Positions 1-64,000 of a stretch of DNA of 64,000 nucleotides are shown here, piece by piece. A program made the translations under genes and the position numbers. Source of the DNA: Cladosporium halotolerans (taxonomy: Eukaryota); the NCBI RefSeq assembly GCF_011745625.1, contig NW_027191476.1, positions 248,001 through 312,000 of the forward strand. The letters are read 5' to 3'. The notes beneath the pieces are model-generated. The model was not told where the DNA came from, did not search any database, and worked only from the letters and a program-made list of their open reading frames with translations. Position 1 is the stretch's first letter. Each line of letters opens with the position of its first letter.

Positions 1-1437
1 GTACTCTCTAGCAAGCATTCGATGTCGTCGCCAGCGAGGCCAAGCCCGCCAGAGCGATCACGGACAATCACATCGACTTCTGGCTCTGTGCGCACTGTGA
101 AGCAGGCAGACATCAAGAGGACCAAGTCCCGCGAGTCGTTGCCTCCTTCGCCTGGCCTCCCCGGTACGCCCATGGCTCTCGAGTCTCCTGGTGGGTCAAA
201 CCTCGGCGGCCTGCTCGGTGGCGCCGGTCGACGCATTCTTAAGACAGTACGCGAAAGGTCTGCGGCGCGCTCTCAACAATCTGACCATCGCGGCCGTTCT
301 GCCATCCGCGAGGGCTCAACCGAGTCATTAGATCCACACGCCGGGCCAAGCCTTGCAGTGAGCCAGACATCCGCCGCGGGGCATGTCGACTTGCCGGAAG
401 CCCTGAGGGACATCAAACCTACCGCGAGCGCGAACAACAGTCCGCGAGCAAGCCCCGCTGCATCTCGAGCGCAATCTGTCGTGTCGGGGTCGTCAACGCG
501 TCTGAGGCCAAGCGCGGGCACCCTCTCGCGCAAGTCCTCCAATAGCTCGATCAAGTCACTCAGGTCGAATACCAGATCATCAGTCGCGTCGCAACACGGG
601 AACGACGAGACGCCTGTCAAGCAGGCACCTCGAGTCATTCCCACTGAGTCTGAAGACTGGCAGCGCGCAGATGACGAGCGCATCCGCAGACTACAGAGGG
701 AAGGCGAAGAGGCCGAGGCTGAGAGACAAAGCCACACTTCCCGCCCGGAGAGCTCGTTGCGCGACCGCAGATGCCCGTCCAGTCCAGACGACCACAACCG
801 AGCCCGCGCCGAATGGCAGCGTTCCGTCGCCGCCGACGGATCCCACGTAGCCTCGCACGAGACCAGCCCAACCGGCCACGCCGGCCAGCTCCCGCCCTCC
901 CTCGTCTCCAGCTCCTCCGACTTCGGCTCCGCCGTCTCAATGTCCGTCTCCAACCCCTCCATCCCCTCCGTCATCTCCGAGGCCTCCTCCATCGACCCCG
1001 TCGAAGGCCAACCGATCGAAGAGCTCGACGCAAAGCACTCCGACTCGACGCTCAACGGCGCCGACGCCACGGTCAAGCCCTCCTTCCGCGCCGAGCTCAT
1101 CGAAGACGAAGAAGGCTACTCCCCGGACCAGGAAGAGACGATCCTCGACAGCGAGGTCGAAGACGGCTCCGACTACGAGAGCAGCTCCGACAGCGACGGC
1201 GGCCTCGTCATGCGCCGCCGCCGCTCCGGCGGCGGCAAGAACTTGCCCTCGACGTCCCCGCGCCACAGCAGCCTCGCCGCGGCGCTCGAGGCCGTGCACT
1301 CGAAGCAGAGGCGGGGCACGGGCCTGTCGCGGGGCTCGAAGCGCAGTTCGCGCAGCGGGAGCAACAATACTATGAAGAAGGTGCGGACGCGCGATAGCGA
1401 AGACGAGAGGGCGCGGGAGGATATCCAGGAGGAGTGA
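1..1437 (+). CDS. 3' part of a gene truncated by the window start; Ser/Arg/acidic low-complexity tail, tentatively of a fungal SAK1/ELM1-like (CaMKK-family) kinase
   Basis: Frame is open from base 1 to TGA 1435-1437 with coding-like codon bias and is followed by a T-rich 3' region. The segment SSSSDFGSAVSMSVSNPSIPSVISEASS recalls tails of such kinases, but no kinase domain lies in the window, so the identity is weak. Confidence 0.6.
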   Translation, partial: VLSSKHSMSSPARPSPPERSRTITSTSGSVRTVKQADIKRTKSRESLPPSPGLPGTPMALESPGGSNLGGLLGGAGRRILKTVRERSAARSQQSDHRGRSAIREGSTESLDPHAGPSLAVSQTSAAGHVDLPEALRDIKPTASANNSPRASPAASRAQSVVSGSSTRLRPSAGTLSRKSSNSSIKSLRSNTRSSVASQHGNDETPVKQAPRVIPTESEDWQRADDERIRRLQREGEEAEAERQSHTSRPESSLRDRRCPSSPDDHNRARAEWQRSVAADGSHVASHETSPTGHAGQLPPSLVSSSSDFGSAVSMSVSNPSIPSVISEASSIDPVEGQPIEELDAKHSDSTLNGADATVKPSFRAELIEDEEGYSPDQEETILDSEVEDGSDYESSSDSDGGLVMRRRRSGGGKNLPSTSPRHSSLAAALEAVHSKQRRGTGLSRGSKRSSRSGSNNTMKKVRTRDSEDERAREDIQEE

Positions 1438-2777
1438 GGGTTGTTGTTTTTGCTTTTTTCTTTTTCTTCGTGTGAATTGTTGAAGTCCGAGGAGGGACGT
1501 TTTTGCTTACTTGCATGAGAAGAAGGGGAAGAAGAAGAGAGCACACAAAAGGAACAGGTTAGATTGGTGGGGTGAGGTGGGTTGGGGATCTTCTGTCTTG
1601 TTTACCGCATATCGGGCTCGCCGCTCAGGGGTGGATGGGACTTGTATCAGTTTGCGAACGAACGAACGATGGACCGAACAGGGAAAGAAAAGATGGCTGG
1701 GGAGGGGGAGCATTTTGTCCACTTCACTCTACTTCTCTTCTCTTGTCTTCTTTTGTTAGACGCACGGGAGGAACTTAGCTAGCTTCTCTGCCTTACTTTA
1801 CTTTTCCTTCTTTCTTGATCTTTTCACGAGGAGTGTATAGATGAGAACGAGCCGAGGCGAGAATTTACAGCAAGCTAGCAAGCAAAGCGCTCTCGCGAGG
1901 CGGGTTTGTTTGGTCGTTTGTTTGTTTGTTTTATCTAGTGAGCATGGCGCGTGCGTTTCTGATCTTGATCATTTGCTTCTCTTCTGATTTGTGTTTTTAT
2001 GTCTGGTTTTGGGTGGTTCATCGTGTTCGAAGTATCAGACTGAGGGACTATGATCGATGTTTGCGCTCCTCTGCTGTTCACGTTGCATTTGCTGGCTGAG
2101 GAGGTGCGGGTCGGGCTGGAGGGCTTGCAGATTGCATGGAGGCGTGCGTGGTGTGAGTGTGTGTAGGTTATATTTAGAATACATGGAGAGAATGGAGAAT
2201 CAATCGCCGCTCTAATCGTCGTGACTATTATTCTGGGGCTTCATTCTGGGACGAGCCGGAGGACGTTAGTGAAGGGGCGGTGTTTCGTTTCAGTGTTCAG
2301 TCATTCTTGTGTTTCTAATCACGGTGCTAAACAAGGGCAGCCTTGTTATTATGGTCAATTTGACGGCAGCCAGTAAAATTCCAGCTTGCCATCAGCTACC
2401 TACAGGTCTACATGGACAGCCAATGCTTCGGCGATCCTTAAGGACTACGTTGAGGCTATCTGTTCTGCTGACCACTTACAGGAACTAGGACGAATCAGGA
2501 ACCAAAGCGACCTCATGCGTATACTTTCTTTATCCCTTTATCACCAGACCTATCCTTCCCGTGCAGGCACGTCAGAGTCACTGTAGTACCAACTTTGCCC
2601 TATTCGAAGCGAGCCAATTGATGTTCTATATATCGAGACCCAACAATCGCCTTATCCTTCAGCCTCGATACGTAGCCATGGCGAAGCTGTCGATATTATT
2701 GGCTCTTGAATTTATTAATCGACGAGGTTTGCGATGGTGAAACAGGTTTTGGGTACTGAGATTTTCATACCATCCCT

Positions 2778-4496
2778 ATGTCTTTGTCATTTGTTGCGAC
2801 CACGACGGTGATCGTCACGGCGTCAGTCACGAGTATATACTACAATACCACCACGTTTGGGGCGGCACCTACCAACAGTCTTGAGAATGGAGACTATCTA
2901 ACGGAAGACTTTGTTCAAATTGTCGAGGATTTGCCGCAAACATGCGACAGCATTTACGACCTTATTATTCGAAACGGTAGCTGGAATGGCAATGGAAATC
3001 TAGAGTCCAATCCCGACATCGCAGGGATCGGGGTATGTTAGCAATGTGACACTGTGGCGATATCCAATCTGACCCAACGAAAGACCATCCTCGCTTTCCT
3101 ACTCACAGCCTACGCCGTGCTTCTGATCGCCGGCGTGTCCTACTTCGGCGGTTTCCTACCTGCCAAATTCATCCGGCGAGTCGACGAATATATGTTCAAG
3201 GTCCACAACGACAGCCAAAACAATCCGTGGAAAGAGATTCTGGAGAAAACGATGTTGTCGCTCAGCGATCAACAGCTGGTGTTCGGCCTTGCCGTCCTTG
3301 TCGCGGGCTTCTGTGAAATGGTGCGGGAGGACCTCTCGCTCTACCACTGGAACATGATCGTGTATCTGGCCTGGCTAAGCTCCTCGGTACACATCGCGTC
3401 GCTTACTATGCTGAGAGAGATGCCGAAGCAGAGCAAGAAGTTCCGGAACATTCGCGTGATTGGCATGCTGGTGCTGTGGGCACTGCTAGTGGCGGCTTCT
3501 TGGCCTACACGTCGGTCAAGCGAAGCTCGACTGTTGAGGGTGCCGGTGAGATGCCTCTGGAGTATGCGAGTGTGGACACAAGAGGAGACCCGCCCATTTC
3601 TGGAAAATCTCAATTTCAGCTGGCTGCTTTCCCTCTTGATGCTCTTTGGCACTTACGTCTGGAAGCTGCTCCAGCTGTTCGCCTCGTCCGACGGCTGGGT
3701 ACGCAAATATATCCGCGCGAAACCGGAGGCGGCAATGGAGCGAACAATGCGGTGTCTGGCTCGAACAGACGCTCGAGCCGTATGGCTGAGATGGCCAGCT
3801 CGCAAGCTGGTCACTGTCGTCTATGTCATCTTCGTCTCCGTTGCCGAGGTCGCCGAATCATTCGTCGCATGCCTCATATACTTGGCTTTCGCGCTGCCCT
3901 GGGGAATCCTCAATCTCTTCCATAATCATGCTAAGATCGGCCACGAGACGCGACACGGCGAGGCCATACTGACCTTCGGGCAGCTCATCCCGCTTTTCTT
4001 ACTCGTCTTGCCCCTTTTGGAGCTCATTGAGTCTGCAATATTCAGCAAGTGCAAGCTCCATGCCTTTCGCCCATCCAAATCCGAGTCTTCGTCAGAACCT
4101 AGCACTCCAGATGTTCTCAAACAACAAGACCGCGAGAGATCACAGAAAGGGTACAATAACCTCACCGCAGCACTTCTCGCCAACGAGCCAAATTCTGACT
4201 CCAAGCTTCCCAAGGATGGCGAGTCTCGCCCTCACGACCCAGTCGTCGATCACGTCACCGAGGCATATGCTTTCAAGGTCTTGACATGGGTCTTCCTACT
4301 GGGCTGTGCAGTCGTCAGTCTGGCGATACTGGCTGTCGGCCCAGTGTGGGACATCATCCCCGAGCACGATACTATCTCAGACTCGGACAATCGTGGAAGC
4401 CGTGCTCCTTATATGGTAACGGGATTGATATGCGCTGTGTTTACTTGGTTCGCGTTCGCGGCTTGCATCACGCTGTGCAGTCGGAAGTTGAGCTAG
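2778..4496 (+). CDS. Uncharacterised multi-pass membrane protein of an ascomycete family (NPDIAGIG / SDQQLV / YHWNMIVYLAWLSS motifs)
   Basis: Exon 2778-3032, then GTATGT...CTGAC...AG intron 3033-3083 (phase 0), joins the 2778 and 3054 ORFs in frame; several hydrophobic helices. Confidence 0.75.
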
Positions 4497-4816
4497 ATTT
4501 TGGCGTCGGGGGTGGCTCCTTCGGATTTAGAAAGATATATAGAACACAAACACACTTCCATCTCAACGGAGGTCCAGGAAAGGTCGAAATCTGCTGATTC
4601 GCAATAGTCGTTGTTGGGAAATCAAAGTGTAATGTGGCTGCAAGGGTGAGGTCTCGAAGGCAGCACGGACCCTGGCTGACTTCCAACGTCGGGTCTTCGT
4701 CCACGGCCTTGATTCCAATGTCACACCCAACGATGGTGCTGCGAAGCGAATAACAAATGTATCTTGGGCATGTCGTCAATGGTTGAAATCAAGATCAGGC
4801 TATCGAATCATTGAAA

Positions 4817-6899
4817 ATGCCAGCGCCAAACCCCGCCGGCCGCCAGGAGGCGCGGACAGCCTCCCTTCAGGGTCCCAACTGGACGCTTGTCTTGGGCGTC
4901 CTCCTTGCGCTTCGCATCACTAATGCCTTGAGCATCAAGACCTTTTTCCAGCCAGACGAATATTTCCAGTCATTGGAGCCAGCATGGCGCATCGCTTTTG
5001 GTCGAGACAGTGGCGCTTGGGTCACTTGGGTAAGTAACGCCGGCTTGACCAAGGTGACTTCACTCCTGACGTTGATATAGGAATGGCGAGAGGGTCTTCG
5101 TACAGCCATACATCCTTGGGTCTTCGCCATGGTCTACAAAGTTACAGATGCCATGTCAACACTTGAAGGTGCCAGTCGCAGCACAAGAGCACACGATTTG
5201 CTGATCGCACCAAAAATCGCTCAAGCCATCTTCGCCGCCGTGATGGACCTCTTTACTTGGAAGTTGGGACAGCGAATCTACGGATCGGCTAGCCCGACAT
5301 CACTTGCAGCGGTGAGTTAGGGATGAATGAAAGGAGTGGGTTAGGCTAATAGTGAGACTCCCAGCTTGCGTTGACTGTCTTCAGCCCGTGGCAGTGGTAC
5401 ACGTCTACACGGACATTCGCCAATTCATTTGAAACCACTTTGACTATTGTCGCACTCTATGCTTGGCCGTGGGAATGGTTTCTTGGTGCTCCTGCTAACA
5501 GTGGAGCACCGATCAATGTTCTGGACGATGGGCCGTCTCTTGAGTACTATGCCCCTTGTATTGATGTTCGGAGGACCATTACTGACCAACAAATAGACTC
5601 AAAGATTTCTTGGAAGGCAATCAGGACGATGCATCATCACAAGCCTCTGATTCAACCAAGGGCAACTCCACGACTGGCGATGCTACGCCGACTCCGTCTG
5701 CCGACTTTCCGCGCTCGAGGCTGTACGTTGCTTTGGCTGCAGCAGCATTGGCCTGTATTTTGAGACCAACCAACATCATCATTTGGATTACGATTGCCGT
5801 CATCACGATGGCCAAACATAGCAACACGACGAGATCCATTATGCTGGTGCAGAGTGCGGTTGTAGTCGGGTACGTCTCGCCATGGTTTCTTCTCATTCGA
5901 TGATGCTGACCCTATCGCAGTACCGTCGTCCTCGTAAGTTCCCTCCTCGTTGACCAGAGCTTTTACGGAACATGGACCATTCCACCTCTCCGGTTTCTCT
6001 ACCTGAACATCATGCAAGATTTGGCCGTCTTCTATGGGCGAAACAGAGTCGACTACTACTTTACCGAGGGTCTCCCATTGCTCTTGACTACAGCACTCCC
6101 CTTTGCTGGCATCGGTCTTTGGACAGCTCTCAGATCTGGTCTGGACCGCCCGCAATTTGCAGGCTACGTGGAACGTCAAACGCTGCGAACTCTCGCTCTC
6201 GTCGTTGTCACGACAGTCCTCGCATTCAGCATGATCGCACACAAAGAGATGCGCTTCATCTACCCGCTGCTGCCTATCCTCCACGTGCTAGCTGCAAAAC
6301 CGCTCGCGAGCTTCTTCAGGCCGTTCCCAATGCCAAAGTCCTACGCGCGGCTTGGCCTTCTGCTTCTCGGACTTACCGTGAATATTTACATTGCTGCGTA
6401 CGTCAGTACTGTCCACCAACGCGGCGTCATCGATGTTATGCATTTTCTTCGGCACAAAGCCGAGACGGAAAACGGCGGAGTCCGCAACATCACCGTCGGC
6501 TTCTTGATGCCATGCCACAGCACGCCCTGGCGAAGCCATTTCGTCCACCCTGAGATCGACGCCTGGGCTTTGACCTGCGAGCCGCCCATCAACGTTGCGC
6601 GCGAAGACAGGGCAGAATACCTCGATGAGGCGGACATCTTCTACATGCATCCTGGGGGCTGGATCGACAGGTACATGGCAGACCGCAAGAACATCCTCTC
6701 GCAATCGAGCGTCGCAAGCGAAGAGGAAGGACGCCGAGCATGGCCCGAGTACCTGGTGTTTTTCGAGCAGCTGGAGCCGGTGATGAACGCCGTGCTGGAA
6801 GGCACGAAATACACCGAGTGCTGGCGCGGGTTCAACACGCACTGGCACGACGATAACCGGCGCAGGGGGGACGTGATCGTGCAGTGCTTGCGGGAATAA
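4817..6899 (+). CDS. GPI10: GPI mannosyltransferase 3 (PIG-B/Gpi10, GT22)
   Basis: Motifs [66 protein letters not shown]. Introns 5030-5080, 5312-5364, 5544-5596 and 5870-5920 give a continuous frame. Confidence 0.93.
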
Positions 6900-7046
6900 C
6901 ACCGTAGCACAATGGGCGCAAATTGCCCACTGCAGTAGTCAATCAACCTCACCATTCTCACCTACCTCTCTCCAGAGCCACACCCTAACATCACCACACC
7001 CCACTAGCCCAGGCACCAGCAGCTCAAGCCACGCTCCGACGACCTA

Positions 7047-7309
7047 CACAGCCTCACCGGGCGCCCGTATGATGAAACGCCACGCACGCAGCAGCAGCAG
7101 CGAAGCCGGCAAGTCGGCTTCTCGAAGGCAGCAGAGGTGGAGCGCGACGGCCCTGTAAGGCCATAGGGCGACGAGCGCGTCGAGAGAGGTGGTCGAATTC
7201 GCGCGCTCTGATGTGCCGCGTGCGTGGCTGTGTTCGTCTGCCCGTCCGGTGGGTTGTGTGGATTGACTTCTGGCGTGCGCTAGCGGAGCGTGCCCGGAGG
7301 GGGGCTGTG
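7047..7309. promoter_or_regulatory. Cluster of three Crz1/CDRE-type sites (GNGGCTGTG) upstream of crzA
   Basis: CACAGCCTC 7047-7055 (reverse complement GAGGCTGTG), GTGGCTGTG 7224-7232 and GGGGCTGTG 7301-7309, about 1.1-1.35 kb upstream of the crzA ATG. Confidence 0.55.
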
Positions 7310-8399
7310 CAACTTTGCAAGGTACCAACCGCGTGATGCGTTTCATGATGGGACTTTTCCGTGGGAGCGGCGGCACGGGAGGGTGATTTTGTGCCTTTGG
7401 GCGTATGTGCGGTGACGTTTGTTGTTTTTGTTGGAATGCATGTCAGATGTGTTGTTGTTTGGGTGTTGGTTTGGTGAGGTCTGATGAGGTGCGGTGGGAG
7501 GAGAGAGAGGCTAGGGGAGGGAGCCGAGATTTGCCCTCTGTGGAGCTGTTGGTGCGAGATAATCACCGTTGTTTGGCGGTAGATGCATCTTGCTGAATAT
7601 AGTAAGAAGTCAACATTAGGCCGGCGCAAATAGGCAACTCTGTTCCTGTGTCATGTGAATCTTTGAGTTGACAGCACGGCGATCTTTGGTCGGAGGCGGG
7701 ATGACCTGCAGCGAGCTGAACGCCTGGAGGTGCTCAGGCAGCAAGACGCTGACCGGTGTGGGGTCGATGTGGAGTCGGGCCAGTGCATGTCGGGCTGCCG
7801 ACGGGATGATTCACGCAGCGAACAAGCCCGAACTGCTGCTGTATCGACCGCCCACGCCTGTCTCGCTATCGCGCATGAACCGCATGCGCGCCAGACCAGC
7901 CGCGTCCACTGGCCGACTAAGCGTGCCCTCGCCGGCCCCCGCTGCGTCGCTGTGTCGTTGCGCGACCCGGCGCCAGAGGGCTGAGCATCGATCGTGCAGC
8001 GGCGGCAGCAGCCGTCGACGCCTGTAGAGACGGCTCACCTCGCTGCGCCTCCTTCACTTCCTCCCGCCAGCGTATGAGCGTGCACGCGACGTCACGTTAC
8101 CCGGCGGCCCTGCTTAGACGCAATCCTTCGTGCGCGACACACAGACTCGACACTCCAGTACGCAGACACCGCTCGGCTCGCAGCATTGCACGACGTGCGC
8201 TGTGCTGTGCTGTGCTGCGCCCGCTTCCACTTCCACTCCAGCTTAGCGCCGCCCACTGGCCGAACCTTTTGCCTGCCCTGCCCGTCTCAGGTGTCCGAAC
8301 CTCTCGCGCGCTGCGCTCGCGTGTTCCCAAGGCTCCCAGGATAGCATCAGCCTCGCACCCTCGCCCGACCGCCCGCCTGCACCGCAACTCCCGACCACT

Positions 8400-10797
8400 A
8401 TGGATCCCAACTCGCGTGGCCGCTCGCCCTCGGCCAACAATGCCTCCCATTTAAGGCACACGCCCTCCGCCTCACCGCACCCGCCTTACAACCAATCCTT
8501 CGTTGATACCAACCTACTTTCTGCCGACCACTCCTTCCAGAACCTCCACAACTCCGCTCCCGCCGGCCTCACACAAGGCCTCCAGCAACCTCAGCCAGAC
8601 TACTCGTTGGGGCAGTACAACACCTTCAAAGAGCAGCAACAACCACAGCAGGTGCCCATCGTGCCTTCTCAAAACAACGACGTGTCGAATCATACCTTCC
8701 TGCAGTCCTCGCAGGTCGGCGACAACCTTTACGGGTTCAACCAGGCCGCTCAGGGCAACAACCACCTCTCGCCCGGCGCCATTGACCACAACATTTCTTC
8801 CGGCGCGAATAGCGCAAACTCCAGCTTTCCTACTTTCGACTTCAACCAGCTGGACCAGAGCAACTCACTGGACCCTTCGCTGCTCGACCCTAGTGGAATC
8901 GACTTGCTTCAGCCGCAGCCAGCTCAGCTGGACAACAATCTAGACCCCATGGCGGCCGCTGCTATGCAATCGCACACTCCCACTCCTCCTCACCTCTTTC
9001 CCGAAGCCACGCATAGGAGTTCCGCAAGCCCAAGCCCACACGCATCGCCGAATCCCCAGCAAGGACACTTCCAAAGCATGAACAGGCCGCGAAATACTTC
9101 TGAGTCGCTCGATCCGTCGAGCGCAGCATATCCGCAGGGAAATGGCAACGAGTGGGCGAGCATGAGCAGCTACAGACCCCACCAGAGGTCACCTTCGGAT
9201 CAACTGTCCGACATCTCGTCAGCGCATAACTCTCCGTACATGCAGACATTAGACAACCTCGACATCAACGCGCATTCTTCACCCATGCTCAATCCTTCTG
9301 CAGATCCTAGTTTCAACGATAGTCTTGGGCTCGGTCAATTCAGCCTGAACGACGGTCAGCACCCAGGTCAAAGCTACTACAGCCCCGGTCACAGCCCGCA
9401 CATCTCCCCGAGACTCATGCCTCAACAAAGCGAGCTTCCTGCTTTTACTGCTGAGAACAACTATGGCATGGCGCCGGCCATGAGTGGACAGTTCATGCAG
9501 CCACATGACTCAGGCGACATGTTCCCTTCACTTGGTCAGGAGCCATTCCCGTCGTACAGCAATCAGCCAACGAGCCCCAGTGACCTCGGCGCGGCAGATC
9601 AGATGAGCCCGCCAGAAATCAGCATTGACTATGCGCCACCTGCGAAGAACAATAATATCTTCCCTCGCCCTAATAGTAACAACGACGATACGCTCAGCCC
9701 GCCATTGAGAAGTAAGCTCGTTCGTTGCGCAAGCCCGCCAATACTTTTGCTGACATTCTTCTTTAGATCCCAGTCGGCATCGCATGCGCGCGCAATCGGA
9801 CTCTGCCGCCGGTTCACGACCAATGACCCCTTCCCTTTCCCGCGGACGATCGCCTTCACTGCAGCCACCCACTTCTCAAGGCTCGCTTGCTCCCTTCGAC
9901 AACAATTCCGCCTCTTCACGATCGTCGTCTCCTGCGAGAGGCCGCAACGGATCTCTTTCATCCCGCAACCGCAGCTCTAGCAATGCATCAGACCGCGGCT
10001 ACATTCTTGATCTCGCCAACCCAGAGCGGACGCCTTCCAACGGCGCAGACAAGGGCCGAATCCAGAAACACCCGGCCACCTTCCAATGCACTCTCTGCCC
10101 GAAACGCTTTACCAGAGCTTACAACCTTCGTTCTCACCTGCGCACACACACCGACGAGAGGCCTTTCGTTTGCACTGTCTGCGGCAAAGCCTTTGCTCGC
10201 CAACACGACCGCAAGCGTCACGAAGGTCTCCACTCCGGTGAGAAGAAGTTCGTCTGCCGCGGTACTTTACAAAGCAGCTCGCAATGGGGCTGCGGCCGCC
10301 GATTTGCCCGAGCAGACGCGCTCGGAAGACACTTCCGCTCAGAAGCCGGTCGCGTCTGCATCAAGCCCCTGCTGGACGAAGAAGCGGCCGAGCGGCGCAA
10401 AGCCTGGATGGAGGAGCAGCAGCAAGCGCAAGTGGCGGCCGGCCTCGTCGCACCGCAGCCCATGATGGCGCAGCCGCACATCGACATGAACCTGAACAAC
10501 TTCCTTCCCGCCGCGCTGCTGCAGCAGTACCCGGCGCTCGCGGGCCTCGACTGGGGCGCCATCCCGCAGGGCCCGCCGCCGGACGAAGAAGTATACAGCG
10601 GCCGCAGCTCCTTCGACGCCTCCAGCGGCGGCGAGCTGCACGAGGACCTCAGCGAGAACGAGATGGGCGCGTACCCCGCCGACCAGAACATGGGCGGTAT
10701 GGGCGGACACCAGAACTTCGGCATGCAGCAGCAATCGACGCAGGGCTTTGGTGGGAACCAGGCGGGAGACTACTTGAACGGCTTTGAAGGCCGATGA
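8400..10797 (+). CDS. crzA: Calcineurin-responsive C2H2 zinc-finger transcription factor CrzA/Crz1
   Basis: Exons 8400-9711 and 9767-10797 (GTAAGC...GCTGAC...TAG intron). Diagnostic [57 protein letters not shown]; PxIxIT-type docking motif PEISID; Ser/Gln-rich N-terminus. Confidence 0.95.
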
Positions 10798-11765
10798 CGA
10801 ACGCGACGCGAACCACGTGCTTCTTCTTTTGTTAATCACGATTTCCGAGGCACCGCAGGCTGCTTGCGTGCTGTCCATGACTTGTGAACGCTATGCTATC
10901 TGTCTGCTTCGATACCACTGCTTGGCTTTGCGCTTGCACGCGCACAGGGATAGAGGATTGTTTGATTTCTATCGCTGATTCTGACAGAGTGCGAGGGTGA
11001 TGGTTCTTTGTCTTTGCGATTTTATCTTGGTTTCCTTTTATACGCTTTTTTTGAGATACCACTTTCGCTGAGCTGCGCTGGAAGGGGGAGCGGCGAGCGG
11101 CGCTTTATCTTATTGTTTTTGCCTTGTTGGGTTTGGCTTTTGCTTGTTGAGCGAGACAGGATATCATATGAACACAACCGAGATGAAGCAGTCCGATCCA
11201 TTACCGATTCCATCCGATATCGTCCATTTTCAAGCCGGCGGAAATTGCCTCTCGCGGGTCAAGGTGCTTCTGTGCAGCCCGAGTACTTGAATACGCCGGC
11301 CGTTCGAGAAAGTCAGGTAGATGGGCTTCACTGCTGCAGCGTACCTTCTTTAAGCGCCGACCAATCGAGCGCGCCACCTGGTTCTTTGCAGCTCAAGTCC
11401 TTTGATGTACCGGCTGTTCAAGTAGGTCACACGGGACCGTTCATTCGATAATGGTCGCGCCAGGCTTGCAGCAAAGCTGAGGTCCAAGGTTGTACAACCG
11501 GAGCCCGAAGCCACCGGTGTGCTGGCACTGTCGCTTAGACGCAACGTACGAGGCTGCTTACGGACGCGGGCGATGCATGAGAGGGGAGGTGTGGTGGGCT
11601 TCTCAGCCTGATTTCCTTCTTTCTTACAGCCTGGTAATATCCGTCCTTTGCTCCCTCGTGGACTTACTCTTGTCTCCACCTCACACGGAACAGATTCAGC
11701 GTTGCTGCATCCCACTTGTTCCAGTCGCAACCAGTGTTCTCACTCTTTTCGAGCAAATCTCAAAC

Positions 11766-14658
11766 ATGTCTGGCCCGTATCAAGCAGGACACAACTATCA
11801 AGGCAGCGTCATCAATGGCGGCCGCAACCACTTTGGCGACTATCATCACTACGGGCCTTCGCCTGATCAGCGGGCTTTGCAGACGCTCATTGACAGCCTG
11901 AGTTACCCGGGCATGAAGGATCGCAGGGACGCTTTGTCTGAAGCGTCGAGGGGAACGTACGAGTGGGCTTTTCTGGAGGGTGAGAACGAATTTTGGAACG
12001 GCCGCTGGTCTGGTCCTGACGGAGAAGTCAACGACTCATCCAAACCAGTCAACATGAACTTCAAAGCTTGGCTTGAGGGCGATGGAAATGGTCTGTTCTG
12101 TTTCATGGGCAAACCTGGCTCAGGAAAGTCAACATTGATGTAAGTATATCATTGGCAGGTGGTGATATCCAGGAGTACCTTCTGAACACGGTAGGAAACA
12201 TCTGGACAGCAGGCCCGAGATGGATGGTCTCCTGCGCTCATGGGCTTCCGGCAATACACTCTTGAGAGCAAGGCACTTCTTCTGGCTGACAGGCCCCTCT
12301 GCGTCGAGAAGCCGTGAAGGTCTTTTGAGAAGTCTCCTCTCAGACATTTTTCGCGGTCTATCCAGGTCGGAAAGCCCCGCTGCTGTTGAAGAATTGAGAC
12401 AAATATGTGGATCTAGATGGGGCGTCCCAAGCAGTGATCGGTGTTGGAGGATTGAAGAACTTAAAGCCATCCTGCAGGGGCTGGCTTCGTCCTCGAATAC
12501 AAAGCTCTTCCTTCTCGTCGATGCTCTGGACGAGTGCGAGCCACAGGATCATCTGAGAGACCTTGCGGACGACATCCTCTGGATTTCAAAGTTGCCTAAT
12601 GTCAAGCTCTGCATCTCATGTCGGCCTTGGATTCAATTCACTGGTAAATTCGTGGGATTTCCGGTCCTGTACTTGGACGAGTTGACCTATCAGGACATGG
12701 AAATTTACCTGAAAGATCGATTGGAGAAGTCAGAAGGAGACGTTGACTTGCATGATGATTTCCGACAAAGTACTGTGCTGGCTCGGCGCCTCATACAACG
12801 GACTGTTTGTGCTGCAGAAGGCGTCTTTCTCTGGTTAGAGCTTGTCACGAAGGCGCTTGAGTGCGAACTGAACAAGGGGAGCCCGTTCAAGGAAGTAGAT
12901 CAAGTTGTTACGGACTTCCCCGTCAATCTCAACGATTACTTCCGGAAACTCATTTACGAGCGAATCCCGAGAAGTGGTAAAAACTTATTGGACACCGCAG
13001 CCGTGCTAGAGCTTGCATGGCTGATCGCAGAGAATCCAGACGAGTATAGTTTCGGCCCAACGAACTTCGTGAATTTCTGGCTTCTGTTGAGTGGCCGCCT
13101 GGAGCGCGGGTTTTCATGGTCATGCACAATGGATCTGCGGGACTCTCAAACGAACATTAAGCGGATGTTTAAAGAAACGAAGGTCTTTCTTGCAGAGACT
13201 TGCAAAGATTTACTCGTGATGCCTCGTGCATTCAGTGACCACGAGCTGGAATTCCTCGATGTTGAATTCATTCATCGAACTGCGTTCGACTTCCTAAACG
13301 ACAATCGCGCCAGCTTCGATCTCCAGAACCATACTCCAGAGCATTTTTACAAAGAAACTTTTCAGCGTGAACTCTATAAAATGCGTTGTATATGCCTGTT
13401 GAGCGTGAATGGTACAGATTGTTCATTCGCAGAATACATTTTGGCCGATATCATCCTTCGCGCTGGATTTGACTACGATGTCGACGATGACGACGACGCA
13501 TTCCTATCTGCTTGCGATGACATCTCAGCCTTGCGAGTCCAGCACAAATGTAATTGCTACGGATTGGACCACCTTGGGGATTCCATGGAAGCCCCGGTGG
13601 ACTTCTTCATAGGATACTTCCCCAAGTATGCGCGGGAATTGTGTAATCAGTGGCCGCACTTGATTGTAACGCAAAATGAGCTGCCGAGTTTCACGGCAAC
13701 GACAATTCGCGAAAGAACAGGCGCTACTTCCGGCATGGCTCTGCTCAATATTTGTCTTCGCTCCGGTGTCAGTCCGAATGCCCTAACGCATTGGCCGCAC
13801 AATGGTGACACCCTAACCGATCAAACAAATTGGCAGGCCTGGTTGCACGACTACCAAGAGTTTTTCCTCAATGTTAGCAGTGAACATCGCGGTCGTTTCC
13901 ATGGTCTAGGCGATGAATGGAAAAGAGACTTCGTTGTCATGATGTTGAAATTTGGCGCCGACGCAACTACTACGGTGTGTACCCAAGACCATGGCTCTGG
14001 AAAATTAGCATCCTGTCAGATGCAGCCGCTTGGTGCCGCACTCAGTTCAATGTTCTCATCAGAAGATCAAGCAAAGCTTGAAGAACTCCGACTTTCCTGT
14101 TCGCAAGCATCGGTCCGCTATCATTCGCAACGCAAGCGAAGACTCAGAGCCCTCAGAGCCTTGCGTTCATGGGAAGAGAAGCTCCTCGCCAATACGGGCT
14201 GCGCTGAAATAAACCTCAACCATCCAGAGAGGCAGTCACAGTTGCAAGGAGTCCGATACAGGTTTCTCGAAAGTTTCATAGGCTTCGACAATTATACTGA
14301 CACGAAGTGTATGGCCGCAGGATGCACCAAGCCAACGAGATTTATGGTGTGGTGTATCGACTGCGAAAGCTATTGTCGAGTGTGCGAACGATGCAAATTC
14401 GATCCGACTGGATTCCAGATACTCGCTGTATTGTGCGAGAAGTGGCAATGCCCTAGTGTCCCACCCACGCACGAACATGCCAAAATCGTTCTGGACCTTT
14501 GGTTGTCTCCTGACGGACCTTACGTTCCCGATGACACAGAATATGGCGTAGCGAGCGCAATGTCCGAGTTGAAAAGCTGGTTTGACAAGGTCATCGCGGA
14601 GGATTCGACAATTCTCGACAAACTGGACGACGATCTTGTCATTGAGCAGGATAAGTGA
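11766..14658 (+). CDS. NACHT-domain (fungal NLR-like STAND) protein with a short G/N/H/Y-rich N-terminal motif and Cys/His-rich C-terminus
   Basis: Exons 11766-12139 and 12195-14658 (GTAAGT...AG intron) restore Walker A GKPGSGKSTLMK. Walker B LFLLVDALDEC, KLCISCRPW, AEGVFLWLELV and VEFIHRTAFDFL are typical fungal NACHT motifs. Confidence 0.88.
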
Positions 14659-14767
14659 TGACTCCTGGATGTACACTGCCAAAGATCCCAACAAACCCGG
14701 AATGTTGCGGAGAGCATTACCAACGGCAGACAAAACCAAGACCCAACTCTGAAGCAACCCACCTCTT

Positions 14768-17504
14768 TCAAATCCTAACCCTCGCCCCAATCCCCCCACC
14801 CACAAACCAAACCTCCTGCACCCACCTCTCAATCCTCACCCCGACTACCGCCTCGGCGCCCAACCTCAAACTCCCCCCCAGCGCCCTCTTAATAGCATCG
14901 TACCCGACGCTCCCCAAACTCCAATCGACCGGCAGCCGTGGCGTCGTGATGCCGTTCCCGTCCTCGTCCACAGGCGGGACCTCGAACGGCACGTCGTACA
15001 AGATCTTGCCGGCCTCCTGGTGTTTGTAGATGGCGGTGGCGTTGATGGAGGTGACGTAGAGGGTGCTGGAGCGGAGCGGGGAGAGGAGCGTGAAGGTCGC
15101 AGAGGAGGTGAGGAGGTGGAAGGTGGCGTCTTCGATGAAGTGCGGGCCGTTCTTTTTCTTTGGGTCGTCGTCGTCGTCGGGAGGGGAGGAGGGCGGGGGT
15201 TCGGAGGAGCCGAGGCGCGGTGTGGGGAAGGTGATGGGGAACTGGGAGAGGGCTCGGCCGAGGGCGGGGAGGGCGGGGATGGTCGCGTTGTGGGTTTGTA
15301 ACGTGAGAGTCGTGTTCCAGCCGGAGATGTATTGGCTGAGGAACTCGCGGCCGACGGTGGCGCCTGGTTTGCCGCTGAGGGTGAGAGGGTCCCAGATGGC
15401 GGTGACGGGAATATTGGTGTTGTTGCCGGGGCCGACGTTGAGGTCTTTGACGGTGGCGTGGCCGAGCAGAGTGTTGTTGTTTAGAATGTTGATGTCGACA
15501 TAGGGAATGGTAGCGGAGTAGTTCGTAGGGTTTGTGAGATTTACGAGGGCGGAGATAGTCAGCGACGATTCGGTGGTGTCAATGATACTGAGGTTGAAGA
15601 CTTTGGGTTGTAATTGACGCTCGACGGCATCGCCAGTGCCGTTGCCGCCTCGCGAGATGGCTGTTACACATGGCTTAGCTACAAATTCTATCTTATGCGT
15701 ATAATGATAAAGGAAAAACGAACAATCTTTCTCATAACATCGTAAAAAGGAGGCTGCTTGGTCATGACCTACGTTTGATCGGTACCTGCCCTTCCGCGGG
15801 GATTTTTCTGATGGCGAATGCACCTAGTGCGGTCTCCGTCTCGACGTCGACCTCGGCTTTGATGTCCATGAAAACGCTCTTGCTGCCAAAGAGGAGAGCT
15901 TGCACCACGTCCGTGAAAACATCGTTGTCGGTTATTTCCAAGGGTGCCTCGTTGATTTGCGATTGAACCAAAAGCGAAGGTCCATCGTCCTCATCGTCAG
16001 GTTCAAGACGGGTGCTGTTTGCTTGCTGCCATTTGTGAAGATTGAGTTTGCCCAGCTTCTTCTTCTTGTAGAAGACATCCGCGTCTGCCCGTACGCGACC
16101 AACCGAGATGTTGAAGTTCATTTCCTCAGGTAACGCGACGATCGCCTTGATGTTTCCACTGATGCGAGGGTTGGACTCTGGCGAATTCGGGTCGGCGAAG
16201 GGGTCCGGTAGACCGAAGTGAGTGTCGTCAAGAGTGAAGTTCTTAATGAGCGAGCCGAAGGTTCGACCTGGCAGAGACACGGGGACGGTGATATCTTTCA
16301 TCAGGTCCGCCACCCACTGAGGAGTGTCTTCCGACGGCGAGTCTGACCCTTGGACGTAGATGGTAGTGTCCTTGCCGCGCATATATTTTCCTATGATGGC
16401 ATCCAAAGGGGATTCATGCGAGCCAGGACAGGCTTGGATGAAGTTGTCTGGCAGCTGTCGAACAGTTCCAGTGACGTTCAATTCCACATCGTGCTGCGGA
16501 CGGATGTGAATGTTGTGGGTGAGCGCATCGGCAAGCATAATGTAAGGCTCGTTCTTCTGACAGTTGTCGACCAGAATGCCGAATCCAAGAGGCGGAATGG
16601 TGAAGTCGACCGGGTACTTGTTCTTCACAAGTAGCGCCACATCAGCAGCCATTCCCTTTCCAGTAGGGATCTCGACTTCGCGGAAGTTGAGCTTCTCGAT
16701 CTTGTACCGTGGAATGGTAGGGATGTCGTTGTTGGCGAACGTGATCTCCTGCTCGATTAATTGCTTCCCTAGGCTGAAGATTCCAGACTTCAGAGGCACA
16801 TTTGCCTTACCCAGGACACGAAGCTGACCCAGCCGGCCATCAACCCAGTCTTTGGCGATTCTCCTAATCCCGTCCACGTCGCCGGGTTGAAGGTCGCTCA
16901 GGAAGTCGACGTGTGTCTTGTGGCCGTTGCGAATGCTGACTTTGATGGGAGGTACTTCGGCCGTGCCCAGCACGACGTTTCCGTATTCCGGTAGCGACAC
17001 TTCGACGTCGCTCTCTCCGGTCTTGATCTCGCTCGCAAACCATGTCGCAAGCCGACCCATATTTCGCACGTTCTTCTGCTCTACCTTGGACGCATCCAGC
17101 ATAAAATCGCCTTGTACTCGCGCCTTCACTCCATCAGCCGTGAATGAGTCTATCGACAGGCTTGTCGGCTCGAAGACGACGGCCTGCTGCGCATATTTCT
17201 CAACAATGGAGGGTGTAATAAATGCGAACACCATAATCAATACGGCCAGTACGCATAGCAGCAACAGCGCCAATAGGCTGGGCCATCGTCGCTTTGAGCT
17301 CTTCAAGTCGCCGCTGCTTCGTCGGCTGAGCGCGCGGAGTAGGCCGGATGCGCTGTGCTCTCGTTGAGGCTGACTTTGATCGGGTGCTTCGAAAGGTGTG
17401 TTTCCTGAAAGGAGAGGAGTCTGTTCCGATGCGGGCTCAGCCTCTACATCTTCGCGTACGGGATCCCGCCCGCGGGTGGCCTCGTCGGAGGCATTGGTAG
17501 CCAT
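14768..17504 (-). CDS. TAG1/DUF3712-like single-pass vacuolar membrane protein
   Basis: ATG 17504; exons 17504-15773 and 15660-14768 (intron 15661-15772). N-terminal dileucine signal EQTPLL, one TM helix (RRWPSLLALLLLCVL...), then long beta-rich repeats. Confidence 0.75.
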
Positions 17505-17846
17505 TGTGGTGGTGTGTATAGTCGTGTGGGTCGGATCGAATCGAGTGGTGTTGCGCTGTGCGATTACTTGGGCTTCAAAATCTCGCGCATTCTCCCTCCA
17601 GATAATCAAGCGATGTGATGAAGCGTGAGGAGTGAACGTTGGTGAAGGAGGGAGCGAACAGGCACCGATGATGCGGCAGAGAGACGTGCTCGGCGCGGAC
17701 AGGGCGGGCCAGTGGCTGCGCTCGCTGCGATCGCTGACGTCCGCTTTGGGAAGCCGGGGAAGTGGGGAGAGCACTGGCCAGGTCAGAAGAAGGGTCGAGG
17801 TCGGCGAAGTCGGTCAATAATTCGAGCTTCAGACTAACAATCAACC

Positions 17847-17853
17847 TGACTCA
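17847..17853 (+). promoter_or_regulatory. Gcn4/CpcA response element upstream of ARG3
   Basis: Perfect TGACTCA ending 108 nt before the ARG3 ATG; arginine biosynthesis genes are classic cross-pathway-control targets. Confidence 0.6.
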
Positions 17854-17960
17854 CGCACAAGACGGTCAAGAGCCAGTACATCAAGCCATTGGCCTGTCAG
17901 GCACATCTTCGAGACCTCATATCTACTACAGAGGGTCAATTGACCATTAGACCTCCCGTC

Positions 17961-19061
17961 ATGGCCGCCGCACGCCTTCTTCGTCCTTCCCAGAACTGCC
18001 TCCGAGCTCTCAACCGAACACCTGCAACCCGTTCATACACCACCTCCGCCTCAGGAACGCCTCAGACCTCCCCCTTCGCACCGCGCCACCTCCTCTCCAT
18101 CGCCGACCTCTCACCTCAAGAACTCACCACCCTCGTCCGCAATGCCTCCGCCCACAAAATTGCAGCGAAATCCAACAGCCTGTCCAGCGACTTCAAGTCC
18201 TCGATGGCCGGCCAAACCGTCGCCATGACCTTCTCCAAACGCTCGACCCGCACGCGCGTCTCGACCGAAGCAGCAGTAGCCATGATGGGCGGACACCCCA
18301 TGTTCCTGGGCTCGCAAGACATCCAGCTGGGCGTCAACGAGTCGCTCTACGACACCTCCGTCGTCATCTCGAGCATGGTCTCGTGCATCGTCGCGCGCGT
18401 GAATGGACACAGCGACGTCGCAGACTTGGCAAAGCACAGTTCCGTTCCCGTCATCAACGCGCTGTCCGACCTCTACCACCCGCTACAGACGATCGCCGAC
18501 TTCCTGACCGTCCACGAGGCCTTCCCCACGACGCAGACGAGCAACGCCGCCTCGCTCGGCCTCGAGGGCATGAAGATCGCCTGGGTCGGCGACGCGAACA
18601 ACGTGCTGTACGACCTCGCGATCGGCGCGCAGAAGCTCGGCGTCGAGATCTCCGTCGCGACGCCCAAAGGCTACGAGATCCCTCCCTTCATGCGCGAGAT
18701 CATCAACGGCTCGTCGCCGACGGGCAAGCCGACCCTGACCGAGACGAACGTGCCCGAAGAGGCGGTGAAGAACGCGGACATCATCGTGACGGACACGTGG
18801 GTGTCGATGGGCCAGGAGGAGGAGAAGGCGAAGCGCCTGCGCGACTTCGCGGGCTTTCAGGTGACGAAGGAGCTGGCGCAGCGGGGCGGCGCGCGCGAGA
18901 ACTGGGCGTTCATGCACTGCCTGCCGCGCAAGCCGGAGGAGGTCAGCGACGAGGTGTTCTACTCGCCGGCCAGCTTGGTGTTCCAGGAGGCGGAGAACAG
19001 GCTGTGGGCGGTGCTGAGCGCGTTCGAGGGGTTTGTGGTCAACAAGGGCAAGATTGCGTAG
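17961..19061 (+). CDS. ARG3: Mitochondrial ornithine carbamoyltransferase
   Basis: FSKRSTRTRVS carbamoyl-phosphate motif, HPLQ, AWVGDANNV, TDTWVSMG, FMHCLPR, AENRLW; Arg/Ser-rich presequence from ATG 17961. Confidence 0.97.
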   Translation: MAAARLLRPSQNCLRALNRTPATRSYTTSASGTPQTSPFAPRHLLSIADLSPQELTTLVRNASAHKIAAKSNSLSSDFKSSMAGQTVAMTFSKRSTRTRVSTEAAVAMMGGHPMFLGSQDIQLGVNESLYDTSVVISSMVSCIVARVNGHSDVADLAKHSSVPVINALSDLYHPLQTIADFLTVHEAFPTTQTSNAASLGLEGMKIAWVGDANNVLYDLAIGAQKLGVEISVATPKGYEIPPFMREIINGSSPTGKPTLTETNVPEEAVKNADIIVTDTWVSMGQEEEKAKRLRDFAGFQVTKELAQRGGARENWAFMHCLPRKPEEVSDEVFYSPASLVFQEAENRLWAVLSAFEGFVVNKGKIA

Positions 19062-19291
19062 GTCATGTGTGTATGAATAATAGAAAGTAATAACGTGCAC
19101 AATCATGGGCGGTAATTGAAACAGTGTTGTCTGAGTTTTCGTGGTACATGGGGGGTTTTGGGGCTGCGCTACTACAAGGTGGCTCCCTGGCCTGGATTAC
19201 GCCGAGAACGCAGGAACGCTTCGAAAATGGTGCGTAGATACAGCAAAGCGAGAAATGACAAAGAAGAGCAGAAAACTTTGTTTCATCTCGC

Positions 19292-20346
19292 TTAGCCAGG
19301 GGGTAGGGTGCTCTGGTCGACAACGTCCTCGGCGTCCTTCTCCTCGATCTCGCTCGGGCCGTGAAGAGGCGAGCGGGGAAGAGCCATGAGACCTGAGAGG
19401 GGATTATCAGTATGTGTGAATTGACAATATTAGAGTGACTGGATTCCAAAGATGACTCACCCGTCCTTGCACTCTCCAGAATACCGAAGGGAGCGATAAG
19501 CTTCATGAAGCTGTCGATCCTCGTGGGCTTGGCAGAGACCTCGACAATGCAGTTGTTGGTGCTGATGTCCAGAACCTTGCCGCCAAACTGGTGGGTCAAG
19601 TGTGTGATGTGCTCCAAGTGCTGGTTCTTAAGACGCAGGGCCTCGGAGGGCGCCAGGTTGCGCGGGTGGTAGTCGACCATCTGGGCGCTCTGGTGAGCCT
19701 CGAGCTGCTCGGGCGTCATGTCCTCCGTCGCGAGAGAGTTGTGGTAGGCGTCGGCGTCGGTCATCTCGCGGTGGTGGGCGAGCAGCTCCTCGAAGTACTC
19801 GGGACCGAGGATGGAGATCTTCGCGAGCAGAAGCTCACGCTGCACAAGCGGCGCCGAGGTGTAGTCCAGCACAGCCCAAACGGGGACAAGGTCCTCCAGC
19901 TGGCGGCGTGCTTGCTCGACGACGCCATCCTGGCCCTGCAGCACGATGGTCATGCGCGAGAGGTCGGCAACTTCGGTCGAGCAGACGACGAGTGAGTCAA
20001 TGTTGAAGCCGCGCGCGGCGAGAATGCCGGACACGCGCGACAGCACACCGGGCTCGTTCTGGACCAGGCAGTTCAGCACATGGCGGTGGCGCGGAGACTG
20101 CGAGGGCAGTGGTGTTTCGTAAAGGATGCTCGAGACGGCGGCGGCGGGCGAGACGCTGGGAGGCTGCGGCGCGGCGGGCAGAGGTTGGATGCGACGATGC
20201 AGGGCCTTGTAGGCAATGGCAGAGGTTGAGGACGATTGGCGGGTCTGGCGGAGGGCAGGCGCAAAAGCCTGTCTCGGGGTGCTCTGGCAGAGCGAGGCGT
20301 CAGCCTGCAGGCCTCGGAGGGCGCGCAGCGATCGTCTTGAAGCCAT
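19292..20346 (-). CDS. ILV6: Acetolactate synthase regulatory (small) subunit, mitochondrial
   Basis: ACT domain HVLNCLVQNEPGVLSRVSGILAARGFNIDSLVV. Intron 19393-19460 restores ESARTGLMALPRSPL...STLPPG*. Confidence 0.95.
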
Positions 20347-20651
20347 TGGTGTAGTGGGAGTGAGCTTGGAGGACTCCCTCTCGCGATGGTGTATGAGTAG
20401 ACGGCCTTGCTCAGCAGCTTTTCGAGCTCCGCTGTCGGCTCTCGACCTCGGCGCACAGACAGCGGGACGATGCGTCGCGGATCTGGGGTAGCCGCGCTCG
20501 TGGCTGCGAGGCTGGTCGGCAAGGCGAGGAAGGCAGGCCGACGCTAGAATCTTTGCCCGACCAGCATCAATGCCGAAGCCTGTCACTGCCGCTGCCTCTG
20601 CTCTTCGACCCTCCCTCGTGCAACACTCAAACCGCGAACAGACCTGCCACC

Positions 20652-22735
20652 ATGAGCGACGAACCGCGCAAGCGCTCGCGCTTCGACCAGGCCGAGCCCG
20701 ACCCTCCGCGACGCAGCAAGTTCGACCGCCGCTCACGCTCCCCGCCCAAGCGCGACAGTGAAGGTGCTACACGTAGTCGCAGCCCCGTCGCGAAGAGCGT
20801 CGAGGGATCAGGACCCAGGAGGGACGCGGCAGCTGCGGCAGCTGAAGCCGCGGCGCGTATTAACGCCCAGCTGAGCCAGAAGAAGGCGCCGCAGCATGTC
20901 GATGTCCCGCCGATTCGTGCAGTATGGCCCAGACCTCCCCCAGCAAGTGAAGTGAAGTGAGGGGAGCGACGCGCTGACCAGATCCTCCCAGACAAACTCT
21001 CCCAGTGTCGCCCCGGGCTCTGCAAAGTCGCCCTCCGCTGCCGCCGATAGTGGTACCCTCAACGTTGAGATCTACCAGCAAGATGGTGACTACATTAAAG
21101 ACATCGAGGTCAACGACCTGCGCAACCGCTATACCCTGACCAAAGGCAGCACTCAGAAGATGGTAAATACACACTCTTGCACCTCTGACCCACTGATACT
21201 TCCAGGCCCTGCCTGCCCTCCCTTCCAATCCCGCACAATCACATTTATACATGGGTTTGTGTCAAACGTTTGGGGAGAAATGTCATATGCTCACTTCTAG
21301 TCATGAAGCAGCCGCCGATCGCGCGCTCCATTTGCATAAGCTGACCTCGTGGCATCTAGATCAAAGAAGAGACTGGCGCTGGTACGCATCCGCCCATGAC
21401 CGATTTATTGATTTGCATAGGACACGACTTGCTCACATGTTTCAAGATGTCACGACCAGAGGAAATTATTACCCGGACAAGAAGATGGCTACCCCTGCGG
21501 TAAGTTTGAGTGTGCCATTCGGTAGCTGATTAACATGCGCTCATTCTCCCTAGAACCCTCCGCTCTATCTTCACGTCACCAGCACGTCGAAGGAAGGCCT
21601 CGAACTCGCCGTTCAGAAGATCGAAGAGATGATGAAGCAAGAGCTTCCTAACCTGATTGACGAACGCCGATTCCGTCGCCCACGCGAAGCCGAGCCGCAG
21701 GTTGAGCGCGATCACCTTGGTCGTCGCAAGTGGCCGGAAGAGCGCATCCCGATCGACCTCGAACCCATCCCCGGATTCAACCTCCGCGCGCAGGTGGTTG
21801 GTGCTGGAGGCTCCTACGTCAAGCACATCCAGCAAGAGACAAGATGCAGAGTTCAGATCAAGGGAAGAGGAAGTGGGTTTAAGGAGCACGATACTGGGAT
21901 CGAGAGTGATGAGCAGATGTACCTGCATGTTGCGTGAGTGGCATTTTGCCTGTGCATACATGTCTGAGCATACACTAATGATACGCAGCGGCCCCGATCC
22001 TGCTGAAGTCGAAAACGCCAAGCAGATGTGCCTTTCACTTCTCGACTCGGTCAAGGAATCTTACGCAGCCTTCAAGGAGCGTCCTCCCCGCGGTGGAGGT
22101 GGTTACGGTGGCGGCTACGGCAGCGAAGAACGCGGCGGCTATGGCGGCCGTGGACGTGATCGCGACAACGGGTCCTACGGTGGCGGATCAAGCTACGGCG
22201 GCGGACAATCCTACGGCGGAGGAAGCTCCTACGGTGGTGGCTACGGTTCGCAGACTCCCGGCGGCTACGGTGGCGGCGCCCAGTCTCCTCCCGCCGCAGC
22301 AGCCGCTGCAGCATCAGCCGCCCAACCTCCTGCTGGCGCCGCCATGACGCCCGAGCAACAGCAGCTCAACGCCGCCTGGGCAACCTACTACGCACAGAAC
22401 CCGCAGGAAGACCCGTACGCGGCGTACGGTGGTTTCGCTGCTGTGATGGCCGCATACGGCGGCGGCATGGGCGGCACCCCTCAGGCGGGCCAGTCCCAGC
22501 AACAGCAGTATGCCGACTACTACCAGAGCCAGATGGCTCAGGCCGGTACCCCGACGCAGAATGGCGGTGGTGCCCCGCCGCCTCCGCCCCCCGACGACAG
22601 CTCTGCTCCTCCCCCTCCGCCGCCTGGTGGTCCTCCTGGAGCAGGCGGGTACAGTCATGTAGGTCACTTGGCTGAGCCAGTTGATGATTTTGTGTGCTGA
22701 CTTTTGTATAGGTTCCGCCACCTCCTGGCATGTAA
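20652..22735 (+). CDS. KH-domain RNA-binding protein (KHDC4/BLOM7-like, splicing-associated) with Gly/Tyr-rich and Pro-rich tail
   Basis: Exons 20652-20921, 20992-21162, 21360-21381, 21447-21499, 21554-21933, 21989-22658, 22712-22735. Motifs DIEVNDLRNRYTLTKG, ADVTTRGNYYPD, PPLYLHV, VVGAGGSYVKHIQQETRCRVQIKGRGSG. Confidence 0.88.
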
Positions 22736-23188
22736 TAGGCGAGCTTTGGCAACAGGATGGCAGGATTGTTTGTCAGCGGGTGCATAGGATCAAAGGAGGT
22801 TTGCGATGGTCATGGCTGGGGAGGCAGTGTTTTATACGATTGAAATTGCAGAAGGTGTGAATGCAAACACAACGTGAACTTTAAATGGTACCATTTGTCT
22901 TGTTGGGATAATCGCGTCCGAAAGGACATACGACAATAGATTGGAGAAGTGATGAGCTCGATTGTCTCAGGCTTGTCAATCTCTGATATTGCAGCTGCTC
23001 TCATCTTCGACGCAGATGGACTCAACCCAGGGTAATACCTCACCCACTGCTCAACATTGCGAAAGAGACGTTCAGGATCCCAATTCTGTGTCAAACTGAT
23101 CTCCTCCACCATGTATACTGTGAAGATGTGCTCCACAATCTCTGGTCCGGTCTACTTCCAAAGCAATCGCGGCAGAGAAGAGGTTGGC

Positions 23189-23205
23189 AGGGTTAGGGTT
23201 GGGGT
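23189..23205 (+). promoter_or_regulatory. Telobox-like (TTAGGG) element in the MPP10 promoter
   Basis: AGGGTTAGGGTTGGGGT about 200 nt upstream of the MPP10 ATG; exact reverse complement at 62773-62789. Confidence 0.4.
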
Positions 23206-23403
23206 GAGCAGCAGATCAGATAAGATCAAAATTCTCCACACCTCCTCCGCAAGCACCGAGACTTTTCTTCTACGCAAACCGCCGCTCCGCCGCGACTATC
23301 AAAGCTCTAGCACAAACCTGCGCCGCCACACTCTGAGCGCCATTCGAACGACTAATTCTTCTGCCTGCGACTCGTTCGCAAACCAGGAGTACACCCCGCC
23401 AAA

Positions 23404-25506
23404 ATGGCGACCACCAAAACAAACCCTCCGGCCTCAGGCCCCTTCCTCAGCGCCCTCGGCACCTCCCCCGCCTCTTTTCTGCAGCCCAACCTCCCCCTGC
23501 ACACCGACACGCTGGCCTACCTGAAGCACGCTCTAGACCCCGTCGCGCTGGACGTCAGCGCCGCGCAGCAGGCGCGGCTGCATGAGGCGCGCAAGAAGCG
23601 CAAGCGCGGCGAGGCCGTGGACGAGGAGGATGTGCTACGGCTGAAGCAGGTGCACACGCGGGGGTTTGGCGCGCAGCAGGTCTGGGAGCAGGTGAGGAGG
23701 GTTGTGGAGGCGGTGGGGAGGGAGGTTGAAGGCGCTGTGGAGCAGGCGGAAGCGAGAGAGGAGGGTGGGGAGGACGATGGGGAGAGCGAGAGTGAGCTTG
23801 GGGAGGAGGGGGTTGATTGGACTTATGAGGGGGATGATGTTGATGTTGATGGAGAGGGAGACGAGGAGGAGGGAAGTGAAGATGAGGAGATGGGCGACGG
23901 GGAGGACATGCAGGACGACTATGAGGAGGACGATGATATCGATATGGGCAATGAGGATTTCGATGAGGATGAGGACCGCGAGGAGCCTGCGGAGGACTTT
24001 GTTGAAGACAAGTTTGGGCTTAACGATGGCTTCTTCTCGATTGATCAGTTCAACAAGCAGTCTGAATTCATGGAGCAGCAAGACGCTCGTGGCGAAGACG
24101 ATGCTGCTAGCGACGAGGAGGATATCGATTGGGATGCAGATCCATCGGCGATGGCACAGGGTGCCGATGGCGCCGAAGGTGCTGCAGACGCGGAGTCCGA
24201 CGAGGAGGACGAAGAGGACGGCCCGACCTTTGGCGACCCCGACGCGCCGAGTGAGGATGAGGACGAGGAACTCGAGGGCGGCGAGATGGATCTTGGTGGC
24301 ATGGGCAACACCAACAACGTCATGTACGCCGACTTCTTCGCGCCGCCTGCTCAGAAGCACAGAAAGAACAAGAAGGGACGGCCGAACCCACATAACTTCC
24401 CTGCGAAGTCGGCAGCGAAGGACGATGAGAACGAAGACGGCAAGGACGATGACATGAATCGCACCATGGAGGCTGTCCACCGCGATCTGTTCGAAGACGA
24501 ATCTGAGGAGGAGGATGAGCATGACCAGGAAGATCTCGACCCTGCAGACCCTCGCTCAAGACGTTCAGCACATGAGCGTAGGAGAGCTGCTCTCCAAGAG
24601 GAGATTCGTAAGCTCGAAGCCGCCAACGTTGCGAAGAGAGAATGGACATTGTCCGGTGAGGCAAGAGCGGCCGACCGACCTATGAACTCTTTGCTCGAGG
24701 AGGATCTTGACTTCGAGCGCGCCGGCAAGCCCGTGCCTGTGATCACCGCTGAGATTAGCGAGAGCCTCGAGGAGCTCATCAAGCGCCGCATTCTCGCCCA
24801 CGACTTCCAAGATATCATCCGCCGACGCCCTGACGACCTCGCTACTGGAAACGGCCGCAGAGGTCAGCTCGATTTCGAGCTCGACAACAACAAGAGCAAG
24901 AAGGGTCTCGCCGAGGAGTACGAAGAGGAGCATCTCCGCAACACCGACCCCAACTTCGTCGACGCGAAAGACGAGAAGCAGGCCAAGGAGGAGAAGGAGA
25001 TCGAGGCGCTCTGGCGTGAAGTCTCGGCCAACCTCGACAGCCTCAGCTCGTGGCACTTCAAGCCCAAGCGCCCCGAAGCGCAGCTCGACATACGCGTCGA
25101 CGCTCCCACTATTACGATGGAAGATGCCAGGCCCAATGCCGGTGGCGAGGTTGCTGGTGCCAGCCAGCTCGCACCGCAGGAGATCTACAAGGCTGGCGAG
25201 GCTGCCAAGGGCAACGGCGCAGAAGTTGTGGGTAAGAGCGGCCTACCTGCTGGTCGCGAGGAGCTCACCAGAGAAGAGAAGAAGCGCAGGCGGAACCGCG
25301 AGAAGGAAAGGAGCCGCAAGGCTGGTGCCAACGCGCCGGCCAAGCCGGAGAGCAAGGGCAAGAAGGACAAGAAGGACATGCTGGGCGACCTCAAGAGAGG
25401 TGGCGTCAAGGTCATTGGCAACAAGGGCGAAATGAAGGATGTGGAGGGCAACAAGGTCCGGTCAGCAGATGGTGGTTCGCAGGGAGCGTCGAGGTTCAAG
25501 CTGTAA
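23404..25506 (+). CDS. MPP10: U3 snoRNP / SSU processome protein Mpp10
   Basis: Intronless 700-aa ORF, highly acidic N-half; GLNDGFFSID, WTLSGEARAADRPMNSLLEEDLDFE, LDSLSSWHFKPK, LAPQEIY, C-terminal FKL. Confidence 0.95.
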   Translation: MATTKTNPPASGPFLSALGTSPASFLQPNLPLHTDTLAYLKHALDPVALDVSAAQQARLHEARKKRKRGEAVDEEDVLRLKQVHTRGFGAQQVWEQVRRVVEAVGREVEGAVEQAEAREEGGEDDGESESELGEEGVDWTYEGDDVDVDGEGDEEEGSEDEEMGDGEDMQDDYEEDDDIDMGNEDFDEDEDREEPAEDFVEDKFGLNDGFFSIDQFNKQSEFMEQQDARGEDDAASDEEDIDWDADPSAMAQGADGAEGAADAESDEEDEEDGPTFGDPDAPSEDEDEELEGGEMDLGGMGNTNNVMYADFFAPPAQKHRKNKKGRPNPHNFPAKSAAKDDENEDGKDDDMNRTMEAVHRDLFEDESEEEDEHDQEDLDPADPRSRRSAHERRRAALQEEIRKLEAANVAKREWTLSGEARAADRPMNSLLEEDLDFERAGKPVPVITAEISESLEELIKRRILAHDFQDIIRRRPDDLATGNGRRGQLDFELDNNKSKKGLAEEYEEEHLRNTDPNFVDAKDEKQAKEEKEIEALWREVSANLDSLSSWHFKPKRPEAQLDIRVDAPTITMEDARPNAGGEVAGASQLAPQEIYKAGEAAKGNGAEVVGKSGLPAGREELTREEKKRRRNREKERSRKAGANAPAKPESKGKKDKKDMLGDLKRGGVKVIGNKGEMKDVEGNKVRSADGGSQGASRFKL

Positions 25507-26274
25507 AAAGTGTAAGGTGGTTTAGGTTTCGCGTAGCAACGCTTTGTTGCGTGTGTATCAATTTCAAGGTTCTGTCCAGTCTGCCTCCGATACTTGCAGT
25601 TTTCGAGCGTGTAATTGCTTGCACATGTCAATTTCGAGAGGGCCCAGCTCCAGTAACACGTGCTTGACGAATGGAGGTGTAACAATATGCCTGAGGCTGA
25701 TCAGCAGCGCTATCACATGCTCGCGTTCATGCATGAGGTCTGGTGCGCGGGCGCCAGTGACGCAGCTTTGTGGGGAAGGAAGGCAGGCGCGACCCAATGC
25801 TCCTGCCTTTATAGCGCCCTCCGCATATCGCCTCGATCGCCCGCTGCCTCAACTTCTGTACACACACTCTGCACTGACACTGCGCATATCCGCAATCAGT
25901 GAGAAACACTCAGACCACTCAGACCACTCGAGCACTTGACCGCTGCTGCTGCGCGATTTACTACCACGGACGAGCTTCCTTACTGACCTCACCTCCCTCA
26001 GGCACCTCCCCGCGGCTACGAGACTCGCCTCGCCTCCCGACAGGCGAGTCTCCACGGCCAACACCCCGCCGTTCGAGACCTCACCACTCGACGGCGGCAC
26101 GTGGAGCTGTAGCAGCCCCCCGGAGACCTCACCAGCGCAAGCGCACGACAAGACACCCTACCGACTGGCGATACTAGAGCTGTGGAGTGCCGTCCTCGCT
26201 TCCACCCACCCAGACCAGCATACCAGCGCAGTCCACTTAGCGACTGACCACAAGAGCGAGTCCCACCAGGCTTC

Positions 26275-26304
26275 ATGGAGCGCCTCTTAAGGCCGCTCCA
26301 TTGA
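26275..26304 (+). promoter_or_regulatory. 9-codon uORF (MERLLRPLH*) embedded in a hairpin upstream of a mitochondrial carrier
   Basis: ATG GAG CGC CTC TTA AGG CCG CTC CAT TGA, ending 25 nt before the main ATG 26330; inverted repeat 26268-26310. Confidence 0.5.
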
Positions 26305-26329
26305 AGGCCTTTACGACACCACAGTGACC

Positions 26330-27488
26330 ATGCCGGACGAGGGCAGCAACACCGGGCCAAACCGTGGCAGCAGCATCTTCGCGATCCACCTCAATAAGGA
26401 CGCAAAGCTCTTCGCTAAAAAATACCGCACCGAAATCTCCGCGTCGACTAGCAGCGTGCTTAGTACGTTCGTTGCGTTCCCGCTGGATTTTGCAAAGAGT
26501 CGCATGCAGAGTTATGACAGCACCTTCACGTCCACCGTGAGAGATGCCTACAAAGCCGAAGGGTTGCGTGCATTCTGGAGAGGTGTACTGCCACCGATGA
26601 TCTCCGTGACTGTCGTAAGAACAATCAGCTTCAGTCTTTACCAGAGGGCCAAGTACGCGGCGGACAAAAGCATCACCAAGCTTACTGGCAAGAGTCCTCT
26701 GGCCCTCGCAAACGCTCCAAACAGCTACCCAAACCTGTACACTCTCAGTTGCTTTGGATCCGCTGGTGCTGTCGCGGGTGCATTCATTACCACGATCTCA
26801 TGCCCTTTCGAGCTGACGAAACTCAACGAGCAGCTTGCTGGCAAGATGCTGCGCGAGGCGAACCTCGCTAAGGAAGCTGCGCTCAAAGCTGGGAAGCCGC
26901 CGCCTCCACCGCCAGCTGTCGACTTGCACAAGACCGGCTCCCTGCACACCGCGCGTCGCCTGATCAACGAGCGCGGAATTTCTGGCCTCTATTCTGGATA
27001 TCGCCTTCACCTGCTTCGCGACACCATCGGCACCGCGATCTACTTCATGACGTACGAGAGCGCCAAGCAGCTCCTCGCCAACGCGCGCGGCCGCGAGCCG
27101 ACAAGCCCCTACGCCGTCGTCGTTGCCGGAGGCCTATGTGGTATTGTCTCATGGGCCTGTATATATCCGGTGGACGTGGCCAAGACGCTGTACCAGAAGG
27201 CGCTGCTTACGGCCGGCGCGGAGAAGGTGGTGCGCCCACCGATCCAGTTCTTCGCGTTCGGCTCGTACAGAGGTAAGTTGACCCTTCCTACCCCGGTGTC
27301 GTCGCGCCCAGCGCGAACGGCATCGTGTCCCGTTTGCGAGAAAAGAGTCTCACACACTGATCCGGCATTCAGCAGGTCTCGGCGTTTCGGTGCTCCGCTC
27401 GTGCGTCGTCAACATGATCTTCTTCAGCAACTTCGAGATGATGAAGAAGCGCATCAACGTGTTGGATGTCGACAAGGACGACGAGTAG
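26330..27488 (+). CDS. Mitochondrial carrier family (SLC25) protein, substrate unknown
   Basis: Three PX[D/E]XX[K/R] signatures (FPLDFAK, CPFELTK, YPVDVAK). Intron 27273-27375 restores YRGLGVSVLRSCVVNMIFF...DDE*. Confidence 0.9.
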
Positions 27489-27889
27489 GGCTGTACGTAG
27501 TTTAATCAAAGCATCGGCTTGAACGCCGATTTCACGACAGACCAACGTGACAATTGACAGTGCACGTGATGGTACCTGCTCCGTGAGGACGAAGAGAGGG
27601 GTGAACCCGAACTGATCATTTACACCTCGTGCGCCATGTACCAGCATTGCGACTGACGACGAGCGCGGTGATAGCTGCTCGATGGCGACTGGGAAAGGCC
27701 TGAAACTAACCTTATACGTGTCATGTACCCCATCTCAGACCAGCATGACTGTCAGCGATACTTACAAAGGTAGTCACAAAACGCGTGCAGTGAAGAGTAT
27801 CAATCCCACAAGACACCTAACCATTCACCAAGACATTTAAGCACCACGATTGACCACAGGCATGACCATAGCAGCTCGGCGCGCACGGA

Positions 27890-28330
27890 GAAAAGAGCGG
27901 TCCAGGGTGACGATCAGAAACCTTTCCACGGCATACCGACACAGAAATGAACACGGAACGCTCCATAGTAACGGAGAAAGGCATCGCTTGTAACCGACCA
28001 ACCAACCCAGAACTCGTTCTTTACCGTGTACCAGCACGAGTAGTCACAACATCCGCGAGCCAGCCACTGCCGAGGTACACCTAGGCCGTTCAAGGCGCAG
28101 CAGCTGCGCGGTCCGTCCGCCAGCGCCGCGAAGACACAAGAGCATGGATCCGCCGTGGCTGTAGTATTGAGCGATGGGAAGACGCTGCTAGCGGACAAGT
28201 TCAAGATGTCTACGCCGAAGGCCCTGCGCCTCCTTGACCACCGACGCTTCGCTTTCGCCTCGGTTAGGAAGGGCCACAGCGTGGCGGATAGTATTTGGAG
28301 AAAGACGGCAAACTGGATGTGTCTTGCAAT
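27890..28330 (+). pseudogene. Possible heavily decayed BTB/POZ-domain gene remnant
   Basis: Fragments in shifting frames (VQGDDQKPFH, FFTVYQHE*, LLADKFKM) occur in the order expected for fungal BTB proteins; many stops and frameshifts. Confidence 0.25.
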
Positions 28331-28900
28331 GCAGACCGGCAGGATTGTTGGTCATGGTCTTGATAAGAGCTGCTCGGTGGGCAAGGAGAAGAAGGCCAGC
28401 CTTACAATAGTCGTGGTCTTCACGGTAGGACTGCACAAGGGACGACTGTGTGCGTGATGATAGCTGTGGGAAAGGTTTTGCGATTGCAGGGAAAGGCGGC
28501 TCGGAACCGGTAGGAGGTGCTCAGAGGCACGACACGGAGAACGAGCAAATAAAGCAGTGTTTTACCGAAGCCTATATTTCTACCTGGCTCCAATGCTTTC
28601 GCCGCAAAAGGAGTGTGTATAGTTGGGACCAAAGTCAAGAGCCAAAAGATGTGCTGACCTGGAGCGCCCGACCCCACCTATCCTACATCAGAAGTTGGAT
28701 TCGATGCGGGAGTAATAGGAAATGCCATGTTGGGCCCTCAGTGTTGAAATGGAGAACGACGCGGCAAGATAGTCTCCAGGTCAATTCACGCATGCTTGTT
28801 ATGAAGCACTTTTCTGAGCCAATCGCTCACAGCCAACTTCTATCGAAAGGTTGAGCTCTCTCAAAGTCATTCTCCAAAAGACGACAAAGGACCCGACAGC

Positions 28901-31900
28901 TTAAGCCATCGAGCTCTTATCGTCCTCCGTAACGCTTCCAGCATCCGCCTGCCTGCGCACGGCGCGCTTGCGAGCCATGCGGCGCTTGATCGCCTTCCAG
29001 CTCTCGACGAGCGAAACGAAGCAAATAACGCTGCCCGCAACAAGACCCCACTCCCACGTCAGCGGCATGTGCCTGAAAACAACCTTGTTGATGACAGGAA
29101 TATACACGATGGGGAACGGCGTGCAAACGCCGACGCAGACGGCGTAGAACAGGAACTTGTTCTTGAGCAGGGTGTTGAAGACGGAGAAGGTGCTGGGGTC
29201 CTCCTCGGGGTACATGTTGAACAGGCTGCGGTTGAGGTGCTTGGCCTCCCAGGCCATGATGCTGAGCAGGACGGTGAGGATGCTGTAAGCCGTGCCGCGG
29301 GCGCGGAAGGGCAGGTCGCAGGTGCTGTTGTAGCTGTGGTTGCAGTCGAGGCCGAGGTCGCCGTCGCCGACGCCGTAGGCGACGATCACGAAGCTGATCA
29401 GGCACAGGCTGCCCATGCAGGTGCCGTAGATGAATTTGTCGACGATGAGCTCCTTCGTGAAGACGCCGGCGCGCAGTGAGTGGGGCGGGCGGGACATGAC
29501 GTCTGAGGAGGCTTCTTCGAGGCCGAGGCCGATGGCGAGGAAGGAGGATGTGATGAGGTTGGCGAAGAGAATTTCGAGGGGGGAGAGCGGGAAGGCGGAG
29601 ACGCCATTGGAATCTTTGAAGGCGAGACCAATGAGGAGGAGGACGACCTGGGCGATGTTGGAGATTAGAAGGTGGAGGAGGAACTGGATACAAGTTAGCG
29701 TGGGTAAAGTAATGGAAAAGCTGATCGAACATGCCTTCTGAATATTGTCGAAGAGCCTACGACCTTCACGGATAGCGGAAACGATGGAAGCGAAGTTATC
29801 GTCAGTGAGCACCATGTCGGCAGCTTCTTTACTGACGTCGCTACCGTTGAGACCCATAGCAACACCCACATCAGCGCCTTTCAACGCTGGCGAGTCGTTG
29901 ACACCATCACCAGTCATGACACAGTATTTGCCTCTGCGGTGAAGGGTGTCGAGCATGCGAAGCTTCGTGGTCGGGCTGCATCGAGCAACGACCAAAGGTA
30001 GAACTGCAAGCTCGTCAAGCTGGGTGTCGCTCAAGGCGTCAAACTCCGGTGCCGTCATGACAGCCGACGGGAGGTTCGAGCCGGGAACGTGAGGACCAAG
30101 GATACCGATTTCTCGGGCGATGGTAGTGGCCGTCTTCAAGTGGTCGCCTGTCAACATGTGGACAGTGATGCCGGCTGCCTGACACTGTTTGATGGCGCCG
30201 GCAGACTCTAAGCGAGGTGGGTCGTAGAGACCAACGAGACCAACAAAGGTGAGCTTCTGTTCAACGAAGTTGCGATCTTTGGAGGCGTCCCGGTCAGATG
30301 AGGCGAGGGTTCTGCGGGCAAGACACAGCACGCGGAGACCCAGAGAGGCCATTGCGTCTGCCTGGGCGTTAATGCCCTTCTTGGCGACGGCATCCAGAGA
30401 TTCAATTAGAGGTAGAATGACTTCTGTAGCTCCCTTGGTGAAGCAAGAAAGCTCTGAGTCGGCTTGTGTTTCATACACGACAGTCATGCGCTTTACGGAA
30501 GAGTCGAATCCATGTTCGGCAACAAGGTTATAGCCTTGCTCCGAAAGGACGGCTGCCTTGCTTTGACCAACACGCATAGCCATGACCTGAAGAGCGATCT
30601 CAGTGGGCTCGCCAGTCGCGGACCACGCGCCGGCAGCCCCATCGCCTTCTTTGGGTGGGAAGACAGAGGCCAGGTTGCAGACTGAGATGGTTTGGAAGAA
30701 ATCAGAGACGTTGGCGTCCCAGGAGATACGCTCCTGCTCAAGTTTGACGCCGTCCATAATGACTTGGCCGGAGGTCGGGTCAAATGGACTAGTCTCTTTC
30801 TCGACAGTCAGAGTCCGGCCGTCTGCAAGATACGCTTTGCGAGCAAGCATTTTGCCCTGCGTCAGCGTGCCCGTCTTGTCGGAACAAATTGACGTTACGC
30901 CTCCGATAGCTTCAAGAGCGCCCATCTTGCGGACGATGACGTTGCCGCGCGCCATTGCTTTGCTACCGACAGCCATGGTGATCGTGAGGACGGCGATGAG
31001 AGATTCTGGAATGACAGCCACAGCGACACAGATACCATAGATGAGGGTTTCGCCATCGATATCCCACAGAGCCGTGGAGAAGACGATGATGGCAAGGAGA
31101 ATGGCGAGACCGAAGAGCAGTAGACCAAAGTATGAGAGCTTCACTTGGAGAGGAGTGCCAACGAGGCCGAGGGCATTCTTGATGGAGTACAAGACACGTT
31201 TGCCGGCCCTTACGAAGAAGTTTCCGTCCGTAGTCTGCTTCTTGTCACGGAGAAGTAAGGCGATTTTGCCGATTTCGGTAGACATGCCTGTGGCGATGAC
31301 CACACCAGATCCTCTACCGCGGGTGACAGTTGTGGAGGAGTAGGCGATGTTGTGTCGGTCTCCGAGAGGTGCGGAGACCTCGTCAATGATGCCATCGGCG
31401 CCCTTGCTACATGGCTTTGATTCTCCGGTAAGGAGAGCCTCGTCAGTGGCAAGGTTGGTACTAGTGCAGAGACGCAGATCTGCCGAGACAATGTCGCCAA
31501 CAGACAGTTGGACGATATCACCGGGAACCAGTTCATCGGCTTTCACTGTTGAAATGGTGCCATCGTCACGAACGACTTTGCAGACAGGGGCGGCCATGGC
31601 TTGGAGGGACTGGATGGTTTGTTCGGCACGATAGTCTTGCCAGAAGCCGACGACGATGTTCAAGACGATGACAGCAGTGATCACACCGCCTTCAATGAAG
31701 TCGAGTGTGGCGTAACTGAGGACCATGGCAATCACGAGGACAAGCGTCAAGCTGTTAGAGACCTGGCGGACGAGGATATTCCACCAGGTGACGGCGCCCG
31801 AGGCCTCGAGCTTGTTGCGACCATATTTCTCACGACGCGTGGATGCTTCGTGGGTGGTCAAACCAGCTCTGACGCTACGTTAGCAATGTGCTTTCAGTCA

Positions 31901-32218
31901 ATAGATGCAATATGGTAGTCCTCACTGTATGTTGGAGCCAAGGAGGCGTGCAACTTGCTCGAAGGGCACAGTGTGGGCCCACGTGGGGACATTGTCGATA
32001 TCATGGCTGTTGTTGCCAGTATCAAGAGGGGTGTTTTGGATGCGAGCTCCAATCGGTTTCTCATTCAAGAGCACAGTGCCCTTGCCGATTGAGCTCGCGT
32101 TCGGTATAGGCGGCTTGTCGGCGCCGCCATCGTCAGCGGCCGGTTGCAAGCCATCGCCGAGTCGAGTCTGAGCGCCGGACTCAACATGCTGCGCGGAAAT
32201 CTGAACAGGTTTTTCCAT
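28901..32218 (-). CDS. ENA1: ENA-type (P2D) Na+/K+-exporting P-type ATPase
   Basis: DEALLTGES, IPESLIAVLTITMAVG, ICSDKTGTLT, MLTGDH, MTGDGVNDSP, LSPLEIL. ATG 32218; introns 31869-31925 (GT-AG) and 29684-29734 (GC-AG). Confidence 0.92.
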
Positions 32219-32468
32219 AAATTGATGACAAGTACGAGCGAAACGACGGCTCCGAAGATGACCTATGGGTGGACGAGGGGGATTATTCAGAGGTCGCACC
32301 GCGGGGTCCTTATGGCTGTCAGCAACATTCACCTTGGTCACGAGGACAAGCTCTGTGGTGGAGCTCCTACGTTTACCAGGCTCGCGGCATTGTCTGGGCA
32401 GTCCCCTCTATTTGCTGGGGAGAGCTGGGGAAAGCTGGAGCAGCCATGCTAGACTGGCACGCTGCCAA

Positions 32469-32868
32469 CTTGGCGCGCATCATGCGAGGGGTTCCGGTAC
32501 AAAGCGCACGCCGAATCCGTGCGCCGGCAAACAGAGCCTGCGGTTTGCTGTGCACAATTGATTGCTGCCGTCGACGACAAAGGCGGGCGCTTGCGGACTT
32601 TGTCCGAGCCCCGCGCCCAAGGCCGTTCGTTTGCGTGAACAAGCCATTCAACAATGCACCTCCAAGACCGCGTAGCGTGGCGCAGCGTACAGCTTGACTC
32701 CGAAACAGTCACCGGAAGCCATTGCCAAGTAGCCTTCGTCCTCAACCATTCCGATAAGCAGCTTGCCATGCCCGTTTGTGAACATTCTAGGCCCAGCAGC
32801 TCACAGCATGTCCTGTACGTGGCTCCACACATGGGAGCATCAAGAGCGCTTTGCTATGCTGAGCCAAG
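32469..32868. promoter_or_regulatory. Three PacC/Rim101 GCCARG sites in the divergent ENA-PCS60 intergenic region
   Basis: CTTGGC 32469-32474, TGCCAAG 32723-32729, GCCAAG 32863-32868. Confidence 0.45.
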
Positions 32869-33654
32869 CTTGACACGTATTGAAGGTTGGCGTTGTTCAC
32901 GTTGGCATTTCGCATCGGGTAAAGTGGACGTGAGAAGAGTGCACGCGGTGAATCGAGCCCAATAGTTGAAGCCACGGTGCAGGGGTTGCAGTAGAAAGGA
33001 TGTACCACGTGATGCGACATGATGCCGGAGGCATACCGGCATACAGACGGGTTGGCAAGCGAGCTCACTCGACGCATGTTACGTCGCCCGTGCCGTGCAT
33101 GCCTCTGTGCTTGCGTCCCGTGGTTGCAAAGGTGTCAAACGAGGAATGCGGCGTGAAGTTGGTACCGGTATGTATCGAGGCTCGTCAAGATGATAAACAG
33201 ATGATGTATCGGCGGAACATGACGGACGAATCGGGAATGTACCTATCAGAGTCGCCTCTGTGTACTCATAACTTAGTCAGCCATTGATGCAACGCGTCCG
33301 GAAACGCTTCCACCTTCAGAGGCGGAGATGCTTCGAAAAGCAGTTCTCGAAACATGTCGGCTGCCTCGGACTGCAAGGGCAATCGGAGGTCCGCTCGAGC
33401 CGCTGATGATCAGTTTCGCTGACAGCAATCATCCCACTCTTCCGCACTAGCCGCAGCTTATTACTGGACAACGCTATCAAAAGGGTCCTGCCTCGCCTCT
33501 CACCCGACCCGACCGCGCCCCGTCGTTAATGTTAGCACGACATCGATAGGCAACCGGCAGGTAGGTGTATGCCGTCCACTTTCTTTTTCCCACCAATACC
33601 TTTGCCTGAGTCCGTCAATTCTATCCCTTCGCAACATCAATAATTCCGCCCACC

Positions 33655-35190
33655 ATGAGCACGCTGCGGGATAGCATCCAGGACGGTTCCTCTACCGCGA
33701 TCATCGTCCCTGGATCGCCGGCTCTCACCATATCATATGCAAAGCTGCGGCAGGACATCCTTGCTTTCCAGCAGAAGCTCGCCAAACTCGGCATCTCTCC
33801 TCAAGCTGCCGTGTCGATCGCCCTCCCGAACAGCTACCCATTTATTGTCGCATTCCTTGCTGCTTCATGGCAACGCGCAATCGCCGCTCCCTTGAACCCG
33901 GCATACAAGCAGTCCGAATTCGAATTTTACATTGATGATCTATCGTCTGCGCTGGTGTTAGTGCCGCAGGGCCAGGCGGAAGGCCCTGCGGTTCAGGCGG
34001 CTAGAAAGTATAATGCGGCAGTTGCGGAGTGCTATCTGGGATCACAAGGCGAGGTTGTTCTGGACGTGAAAGAGCAAGGAAGGCTAGCAGGCCATGGCAA
34101 CCAGAACGTGGCTCAGCCAACTCCGGACGATATCGCGTTGGTGCTGCACACGTCGGGAACCACGGGCAGGCCCAAGGCCGTGCCTCTGACCCACCGCAAC
34201 CTGACGCGGACGATGAAGAACATCCAGGCGACGTACAACCTCACGGCCGCAGACCGCACAATGCTGGTGATGCCGCTGTTCCACGTCCACGGCCTGCTGG
34301 CAGGCTTCCTTGGACCGCTCGCTTCGGGCGGCTCTGTCATCGTGCCGGGTGCTTTCAGTGCCAGCAGCTTCTGGCAGCACTTCACTACACACAAGGCAAA
34401 CTGGTACACCGCGGTGCCCACGATCCACCAGATCTTGCTCAAGTCGCCAAAGCCAAACCCGCTCCCCAACATCCGTTTCATCAGATCATGCAGCTCCCCT
34501 CTCTCCCCCAAGGTCTTCAAAGACCTAGAAGACGCCTTCGGCGCCCCCGTGCTCGAAGCCTACGCCATGACCGAAGCCGCCCACCAAATGACCTCCAACC
34601 CCCTCCCGCCAGCCAAGCGCCAGCCCGGCTCAGTAGGCATCGGCCAGGGCGTTGAGATCAAGATCTTGGACGGCGAAGGCAAGGAAGTGGCGCAAGGCAA
34701 AGAGGCCGAGATCTGCATCCGCGGCGAAAATGTGACCAAGGGCTACCTGAACAACGAGAAAGCCAACAAGGAGTCGCTCACGCAGGACGGCTTCTTCCGC
34801 ACCGGTGACCAGGGAAAGAAGGACCCGGACGGCTATGTTATTATCACTGGCCGTATCAAGGAGCTTATCAACAAGGGTGGTGAGAAGATCTCGCCCATTG
34901 AGCTTGACAATGTGCTCGCGCAGCACCCTGCTGTTTCTGAGGCTGTCTCATTTGCTATCGCCGACGAGCTGTACGGACAGGATATTGGCGTTGCTCTCGT
35001 GCTCAAGGACGGCAGCAAGCTGACGGGAGAGGAGTTGAAGGAGTTCATGCGCCAAAAGGTGGCGAAGTTCAAGGTCCCGAAGAAGGTGTTCTTCACGAAC
35101 GTGATGCCCAAGACGGCGACTGGAAAGATCCAGAGGCGCAATGTGGGAGAGGCGATGCTTGCGCAAGAGAAGCCGAAGGCGAAGTTGTAG
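33655..35190 (+). CDS. PCS60: Peroxisomal acyl-CoA synthetase, oxalate--CoA ligase (Pcs60/Fat2)
   Basis: LHTSGTTGRPKAVPL, MPLFHVHGL, RFIRSCSS, EAYAMTE, FRTGD, PKTATGKIQRR; PTS1 AKL at the C-terminus. Confidence 0.92.
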   Translation: MSTLRDSIQDGSSTAIIVPGSPALTISYAKLRQDILAFQQKLAKLGISPQAAVSIALPNSYPFIVAFLAASWQRAIAAPLNPAYKQSEFEFYIDDLSSALVLVPQGQAEGPAVQAARKYNAAVAECYLGSQGEVVLDVKEQGRLAGHGNQNVAQPTPDDIALVLHTSGTTGRPKAVPLTHRNLTRTMKNIQATYNLTAADRTMLVMPLFHVHGLLAGFLGPLASGGSVIVPGAFSASSFWQHFTTHKANWYTAVPTIHQILLKSPKPNPLPNIRFIRSCSSPLSPKVFKDLEDAFGAPVLEAYAMTEAAHQMTSNPLPPAKRQPGSVGIGQGVEIKILDGEGKEVAQGKEAEICIRGENVTKGYLNNEKANKESLTQDGFFRTGDQGKKDPDGYVIITGRIKELINKGGEKISPIELDNVLAQHPAVSEAVSFAIADELYGQDIGVALVLKDGSKLTGEELKEFMRQKVAKFKVPKKVFFTNVMPKTATGKIQRRNVGEAMLAQEKPKAKL

Positions 35191-35491
35191 ACGAAAAGAC
35201 ATGCCCCAGGTGTACAGTACAACCCTGCCAGATTCAGCTATAGATATAGATATAGACGCACTGTGCGATAGACTAGATCCTATACAACAGAGTGACCATC
35301 TTATCACCAGACCTCAAAAAAGTGTCCCTCGGTCCTTCAAATCACCGAACCCAGCTCGGCTCATCAATCAAATTCCCCGCAGCCCCTCCAGCCAAAGCGC
35401 GCCGGCGGCCATCAATTGCCGACATCGCAACCTCCAATCCCACCTTGAATTGCTTTCCTCGATCTTGACCTTCCCGCCAAAACCGCAACAC

Positions 35492-36044
35492 ATGTCCCAC
35501 CTGCTGAGAACCGCCTTCCGACCTCTCTTCGCCACACGCACTTTCACCACAACCTCCCGCATCATGGCCCCCAAGCAAGAATGGATGGCCATCCTGCCCG
35601 ACTACGCCGGCAAGCTGGCTGAGAGGAACCAGGTTCGAGCGTATGTGGCTCCTCCTTAAGAGAAAAGTTCTCAGAGCCCAAAGACTGACGCCGTGCCAGC
35701 GACCACCTCAAAGACACCAAGCCCGACGTCGAATCCGGCCTCATCGTCCTTGGGGGCGCGATGCTCGAGGAGCCGATCAAAGAAGGCGTGCCGCCGAAGA
35801 TGAAGGGCAGCGTGCTGATGTGTGTTGCAAATACGGAGGAGGAGGTTTGGGACAGGGTGAAGAAGGATGTGTATTACACGGGGGATGTGTGGGATAAGGA
35901 GAAGGTGAGTGCTGCTTTTCTCGAGGGAGCTACGTATTAGGAGATATTGGGGGGATTGTTTGGAAGCTTGGACGAATGCGCGGCTGACACGGTGGATAGG
36001 TTCAGATTTTCCCGTTCAAGAGCGCGATCAGGCAGGGTCTGTGA
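35492..36044 (+). CDS. YCII-related domain protein with N-terminal mitochondrial presequence
   Basis: Exons 35492-35640, 35700-35904, 36000-36044 give EWMAILPD...RNQVRADHL...LGGAML...MKGSVL...DVYYTGDVWD...VQIFPFKSA. Confidence 0.85.
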
Positions 36045-36559
36045 GCGGTCAATAAAGAGCAAAAATAAATGTTTCAGCCCAGCTGCTCCAGCTCCAGATA
36101 GATAGCTTCAAGGTTGAGTTGACGTACAACAAAACTGCAACACCGAGACACCGCGCTGGCATTTGAGATTGAAGTCTCTTTCAAAAAGGTCTCGTGAGAC
36201 CTGAAACACAGCACTGCCACCACGACGAAATACGACTATGTGGTTTCACGACTAACTTTGTCTTTATCTTCACGTTCTCCTGGCATTGAAGTATCGCTAG
36301 CAAGTTTCAGAGAGCCTGCAACAACTGACCATGAATTTGCAACAAGAGCTTTGTGAAGCGATGAGACCTCAATATTCCTTGTATGCTCTGCCAGCAGGGT
36401 AAGACATATGTCGAATTGACCCAGAGCTCTTCTTGACCACCAGCATAAGAACATGGTAGGATCTCCAGGACATCATACAGTCCGAACCAACAAGCATCCA
36501 AACACAGAGACACGAACACCTTGTACAATCAGACTCCACTCACGCAGGCCGTGAGCATC

Positions 36560-36979
36560 ATGCCGAACAAGAACAACCCTTCCAACTCCCGCACAGCCTC
36601 GCCCCTTTACAAGTGCGTGGTCTGTAACGGCGCGCCGATGCCGGACAGCCATCGCTTGCGGCACCTCAACAGCAAGGCTCACAAGCAGGTCGTCGAATTC
36701 TTCCACCACCACATGGAGTGCAAGAAGACACCCGGGAAGAAGCCAGAGACCCTCACAGGGAATACCCTCAAGAACAACGACGGCAGGTGTCACGTCTGCA
36801 ACAACGAGCAGCTCCCTAACGATGCTCGCGTCATCAGTACTCACCTTGGTTCAAAGACGCACGCCAAGAACGTTGAAACATCGTATACTGCTTTCCAAAA
36901 GAGCAGGACGCTTGTGGCAGGGTTGCGACCGAATACGATGCCCAGCAAGTTCGCTGATTTCTTTTTTCTAGTGCTTTAG
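36560..36979 (+). CDS. Small protein with two U1/matrin-type C2H2 zinc fingers; 3' end uncertain
   Basis: YKCVVC...HLNSKAH and CHVC...HLGSKTH. A possible intron 36922-36971 would extend the C-terminus. Confidence 0.65.
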   Translation: MPNKNNPSNSRTASPLYKCVVCNGAPMPDSHRLRHLNSKAHKQVVEFFHHHMECKKTPGKKPETLTGNTLKNNDGRCHVCNNEQLPNDARVISTHLGSKTHAKNVETSYTAFQKSRTLVAGLRPNTMPSKFADFFFLVL

Positions 36980-37648
36980 GGAGGATTGGGCAGGCAGAAG
37001 GAGTGATCGGATCGCTGATGTGTGATGACGGGGCTCTCTGTTGGGAGGGCGGATGCGCTCATGAATCCGATAGAATAGGTTCTCATGCCATCGAGCTGGA
37101 CTCGATGGGTTGCAGCGCTTGCTAAAGATCTTTTGTAATTTTAGAAGCTAACTCAATTGTCGTTCTACTCATCAAACACTTCTCCCTTCCTATCCAGATC
37201 ACATCTTATTATACAGAGAACTTAACGCGGTTAATACAACTGAGTTAGAAGATCGGAAAAGCCAAGGTCTGCAGCCTGTGCGTCAAATGACCGATCTACA
37301 TTCTTACTTGCCAATGGATAGACATTACAAGTACCGCCGTCTGGAAGGAAATAAGGATATCACGCAGTCATTCGATTGGTTTCAACAGTAATTCAAAGCT
37401 ATTCAAATCTCTAGCAAGCAGGTAAAACCAAAGGAAAACCCCTCCAATGTATCGATCAAACCACAGTTCGCTCAATCGTCTTTCTTGCATATCGATGCTC
37501 AATGAGAGCTTGATGTCGAGCGCTGCGATCCCCGCAGGTGAACAAAAGAAAACCCGCTCGACACCAGCTGTAGTAACATAGAACAATGTCGTTCCGAATC
37601 AACCTTCAGGAAGGAAGCTTCTATCATCCAAACGTGCCTTGAAGTGCT

Positions 37649-38527
37649 CTAGTCCCCCCTTAACGCGCGGCGGATCCTCTCGGCGAACAATCCAAAGTCC
37701 GCCGCACGAACCCTGGGATGTCCAGGACGGTCAACGATCTCACACGGCATTTCGATCGCTGCGTTGGCAGCGGCCTTGAAATCGAGGCCAGTCGTTTTGT
37801 TCCAGAACCTCACCTTACCGACAACCCTTTCATACTCGCGGTAAATCTTGGTAGAGGCCTCCAACATGCTCAGGTCGAGGCGGCGGTCGCTGCTGCCATG
37901 GACTACCACGCAATCGAAGCGGAAGTTCTTGATGCGCTGGAAGTCTTCGACCCCAATGCGGTTGATGAGGGCCATTGTGTCAGCGGACAGGTCAACGCGC
38001 AGGGTATTGCGGTTCTGGGGGTTGACCAAGTCAATCCTGAAGGTGAAACTGGCATCCTCGATGTAGCTCGTCGTCGCTTCGGCGCGGATCAGGCGAGAAG
38101 CCAGGAGAAGGGGCGGCTGATGAGGCAAAGTAGGCAACTTACCAAGATCCTTCATGTAATGGAAGTAGATGCGGTCCCTCATCTCCCGGGGGAGCTCGAA
38201 AAACTTGCTGAACTGAGGATTCTCGTCGGCCTCCTCGAGGGCGCCCATGATGTCGGCCTTGTTGCGGCGACCTTTTGGCATGGGAAGGCCCCTCGACTTG
38301 ACGAAGCCGGTGAGTTCTTTGACGGTGTAATCCTCGTAGATCAACAAGCCCCGGCTCTTGCGAGTTTTCTGCCTAATGAGCTCGTCGGCAGAGATGGTCT
38401 TCGAGGTGTAAACGGTATGATCGCTCTTCCAATCTGAGATCTCCTGTCTGGTTCCACCCGCGGCCCAGTACGTGTTGTCGGGCTCTCCATAAGCCGGAGT
38501 AGGCAAGAGCTCTTTGAGGACAACCAT
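37649..38527 (-). CDS. Hypothetical protein, SAP-like + F-box-like family, copy A
   Basis: RGLLIYEDYTVKELTGFVKSRGL...LEEAD...FFELPREMRDRIY...QPPL...IRAE; intronless. Confidence 0.8.
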   Translation of the reverse strand: MVVLKELLPTPAYGEPDNTYWAAGGTRQEISDWKSDHTVYTSKTISADELIRQKTRKSRGLLIYEDYTVKELTGFVKSRGLPMPKGRRNKADIMGALEEADENPQFSKFFELPREMRDRIYFHYMKDLGKLPTLPHQPPLLLASRLIRAEATTSYIEDASFTFRIDLVNPQNRNTLRVDLSADTMALINRIGVEDFQRIKNFRFDCVVVHGSSDRRLDLSMLEASTKIYREYERVVGKVRFWNKTTGLDFKAAANAAIEMPCEIVDRPGHPRVRAADFGLFAERIRRALRGD

Positions 38528-39438
38528 GATTCCGAGAACTGATGATCTTGTTGATGACAAAGTCGCGGAGTGGAAGAGCCTCTGGGAGAGGGGGTTGGTG
38601 GCCTTTTTGTCCTCATGATGGAAGTGAATGATATCGCATTGCGCGAGGCGCAGAGAGCAGTGACAAAGGCTTTTAGTACTTCACTTATCACAGATGTTGG
38701 CGTACTCGTGACCTGACATTGCAGTGAATTCCAGAGTACTTACCAGTTGTGCTCATACATTCAATGCCAACTTCTGTACTTGTCGTTCAGTCTACGCGTG
38801 ACACGTCAATGTTATCTGAGTGGAAGTCAGTCGCCAGACCGAGCACTGGAGCAACTATCGGCCAGCTACACCTCTACAGTGACCAGGCGATCCATCGAAC
38901 AAAGCCAAATGTGGTCGCGAGTCAGAACAACAAAGGGATTGTCCAGTGTCGCCTTCCACGATGTAGCCATCAACTCTTACGACAGCACTGAAATGGTGAG
39001 AGGAGTTTAGACGCTCCCACGTCGTCTAGATGATCGCCAGATAGCGGTTAGCAGCTATGTTGGAGGTGCCACCATCAGTGACCGAGACTCCCGACTATGT
39101 ACCTTCATGCCAGTGCTTGAGTGAGCGCGACGTCTTTGACTGAGGGCTGTGGGAACCCTCACAGATTTCCAGAAATACAGGCTAACGCTTAAGACGATCT
39201 CCGAGGACATGAGCACCAACGTGGATCTTAGAGGGCGAGTACGTTACATGTAATTCCTGGGGTCGGCCCATCCAACCATAAAATTCGCATGTAAGCTGTT
39301 ATCAGACATGCCAGAATCAAAAACGGGGGTCTGTTCAAATAGAGAGGCAAACACTGAGCAGAATGATTGCCATACACCGAATTACTTCTTCAGTCCTTCC
39401 TAGCCCGATCCACGCATTTCCAGCCTAGCAAAACTCCC

Positions 39439-40305
39439 TCAATCGTCGAAAACCACTCTGTTCTGGAGGCCCTTAGCGGCCGCTTTCACCAAGACCAGCA
39501 AGTCCTCCTGCTTGAGCTTCTTTGCTCCTTTGCGTGCCATGATCTCCTCCAGGATTGGCTGAAACTCTTTCTTGACCCTGGTTGCCTGCGCAGAGGTGTT
39601 GTCGGTCGCCGGCTCCGTGATGACGACGCGGGTTTCTTCGAAAAGATCAACGCAGATCTTGTAGGTGTTGGTCGGGTCCCAAGCAAGGCGAATGAGCAGC
39701 TCCAGGCTTCTGACGTGCGCGACATTCGCGTTCATTTTATGAAGTAGAAGCTGTGATCTCCTGGCAGTGCGGATGCTGGGGAGAGAGTTTTCCACGAAGT
39801 ATGCGAATGGGAACCTCATGCCAGCGTAGAACAAAGGCAGGGACTCTCTGCGAGTCCGGCGGGACACGCGCGAGATTGGCGGTTCAGTAGGCTTCTGAGG
39901 CAAGGTGCGGCTGTCGTCGAAAGAGGAAAAGAACTGCTTGTAGATCTGAAGCCGGACCTCCGTGGGTAGTTCTTCAAAACGGCCGAAAGTTTCGTCGTCG
40001 TCGGCTCGCTCCAATGCTATTCTGAGGTCCCTCTGTTTGTGACCTTTGACGGGTTCGATCTTGCGCTGCTCGCAAAACCTTCGCAGTTCCTCCGTAGAGC
40101 ATTTGCCGTAGTACATGAGCCCACGCTGCATGCGGGAATACAGATGACAGGCTTCCACCTTGCGGATCCCATGATTCTCCCTGTCCAACGACAAGTACGA
40201 CTCCATCATACCCATCAGATACCGCAACACGTGCCCATTGCCAGTCCAAAGCTTCCAATAATTGCCGCGCCCTTCAGTCTGCCCCTCATCCTTGTACTGA
40301 ACCAT
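39439..40305 (-). CDS. Hypothetical protein, SAP-like + F-box-like family, copy B
   Basis: YWKL...QRGLMYYGKCSTEELRRFCEQR...LERAD...FEELPTEVRLQIY...EPPISRVSRRTRRESLPLFY. Confidence 0.8.
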   Translation of the reverse strand: MVQYKDEGQTEGRGNYWKLWTGNGHVLRYLMGMMESYLSLDRENHGIRKVEACHLYSRMQRGLMYYGKCSTEELRRFCEQRKIEPVKGHKQRDLRIALERADDDETFGRFEELPTEVRLQIYKQFFSSFDDSRTLPQKPTEPPISRVSRRTRRESLPLFYAGMRFPFAYFVENSLPSIRTARRSQLLLHKMNANVAHVRSLELLIRLAWDPTNTYKICVDLFEETRVVITEPATDNTSAQATRVKKEFQPILEEIMARKGAKKLKQEDLLVLVKAAAKGLQNRVVFDD

Positions 40306-40674
40306 ACTCGAGATGTCTTACCTGGTGATGAATGTTGGGCTTGATGATGTCGGCGCCCGAATCAGTGAGGGCGATCAGAACGACCTAGCGACAACGAGTC
40401 ACTGGTTTTGTTGTTGTTGTGATGAAGGCGGTTCGCTGGGGTGAGGTTCGGCGATGCTGAATCAATGATGTTGTGAGAATGTTGTTGTGTGGGTGAGTTG
40501 GAGGGCACGAGTAAAGCAATGAGAGCGCCTCAAAAGGAAGGCGCGCGCGCGACCCGCGACTGCACCATGGAGACGCGGCGGGGTGATTTGTTTACTTCCG
40601 CAATCATGTGACTTCGCTCCAGCATTCAGTGAGTACAGAACCAGAACCGCCTTCACTGATCTTCGACGCGATGC

Positions 40675-41835
40675 TCAAGCGTTATCCTCCACCGCCGCCG
40701 TGTCAACATCCTCGATCCTCCACATGTACCACATGAACAAGCTGCGATAGGGCCTGAACCGCTCGGCGGTCTCCAGCATGTCCTTCTCGCTCATGTACTT
40801 CCATTTGCCGCCATCCTTCGCTTTCAGCTTCTTCACGTCCTTCCCGGCATAAGCAGCCATGCCTCTCTGCACGCCCAGGTCGCCCGTCGAGAAGACATCC
40901 ATCCGCTTCAGCGCAAAGCACATGAACATCTCGACAGACCAAACGCCCAGGCCTCGGACAGCGACGAGCTTCTCCATCACCTCATCATCGCGCGCGTCCA
41001 ACAGAAAGCTCGCAGTGAGCTCGCCAGAAGCGAATTTCGCAGCGAGCCCCTGGATGTATTCAGCTTTGCGCTGGCTGAGCCCAGCCTCTCGAAGCCTCGG
41101 GATCGTCTGTTGCGCCACCAGGGCTGGGGGCGGGAACCCAGTGGGGCACGACTCTGGCGGGAAGAGCGCGATGAATCTGTTTTTGATGGACTTCGCCGCG
41201 GCCCCGGATACTTGCTGGGCCATGATGCCGCTGCTCAGAGAGCGGAAAGGGTCGATCTCTTCGCTGAGGCCCTGAGGGGAAAACACGCGACAGTGGTGCT
41301 TCTCCACGAGAGGCCTTAGACTAGGATCGATAGCAATGAGATGGGCGCATGCGGTCTCTAAAAGGGAGCCGGTGGTCCCTCCATTGACAGCTGGTTTGGA
41401 AGGCGATGGCTCCTCAAAGTTACTGAAGCTTGGCTGCACCTGAGTTCCACCTGGAGTGATCAAAGTGGCATTGGCATGACCAGGATGCACAGGGCGGTCG
41501 GGCGGTGGTGTAGCATCATCAATGTCGCCGCTACTGTAATTCGGTGTTGAACTGTTGGTGCTTGTCATGAGCCCGATCGCCGAGGGCGTTGGCGTGAATG
41601 GGGGAGGCTTGTCAGTGCCATTTGCCATTCGGGGGCGCTTGTTATTTGGCGTTAGGGGAGGCGGCATTGCATCTTTCTCGGCTACATCTTTGGCGATGGC
41701 TGCTGTGGCAGCCTCTTCAGTAGCGTTGGACTTCCTCTGTCGCTTGCGAGATTGACTCGACTTTTCGAGGGGTGTATCATTTAGGGTCTCAGTAACAGCT
41801 GAGGCTTTCACGCGGGTCGATCGACGTAGAGACAT
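40675..41835 (-). CDS. MAG1: DNA-3-methyladenine glycosylase (AlkA/Mag1, HhH-GPD)
   Basis: IMAQQVSGAAAKSI, GLSQRKAEY, HhH VRGLGVWSVEMF, DVFSTGDLGVQRG, PYRSLFMWYMW; ATG 41835. Confidence 0.92.
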   Translation of the reverse strand: MSLRRSTRVKASAVTETLNDTPLEKSSQSRKRQRKSNATEEAATAAIAKDVAEKDAMPPPLTPNNKRPRMANGTDKPPPFTPTPSAIGLMTSTNSSTPNYSSGDIDDATPPPDRPVHPGHANATLITPGGTQVQPSFSNFEEPSPSKPAVNGGTTGSLLETACAHLIAIDPSLRPLVEKHHCRVFSPQGLSEEIDPFRSLSSGIMAQQVSGAAAKSIKNRFIALFPPESCPTGFPPPALVAQQTIPRLREAGLSQRKAEYIQGLAAKFASGELTASFLLDARDDEVMEKLVAVRGLGVWSVEMFMCFALKRMDVFSTGDLGVQRGMAAYAGKDVKKLKAKDGGKWKYMSEKDMLETAERFRPYRSLFMWYMWRIEDVDTAAVEDNA

Positions 41836-42438
41836 CGTTGGCTCTTTCGACCGTGGTGTAAGGCTCCTTTGACCAATGCTAGAAGTCGTCTTGTTGCGCG
41901 GGAACGCAGACTTGAATGACGTCCAGCAGATGATTATTAATCCACGGCTTGGCCGGAGAAGAAACGCCACTTTTTGGAAGAGCGATGAAATAGTACACTA
42001 AATACGAGTAATAACGACAGACGGGGATTTCGAATTCTGTCTATATGCTTTCAAGCGATTCTAAAAGGATAGAGCCTATAGCCGTCTTGAAGTGAGGTCT
42101 AGGGGCCCTCGGCCGAGGCAGCAGCGGAGATCGACCACTCAGACGCGAGCATTCATGGATGACGATAGCGCTCGGGCCCGAAAATCACATGACCCAATTC
42201 AAGACGGCTGCTGTAATAGCAGGAAATACTACGGAGCTGCACTTGAGCATTCGACAAAGGAAAATGTCCAGTCTCCGTTTATACCTCACTACGCTTGCAT
42301 TGATATGGTACACTGCTTCCGCTCTAGTCTGCGCGCGCCCATACATTGCGCCGCCACCGTCCTGTGGATATTTACAAAAGTCGGCATCGGCTCCTCTTGT
42401 CATCTTGTCTCCCATTCCCGCGTGTTATATTGCATGAT

Positions 42439-43093
42439 CTATCGCTTGGTGTTGGGCTTGTTGATGACCATAGCCTCGAGGCCCTGCCTCTCAGTGACCT
42501 CAGCCTCGAGCTCTGCAATGATGGGGGAGAGGTAACGGATATCCTAGAGTCGCACACGTCAGCATGGAACTATAAAGTTGGCGTTCAAACCGCCAGGTAG
42601 TCATAGCGAGATATTGGGAGAGCCCATCGCGTAGGGGAGAAACGCGAATGTGGCATGACTGGGATGCGTACCTCCTCGGGCTTGGTCCACTCCTCCTTGG
42701 GCAGAAGCTGGTGAGCGAGCGAGCACTGTCACGTCGTCAGAACAATGTATTTCCCTCGCAACTGTTCTTTCTCGAATGTACCTGGAACGCCCTGCGCATA
42801 CGGAAGACGCGATCGTAGGACTCCTTGGGTGTCAGGCGCTTCATGGCGCGCTGCATGATCTCGCTCTCCTCCGGGATAAGGTCATCGGACCTGTGAGCTT
42901 CGTCAGCTCTCTCTTCTCACACGTATCCAATGCCTCGGTCCCAATGGCGTCTCCCGAGATATCCAGATCTTCCATACCTCAGACCCAGCTTCCTGTAGGC
43001 GGCGGCGTCGAAGTACCACTTGCTGAGCGGCTTGGCCCAGCGCATGAGCCACGGGCGCTTCAGGACGTAGGGGGCGAGCGACGGCTGCGACAT
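42439..43093 (-). CDS. QCR7: Cytochrome b-c1 complex subunit 7
   Basis: Exons 43093-42978, 42890-42782, 42725-42672, 42543-42439 give YRKLGLRSDDLIPEE...[39 protein letters not shown]. Confidence 0.95.
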
Positions 43094-43619
43094 GATTGCG
43101 GTGTTGTGAGTGCGGAGGCGGTAGGATGCTCGCTGGACGGTCTGCTCCTGTGAAGCTGTCGCTCTTCTCAGGACGCCGCCGGGCTTCAACGAGGACACGG
43201 GTGTTCCCGTTGGTAAGCGGACTTGGCACAGCTCCCATCTCCGACACAGGCAGGCGCGGCGGGAAGCGGCTTCCCAGCTTCCTACGTCAGGCTGTGCGCG
43301 CGCGTGCGAGTGAAAGGGACTTGGCCGCGAGCTACCAGACACACCTGCACCCGAACCCGAACCCGCTCGCACACTTCACTTACGTCCTATACCACACCCC
43401 GACACCTACACACCTTCACGACACGCCCTCCGCCGCCGCCCCCCTCATTACCTCTTGCTCGGCCTATGGCCCGTTGAATTCGCAAGCCGGCGTTGCGGGG
43501 CCCGAGAAGCACCGGCTTAACGAAGGGAACACTCTCCGGGAACGGCGGCCATACTTTCGACAAACCAACCCAGAGCACTCACCACCACGCATATCCGGCG
43601 CAACCACTCCCGCCCGAGC

Positions 43620-43649
43620 ATGAAGTCGCCATACGCTTGCCTGAGGTAG
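43620..43649 (+). promoter_or_regulatory. 9-codon uORF (MKSPYACLR*) upstream of the NAD+ carrier
   Basis: ATG 43620 to TAG 43649, 13 nt before ATG 43663 and in another frame; a further 3-codon uORF at 43466-43477. Confidence 0.4.
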
Positions 43650-43662
43650 CCCATTGAGGGCC

Positions 43663-44865
43663 ATGCAAAAGATGTCCGACACCCACGACCATGGCCCACC
43701 CAACACGATAACCGCTCAGACCAAGTCTGCTCTGCGTCACAATACACCATTCCCTCAGCTTGCGCGATGGAGTCTCAACCTCACGCCCAGTGCGATCAAT
43801 TCGCTCTCAGGCGCCATGGCTGGCGCCGCGAGTGGCATTGTGACATGCCCGCTTGACGTTATCAAGACCAAGCTCCAAGCCCAAGGCGGGTTCAGGAAGG
43901 TGGATCCTGCTTTAGCAACATCCAGCAGTCGAGAAGTGTACCGGGGCATGTTCGGAACTGCTAAGACTATCATACGGCAAGATGGGTTGGTGGGGATGTA
44001 CCGCGGCCTCGGCCCAATGCTGCTCGGGTATCTGCCGACGTGGGCGGTATACATGACTGTCTACGACAGCAGTAAGGAATGGTTCCATGCGCATGGCTCT
44101 GATATCTCAGATAAGGACAAGTTCCTTTCGCGTGTGTATGCCTCAGTATGCGCTGGTGCTTGCTCGACAATTGCTACCAACCCTATCTGGGTCATTAAGA
44201 CACGCTTGATGTCTCAAGTCTCCCGGTCCGCATCTGATGGCGCGCGCACCCCTTGGCATTATAACAGCACATTTGATGCCGCTCGAAAGATGTACAGGTC
44301 GGAGGGTATCGGTGCTTTTTACTCGGGACTGGCACCTGCCTTACTGGGGCTTACTCATGTTGCCATCCAGTTCCCGCTTTACGAATATTTCAAGCAACAA
44401 TTTACTGGTCTAGAGATGGGCGAAACATCTGAGAACACTGGTGACGCCGCGCAGAACACCGCCGGCATTCTCGCTGCAACCCTTATCAGCAAAGTCTGCG
44501 CTACCTCGGCCACTTACCCTCACGAAGTCTTACGAACACGACTCCAAACGCAGCAACGGCATCTGAACCCCGAACACGGCCACGATGGAGTTGCCAGCAT
44601 GCACCACAGCCAAGTTGTCTCGACAACCAAGCGGGTGGGGAACTCCGACGGGTCTGCCTACAGGCCGCGTTACCAGGGCGTTCTGCAAACGGCCAGAGTC
44701 ATCCTCAGAGACGAAGGATGGCGTGCATTTTACAACGGAATGGGCACAAACATGATTAGAGCCGTGCCTGCGGCGATGACGACTATGCTCACGTACGAGA
44801 GCCTCAAGAGTGCTCTGTGGCGATTGCAGGAAGAAGGCAAAGAACTGGAGGGGAACGATGCATGA
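43663..44865 (+). CDS. YIA6: Mitochondrial NAD+ carrier (Ndt1/Yia6-like)
   Basis: TCPLDVIKTKLQAQG, GYLPTWAVY, TNPIWVIKTRLMSQ, GLTHVAIQFPLYE, TYPHEVLRTRLQ; start may be 43663 or 43672. Confidence 0.88.
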   Translation: MQKMSDTHDHGPPNTITAQTKSALRHNTPFPQLARWSLNLTPSAINSLSGAMAGAASGIVTCPLDVIKTKLQAQGGFRKVDPALATSSSREVYRGMFGTAKTIIRQDGLVGMYRGLGPMLLGYLPTWAVYMTVYDSSKEWFHAHGSDISDKDKFLSRVYASVCAGACSTIATNPIWVIKTRLMSQVSRSASDGARTPWHYNSTFDAARKMYRSEGIGAFYSGLAPALLGLTHVAIQFPLYEYFKQQFTGLEMGETSENTGDAAQNTAGILAATLISKVCATSATYPHEVLRTRLQTQQRHLNPEHGHDGVASMHHSQVVSTTKRVGNSDGSAYRPRYQGVLQTARVILRDEGWRAFYNGMGTNMIRAVPAAMTTMLTYESLKSALWRLQEEGKELEGNDA

Positions 44866-45373
44866 GATTTAGCATGGTGTGGCTTACTCCGTTTTTCGCT
44901 TTTGGGGCAGTTGCGCCGTCCGAGGTGACGTGCATAGACTCCGTTGCAGCAAGGCGTTCAGGCGTAGAGAGGTGGAGCAGAGATGGGTCCCCAAGCGGGC
45001 ATGCCGTTCACGTGTACGTACGCACAAGCTTTCAATCAAATTTGAGCATTCATCTGTCATTCTTTGCTTCAGTGTTTCTTGCATCTCAGCTTCAGTTGAC
45101 TTTCTCCAATTCACTCAAGTCTTTGTTTTCCTTTCATGAGCAAGTTCATGGGGTATTGAATCCAGACATGTGAGAACCCTAGCCCGCACTGACGACGGCC
45201 TGCTGGCTCCTATGTATATTTTCTGCCCATTACAGCTACCTTTCTTGCGACCCAACACCAACAAGTCAGCCATACCACCAACGGTCAGACTGGCTCCACG
45301 ACCTGGTTGTCCCCAGTGGAGCAGCAACAATTCAAGTTCACTCGCTGTCTCGATCAAGCAACAATCATTCAAC

Positions 45374-46240
45374 ATGGTACAATTCAAGCGGGATGACAAG
45401 TTCTTGGCTGCCGACCATACCCACTCCTACTGGAAGCTCGGGTTCTTTGACTTCTTGACTGCTAAGCAGGGGGTCGCGTTACTCAAGTCGCATGGCTATT
45501 ACTGCCGCGAAGATGCCAGCAGAAAAAAAGTTATGAAGCACATCGGTCGCTATCAGCGCGGCCTACTTTCGTATGAAGCCCTGGGCCTCGAAGAACTTCG
45601 CGCCATCTGCGCATCTCGGAACTTGTCGACAAAGGCGAAAACGGTTCCTCGTCTCGCTCGCAAGCTGGAAAGGGCTGACGACCAAGCAAAGTTCGAACGT
45701 CTTTTTAAACTACCTCCCGAAATTCGAAACATCATCTATGAGTTCTACTGCTCAGACATAGGCGCGGTTCCGTTTCCACACGCGCAACCACCTCTGACGT
45801 TGGCATCAAGGCAACTGCGCGCCGAGTTCCTACCGATTTTCTACGGCGTAACCCACTTTGTGGTAACTTGGTGGCCAGCCGACTTACATATAGCCTGCCA
45901 TAGGTTCGTCATGCGTTCAGGTCCCGACGATACGATCACATCGGTATTAGGGCCTAATGTTTTAGCCATTGAAAATCTCAGCATCGCTGTCACGAGGGCT
46001 TATTCTGACAGGCTGCTCGACCTGGACAAGGCTCTTGTGTCTCTATCGATCAGGAAACGGAAGGGTGTTTGGACGGTCAAGATAACAGACAACTCGCAAG
46101 GTGAAGATCCCTGGATCAAGCGGGGAATGCACAACTTCCTGCGCCGCGTCAAATATCAAAACCAGGCTTGGAAGATGCAAGCACACTTTCTGCTGGCAAT
46201 GGCACATTCAATTCGGCTTGAGTCTGAAGATGAGCCATGA
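45374..46240 (+). CDS. Hypothetical protein, SAP-like + F-box-like family, copy C
   Basis: YWKL...YQRGLLSYEALGLEELRAICASRNL...LERAD...LFKLPPEIRNIIY...QPPLTLASRQLRAEFLPIFY; ATG 45374. Confidence 0.8.
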   Translation: MVQFKRDDKFLAADHTHSYWKLGFFDFLTAKQGVALLKSHGYYCREDASRKKVMKHIGRYQRGLLSYEALGLEELRAICASRNLSTKAKTVPRLARKLERADDQAKFERLFKLPPEIRNIIYEFYCSDIGAVPFPHAQPPLTLASRQLRAEFLPIFYGVTHFVVTWWPADLHIACHRFVMRSGPDDTITSVLGPNVLAIENLSIAVTRAYSDRLLDLDKALVSLSIRKRKGVWTVKITDNSQGEDPWIKRGMHNFLRRVKYQNQAWKMQAHFLLAMAHSIRLESEDEP

Positions 46241-46654
46241 AGCTGGAAGATTGCGTAGCCTCCCAGAGCAGACATGTTCTTCTCTAACAACCACATTGAG
46301 TCGTTGCAGTTGCCTGGTGGCTGAATGCAGCATCATGCGAAGCAATCTACTTTGTCAGAAGTCCTTTGTACGCTGTTGACTCAACGTAGCCTACTTGTGC
46401 ACTCTGCCAAGGACGCGAGCCAGGATCAAAGATACCAAGTCTCTTGGGCGTGGACCTGTCTGTACATGATCGAATGAACTGCATGCTGGTTGGCTTATAG
46501 ATACTGATCTCCCAGAATCCAACAAGAAGACACTAACGATGGATTATTAAGTACTTAAGTGAGATGTGCTTTGCGGTTCCAAATCATTTCCTTACTTCTC
46601 ACTTCTCCCGCACTCAACAATCACAGACATCCACTGTCAACACTCCGCTCTATC

Positions 46655-47080
46655 ATGTCTCATGACCGCCTCCAACAACCCCTCTCCAACCTCCACCCGG
46701 CCCTTCTCCCCCCTACCGCCTCCACGCGCACCCTCCTCTTCGACCCCGCCTACAAACACAAACCGGCGTCGCCCCTTAGCTCCCGGCAAAGCTCACCTCG
46801 CAGACCGCCTCGGCTACGAATTCCGCACGAACGCCGAGCTTTAAACCTTCAAGCAGGTAGCGACGGCTGACGCCACTACCATAGCCGCGATTGCGGCTGA
46901 AAGGTCGTGGAAGTCGAGGTTCTAGGTGTGGCACCTGCATGATCTCTATCTTGGGCTCATCGTGGACGTTGGGCTTGGGTACCGGAAGGGCTCGTGGGTT
47001 AGGCCCGAGGGGGTGAGAGATGCTATTGATCGAGGCTTGCCGGCGGATCATTTGTGGATAGAGTCTGTTGTCTTAAGATT
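46655..47080 (+). pseudogene. Probable small pseudogene of unknown family
   Basis: ATG 46655 and coding-like composition, apparent frameshift near 46765-46780, then one frame (HLADRLGYEFRTNAEL*...SRF*VWHLHDLYLG) interrupted by TAA 46842-46844 and TAG 46923-46925. Confidence 0.35.
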
Positions 47081-47221
47081 TACCTTGCGCATTCTTGTGA
47101 TCAAACACGACAACATGCACTGCTCAGCACTGTTGCTTCTCGATATTAACTTGCCATTTCGGACGTTGGTTTGGGTATCGCTACAATGCATCTATCATGA
47201 AAGAAAAAAAAAATCCCCCGC

Positions 47222-48891
47222 TCACTTCTTCTTCTCGCCAGCCTTCTCCAAAGCCACGAGGTTCTCGAGCTGAGCCAGCCAGGCCTCGCTGAAAACTTCT
47301 TCAGAAAATCGCTTCGCGCTCTTGCGCGAGCGAAGGCGCATGGCGAGCGCTTCGTCTGACGACAGCTCGAGAGCCCTGGCGAAGCCTTCGGCGAACTGTT
47401 CGGTCGTCGATGCGTGGAAGCCTGTGTCGCACATGTCAGTTTCATCGCTTTGCATTCAGAGTGAGGCCAATACGAACCTGTTGGCTTTCCATCGATCGGG
47501 ATGACGATGTCTTCCTTCGGTCCGCCGGAGTCGTTGACGACCGAGATCAGACCCGCTGCTTGGTACTCGACGACGCCGATGCCGAAGTGCTCGTTCCACA
47601 TGCCGTTGACGCCGACGGAGCTGGTCTTGAGGTAGTCGAGGATCTGCGGCCACTTGGCGTTGACGACGAACTCGACGTTCTCCTTGATTTCCTGCGCCTG
47701 CAGACGGAGCTTGTACACGCGCTTCTCGTCGGAGTCGTCGCGCACGGAGCCGACGAGGATAAGCTTGGGCGGGGGCGAGAGCTGCGACAGGTGTTTGTAG
47801 GATTTGAGGAAGGCGCGGAAAGCGTCGATGATCATTTGGTGCATTTTCTCGGGCCGGAACTGGGCAATGTACAGGAGGTTGCGAGTGCGGCTTTTCTCGC
47901 TCGCTTCGTCGACGGGGATTTTCGCCTCAAGCTCGCCGACGGCGCAGGGCGGGTAGACGACGCTGATGGCGTGCTGTTTGCCGCGGTTGGTGCGGGCCTT
48001 GCCCCAGAGCTGCGAGACGTGGTTCTGGGTCCAGCTGCTGTTGGTCATGACGACGTCGACGTTGCCGCCGACCCAGCTGTAGAGCTTGGCGAACATTTCC
48101 CAGTAGAATTGCTTTACTCTGCCGCGCAACCCTTTGCCCAGGCCGGCGTTTACGCCGCGGTTGCTTGAGACTTCGTCGTGCAGGCTGCTGAGCATGTCGG
48201 TAGAAATGGTTGGGTAGTGGACGTAGGCGCCAGTCGGGACGGTTGGGAAGAGCCATTTGCATGTTGCCAGGGTGAATGCGTAGCCCATGGTGTCGACAAA
48301 GATGTCAGGCGCAAGAAGGGTGAAGGCGTCCCATGCTAGAAGAATGGAGCCGAGGGATTGCCCAAGGAGGGTAAAGTGGGGCCACTTGCTGGGAAGAACA
48401 TATTCGCGAGTACTCAGGTAGAGGAAGCAAACGCGGGCAGCGTTGAGGTGGATGTTGAAGCGGTTGCGGACGTTGGTGATGATCTGCTCTTTGCTGGCGT
48501 CGTGGTCACCGGTATAGACCACGCAGAGAGCATTGGGATAGCGTTGTTGCGTGGCCAGAATGGCGGCGAAGAGGACACGCTCACCTCCTCCACCGGCGTT
48601 GCAGAAGGGATGGAAGAAGCCAATGACTCCCTTGAACGTCGCATCGGCGGTCACAGGAGTCTTGCTGCCCGCATTCACCGTCTCCCACTCTTCATCCGAG
48701 GAGGTGCCGTTGTCTTGCTGTAATTTTTCCTCCGATGCGGCACGCTGGAGCAGTAACTCTCTCCGCTGCGCCGTCTTGCTCTTGATCTGAGCACCGCAAA
48801 GCCGGCCAGTGAGGCGGAAGGAATAGGGCGTGAGCGCAACCGCCAGCACGGTGCCGAGCAGGACAGCCAGCAGGTCGCGGAGGAGCGCCAT
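47222..48891 (-). CDS. ALG11: GDP-Man:Man3GlcNAc2-PP-Dol alpha-1,2-mannosyltransferase
   Basis: GFFHPFCNAGGGGERVL, DTMGYAF, AYVHYPTISTDML, AQFRPEK, MWNEHFGIGVVEY; intron 47422-47477; ATG 48891. Confidence 0.96.
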
Positions 48892-49445
48892 GGCAGACAG
48901 GCGAAGTGTTTGGTGCAGTGCAGTCAGCGGCCGACGGGCTCTACCATTGCTCGGAAGGGCGGCAGCGAGGGCCTGGCGGGGTGGAGCAGTAGTAGTAGTC
49001 GTGAAGGCTGGCGGAGTGCTGGCTGACGGGGCGCACGTGGAAGGCCGACGGTGGAGGGCAGAGTGAGACACCGCGACAGCTGGCAAACGCCCGCGCATCC
49101 ACCGCGTGAGCTCGAGATCGACGTCACGCCCGCTGACTCCCTCAGTCCCTGTCCGGTCGGTCTGTCGCTGCTTCCGGCAACTTTCTGCCTGGGGGTTCGA
49201 TTATCTCGCGGCGGATCTCGCGGCCATCTCCGCCCGTGCCGCTGCAGGCACCGCACGGACGATGGCGGCGGCGACGACGTCGGCAGGGTCTTGTCGGCGA
49301 AGCTACGAAGCTGCGAAGCGAAGTGAAGTGTGTCGCGTGTGTTTCTCACCCTCTCCTCATCTCCCGCACGCCCTCGCTCCCCGCTGATCACAACCACGAC
49401 GCGATTGCCGCACCTTGCTACTGGGCGCACGGCGCGGCGTGCAAC

Positions 49446-50624
49446 ATGCTCCCGTCTCGTGCAAGAAGCGCGTTCCTACGCCTTCCGTCAAGCCCTCGCA
49501 TAGCGTCCCTCCAGCAGTCCTCCACCCGCTCTTTCTCCGCCTCTGCTCCCCGCAAAGACATCAACTTCGTTGAAATCATCGCCGCCCCTCCGCTGGCGGT
49601 GCTCAATGGCTTCCACACGATCGGCTTGCCGTGGTATGCCGCCATCCCGGCTACCGCACTCCTCATCCGCGGCATCTTTGGATACTATGCTAGCGCTGTG
49701 CCTAGCCGTCGACGCGCCCAAGCTCGCCTAAATCTGCAGCCAGTTTTGTACGCGAGTAACGCTTTGGATATGCAGAATGGGAATTTACAAAAAAAGGAGC
49801 TCTGGCAGAGGATGGTCCAACAAATGAAGAAAATACATCGTTACGGAAAACCCTTCGGCGGCGGCATAGCAAGTTCGCTTCCGCTCGTAAACTTCGCTAC
49901 TTTAATAGCGACATCGGAAGCGATTAGGATGAAATGCGGTGCGAGAGATGGGCTTCTCTCCTTGATTGCCTTGCCACTTGAATCAATTGGAAGGCTAATT
50001 GCGCCTGGTGCTTTCCGAAAAGTTGAGGATGGTGCCGATGTCCGAGCACAAGAGATTGTGGAGCGCGTCGAGCAGGTCCGCCAGGTGCGGTTGCAACAGG
50101 CTGGAGAGCTGGTGGAAGGTGGTGGGTCTGCTGCCAACGCAACCCCGGAGAACATCTACGAGGCCGTTCAGCCTGTAGGGCCTCCTGTTGTCAACACCGA
50201 GGCCTCTCACTTCGACCCAAGCATGCAGCTGGAAGGTTTCGAGTTCTGTGCTGACCTCACGGCCATGGACTACAGCCTCATCCTACCATCCATGACTGTC
50301 GGAGTGATGCTACTCAACGTGGTACTTCAACGACCGCCACCACGCGTTATAGACTCGTTTCAGCCAAGAAAATCAGGGCCCGAGAACTTTATCCGGCAGC
50401 ACGCTACACCGATGAAGGCTTTGCAGCTTGGAATCATCTCTGTATTCGGTATGGCACTAGCCCGTTTTCCGGCTGCCCTCTCCTTGTATTTTTTCAGTTC
50501 TGTGGCTATTGGGCTCGTCCAACGGCTTTTCTTGGACATCAAAATGCCGTTGAGAAGGCCGATTCGACGCTGCGTTCGACCGAACCGGATCAGGGCCAGA
50601 AAAGATTGGACGGCCAGACAGTGA
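49446..50624 (+). CDS. COX18: Mitochondrial inner-membrane insertase, Cox18/Oxa1 (YidC) family
   Basis: Presequence ending RSFSASAPRK, then GLPWYAAIPATALLIR, SEAIRMKCG, EGFEFCADLTAMD...LP, PAALSLYFFSS. Confidence 0.75.
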   Translation: MLPSRARSAFLRLPSSPRIASLQQSSTRSFSASAPRKDINFVEIIAAPPLAVLNGFHTIGLPWYAAIPATALLIRGIFGYYASAVPSRRRAQARLNLQPVLYASNALDMQNGNLQKKELWQRMVQQMKKIHRYGKPFGGGIASSLPLVNFATLIATSEAIRMKCGARDGLLSLIALPLESIGRLIAPGAFRKVEDGADVRAQEIVERVEQVRQVRLQQAGELVEGGGSAANATPENIYEAVQPVGPPVVNTEASHFDPSMQLEGFEFCADLTAMDYSLILPSMTVGVMLLNVVLQRPPPRVIDSFQPRKSGPENFIRQHATPMKALQLGIISVFGMALARFPAALSLYFFSSVAIGLVQRLFLDIKMPLRRPIRRCVRPNRIRARKDWTARQ

Positions 50625-51343
50625 GTGTGCCCCTTTAAAGGAGGCTTCACGAGCTATCGTCATTGATAGCAAAGGCTCGCATCAACGGCGTCGCCCTGAA
50701 CTGTCCCCAAGCAAGTCATTTGCAGCTTGCCGAGCAAGCGAATGTTGTTCAGTCAGCTTCAAGCCAAGCCAATCACGCCTCGAGAGAGAAGTTTGGCTTG
50801 TGCGGTAGAGCCAACATGTCCTGACTGGTGCCAGGTTTGCACCGCTTGATGGTTGTAGTTCGTCAACAGGGCAATGACTGGTCTTTCTAACGACGTTGGC
50901 ATGCTCGAAAAGCGATCATGCCCCATGAGGATGCCAGGGCTGACCGCAGCTTACTTAAATCGCAGCGTCATCGCGGTCTTCAGGGCATGCTGCATAACCT
51001 CAACGTCCGGGCATGCTTGAAGCTGCCCTCCGTCATTATTCGACGACAATGCTGGAAGGCTGGCATTCCAGTATCAGTCCTTCTGCTCGGTGGACAGTAC
51101 CTGACCCAAGATCAACAACATGACGTCCATTCAGACATTGAATCGAACATATCAACGCCACGTTGCTCTCTTGGACTGTATTATATTCGACGAATACGAT
51201 TCACTGTACAACAAGTATATGTATAAAACCACGAATATTTTGAAGCGCTCTTTTGTTCCTGTTCCCTCAAGATCATCGATCTCTCAGCACACCTCTCCGA
51301 AGCAGCCATCAATCGCTAGCAAAATCAGCACCGCATACTTCAA

Positions 51344-51919
51344 ATGTGCATCCGCTACCAAGTCGAATTCTGGCTCCCGACAAGCGAAGAGGACGTCGAC
51401 CGCGAGCGCAAAGTCAAGCGCGGCCTCGTGCAACCCGGCACAAACCCCCTCGCTCGCATCGTCCCTTTCTACGAATGCAAAGGCCGCCTCTTCCCGGATC
51501 GCCAGTGCCCCGACTACCTAATCCGCTGGGGCGGCACCTACAAGGACCAGATCCTCGACTTCTGCTACGAAGACGACGACTGCTTCCTGCGCATCAAGCA
51601 AATGGAGGCCGCGTACACGAGGGCCGGCAGGTACGCGCAGGCCGTTGAGGCTATACGGGAGGGTACGACGGTCCAGAACCATTACACGCAGGCGTGGAAG
51701 AAGGCATACGATGACTGGTGCTCTATTTATGAGCATCATAAGGACTGCCCGTGGAAGCGGTATAATCACATTTTGATGGACAGGTTGAAGAGGCGGAATA
51801 TCTTCCAGGAGCAGCCGTTTCTTGATGACGATACGCGGCTTGGGAGGCACCCTAATACGGCGGAGGATCCTGTTACGGGTGTTAACAGGCACTATGACGA
51901 GTATCGACCTCGTCGTTGA
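51344..51919 (+). CDS. Small Cys/His-containing hypothetical protein, MCIxYxxEFW family, copy 1
   Basis: Intronless 191 aa; TATAAAA at 51222; paralogous to the next two ORFs. Confidence 0.8.
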   Translation: MCIRYQVEFWLPTSEEDVDRERKVKRGLVQPGTNPLARIVPFYECKGRLFPDRQCPDYLIRWGGTYKDQILDFCYEDDDCFLRIKQMEAAYTRAGRYAQAVEAIREGTTVQNHYTQAWKKAYDDWCSIYEHHKDCPWKRYNHILMDRLKRRNIFQEQPFLDDDTRLGRHPNTAEDPVTGVNRHYDEYRPRR

Positions 51920-52744
51920 TTCGTTGGGCGATATGGAATAACTTGGTTATGGCACTCGCATAGCGCTGGTTGGCTTGTTTGGCGTTTGATTGATATGGAA
52001 CGATACCACATTGGAATGCATATTTTCTTCCGCACAAGCGTGGCAAACACTGTACTGTAGACGAAGCATCAACGTATGCAATGTCCAACGTCGCACCACT
52101 TTGGTAGCTGTCCACGTTGCCCGCGGCATAATTCTCGGATGTAACGATTGATTCTATCAAATGATCACAATGCCGTGGCATGATTCACGAGCTGTCCTCA
52201 TGAGCGTTCGCTGCTGTTACCATCACAGGCCGTGGGAGAACAGGCACAGGCCAGTCACACTTAGATACGTTTGCGTTTGCGCAATTGCAGTCAGAAGAGA
52301 GCACGCCAGCAAGTAGATTTCAGTTTAAGCTGACTTTCGCCTTTCGCTGTCATCATATTCAATTACTCTCGATTTTTGTATGTTCGTGAGCCTCATTGCT
52401 GACACTTGTAGTGAATCGGTTTAACACTGTCGGGGCGGAGCTGAGGCCTGTGGCAGCGAGATATTCGACGGCCAATACTGCCTTTTTCAACATCATGCAT
52501 TCACTCCTGTCCGCTCTCTCAGCCACTTGGGCATGGCGACAGCTTCATCGTGAACACCTTCCACTGGCACCCGCCATTCTCTGCCCCTCATATTCCGAAC
52601 ATGCACTGGTGAAGGAACTGAGTGAATGCTGCTTTCACCATCCGTATATATACTAATCACAATGGACTCGACTCGATCTCTCACACGATCCCTCAAAGAA
52701 ACCATCCACTCTCTCAAGCCAATCCACACATCCAACCCAAAACA

Positions 52745-53347
52745 ATGTGCATCCACTACACGATCGAATTCTGGGCCCCCTTCTCCAACCCCAGCGCCGA
52801 AGCCGAACGCAGAGTAATCCGCGGCCTGCAGCGCCCCGGTGAAAACCCCAAGGCCAAAACCCTCTCTTTCTGGCTGCACGGCGCCGAAATCTGGCCCCAG
52901 CCGATCTGCAACGACGTCCGCGAAGGCGGCGTCTACTACAACCGGGTCTTCGAGTTCTGCTTCGAAGACACGCACTGCCGCGAGCGGCTGGAGTCCTTCG
53001 AGTTCGCGTACGAGCGCGCGCGCAACGCGAGCCGGTACGCGGATGCGCGCGGCGAGGCGCCCGCGACGCGGCGCGAGCTGGCGGCGCAGTGGAAGCGGGC
53101 CTACGACGAGTGGGTGTCGGCGTACAATAGCCACAAGGACTGTCCGCAGACGCGGAACAGGCACGACCACTTCAATGCGCTGCGGGCGGCGAGGGTCTGT
53201 GTGGGGATGCTGGGGTTGCCGGAGGGGTTGAGGTTGGGTAGGGACCCGAACGGGGTGATTATGCCGGCGGCGGGGTTTCAGTCGGAGCTGCAAGTGCCGG
53301 AGAAGGGGAGTCCGGCGGGTCCACCTGGGAGGTGGCCGAGGCGGTAG
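52745..53347 (+). CDS. MCIxYxxEFW family, copy 2
   Basis: ATG 52745 (MCIHYTIEFW), 200 aa; TATATATA at 52645. Confidence 0.8.
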   Translation: MCIHYTIEFWAPFSNPSAEAERRVIRGLQRPGENPKAKTLSFWLHGAEIWPQPICNDVREGGVYYNRVFEFCFEDTHCRERLESFEFAYERARNASRYADARGEAPATRRELAAQWKRAYDEWVSAYNSHKDCPQTRNRHDHFNALRAARVCVGMLGLPEGLRLGRDPNGVIMPAAGFQSELQVPEKGSPAGPPGRWPRR

Positions 53348-53863
53348 GGCTGAGGTTTGGTGGGGGAGGGCGGTGAATGGTGTTGTGTAGCGTGAGGTGC
53401 CGATGCAAGGTGGTTGCTTGATGCCATGACGCCGATAGCCTGGTTGCGGCATAGTTGCATAAGTGCATAGTGTATATCAGTAAACACTGGGGCACTGGTT
53501 TTCCCCTGCATATTTGACTGCGGAGTTTTAACTTTTTTTCATGGTCTTGAGTGCGACCAGTGTGACATGTCTGAGGAACAATAGATCGTGTAAGTGTCTG
53601 CGTCAGCCGCCAGCGTGTACTAGACTGCGTCTTCACAAAGCCTTTTCTCATGCACCTCTGTGAAATGCTTTCGACTTCCTCAGTACATGCTGGAGTGCAT
53701 CAGTGTATCATGGAAAGACAGCAGTGCCTGGCCCTCGCAACGATGGTATAAAGGTCGGAGGCATGGTCTTCGTTTCCAAATCGTTCAACATCAACCTATC
53801 GAGCCGCGATTTCCCAATCAACACACACGCGGAGAAGGCCAATACCATCAACCCCTCCTTGCG

Positions 53864-54415
53864 ATGTGCATAAAGTACTATATCGAGTTTTGGACGCCCA
53901 CCGACATCAAGGACTCCAGCCTGGAAGCGCGGGCCAGTCAAATGCAGCTTTCAGAGCGTGATAACCCACTTGCTAGCATCAGCCGCGTCGAATACTTTGA
54001 ATGTCGTGCAGACCCCAGGCAAGTCCAATATCTTCGCCAGCCAATCTGCAGAGAAGTGACCTTGGGCGGGCGGCAGCGCAACATCAGGCCGTATTGCGCA
54101 GGAGACGACCACTGCGAAGTGCGCATCAATTACTTTGCCAAAGGCTTTGACAATGCCTTGCAGAACATGCACCATGCGCTGAGGTCTGTTAGGGATCCGC
54201 AGGCTCGGCTGGCCATTTCTCAGTGGCAGGAGGAGGCTGAGGGTTGGCTAAACGAGTGGCGTGCTGTTCGGGAGCAGCATCTATACTGTCCGCAGGAGAA
54301 GATGAGAGACCCGATGATATGTGCTTTGATCAATTGTGGCGCCATGGACAGGCCTGTGGAGTTATGGCCTGATCGTCGGTTGGGCCAGGATCCCCGATAT
54401 GTGAGGATTCAATGA
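53864..54415 (+). CDS. MCIxYxxEFW family, copy 3
   Basis: ATG 53864 (MCIKYYIEFW), 183 aa; TATAAA at 53747. Confidence 0.78.
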   Translation: MCIKYYIEFWTPTDIKDSSLEARASQMQLSERDNPLASISRVEYFECRADPRQVQYLRQPICREVTLGGRQRNIRPYCAGDDHCEVRINYFAKGFDNALQNMHHALRSVRDPQARLAISQWQEEAEGWLNEWRAVREQHLYCPQEKMRDPMICALINCGAMDRPVELWPDRRLGQDPRYVRIQ

Positions 54416-54566
54416 TCTAGCAGAGCAGCACTCTGGCTTTGGCTGAAGGCAGAGTTTCCCTATGGCTGGTAAGAGCGTTGCTAGTGTAGTTATGAGTCCA
54501 TAATTGAGTGATGACCCTCAGCTGCGAATGCTCAAAGGCTCCAAAGAGAAGCTTTCATGAAGACTG

Positions 54567-55471
54567 TTATGCTGTCGTCGAGATCACCAGCCCTCGGTAA
54601 TAATACCATTTCTGTCTTTTCGACGATCGAGTCATTCGCTGTGGCCCTGACGAGGCCTGTGTCTTCTGCGACTTGGCCGATGGATTTGCATCAGCTTTCT
54701 CATCTGTATCTTTCACTGCGGCGGCCTTGCGTTTGGCTTGTACTGAGGTTTTGGTTGATTCTGCAGGTTCTGAAGTTTTTGATGCCTCTTCAGCTCCTCT
54801 TAAGTTAGCACCTTGCTTCCCTAGGACATAGGCAACCTTTTCAGCTTCTAGTGCAGTCCTGCCAATGCGCTTCCTCAGCTCATCGACCTTTGCTACTAGC
54901 TCCCGGTACTCCTTGAGTGAGTATTTGATCTTCCTATCCCAGCGAGCTCCAGACCTGTCTTCCCAGAATGCCCATCGAAAAAGCTCATCTGAGAAGAATG
55001 GCAGTTTCTCGGCGTCGTTCGTGGACAGTAATAAGGCTGCAGTCGCTGGACCGATGCCTTTCAGCTTGGTGAGAATATTGAGGCTGTCATTAAGCGAGGT
55101 CCCGGAAAAGCCTACCGTGGTGGTCTCTTCCACAAACTCCTCGCTATTTTGCTGAACGAGGCCTTTGAGAGAAGGGCGAAAGGTGCCGTGAGAGCTGGAT
55201 CTTGTCAATTTCGGGCGCGATTGGCAATCACCAAAATTTGACTTATCGGGCCGAGGAGTGCTCACAGCTTCCAATCTACGAGAGTAGCTACCTCCTCCTT
55301 CGTCAGGTAAGCCTTGTCTTCGGCCTTCCTTTGTTGTAGACGCGCTGGTATCGCGGATAAGCGCTGCTCTTCTAAGTCCGCAAGTTTTGAAGGCACCGTC
55401 TCAGGATATTGGGCCAAAATAGATTCGAATGCATCTTCAGATATGCGATCAAATCTCAGCTGAGCTCCCAT
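54567..55471 (-). CDS. Conserved uncharacterised protein with a helix-hairpin-helix motif
   Basis: Intron 55195-55265 joins LTKEEVATLVDWKL to SHGTFRPSL; HhH LTKLKGIGPATAALLLS; PFFSDELF. The extreme 3' end is uncertain. Confidence 0.8.
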
Positions 55472-55784
55472 TCTGCTACTGTGAGGTGATGTGACGTCCG
55501 ATAATGTGAAGTCGAAGAACTCAGAAGCACGCGCGACTGCTTCCACAAGCCGAAAGCCGCACGCGGTCGCGTCCGCGCGCTTTCCACGTCAAGGCAACTT
55601 CCAGCTTCGCAGCCGGGCGCAACTACTTCACCTCACACACATTCGCACGCATGTGTAAAGATCAACTATGTGACAATAGGCAACGTGCGCAAGCATGATC
55701 AACAACACCACATTTGCTTCTTCTTGATCTGCAAACACGACTGAAATATTACTCTCGCTCGCGTGACCACATTCATCACTCACT

Positions 55785-57305
55785 ATGGACGGCGTACCGA
55801 AAGCCTTCTCAGTGTCATCAGACCCAACGAAAGCAGGGATTGAAAGCTCTCCGAAGCGAAGAGACCCTGATACAGAGGTTGAAGACCAAGGCGAAACCTT
55901 GGTAGGCATGCCACGTAAACGCCTCAAGCAAAATACCGAAGGCGAGACCAACCCTGCGGACAGCCTGAGCTTAGCGAGCCACAGCAAGCTTTGTCCAGGG
56001 CAAGCCCAAACCACAGAACCTCTCAATTTCCCAAAGCAGTACCAGACACCCCCTCTGAAGAACGTAGTCCCATCGCGCCCGGCGCAAACGACCTCCACCG
56101 ACGACCACGCTCGGAACCAACCAACCGTATCCGAACTGCAAAATCGTCTTGATGTAGCGAATTTGAAAAACGCACGTCTCGAGGAAGACCTTCTGGAGCA
56201 ATACAAATGGAACGCCAAGGTAGAGACGCGAATCAAGCAGGACATGTTCCTGCACATCATGCATGAGCAACAGCTGCGGAAGAAGGCCGAGGGCGATTTG
56301 GCCCGCGAGAAGTGGAGCTTCTCCAGACACGTAGCAGAACTGACCCAAAAATCCCAAGCTGAAAGGGAGCAGACGATCGCGGTTACGAAGGAGCGCGATA
56401 GGTGCGCTCAAGAGATCAATAGTTGGCGTAGACAATGCGACAGCCTGCAGTGCAACATCGAGGAGCTGGATGAAGATCTCAGGGAGCTTCGCAGAATTGA
56501 GAATGAGGCTGCTGCGAGTCGTAGAGACGAGCACCTTGGTCTCCCACCGGCCTATGGTAGCCTCAATGACGAGGACCGCTTCCCTCCTTACTCCCGGCAC
56601 GAAGACGGCGGTACTTTGGAGGTTGCTCATCTCAAGCGCGTAGTCCGGCAGCGATTTGACAAGGTAGTTGACAGCGTCTTCGGGGCGTCCGACTTGGTGG
56701 TCTTCACGTCTCTCACCGAATCTCTTGCAGAGGCCTGTCACAGCTGCCAGGCACTCCTTCAACTTGCCACTGAAGCCAGCGTGGGCCACGCGCTCGGGCT
56801 TCCTCACGGCCATACAGAAGACCCGTCTTATTGGTGGCGCAAGGATCGGTACCTTTCACAGAGGGCTGCAAGCGCGCCTTACTTCGCGGAACGCGTGTGC
56901 AAGCTGATTCTCGAGCTTCTTTGGCGATTCCTCGGCATTTGGAAGCTGCAAGCCTTCAAGACCGTTTTCTTCCACACGGACGCGCATCTCAGAATGAGCT
57001 TCGACCTCGCCGATCTAGTCCTCTTTTGTGCCGTTCAGGGTATGTTCAGCTACCATCGTTCCCTTGCAAAACTAGCATACTACTCCGACCAGCTCAAGTC
57101 CGTAAAAGATCAATTTGCGGGCTTGATGTTAAGTTTCGAACACAATTACTTCTGTAAGACAGTCGCATGGCTGGAAGAACAGGTGGAGAAGGAAAGGGAA
57201 TTGAGGGCTAACGCGAATGTGCGTGTCGCGATGTGTGCTGAGGAAGGGAGCGACATCAGCAGTCGGTTCCACGACTCAGACGCAAACGAGGATAGTGAGG
57301 GCTAA
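55785..57305 (+). CDS. Hypothetical coiled-coil protein with a PPxY motif
   Basis: Intronless 506-aa ORF; heptad-like E/K/R/Q-rich centre followed by LPPAY and FPPY, then a helical C-terminal region. Confidence 0.7.
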   Translation: MDGVPKAFSVSSDPTKAGIESSPKRRDPDTEVEDQGETLVGMPRKRLKQNTEGETNPADSLSLASHSKLCPGQAQTTEPLNFPKQYQTPPLKNVVPSRPAQTTSTDDHARNQPTVSELQNRLDVANLKNARLEEDLLEQYKWNAKVETRIKQDMFLHIMHEQQLRKKAEGDLAREKWSFSRHVAELTQKSQAEREQTIAVTKERDRCAQEINSWRRQCDSLQCNIEELDEDLRELRRIENEAAASRRDEHLGLPPAYGSLNDEDRFPPYSRHEDGGTLEVAHLKRVVRQRFDKVVDSVFGASDLVVFTSLTESLAEACHSCQALLQLATEASVGHALGLPHGHTEDPSYWWRKDRYLSQRAASAPYFAERVCKLILELLWRFLGIWKLQAFKTVFFHTDAHLRMSFDLADLVLFCAVQGMFSYHRSLAKLAYYSDQLKSVKDQFAGLMLSFEHNYFCKTVAWLEEQVEKERELRANANVRVAMCAEEGSDISSRFHDSDANEDSEG

Positions 57306-57555
57306 CGTTTATGGGGTTTGAGGAGGTCCACGGACGTTGGATATGCGTCGGACGCGTGCATGATTATACGAAGAACGGCATTACAATGGTAATTACAGGA
57401 CACTCGGACGACAGGACACTCGGACATTAGTTTGTTGATACCCTCTGTTCGCGCAAAGTAGCGTTAGGTTTTGGAAGTATGAAATTAGGCCCATGATTCG
57501 CAAAGTGCTCGTGGGCCGCACAGTATGGAAGACTTTTCTCACTCGCGCTCGACAT

Positions 57556-58292
57556 CTAGTACAGACAGCCTGTTTGATCATTCTTGATCACATTGTCAAG
57601 GTTCGAGCCGAGCAAACCAGCTCTCTCGATCCAAGCCTGGGAAAAATCGGTCAGCATGTGATGTCAATGACGGAAAAAGGAGTTCCTACATTCAGCACAG
57701 AATCTTCTACCTCGCGCTCGCGGCTGAGCACAAACAGAGTAGTGAAGTTGTTCGATTGCACAATGGCAAATTCTCCGGTGTAGTCTTGGTTAGGTCAGCT
57801 GACAAGTCTTCCTTGAGAAGTGTCTCAGAGCCTACGGACCTTGCACGATGTAATTGGGACCAGGGCAGTCCGGACCCGGCTGTCCAGGGAAGCCGACCTG
57901 GAAAACACCCGAGGCGCCGTAGGTCGGGTTGGCAGGTGCCGCAGTGCCCAGAATGTTAACCGCCCGGCCTTCGGCTTGGCAGGTGTTGTTGACTTGGACG
58001 GTGCCGTTGTTCTTGATCTGGTCAGTATGGTTTTGTCCCTTTTCTGTCTCATGTGGGAGAGGTCGCGTACATTTAGAGCATACTGTGCCTGAATGCATTT
58101 GCATCCTGCCGTGAATGGAGCTACTGTGCCGGCGACCTGGTACCATTTCCCTAGGTAAGACTCGAGGTGAAAGCCAATGTCGGCTTTGGGGTAGTAGCAG
58201 TGGCCATCCCAGCTTGAGGGAACGGCGTTGAGGCTTGCTGCAGAGGCGGTGGCCGCGAGTCCGATGGAGAGGGCAATGGTGGTGAGACGCAT
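57556..58292 (-). CDS. Secreted lipocalin (ApoD/Blc-like)
   Basis: Signal peptide; YLGKWYQVA (SCR1), QDY (SCR2), VLSR (SCR3). Exons 58292-58071, 58011-57840, 57784-57690, 57636-57556. Confidence 0.88.
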
Positions 58293-59006
58293 GACGAACT
58301 TTTGCAACGTGGATCTGTTTAGAGGCAGAGTCTTGGTTGTGGTGCTTAGACTTAGATGAAGGAAGGTACCTAGGGAGATTCTAAACTTCTGGACATGGTA
58401 GAAGGTGACAAACTGCTTTATAAAATACCTTGATCAACGCCAGGCCCATGGAATCTTACGTCTCGATCGATCATCTGTGGAAGGTCTAAGACGTAGGCAT
58501 GGTACGCCTGCTCGGTTGTTAGTCTACAAATGACGAAAGCCCAGTGAAAGCCTCGCTAGAGAAAGTATAATGGCGTTAACCAGACATGGTGCATTTTTAG
58601 CGAATTGAAGGTCATTTTCACGGAACAGCTACGCAACAAATGCTTGGAACGCGATGAGACCTAGAAGATCAACCAAGGATTAGGTATGCTGATACAATGC
58701 CAGTAGTGAAACTTTCGTTGATTAGGGGAGATACATCTGGTTTTGAACAGAAGTTGTATGGACTGGGAACTGAGGCGCAGTGTGGAGAGAGCCAAGCTCC
58801 GCGTGGCTCCGGAGCCCACTGCGCGTGCAACGTGGCGGAGAGCTCGCCTATAGACATTCTCACCGAGTCATGAAGGGCTGAGAGAACTCGCTTCATGATA
58901 TTGCATTCATTTGCGTAATCGTGGTGCTGGTGATGTACATATCACTACGGCCGCGCCTCGACCAGGCCTCCAAGGCGACCGCACCTGACCCTTCCGAAGC
59001 CTGCCT

Positions 59007-60241
59007 TCACTTGCCCTTAATAAGCTCGAGATATTGGCTAGCTAAGTCGGTGACCATAGCGTCGAGCGGCTTCAGCTTCATGCCAAAGGCCTTCTCAACC
59101 TTTGAAGAGTTGGACAAGCCAGGCTTAGACCTCTTCCTGCCGTCAGGCGACAATATCCCAGCCTTGACGGCTTCTGGGAACTTCTTCGCAGCGATCCTAG
59201 GAACGTCGTCCCAAATGATATCTGTGGCACAAGTCAGAACATGTTGAAGCGAATCCTGCGATAGGATGGCTTACCCTGGCTCAAGAAGCAGTTTTCGACA
59301 CCGTTCCTCGCCTTGATCTTGTTCCGGTCAAGGGCGTCAACGTGGACGCGAGCGACGTCGTCGACATGGATGGCCATTCCGGGCTCTGGCGGGTCGCTTC
59401 CATCCGAGCGACCGGTCATGAGGGCGAGGAAGACGGCGTTGGTGCCCTCGTACAACTGTGCAGCAGTTTTGGCGATCAGGTTGGGGCCGATCACGTACCT
59501 AGAAGAAGTGATGTGAGCTTATGTTCAACCATTGAGCAAGCCAACATCACAATGCTGGATGAGGGCCTTTCTCGCAATCCAGGAGCCTTCTCCGGAAGCA
59601 TCATTCCATAACATGAAAATGCGAGCGCAAACTTACGGTGGCATGACGTTGACGACGTCAAATGCGGGTTTCTGTTCTTTCATGAACTTGTCGGAGGCAT
59701 TGAGTGCCGCTACCTTGGAAGCGACGTAGGCCGCGAAAGCGGCTGGGAAAGGAGGCTGATCCTCTTGAACCCGGTCGTCGCCTGTGACAACACGACCCGA
59801 TGGTGGCGCCTCAGAGGGTAGGAGGATGGATGCCGAAATGATGGCCACGGCCGATGAAGTGATGACAACGCGTTTGACAGAGCTCGACTTTTTCGCAGCT
59901 TCGAGTGCACGCAGAGTTGCATTGACCGCCGGAACGATCAATTCGTCGTGCTGACGCTCCGGTGCGATGTCTCCATGAAGCGGAATAGGTGAGGCGAGGT
60001 GGATCATGGAGTCTGCTCCAGCAACCGCTTTGTCGAGAGCACCGGGAGAAAGAAGGTCGGGTACGACGACGAAGGTGGCCCTCTCGATGCCCTGAAGATG
60101 GGGATTGTCGCGAAGAGCCTGCGCCTTGCCATCACTGCGAACCACGATGCGGACTTCGTAGTCCCGCTTGAGCAGCAGTTGCAGTACGCGTGCGCCAATG
60201 AAGCCTGTGGCTCCAGTGATGACTACTGTTTCTTTGGCCAT
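59007..60241 (-). CDS. NAD(P)-dependent epimerase/dehydratase-family reductase (aldehyde reductase II / Gre2-like)
   Basis: ITGATGFIG, IHLASP, VKRVVITSS, catalytic YVASK, IHVDDVARVHV; introns 59499-59636 and 59222-59274. Confidence 0.9.
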
Positions 60242-61167
60242 GTTAAGGATATCTCGTAAGAGCAAGGCAATTGTTCAAATTGGTAAGCGTAGGTATGGAT
60301 TCTGTCAGATGCGACTTTTGAATATGACGGAAACGAACAGCTATTTATTCCTTTTTCCGCTGATGGCATCTGGCGACTAGAATAATGCCTCACATTCTCA
60401 GGTCATCAAGATGTATTCCTCGCGGCACTCAGTCAGCACGCATCGTCTTCGAGCTTTTGCATGGGCAATGCGCTTTTGACGGTATCCAATCCGATGCAAG
60501 AGTGGCTTGCTCCCCTGGAACATTCATACCAGAAATCGCGTGAGCAATTGCTGACGGAAGACAGAAGCTGTGCTTAGCAAGATTCTTGGGGCCAAGCTAA
60601 ATATTCCTAGCATCATGAGTGAAGTTCGAGCGTCTGGTCGCTGTATGCGAATGGCCAAGCTCCGGTTCGGAGATTAGTGATCATCACACCACAGCATCAA
60701 GATTTGGCCTGAGTATGAGGTGCAAGCCTGGATCGGATTGCCAATGCAGTCATCTTCCGAGGCTTGTTGCATTACTATTCATTGCCAAGGCATCTTACAA
60801 GGTGCGTGTTTGTGCGATCCGCAAGCATAGACAGCCCGGAGCTTTTTAGATGTGTTTCAGCACAACTGACCTGAGCCAGCCTCTATCCATGGGAATATCA
60901 GGACGTTCACTGCCCATGTTCATCGGCACCACTTATGCCGGACTGTAAACCATCGGCATCTAATTGTGTCGACGTTAATAGCAGCCTCGGCATGCCGTGC
61001 TTGCCTATAGAGAGCAACGTTGCTGCCGACCAAGAGCTTCGAGTGTTGTTTTCCGCTTTCGGGAACGCCGAAGCACTTCCAATTGTCTTAATTGCACTCA
61101 ATATTCCTCTCTCTATCTGAACCATCTGTATTCCTCTTATTGCCTGCTTTGCGATCAACCTATTGAA

Positions 61168-62459
61168 ATGGCCGTGGCTGAGACTCGCGCAACTCTCATC
61201 CGCAACCCTGAGTATGAGCGCAATGGGCTGAGGTCCTACAGCCATGCTGTGCAAAAGTGTCAGTTTTTGAATGCAACGAGTGCCAATACGGCCATTTCTG
61301 ACATTTGCACACAGACAACATCACCCCTACCCGCCCAGGTCAGGTTCCCTTAGAAGACGTCGAACACAACGCCTTGTACATCGCCGAAGTCGGAATTGGC
61401 ACGCCGCCACAGACACTGAAGCTCAACTTCGACACCGGATCCGCCGATACTTGGGTCTAGTGTACCCGGCTGCCGGCAGAGATCCTCAAGGCCAGAAGCC
61501 ACGCCTCATTCGATCCTTCGAAGAGTTCAACCTGGAAGGACACCGCGGGCACATGGAAGATCACCTACGGCGACAACAGTGAGGCAAGCGGCACAGTCGG
61601 CACGGACAACCTCACCGTCGGCGGCCTAGTAGTGAAAGACCAAGCGATCGAACTCGCCACAAACATTAGCCAAGCCTTCCTCGACAACAAAGGCGACGGC
61701 CTCCTCGGCCTCGCCTTCGGCTCCGCCAACGCCGTCAAACCCGGCCCCGTCACGACACCCGTCGAAAACATGATCCTGCAAGACGACATTCCGCCCTCAG
61801 CAGAGCTCTTCACCGCCTGGCTAGGCAACAGATCCGAGCAGAGCTTCTTCACCTTCGGCTACATCGACCGGCACGCGCTCGAAGGCAAAGAGCCCGTCTA
61901 CACGCCGATCGACACGAACGACGGCTTCTGGATGTTCGAGTCCAGCCTCGCGTCCATCAACGGCGGCTACTACGACCGCTCCGGCAACCGCGCTATCGCC
62001 GACACGGGCACGACGCTGTGCCTCGTCGGCGACGCCTTCTGCGAGAGAATCTACGGCGAGATCCCAGGCGCCACGTACAATGCCCAACAGCAGGGCTGGG
62101 TCTTCCCGACGACGACAGACCTCTCCACCCTCCCCACGGTCGCCTTCTCCATCGGCGACGGCCTCTTCCAGATCAAGCCGGGCGACTTTGCCTTCCAGGA
62201 TCTGCCCGACGGGACGACGTACGGCGGCATTCAGTCCCGCGGTAGTCAGGACTTTGACGTTTTGGGGTGCGTGTTCCTGCGCTGTGTGTATGCTATCTTC
62301 GATCAAGGGAAAGGCCGCTTTGGGTGCGTGCAGAGGGGCCTGCCCGCGATGCCGGTGCAGCCGACTCCGTCGACGGTTACGGCGACGGTGTCGTCGAAGA
62401 AGCCGAGGAAGAGGGCGAGGTTTCTGAGCTGCTGTTTGAAGGATGATGATTCGGATTAG
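61168..62459 (+). pseudogene. Pepsin-family (A1) aspartic protease without signal peptide, interrupted by one in-frame TAG (nonsense allele or recoded stop)
   Basis: Exon 61168-61258, intron 61259-61314, then [29 protein letters not shown] (TAG 61458-61460)...WKITYGD...DGLLGLAF...IADTGTTL...LGCVFLRCVYAIFD; no other lesion seen. Confidence 0.85.
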
Positions 62460-62772
62460 GGTGCAGTGGGTGAGGGGTGTGGCATCTTGCATAGACTCCT
62501 ATCAATGCTGTATGTGAATGTGTCTTTAATCCATTCCGGGTCGATTGTGGATGTTGTCGATGTCATGGTGCTAGTCCCGGGCAATCGATTCTTGGACCGG
62601 AGTTGGAATGATTTCCGCAACGACGGCAGCTTTGATCGGTGGAGCGGCTGTCGCGGACGTCAGGCCCATCAATTGACCGATAGTTCGTCCTCGCGCCTTG
62701 TCAAATCATCATGGCGGCATGTCGTTTGTGGACAAATTATTCCGGGATGAGGATATGGACACAGCATTCGGA

Positions 62773-62789
62773 ACCCCAACCCTAACCCT
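62773..62789 (-). repeat. Short interstitial telomere-like element, second copy of the MPP10-promoter 17-mer
   Basis: ACCCCAACCCTAACCCT, exact reverse complement of 23189-23205. Confidence 0.4.
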
Positions 62790-63228
62790 ACTTACACACT
62801 ACTCCTGGCAGATGCCCTTTCCTAGCTGAATCAGGACGTGGGTATGTGGACATATTCTTCTTTTTCAGTGTTGATGGAATGGAGATTTTTGATAAGAGGC
62901 AGTCAGACTCACGAACAATGTTCATTGTATATGTCAATCGTTGAAGGCATTCAAGTCAAGCTTGTCACCGTGTTTGCAGTGTCTCGCCCATGTCATTGGA
63001 TATATTCATCAGCACTGACCAGCCATCTTATTCGATGTGCATTACTGGATGCTGTAGCTCTCGAGGGCGAACTCATATTGTTCTAAGGGAAACCCTACTG
63101 CAGGAACTTCTGCGAACGATACGAGCTTGGGTATGAAGATCGAGGTCGTGTACGTGACGTCTCTCCAAAAAGGCTGAGTTTATGAACAGCACAAGCCTTC
63201 TGCCTTCCATCAAATCAGCAAACCATCA

Positions 63229-63319
63229 GGTTCAATGGTCTAGCGGTTACGATTCTCGCTTAGGGTCCACCCTGAGACACGATTGCGAGAGGTCCCCGGT
63301 TCGAGTCCGGGTTGAACCC
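63229..63319 (+). tRNA. tRNA-Pro (anticodon AGG) with an 18-nt intron
   Basis: Acceptor stem GGTTCAA/TTGAACC; A-box TGGTCTAGCGG; anticodon arm CTCGC-TT-AGG-G[intron 63266-63283]T-GCGAG; T-loop GGTTCGAGTCC; downstream T-tracts. Confidence 0.95.
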
Positions 63320-64000
63320 GATTCTTTTGTCTTTTGCTCCTCCCCAGCCTGCCGCGCTGCTCGACGATCATCATCTGGCTTGCAGCAGAGGGCTGTGCAG
63401 CTATCAATGGCCGTGCAGGGCTGATCAACGCCGCGGTCGCAGATAGCACGCAGATAGCGACGTCTGCGGCTCGCGTACGCTGCGTAGCACATTTATTATT
63501 CGCTGCACTGCTTTTTGCGCAACGGACACCGTTGCAAGCGAGCTGGCGTGAGCCACATGCATGTCATCACTCGAAAATAGACGAAAGGTTCATGGGTTCC
63601 CGGTCGTGGTTCGCAGCGCTGCAGGCTTCCTCGAATGCGGCAGGACACGTGAGTGTCTCACCGGGAAACATGCGAGCGGCGCCTGGGATTTGCTGTTTCG
63701 GCCACAGACGCACAAGCGGTCCGGCGACCACAGGATTCGCGTGGGCCTCCTGGCGGAGATTGACCAGCTGGGATGGCAGAGTTTGGTTCGCCCGCGAGAC
63801 ATGGGGGCGGCAGCTGTGGTGCTGCCGCTACCTTGTCGCAGCATGACGGCGAGGTGAACGTTCGTTCATGCGCTGCCGACCGACCACGCCGTCACGCCAC
63901 CGACGACCTCGCGTGGACTAATCGTGTTGCGGCATGGGAGACTACAGCGGCAGTGGACGGCTTCTCGACGGGCGGGCCCCAGTGTATTTCTGAAGATGCG

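Follow-up and report, generated by a model that had tools for sequence, protein, structure and literature searches.

A conserved in-frame UAG in a Cladosporium aspartic protease gene is a candidate site for stop-correcting A-to-I mRNA editing

An aspartic protease gene with an internal TAG

The window analysed here is a 64,000-nucleotide (64-kb) stretch of Cladosporium halotolerans DNA, and the parts of the protease gene described below lie on its forward strand. Towards its 3′ end it carries a two-exon protease gene. Exon 1 (61168–61258), taken from the open reading frame (ORF), begins with the ATG at 61168 and encodes MAVAETRATLIRNPEYERNGLRSYSHAVQK and the first base of a Tyr codon; its N terminus aligns with Cladosporium and other homologues (MA..RATLVRNPEYERNGLKSYVRALQKY). 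It is followed by a 56-nt intron (61259–61314) with a GTCAGT donor, a CTGAC branch point and a CAG acceptor, which lies upstream of the RNA-like contigs described below and whose removal restores the frame across the QKY–NITPT junction, as in the homologue P0004. The gene model and its splice site were read by eye and agree with the homologue N termini. Exon 2 (61315–62459) encodes the pepsin-like A1 domain, followed by a C-terminal tail that is basic and contains Cys-Cys, and ends at the natural stop TAG (62457–62459).

The frame of exon 2 is interrupted once. In the local sequence GAT ACT TGG GTC TAG TGT ACC CGG, an in-frame TAG occupies 61458–61460, a codon that is TGG (Trp) in homologues and presumably was so in the ancestor; its A, at 61459, is the candidate base for editing. 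This internal stop falls one residue past the first catalytic motif stretch, DTGSADTWV; the homologues carry W, and in a few cases F, at this position, and DTGSADLWVWS is found in most of 120 matches. With the TAG taken as X, exon 2 is open up to its natural stop, and the translated product matches the PF00026 (Asp) profile with an E value of 4.8e-64 (residues 21–336; score 217.2 bits, curated cut-off 19.9) over profile positions 2–311 of 315, which corresponds to a full-length A1 family member. The first catalytic motif (D-T-G-S, 61431–61442) precedes the internal TAG and the second (D-T-G within ADTGTT, 62001–62009; D229, T230 and G231 invariant) follows it, giving the two catalytic Asp motifs, one per lobe, of an A1 protease. 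The original prediction of a premature UAG at a conserved Trp of an otherwise intact aspartic protease, with both DTG motifs and the remaining frame preserved, is thus confirmed by the sequence, the Pfam match and the W of the homologues.

Judged from its sequence, the gene product is a pepsin-like aspartic protease of the intracellular type (MEROPS family A1), and a hydrophobic signal peptide is absent by eye. It resembles the non-secreted ‘acid protease’ group of Pezizomycotina (PF00026) in its two D-T-G motifs and full-length Pfam match, and shares the leader MA..RxxLxxNPxYxRNGxKSY with proteins of Zasmidium, Dothistroma, Hortaea, Aspergillus and others. Unlike ordinary members of the group, it has an interrupted frame, extra Cys residues (LGCVFLRC) and the basic tail with Cys-Cys, and its clade is set apart in the tree by a long stem branch of 0.5 changes per column.

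The lineage, originally described as apparently Dothideomycetes, is borne out by database matches, the tree and matches of an ENA-type ATPase. This ATPase, encoded elsewhere in the window, has its best named matches at 75% (Polychaeton and Cryoendolithus), which supports Capnodiales in the broad sense. A tRNA-like gene at 63229–63319 was discarded, as it was called by neither ARAGORN nor Rfam. The 64-kb window also holds 51 candidate frames interrupted by TAG, of which 50 were tested by Pfam (the frame left out is the one spanning the natural stop of the protease); among these 50, only the protease and one Alg9-like frame matched Pfam, and the latter was rejected as a second case because its TAG sits in an apparent intron.

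Conservation of the TAG and selection on its flanks

The internal TAG is genuine, being neither an error nor a private allele. Sequencing runs from three studies (X1, X2 and X3) contain 1.00 of the sampled words of the stretch; a single 66.8-kb DNA contig of X3 runs across 59500–63257 with 0 differences, and a contig of X4, which differs from the window elsewhere, covers 61161–61492, also with 0 differences.

To place the stop among its relatives, we scored the codon following W-V at the 63 of 80 related loci in which the motif was recognisable. TAG was present at 10 loci, the closest metagenomic relatives, all of which have it at the same codon (10/10; L001–L010; 64–71% protein identity; 8 distinct sequences), TGG at 28 more distant loci and a codon for F, Y or L at 9; at the remaining 16 the frame departs from the family alignment, mostly at an intron-like GTAAGT. 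Because F, Y and L are tolerated at this position in other family members, Trp is not strictly required. All 11 TAG genes, the window included, are open on either side of the internal stop, which is TAG in every one, whereas the natural stop of the same genes is TAG in 4, TGA in 6 and TAA in 1. The original prediction had turned on whether orthologues share the stop, and the closest ones carry TAG, not TGG. The TAG genes form a monophyletic clade of paralogues (33 rows, SH-aLRT 100) whose named members are all Cladosporium; its taxonomic spread rests on three named rows, from three Cladosporium species, and on the tree. Among the clade rows known as protein only, 19 of 19 ORF calls begin downstream of the stop and the three annotated Cladosporium models (P0003–P0005) all skip the region. 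The Trp codon after the first catalytic motif has probably been TAG since before the sampled lineages of the clade diverged.

Selection was measured by the Nei–Gojobori method on 36 pairs from 9 distinct sequences. Over the 35 codons upstream of the TAG, dN/dS was 0–0.075 in the 33 computable pairs (the other 3 were saturated), and over the 290 codons downstream it was 0.075–0.29, at pairwise pS values of 0.28–0.77, that is, with synonymous divergence near saturation. Both sides of the TAG are under purifying selection, and the downstream constraint on which the original prediction depended is not relaxed. The 104 codons from the TAG to the first conserved Met have a pN/pS of 0.06–0.47 (median 0.32), and in-frame ATG is absent from them in 9 of 11 sequences. 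Because these 104 codons are constrained and, in those 9 sequences, offer no restart, ribosomes must pass the TAG; since all of the closest relatives keep the stop in an intact gene, the cell needs some means of reading through.

Sequence and structural context of A61459

A small hairpin is predicted at 61451–61469, in which the arms TTGGGT (61451–61456) and ACCCGG (61464–61469) enclose the 7-nt loop CUAGUGU (61457–61463) with its U-A-G, as originally described; the minimum-energy fold has an extra C-G pair, leaving a 4-nt loop (UAGU) and a bulge. Taken alone, the 41-nt fold of the window was not better than chance (z = −0.71; 41 of 200 shuffles folded at least as well). Among the 10 distinct clade sequences, the A was placed in a predicted hairpin loop in 10 with 14-nt flanks and in 8 with 25- and 40-nt flanks, counts that are non-independent because the clade is one evolutionary event. 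The mean predicted probability of being unpaired was 0.86–0.96 for the A of the clade and 0.09–0.25 for the homologous G of TGG relatives; with A substituted in silico, the latter reached 0.46–0.57 and the base fell in a hairpin loop in 3–7 of 24–25. The comparative pattern (TAG shared by 10/10 and the predicted loop position of the A), unlike the single fold, exceeds chance.

The core of the stem, GGGU/ACCC, is conserved across the clade, and as the stem is invariant, covariation is absent. The codon after Thr always starts with a C that pairs with the stem, though the encoded residue varies (L, H or R); in the sister sequences this codon is mostly one for E (GAG or GAA). The predicted loop is 7, 4 or 3 nt in size and has 7 nt in only 3 of 10 sequences, so that the strict 7-nt anticodon-loop geometry first proposed holds for part of the clade and fails elsewhere. 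The caveat that the stem may be a by-product of coding is partly upheld: its GGGU half is dictated by the Trp-Val codons, and synonymous-site constraint is weak, since the invariance of ACC (9 of 9 sequences) is shared by 40 of 193 degenerate columns at conserved residues. From the A onward the triplet reads AGU in the window and AGA in its relatives, both of which are anticodons of A34 tRNAs.

The U before the A and the G residues at +1 and +3, noted at the outset for the window, occur in 11 of 11 sequences (U-A-G-(U/A)-G) and agree with PMC11156358, according to which fungal A-to-I editing favours U at −1, a purine at +1 and at +3, and a hairpin loop. The site shares with premature-stop-correction sites a UAG at a Trp position, the flanking bases, a predicted hairpin loop and a constrained, otherwise intact gene with a conserved stop. 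PUK1, AMD1 and the 71 PSC pseudogenes (PMC4817773, PMC5496914 and PMC10776026) likewise have an in-frame UAG derived from TGG in an otherwise intact gene, with the same flanking bases, a predicted hairpin loop around the A and a stop conserved among related species. Such editing is documented in Sordariomycetes and Pezizomycetes, whereas the window offers a candidate site in Dothideomycetes; conservation in the clade of the window is deep, with dS near saturation and three Cladosporium species as named members. CHE1 of Fusarium graminearum also has a premature TAG conserved in orthologues, with the same preference for U at −1 and a hairpin loop; according to PMC11169179, editing of its UAG takes place in vegetative hyphae and increases under oxidative stress. 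CHE1 differs in being a zinc-finger transcription factor whose site is conserved only among close Fusarium species and whose editing was measured, the window having a candidate site. Compared with the A34 loops acted on by Tad2/Tad3 (ADAT) and the Tad2–Tad3–Ame1 complex (PMC11087585, PMC11156358 and PMC10962958), the hairpin shares a short stem, a loop presenting U-A and a purine at the position equivalent to 37, but it consists of 4–6 base pairs in an mRNA and lacks the remaining tRNA structure.

Routes past the stop

RNA-like cover of the gene comes from contigs of the runs X5 and X7 (61386–62533), which were inferred to be RNA from patchy, gene-shaped cover, X5 sharing its sample with the DNA run X3; runs recorded as RNA (X17–X20) hold just 0.06–0.08 of the sampled words. 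In X5 (record 19, 61387–61650) and X7 (record 28, 61386–61547), the sole contigs over the site, the base at 61459 is A with 0 other letters in each, and an A-to-G change was not seen in them, contigs being assemblies that drop minority variants. Neither run has cover on 60840–61375, a gap that proves nothing. X5 has 30 unmatched letters within this gap and a second unmatched string at 60234; a scan of the window allowing up to 3 mismatches found neither (0 matches), and both were treated as library or graph artefacts. Searches of 5.8 billion proteins gave no protein reading W through the site in 22 clade rows among the matches, nor in the 120 listed short ORFs (the best 120 of 168 above the threshold), and the short ORF P0360 terminates exactly at ...DTGSADTWV. 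The original prediction is supported in part: the shared TAG, the constraint and the context fit the proposed editing, and the A in the RNA-like contigs and the lack of a read-through protein among the matches listed count against it. No report of mRNA editing in Dothideomycetes was found in the literature searched.

Most plausibly, the stop is passed by A-to-I editing of the mRNA. Because the Trp codon is TAG throughout the clade, ordinary translation of the unedited mRNA would stop after about 80–110 residues; deamination of A61459 to inosine would cause UAG to be read as UGG (Trp), and only then would the full enzyme be made. The likely enzyme would be the tRNA A34 deaminase Tad2/Tad3, acting on the small G-C-rich hairpin with U-A-G in its loop, and the stop may be a gate that confines the protease to a stage or stress with active editing, as in the premature-stop-correction genes of Fusarium and Neurospora. 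We infer from sequence that editing occurs, which enzyme carries it out and that the stop acts as a gate, and give an editing-gated protease in Dothideomycetes a probability of about 0.55. Cladosporium is seen mostly as an asexual mould, and by analogy with CHE1, editing outside the sexual stage would suit such a genus. According to PMC10776026, the edited TAG premature stops of F. graminearum arose mainly from TGG by G-to-A mutation. Counting against editing here, PMC11087585 places the origin of the Ame1–Tad3 interaction, needed for genome-wide editing, in Sordariomycetes, so that a Dothideomycete would need another cofactor or the basal enzyme, and PMC11156358 states that genome-wide editing was not found in Aspergillus nidulans or Botrytis cinerea.

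The main rival is programmed translational readthrough, in which the mRNA keeps its UAG, a residue is supplied there by a near-cognate tRNA and a small, regulated fraction of ribosomes makes the full protease. The conserved stop, the constraint on both sides, which as expected for readthrough continues past the stop, and the missing restart codon fit this equally well, and so do the unedited A of the RNA-like contigs and the tolerance of F, Y and L in the family: near-cognate tRNAs at UAG insert Gln, Tyr or Lys, and Tyr could serve. We nevertheless consider it unlikely. Leaky stops are marked by C at +4 and by CARYYA or CUAG after the stop; here A occupies +4 in 10 of 11 sequences (UAG-AGCACC) and U in the window (UAG-UGUACC), with C in none; neither CARYYA nor CUAG follows, and the preceding bases are not A-rich. 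Stimulatory structures lie some 8 nt downstream of a leaky stop, but here the stop itself is in the predicted hairpin loop, and near-cognate decoding by Trp tRNA would predict UGA, whereas TAG is kept in 11 of 11 genes while their natural stops drift among TAG, TGA and TAA. To our knowledge, conserved readthrough in fungi extends C termini and does not occur inside a catalytic domain.

It is less probable still that the stop is removed or avoided in the RNA by other means, through an in-frame intron ending at the TAG or a 5′-truncated transcript whose product lacks the first catalytic lobe. In its favour, YAG could act as an acceptor, with a GT 72 nt upstream in the Val codon of EVGIG; P0003–P0005 each skip the region; and, over the gene, the contigs of X5 and X7 start at 61387 and 61386. 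The three models, however, each splice the gene differently, as is typical when predictors work around a stop; the codons they skip include the catalytic Asp and are under the strongest constraint in the gene (dN/dS 0–0.075); by eye, the donor candidate GTCGGA is poor and a CTRAY branch point is absent; and the RNA-like contigs are continuous over 61389–61460, with no joint there. Further against this reading stand the 104 constrained codons after the TAG, without ATG in 9 of 11 sequences. An inactive gene, be it a recent nonsense allele, a RIP-type G-to-A change, a sequencing error or a pseudogene, is scarcely credible. A single G-to-A change does turn TGG into TAG, and a read-through product was not found in the databases searched, among the matches listed. 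Three of the caveats raised at the outset nonetheless fall away: sequencing error is ruled out by independent DNA contigs identical to the window, a private or recent nonsense allele by the TAG of the 10 closest relatives at pS 0.28–0.77, and RIP-type decay by purifying selection on both flanks, with dN/dS far below 1 upstream and downstream. A decayed pseudogene or RIP product was likewise rejected, as there was no relaxed selection, extra stop or frameshift and the stop is common to the relatives.

For the preferred reading, A-to-I editing, the broader proposition would be that Cladosporium-like Dothideomycetes carry out stop-correcting editing and have kept a UAG-gated protease throughout the diversification of the genus, either with the basal tRNA deaminase, working on an mRNA hairpin that resembles an anticodon arm, or with a cofactor that evolved independently; we regard this as evenly balanced. 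Three public Cladosporium annotations mis-model the gene, splicing out its catalytic motif. Kept at a Trp position across the clade, in a gene under selection and in a mould genus that is very common, the stop offers a ready single-site assay for editing in Dothideomycetes. If editing is false, the gene would be a rare case of obligatory in-domain readthrough in fungi; if it is true, the site would be a minimal natural hairpin substrate, and these moulds would be a third fungal lineage with stop-correcting editing, beside Sordariomycetes and Pezizomycetes.

A protease frame with one internal TAG

The protease gene model, drawn by eye from the sequence and its ORFs, consists of a start ATG at 61168, a first exon (61168–61258), a 56-nt intron (61259–61314; GTCAGT ... 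CTGAC ... CAG) and a second exon that starts at 61315 and closes with the natural stop TAG (62457–62459). Around 61446–61469 the sequence reads GAT ACT TGG GTC TAG TGT ACC CGG, placing the internal TAG at 61458–61460 and its A at 61459. With this TAG translated as X, exon 2 contained zero further stops, and its product matched the Pfam eukaryotic aspartyl protease family (PF00026, E 4.8e-64) with the profile covered almost end to end. Both catalytic motifs are encoded, DTGS at 61431–61442 and the DTG of ADTGTT at 62001–62009. The N terminus (MAVAETRATLIRNPEYERNG...) is hydrophilic, and the N-terminal leader is common to a large set of non-secreted-looking 'acid proteases' from Pezizomycotina, in which the residue at X is Trp, or Phe in a few. 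The original prediction, an intact protease with TAG at a Trp codon, therefore had the frame right.

All of 145 sampled 31-mers of 61100–62500 (fraction 1.00) were present in each of the sequencing runs X1, X2 and X3, which come from three studies and bear three organism labels. Four runs (X3, X4, X5 and X7) were aligned to 59500–63500. A single 66.8-kb contig of the DNA run X3, a run that carries no flag marking it as a potential source of the window, spans 59500–63257 at depth 34 with zero differences, and an X4 contig at 61161–61492 is identical to the window, X4 differing elsewhere by five bases and one 4-nt insertion. Both contigs match at the site, so more than one isolate carries A61459, the base proposed to be edited, in its genomic DNA.

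Elsewhere in the window, an Alg9-like mannosyltransferase fragment (4787–5317, + strand; PF03901, E 4.5e-13) has a TAG within approximately 26 residues skipped by the profile, most likely because this stretch is intronic. On the − strand, 28901–31879 is a single open frame of 992 codons for an ENA-type Na+/K+-exporting P-type ATPase; its best named relatives are from Polychaeton citri and Cryoendolithus antarcticus (75%), and metagenome proteins reach 83–86%. The organism belongs to Dothideomycetes, within Capnodiales sensu lato.

Conservation and selection around the TAG

A profile built from the nearest relatives, run against metagenome contigs, yielded 80 loci, and the codon after W-V was read by script in the 63 with a D-T/S-G...W-V motif. 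This codon is TAG in 10 loci (L001–L010), TGG in 28 and a Phe, Tyr or Leu codon in 9; in the other 16 the frame departs from the alignment of the family, in most cases where a GTAAGT-like intron donor overlies the Val codon. The TAG loci, eight distinct sequences from three metagenome samples, are 64–71% identical to the window protein. All 10 closest loci thus carry TAG, rather than TGG, at the same codon, which excludes a private nonsense allele. Together with the window gene, all 11 TAG genes are open both 5′ and 3′ of the stop, and the upstream first exon is present wherever the contig extends there. The internal stop is TAG in 11/11, the natural stop being TAG in four, TGA in six and TAA in one. 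A TGG-bearing second group from the same metagenomes (L019–L026) has the look of the ordinary paralogue. Many of the more distant loci (L014–L018, L028, L030, L038, L041, L045, L048, L056, L064 and L072) have an intron immediately 3′ of the D-L-W Trp codon; its GTAAGT-type donor occupies what is elsewhere the Val codon, one codon before the TAG position of the clade.

In a maximum-likelihood tree of 71 rows, all 33 TAG-clade rows form one clade (SH-aLRT 100) nested among Capnodiales-type proteases on a stem branch of 0.5 changes per column; the window protease adjoins that of C. fusiforme (SH-aLRT 95), and on this protease tree the source organism is most likely a Cladosporium. Clade marks (LGCVFLRC/S, a Cys-Cys tail or tree placement in the clade) are borne by 22 of the best 120 protein matches, and the first catalytic motif is absent from all 22. 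ORF calls in the clade begin downstream of the stop in 19/19 cases, and the three annotated models (C. sp. NU13, C. fusiforme and C. inversicolor) each have a different piece around the stop spliced out. These three public Cladosporium models (P0003, P0004 and P0005) lose the catalytic DTGS region via three different invented introns that dodge the TAG, and the annotations are probably wrong. The clade also has a C-terminal tail (62380–62456 in the window; L001–L010) that sister proteases are without, in which Cys-Cys comes after a basic stretch (KKPRKRAR or RRRMTMK); at a guess, this tail might signal lipidation or membrane anchoring.

Nei–Gojobori dN/dS, computed for 36 pairs from 9 distinct TAG-clade sequences (pairwise pS 0.28–0.77), was 0–0.075 over 35 codons upstream of the TAG, with three pairs saturated and not computable, and 0.075–0.29 over 290 codons downstream, where selection is thus not relaxed. 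Over the 104 codons from the TAG to the first conserved Met (VENM), pN/pS was 0.06–0.47 (median 0.32), and 9/11 TAG sequences have no in-frame ATG within them. One catalytic Asp is encoded before the TAG and the other after it. Because protein-level constraint acts on the two parts alike and no restart site is available, some ribosomes must read through the TAG codon. The same findings rule out an ordinary pseudogene and dispose of three of the reservations attached to the original prediction, namely a RIP-like change, a recent nonsense allele and a sequencing error.

Predicted structure at the stop codon

The context U-A-G-(A/U)-G, found in 11/11 TAG sequences, fits the preferences of fungal A-to-I mRNA editing as summarized in PMC11156358 (U at −1 in more than 70%, a bias towards A or G at +1 and +3, and hairpin loops preferred). 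In the window, TTGGGT (61451–61456) can pair with ACCCGG (61464–61469) around the loop CUAGUGU, as originally proposed; in the minimum-energy fold of 61440–61480 (−14.3 kcal/mol), an extra C-G pair leaves a UAGU tetraloop and a bulge. This fold is not beyond shuffled sequence (z = −0.71; 41/200 shuffles as stable or more), so the hairpin is no evidence from the window alone. The part of the hairpin claim that gains support is loop placement across the clade: the A falls in a predicted minimum-energy hairpin loop in 10/10 distinct clade sequences with 31-nt windows and in 8/10 with 25- and 40-nt flanks, counts that are not independent because the TAG clade is one evolutionary event. Mean predicted P(unpaired) is 0.86–0.96 for the clade A and 0.09–0.25 for the homologous G in 24–25 TGG relatives; in a control with A scripted into the TGG relatives it was 0.46–0.57, with a hairpin loop in only 3–7 cases.

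Predicted loops in the clade are of 7, 4 or 3 nt, so the strict anticodon-loop geometry originally claimed applies to part of the clade and fails where loops have 4 or 3 nt. The conserved stem core is GGGU/ACCC, and the stem, being invariant across the clade, has no covariation. The suspicion that the stem is a by-product of codons is borne out in part: the GGGU arm is forced by the Trp-Val codons, and invariance of ACC is ordinary for this gene (40/193 comparable columns are also invariant). The outer base of the stem, which opens the codon that follows Thr, is C in 11/11 although the encoded residue varies among Leu, His and Arg; most sister sequences have Glu at that codon.

A tRNA-like gene at 63229–63319 (+ strand), called by neither ARAGORN nor Rfam and by eye a tRNA-Pro(AGG) with an approximately 18-nt intron adjoining the anticodon loop, has the stem CTCGC/GCGAG and the loop TTAGGGT, and is multi-copy by depth (119–168 versus 34 in X3). 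So read, it is an A34 tRNA, of the kind naturally modified by the deaminase that is proposed to act on the mRNA; the tRNA loop is alike in 5/7 bases to the UUAGAGC loop of L001, L002 and L008, a resemblance only.

Decoding of the TAG codon

We infer that the loop-presented UAG is most likely decoded by A-to-I editing, with a probability of roughly 0.55. Translational readthrough, which we rank second to editing and regard as improbable, accounts for the comparative facts equally well, and Phe, Tyr and Leu are tolerated at the same position elsewhere in the family; however, the stop is followed by A or U in a context unlike known leaky types and free of the usual leaky motifs, and it lies inside the predicted loop rather than 5′ of a structure. 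That the stop is always UAG also better matches editing, because a U-preferring deaminase can convert UAG to Trp; UGA is the stop near-cognate to tRNA-Trp. Alternative splicing around the TAG would skip the gene's most constrained codons, the three public models that invoke it mutually disagree, and no joint splicing out the TAG is listed in the X5 and X7 contigs.

Runs X5 and X7 were taken as RNA because their cover is confined to gene-shaped blocks, with the same intergenic stretches uncovered in both, whereas DNA runs cover everything; X5 and X3 are from the same sample. Their contigs across the site (X5, 61387–61650; X7, 61386–61547) have zero differing letters, so the assembled form, from which minority variants are dropped, has A at 61459. 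Among the matches listed from 5.8 billion proteins there was no TAG-clade product with Trp at the site, and a 65-residue ORF (P0360) terminates precisely at ...DTGSADTWV. X5 contigs end at 61386–61387 and 60234 with 30 letters matching nothing in the 64-kb window, and the X7 contig over the protease gene stops at the same place as that of X5; the cause may be a graph overlap, a chimera or a genuine 5′ junction.

For A-to-I editing there are precedents: edited premature TAGs in F. graminearum come mainly from TGG via G-to-A (PMC10776026), and the conserved TAG of CHE1 is described as undergoing editing in oxidatively stressed hyphae, too (PMC11169179). A full-text literature search found no report of mRNA editing in Dothideomycetes, and the passages of PMC10041177 and PMC13123824 that name this class do so in comparative analyses only. 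A 2024 review (PMC11156358) describes editing as documented in Sordariomycetes and Pyronema and as not found in A. nidulans and B. cinerea, and states that its range within Pezizomycotina is yet to be determined. The origin of the Ame1–Tad3 interaction has been placed in Sordariomycetes, with an independent origin argued for Pezizomycetes (PMC11087585). The TAG protease is a genus-level, selection-maintained 'stop-at-Trp' gene, in which A-to-I editing of a UAG held in a predicted hairpin loop would yield the Trp codon.
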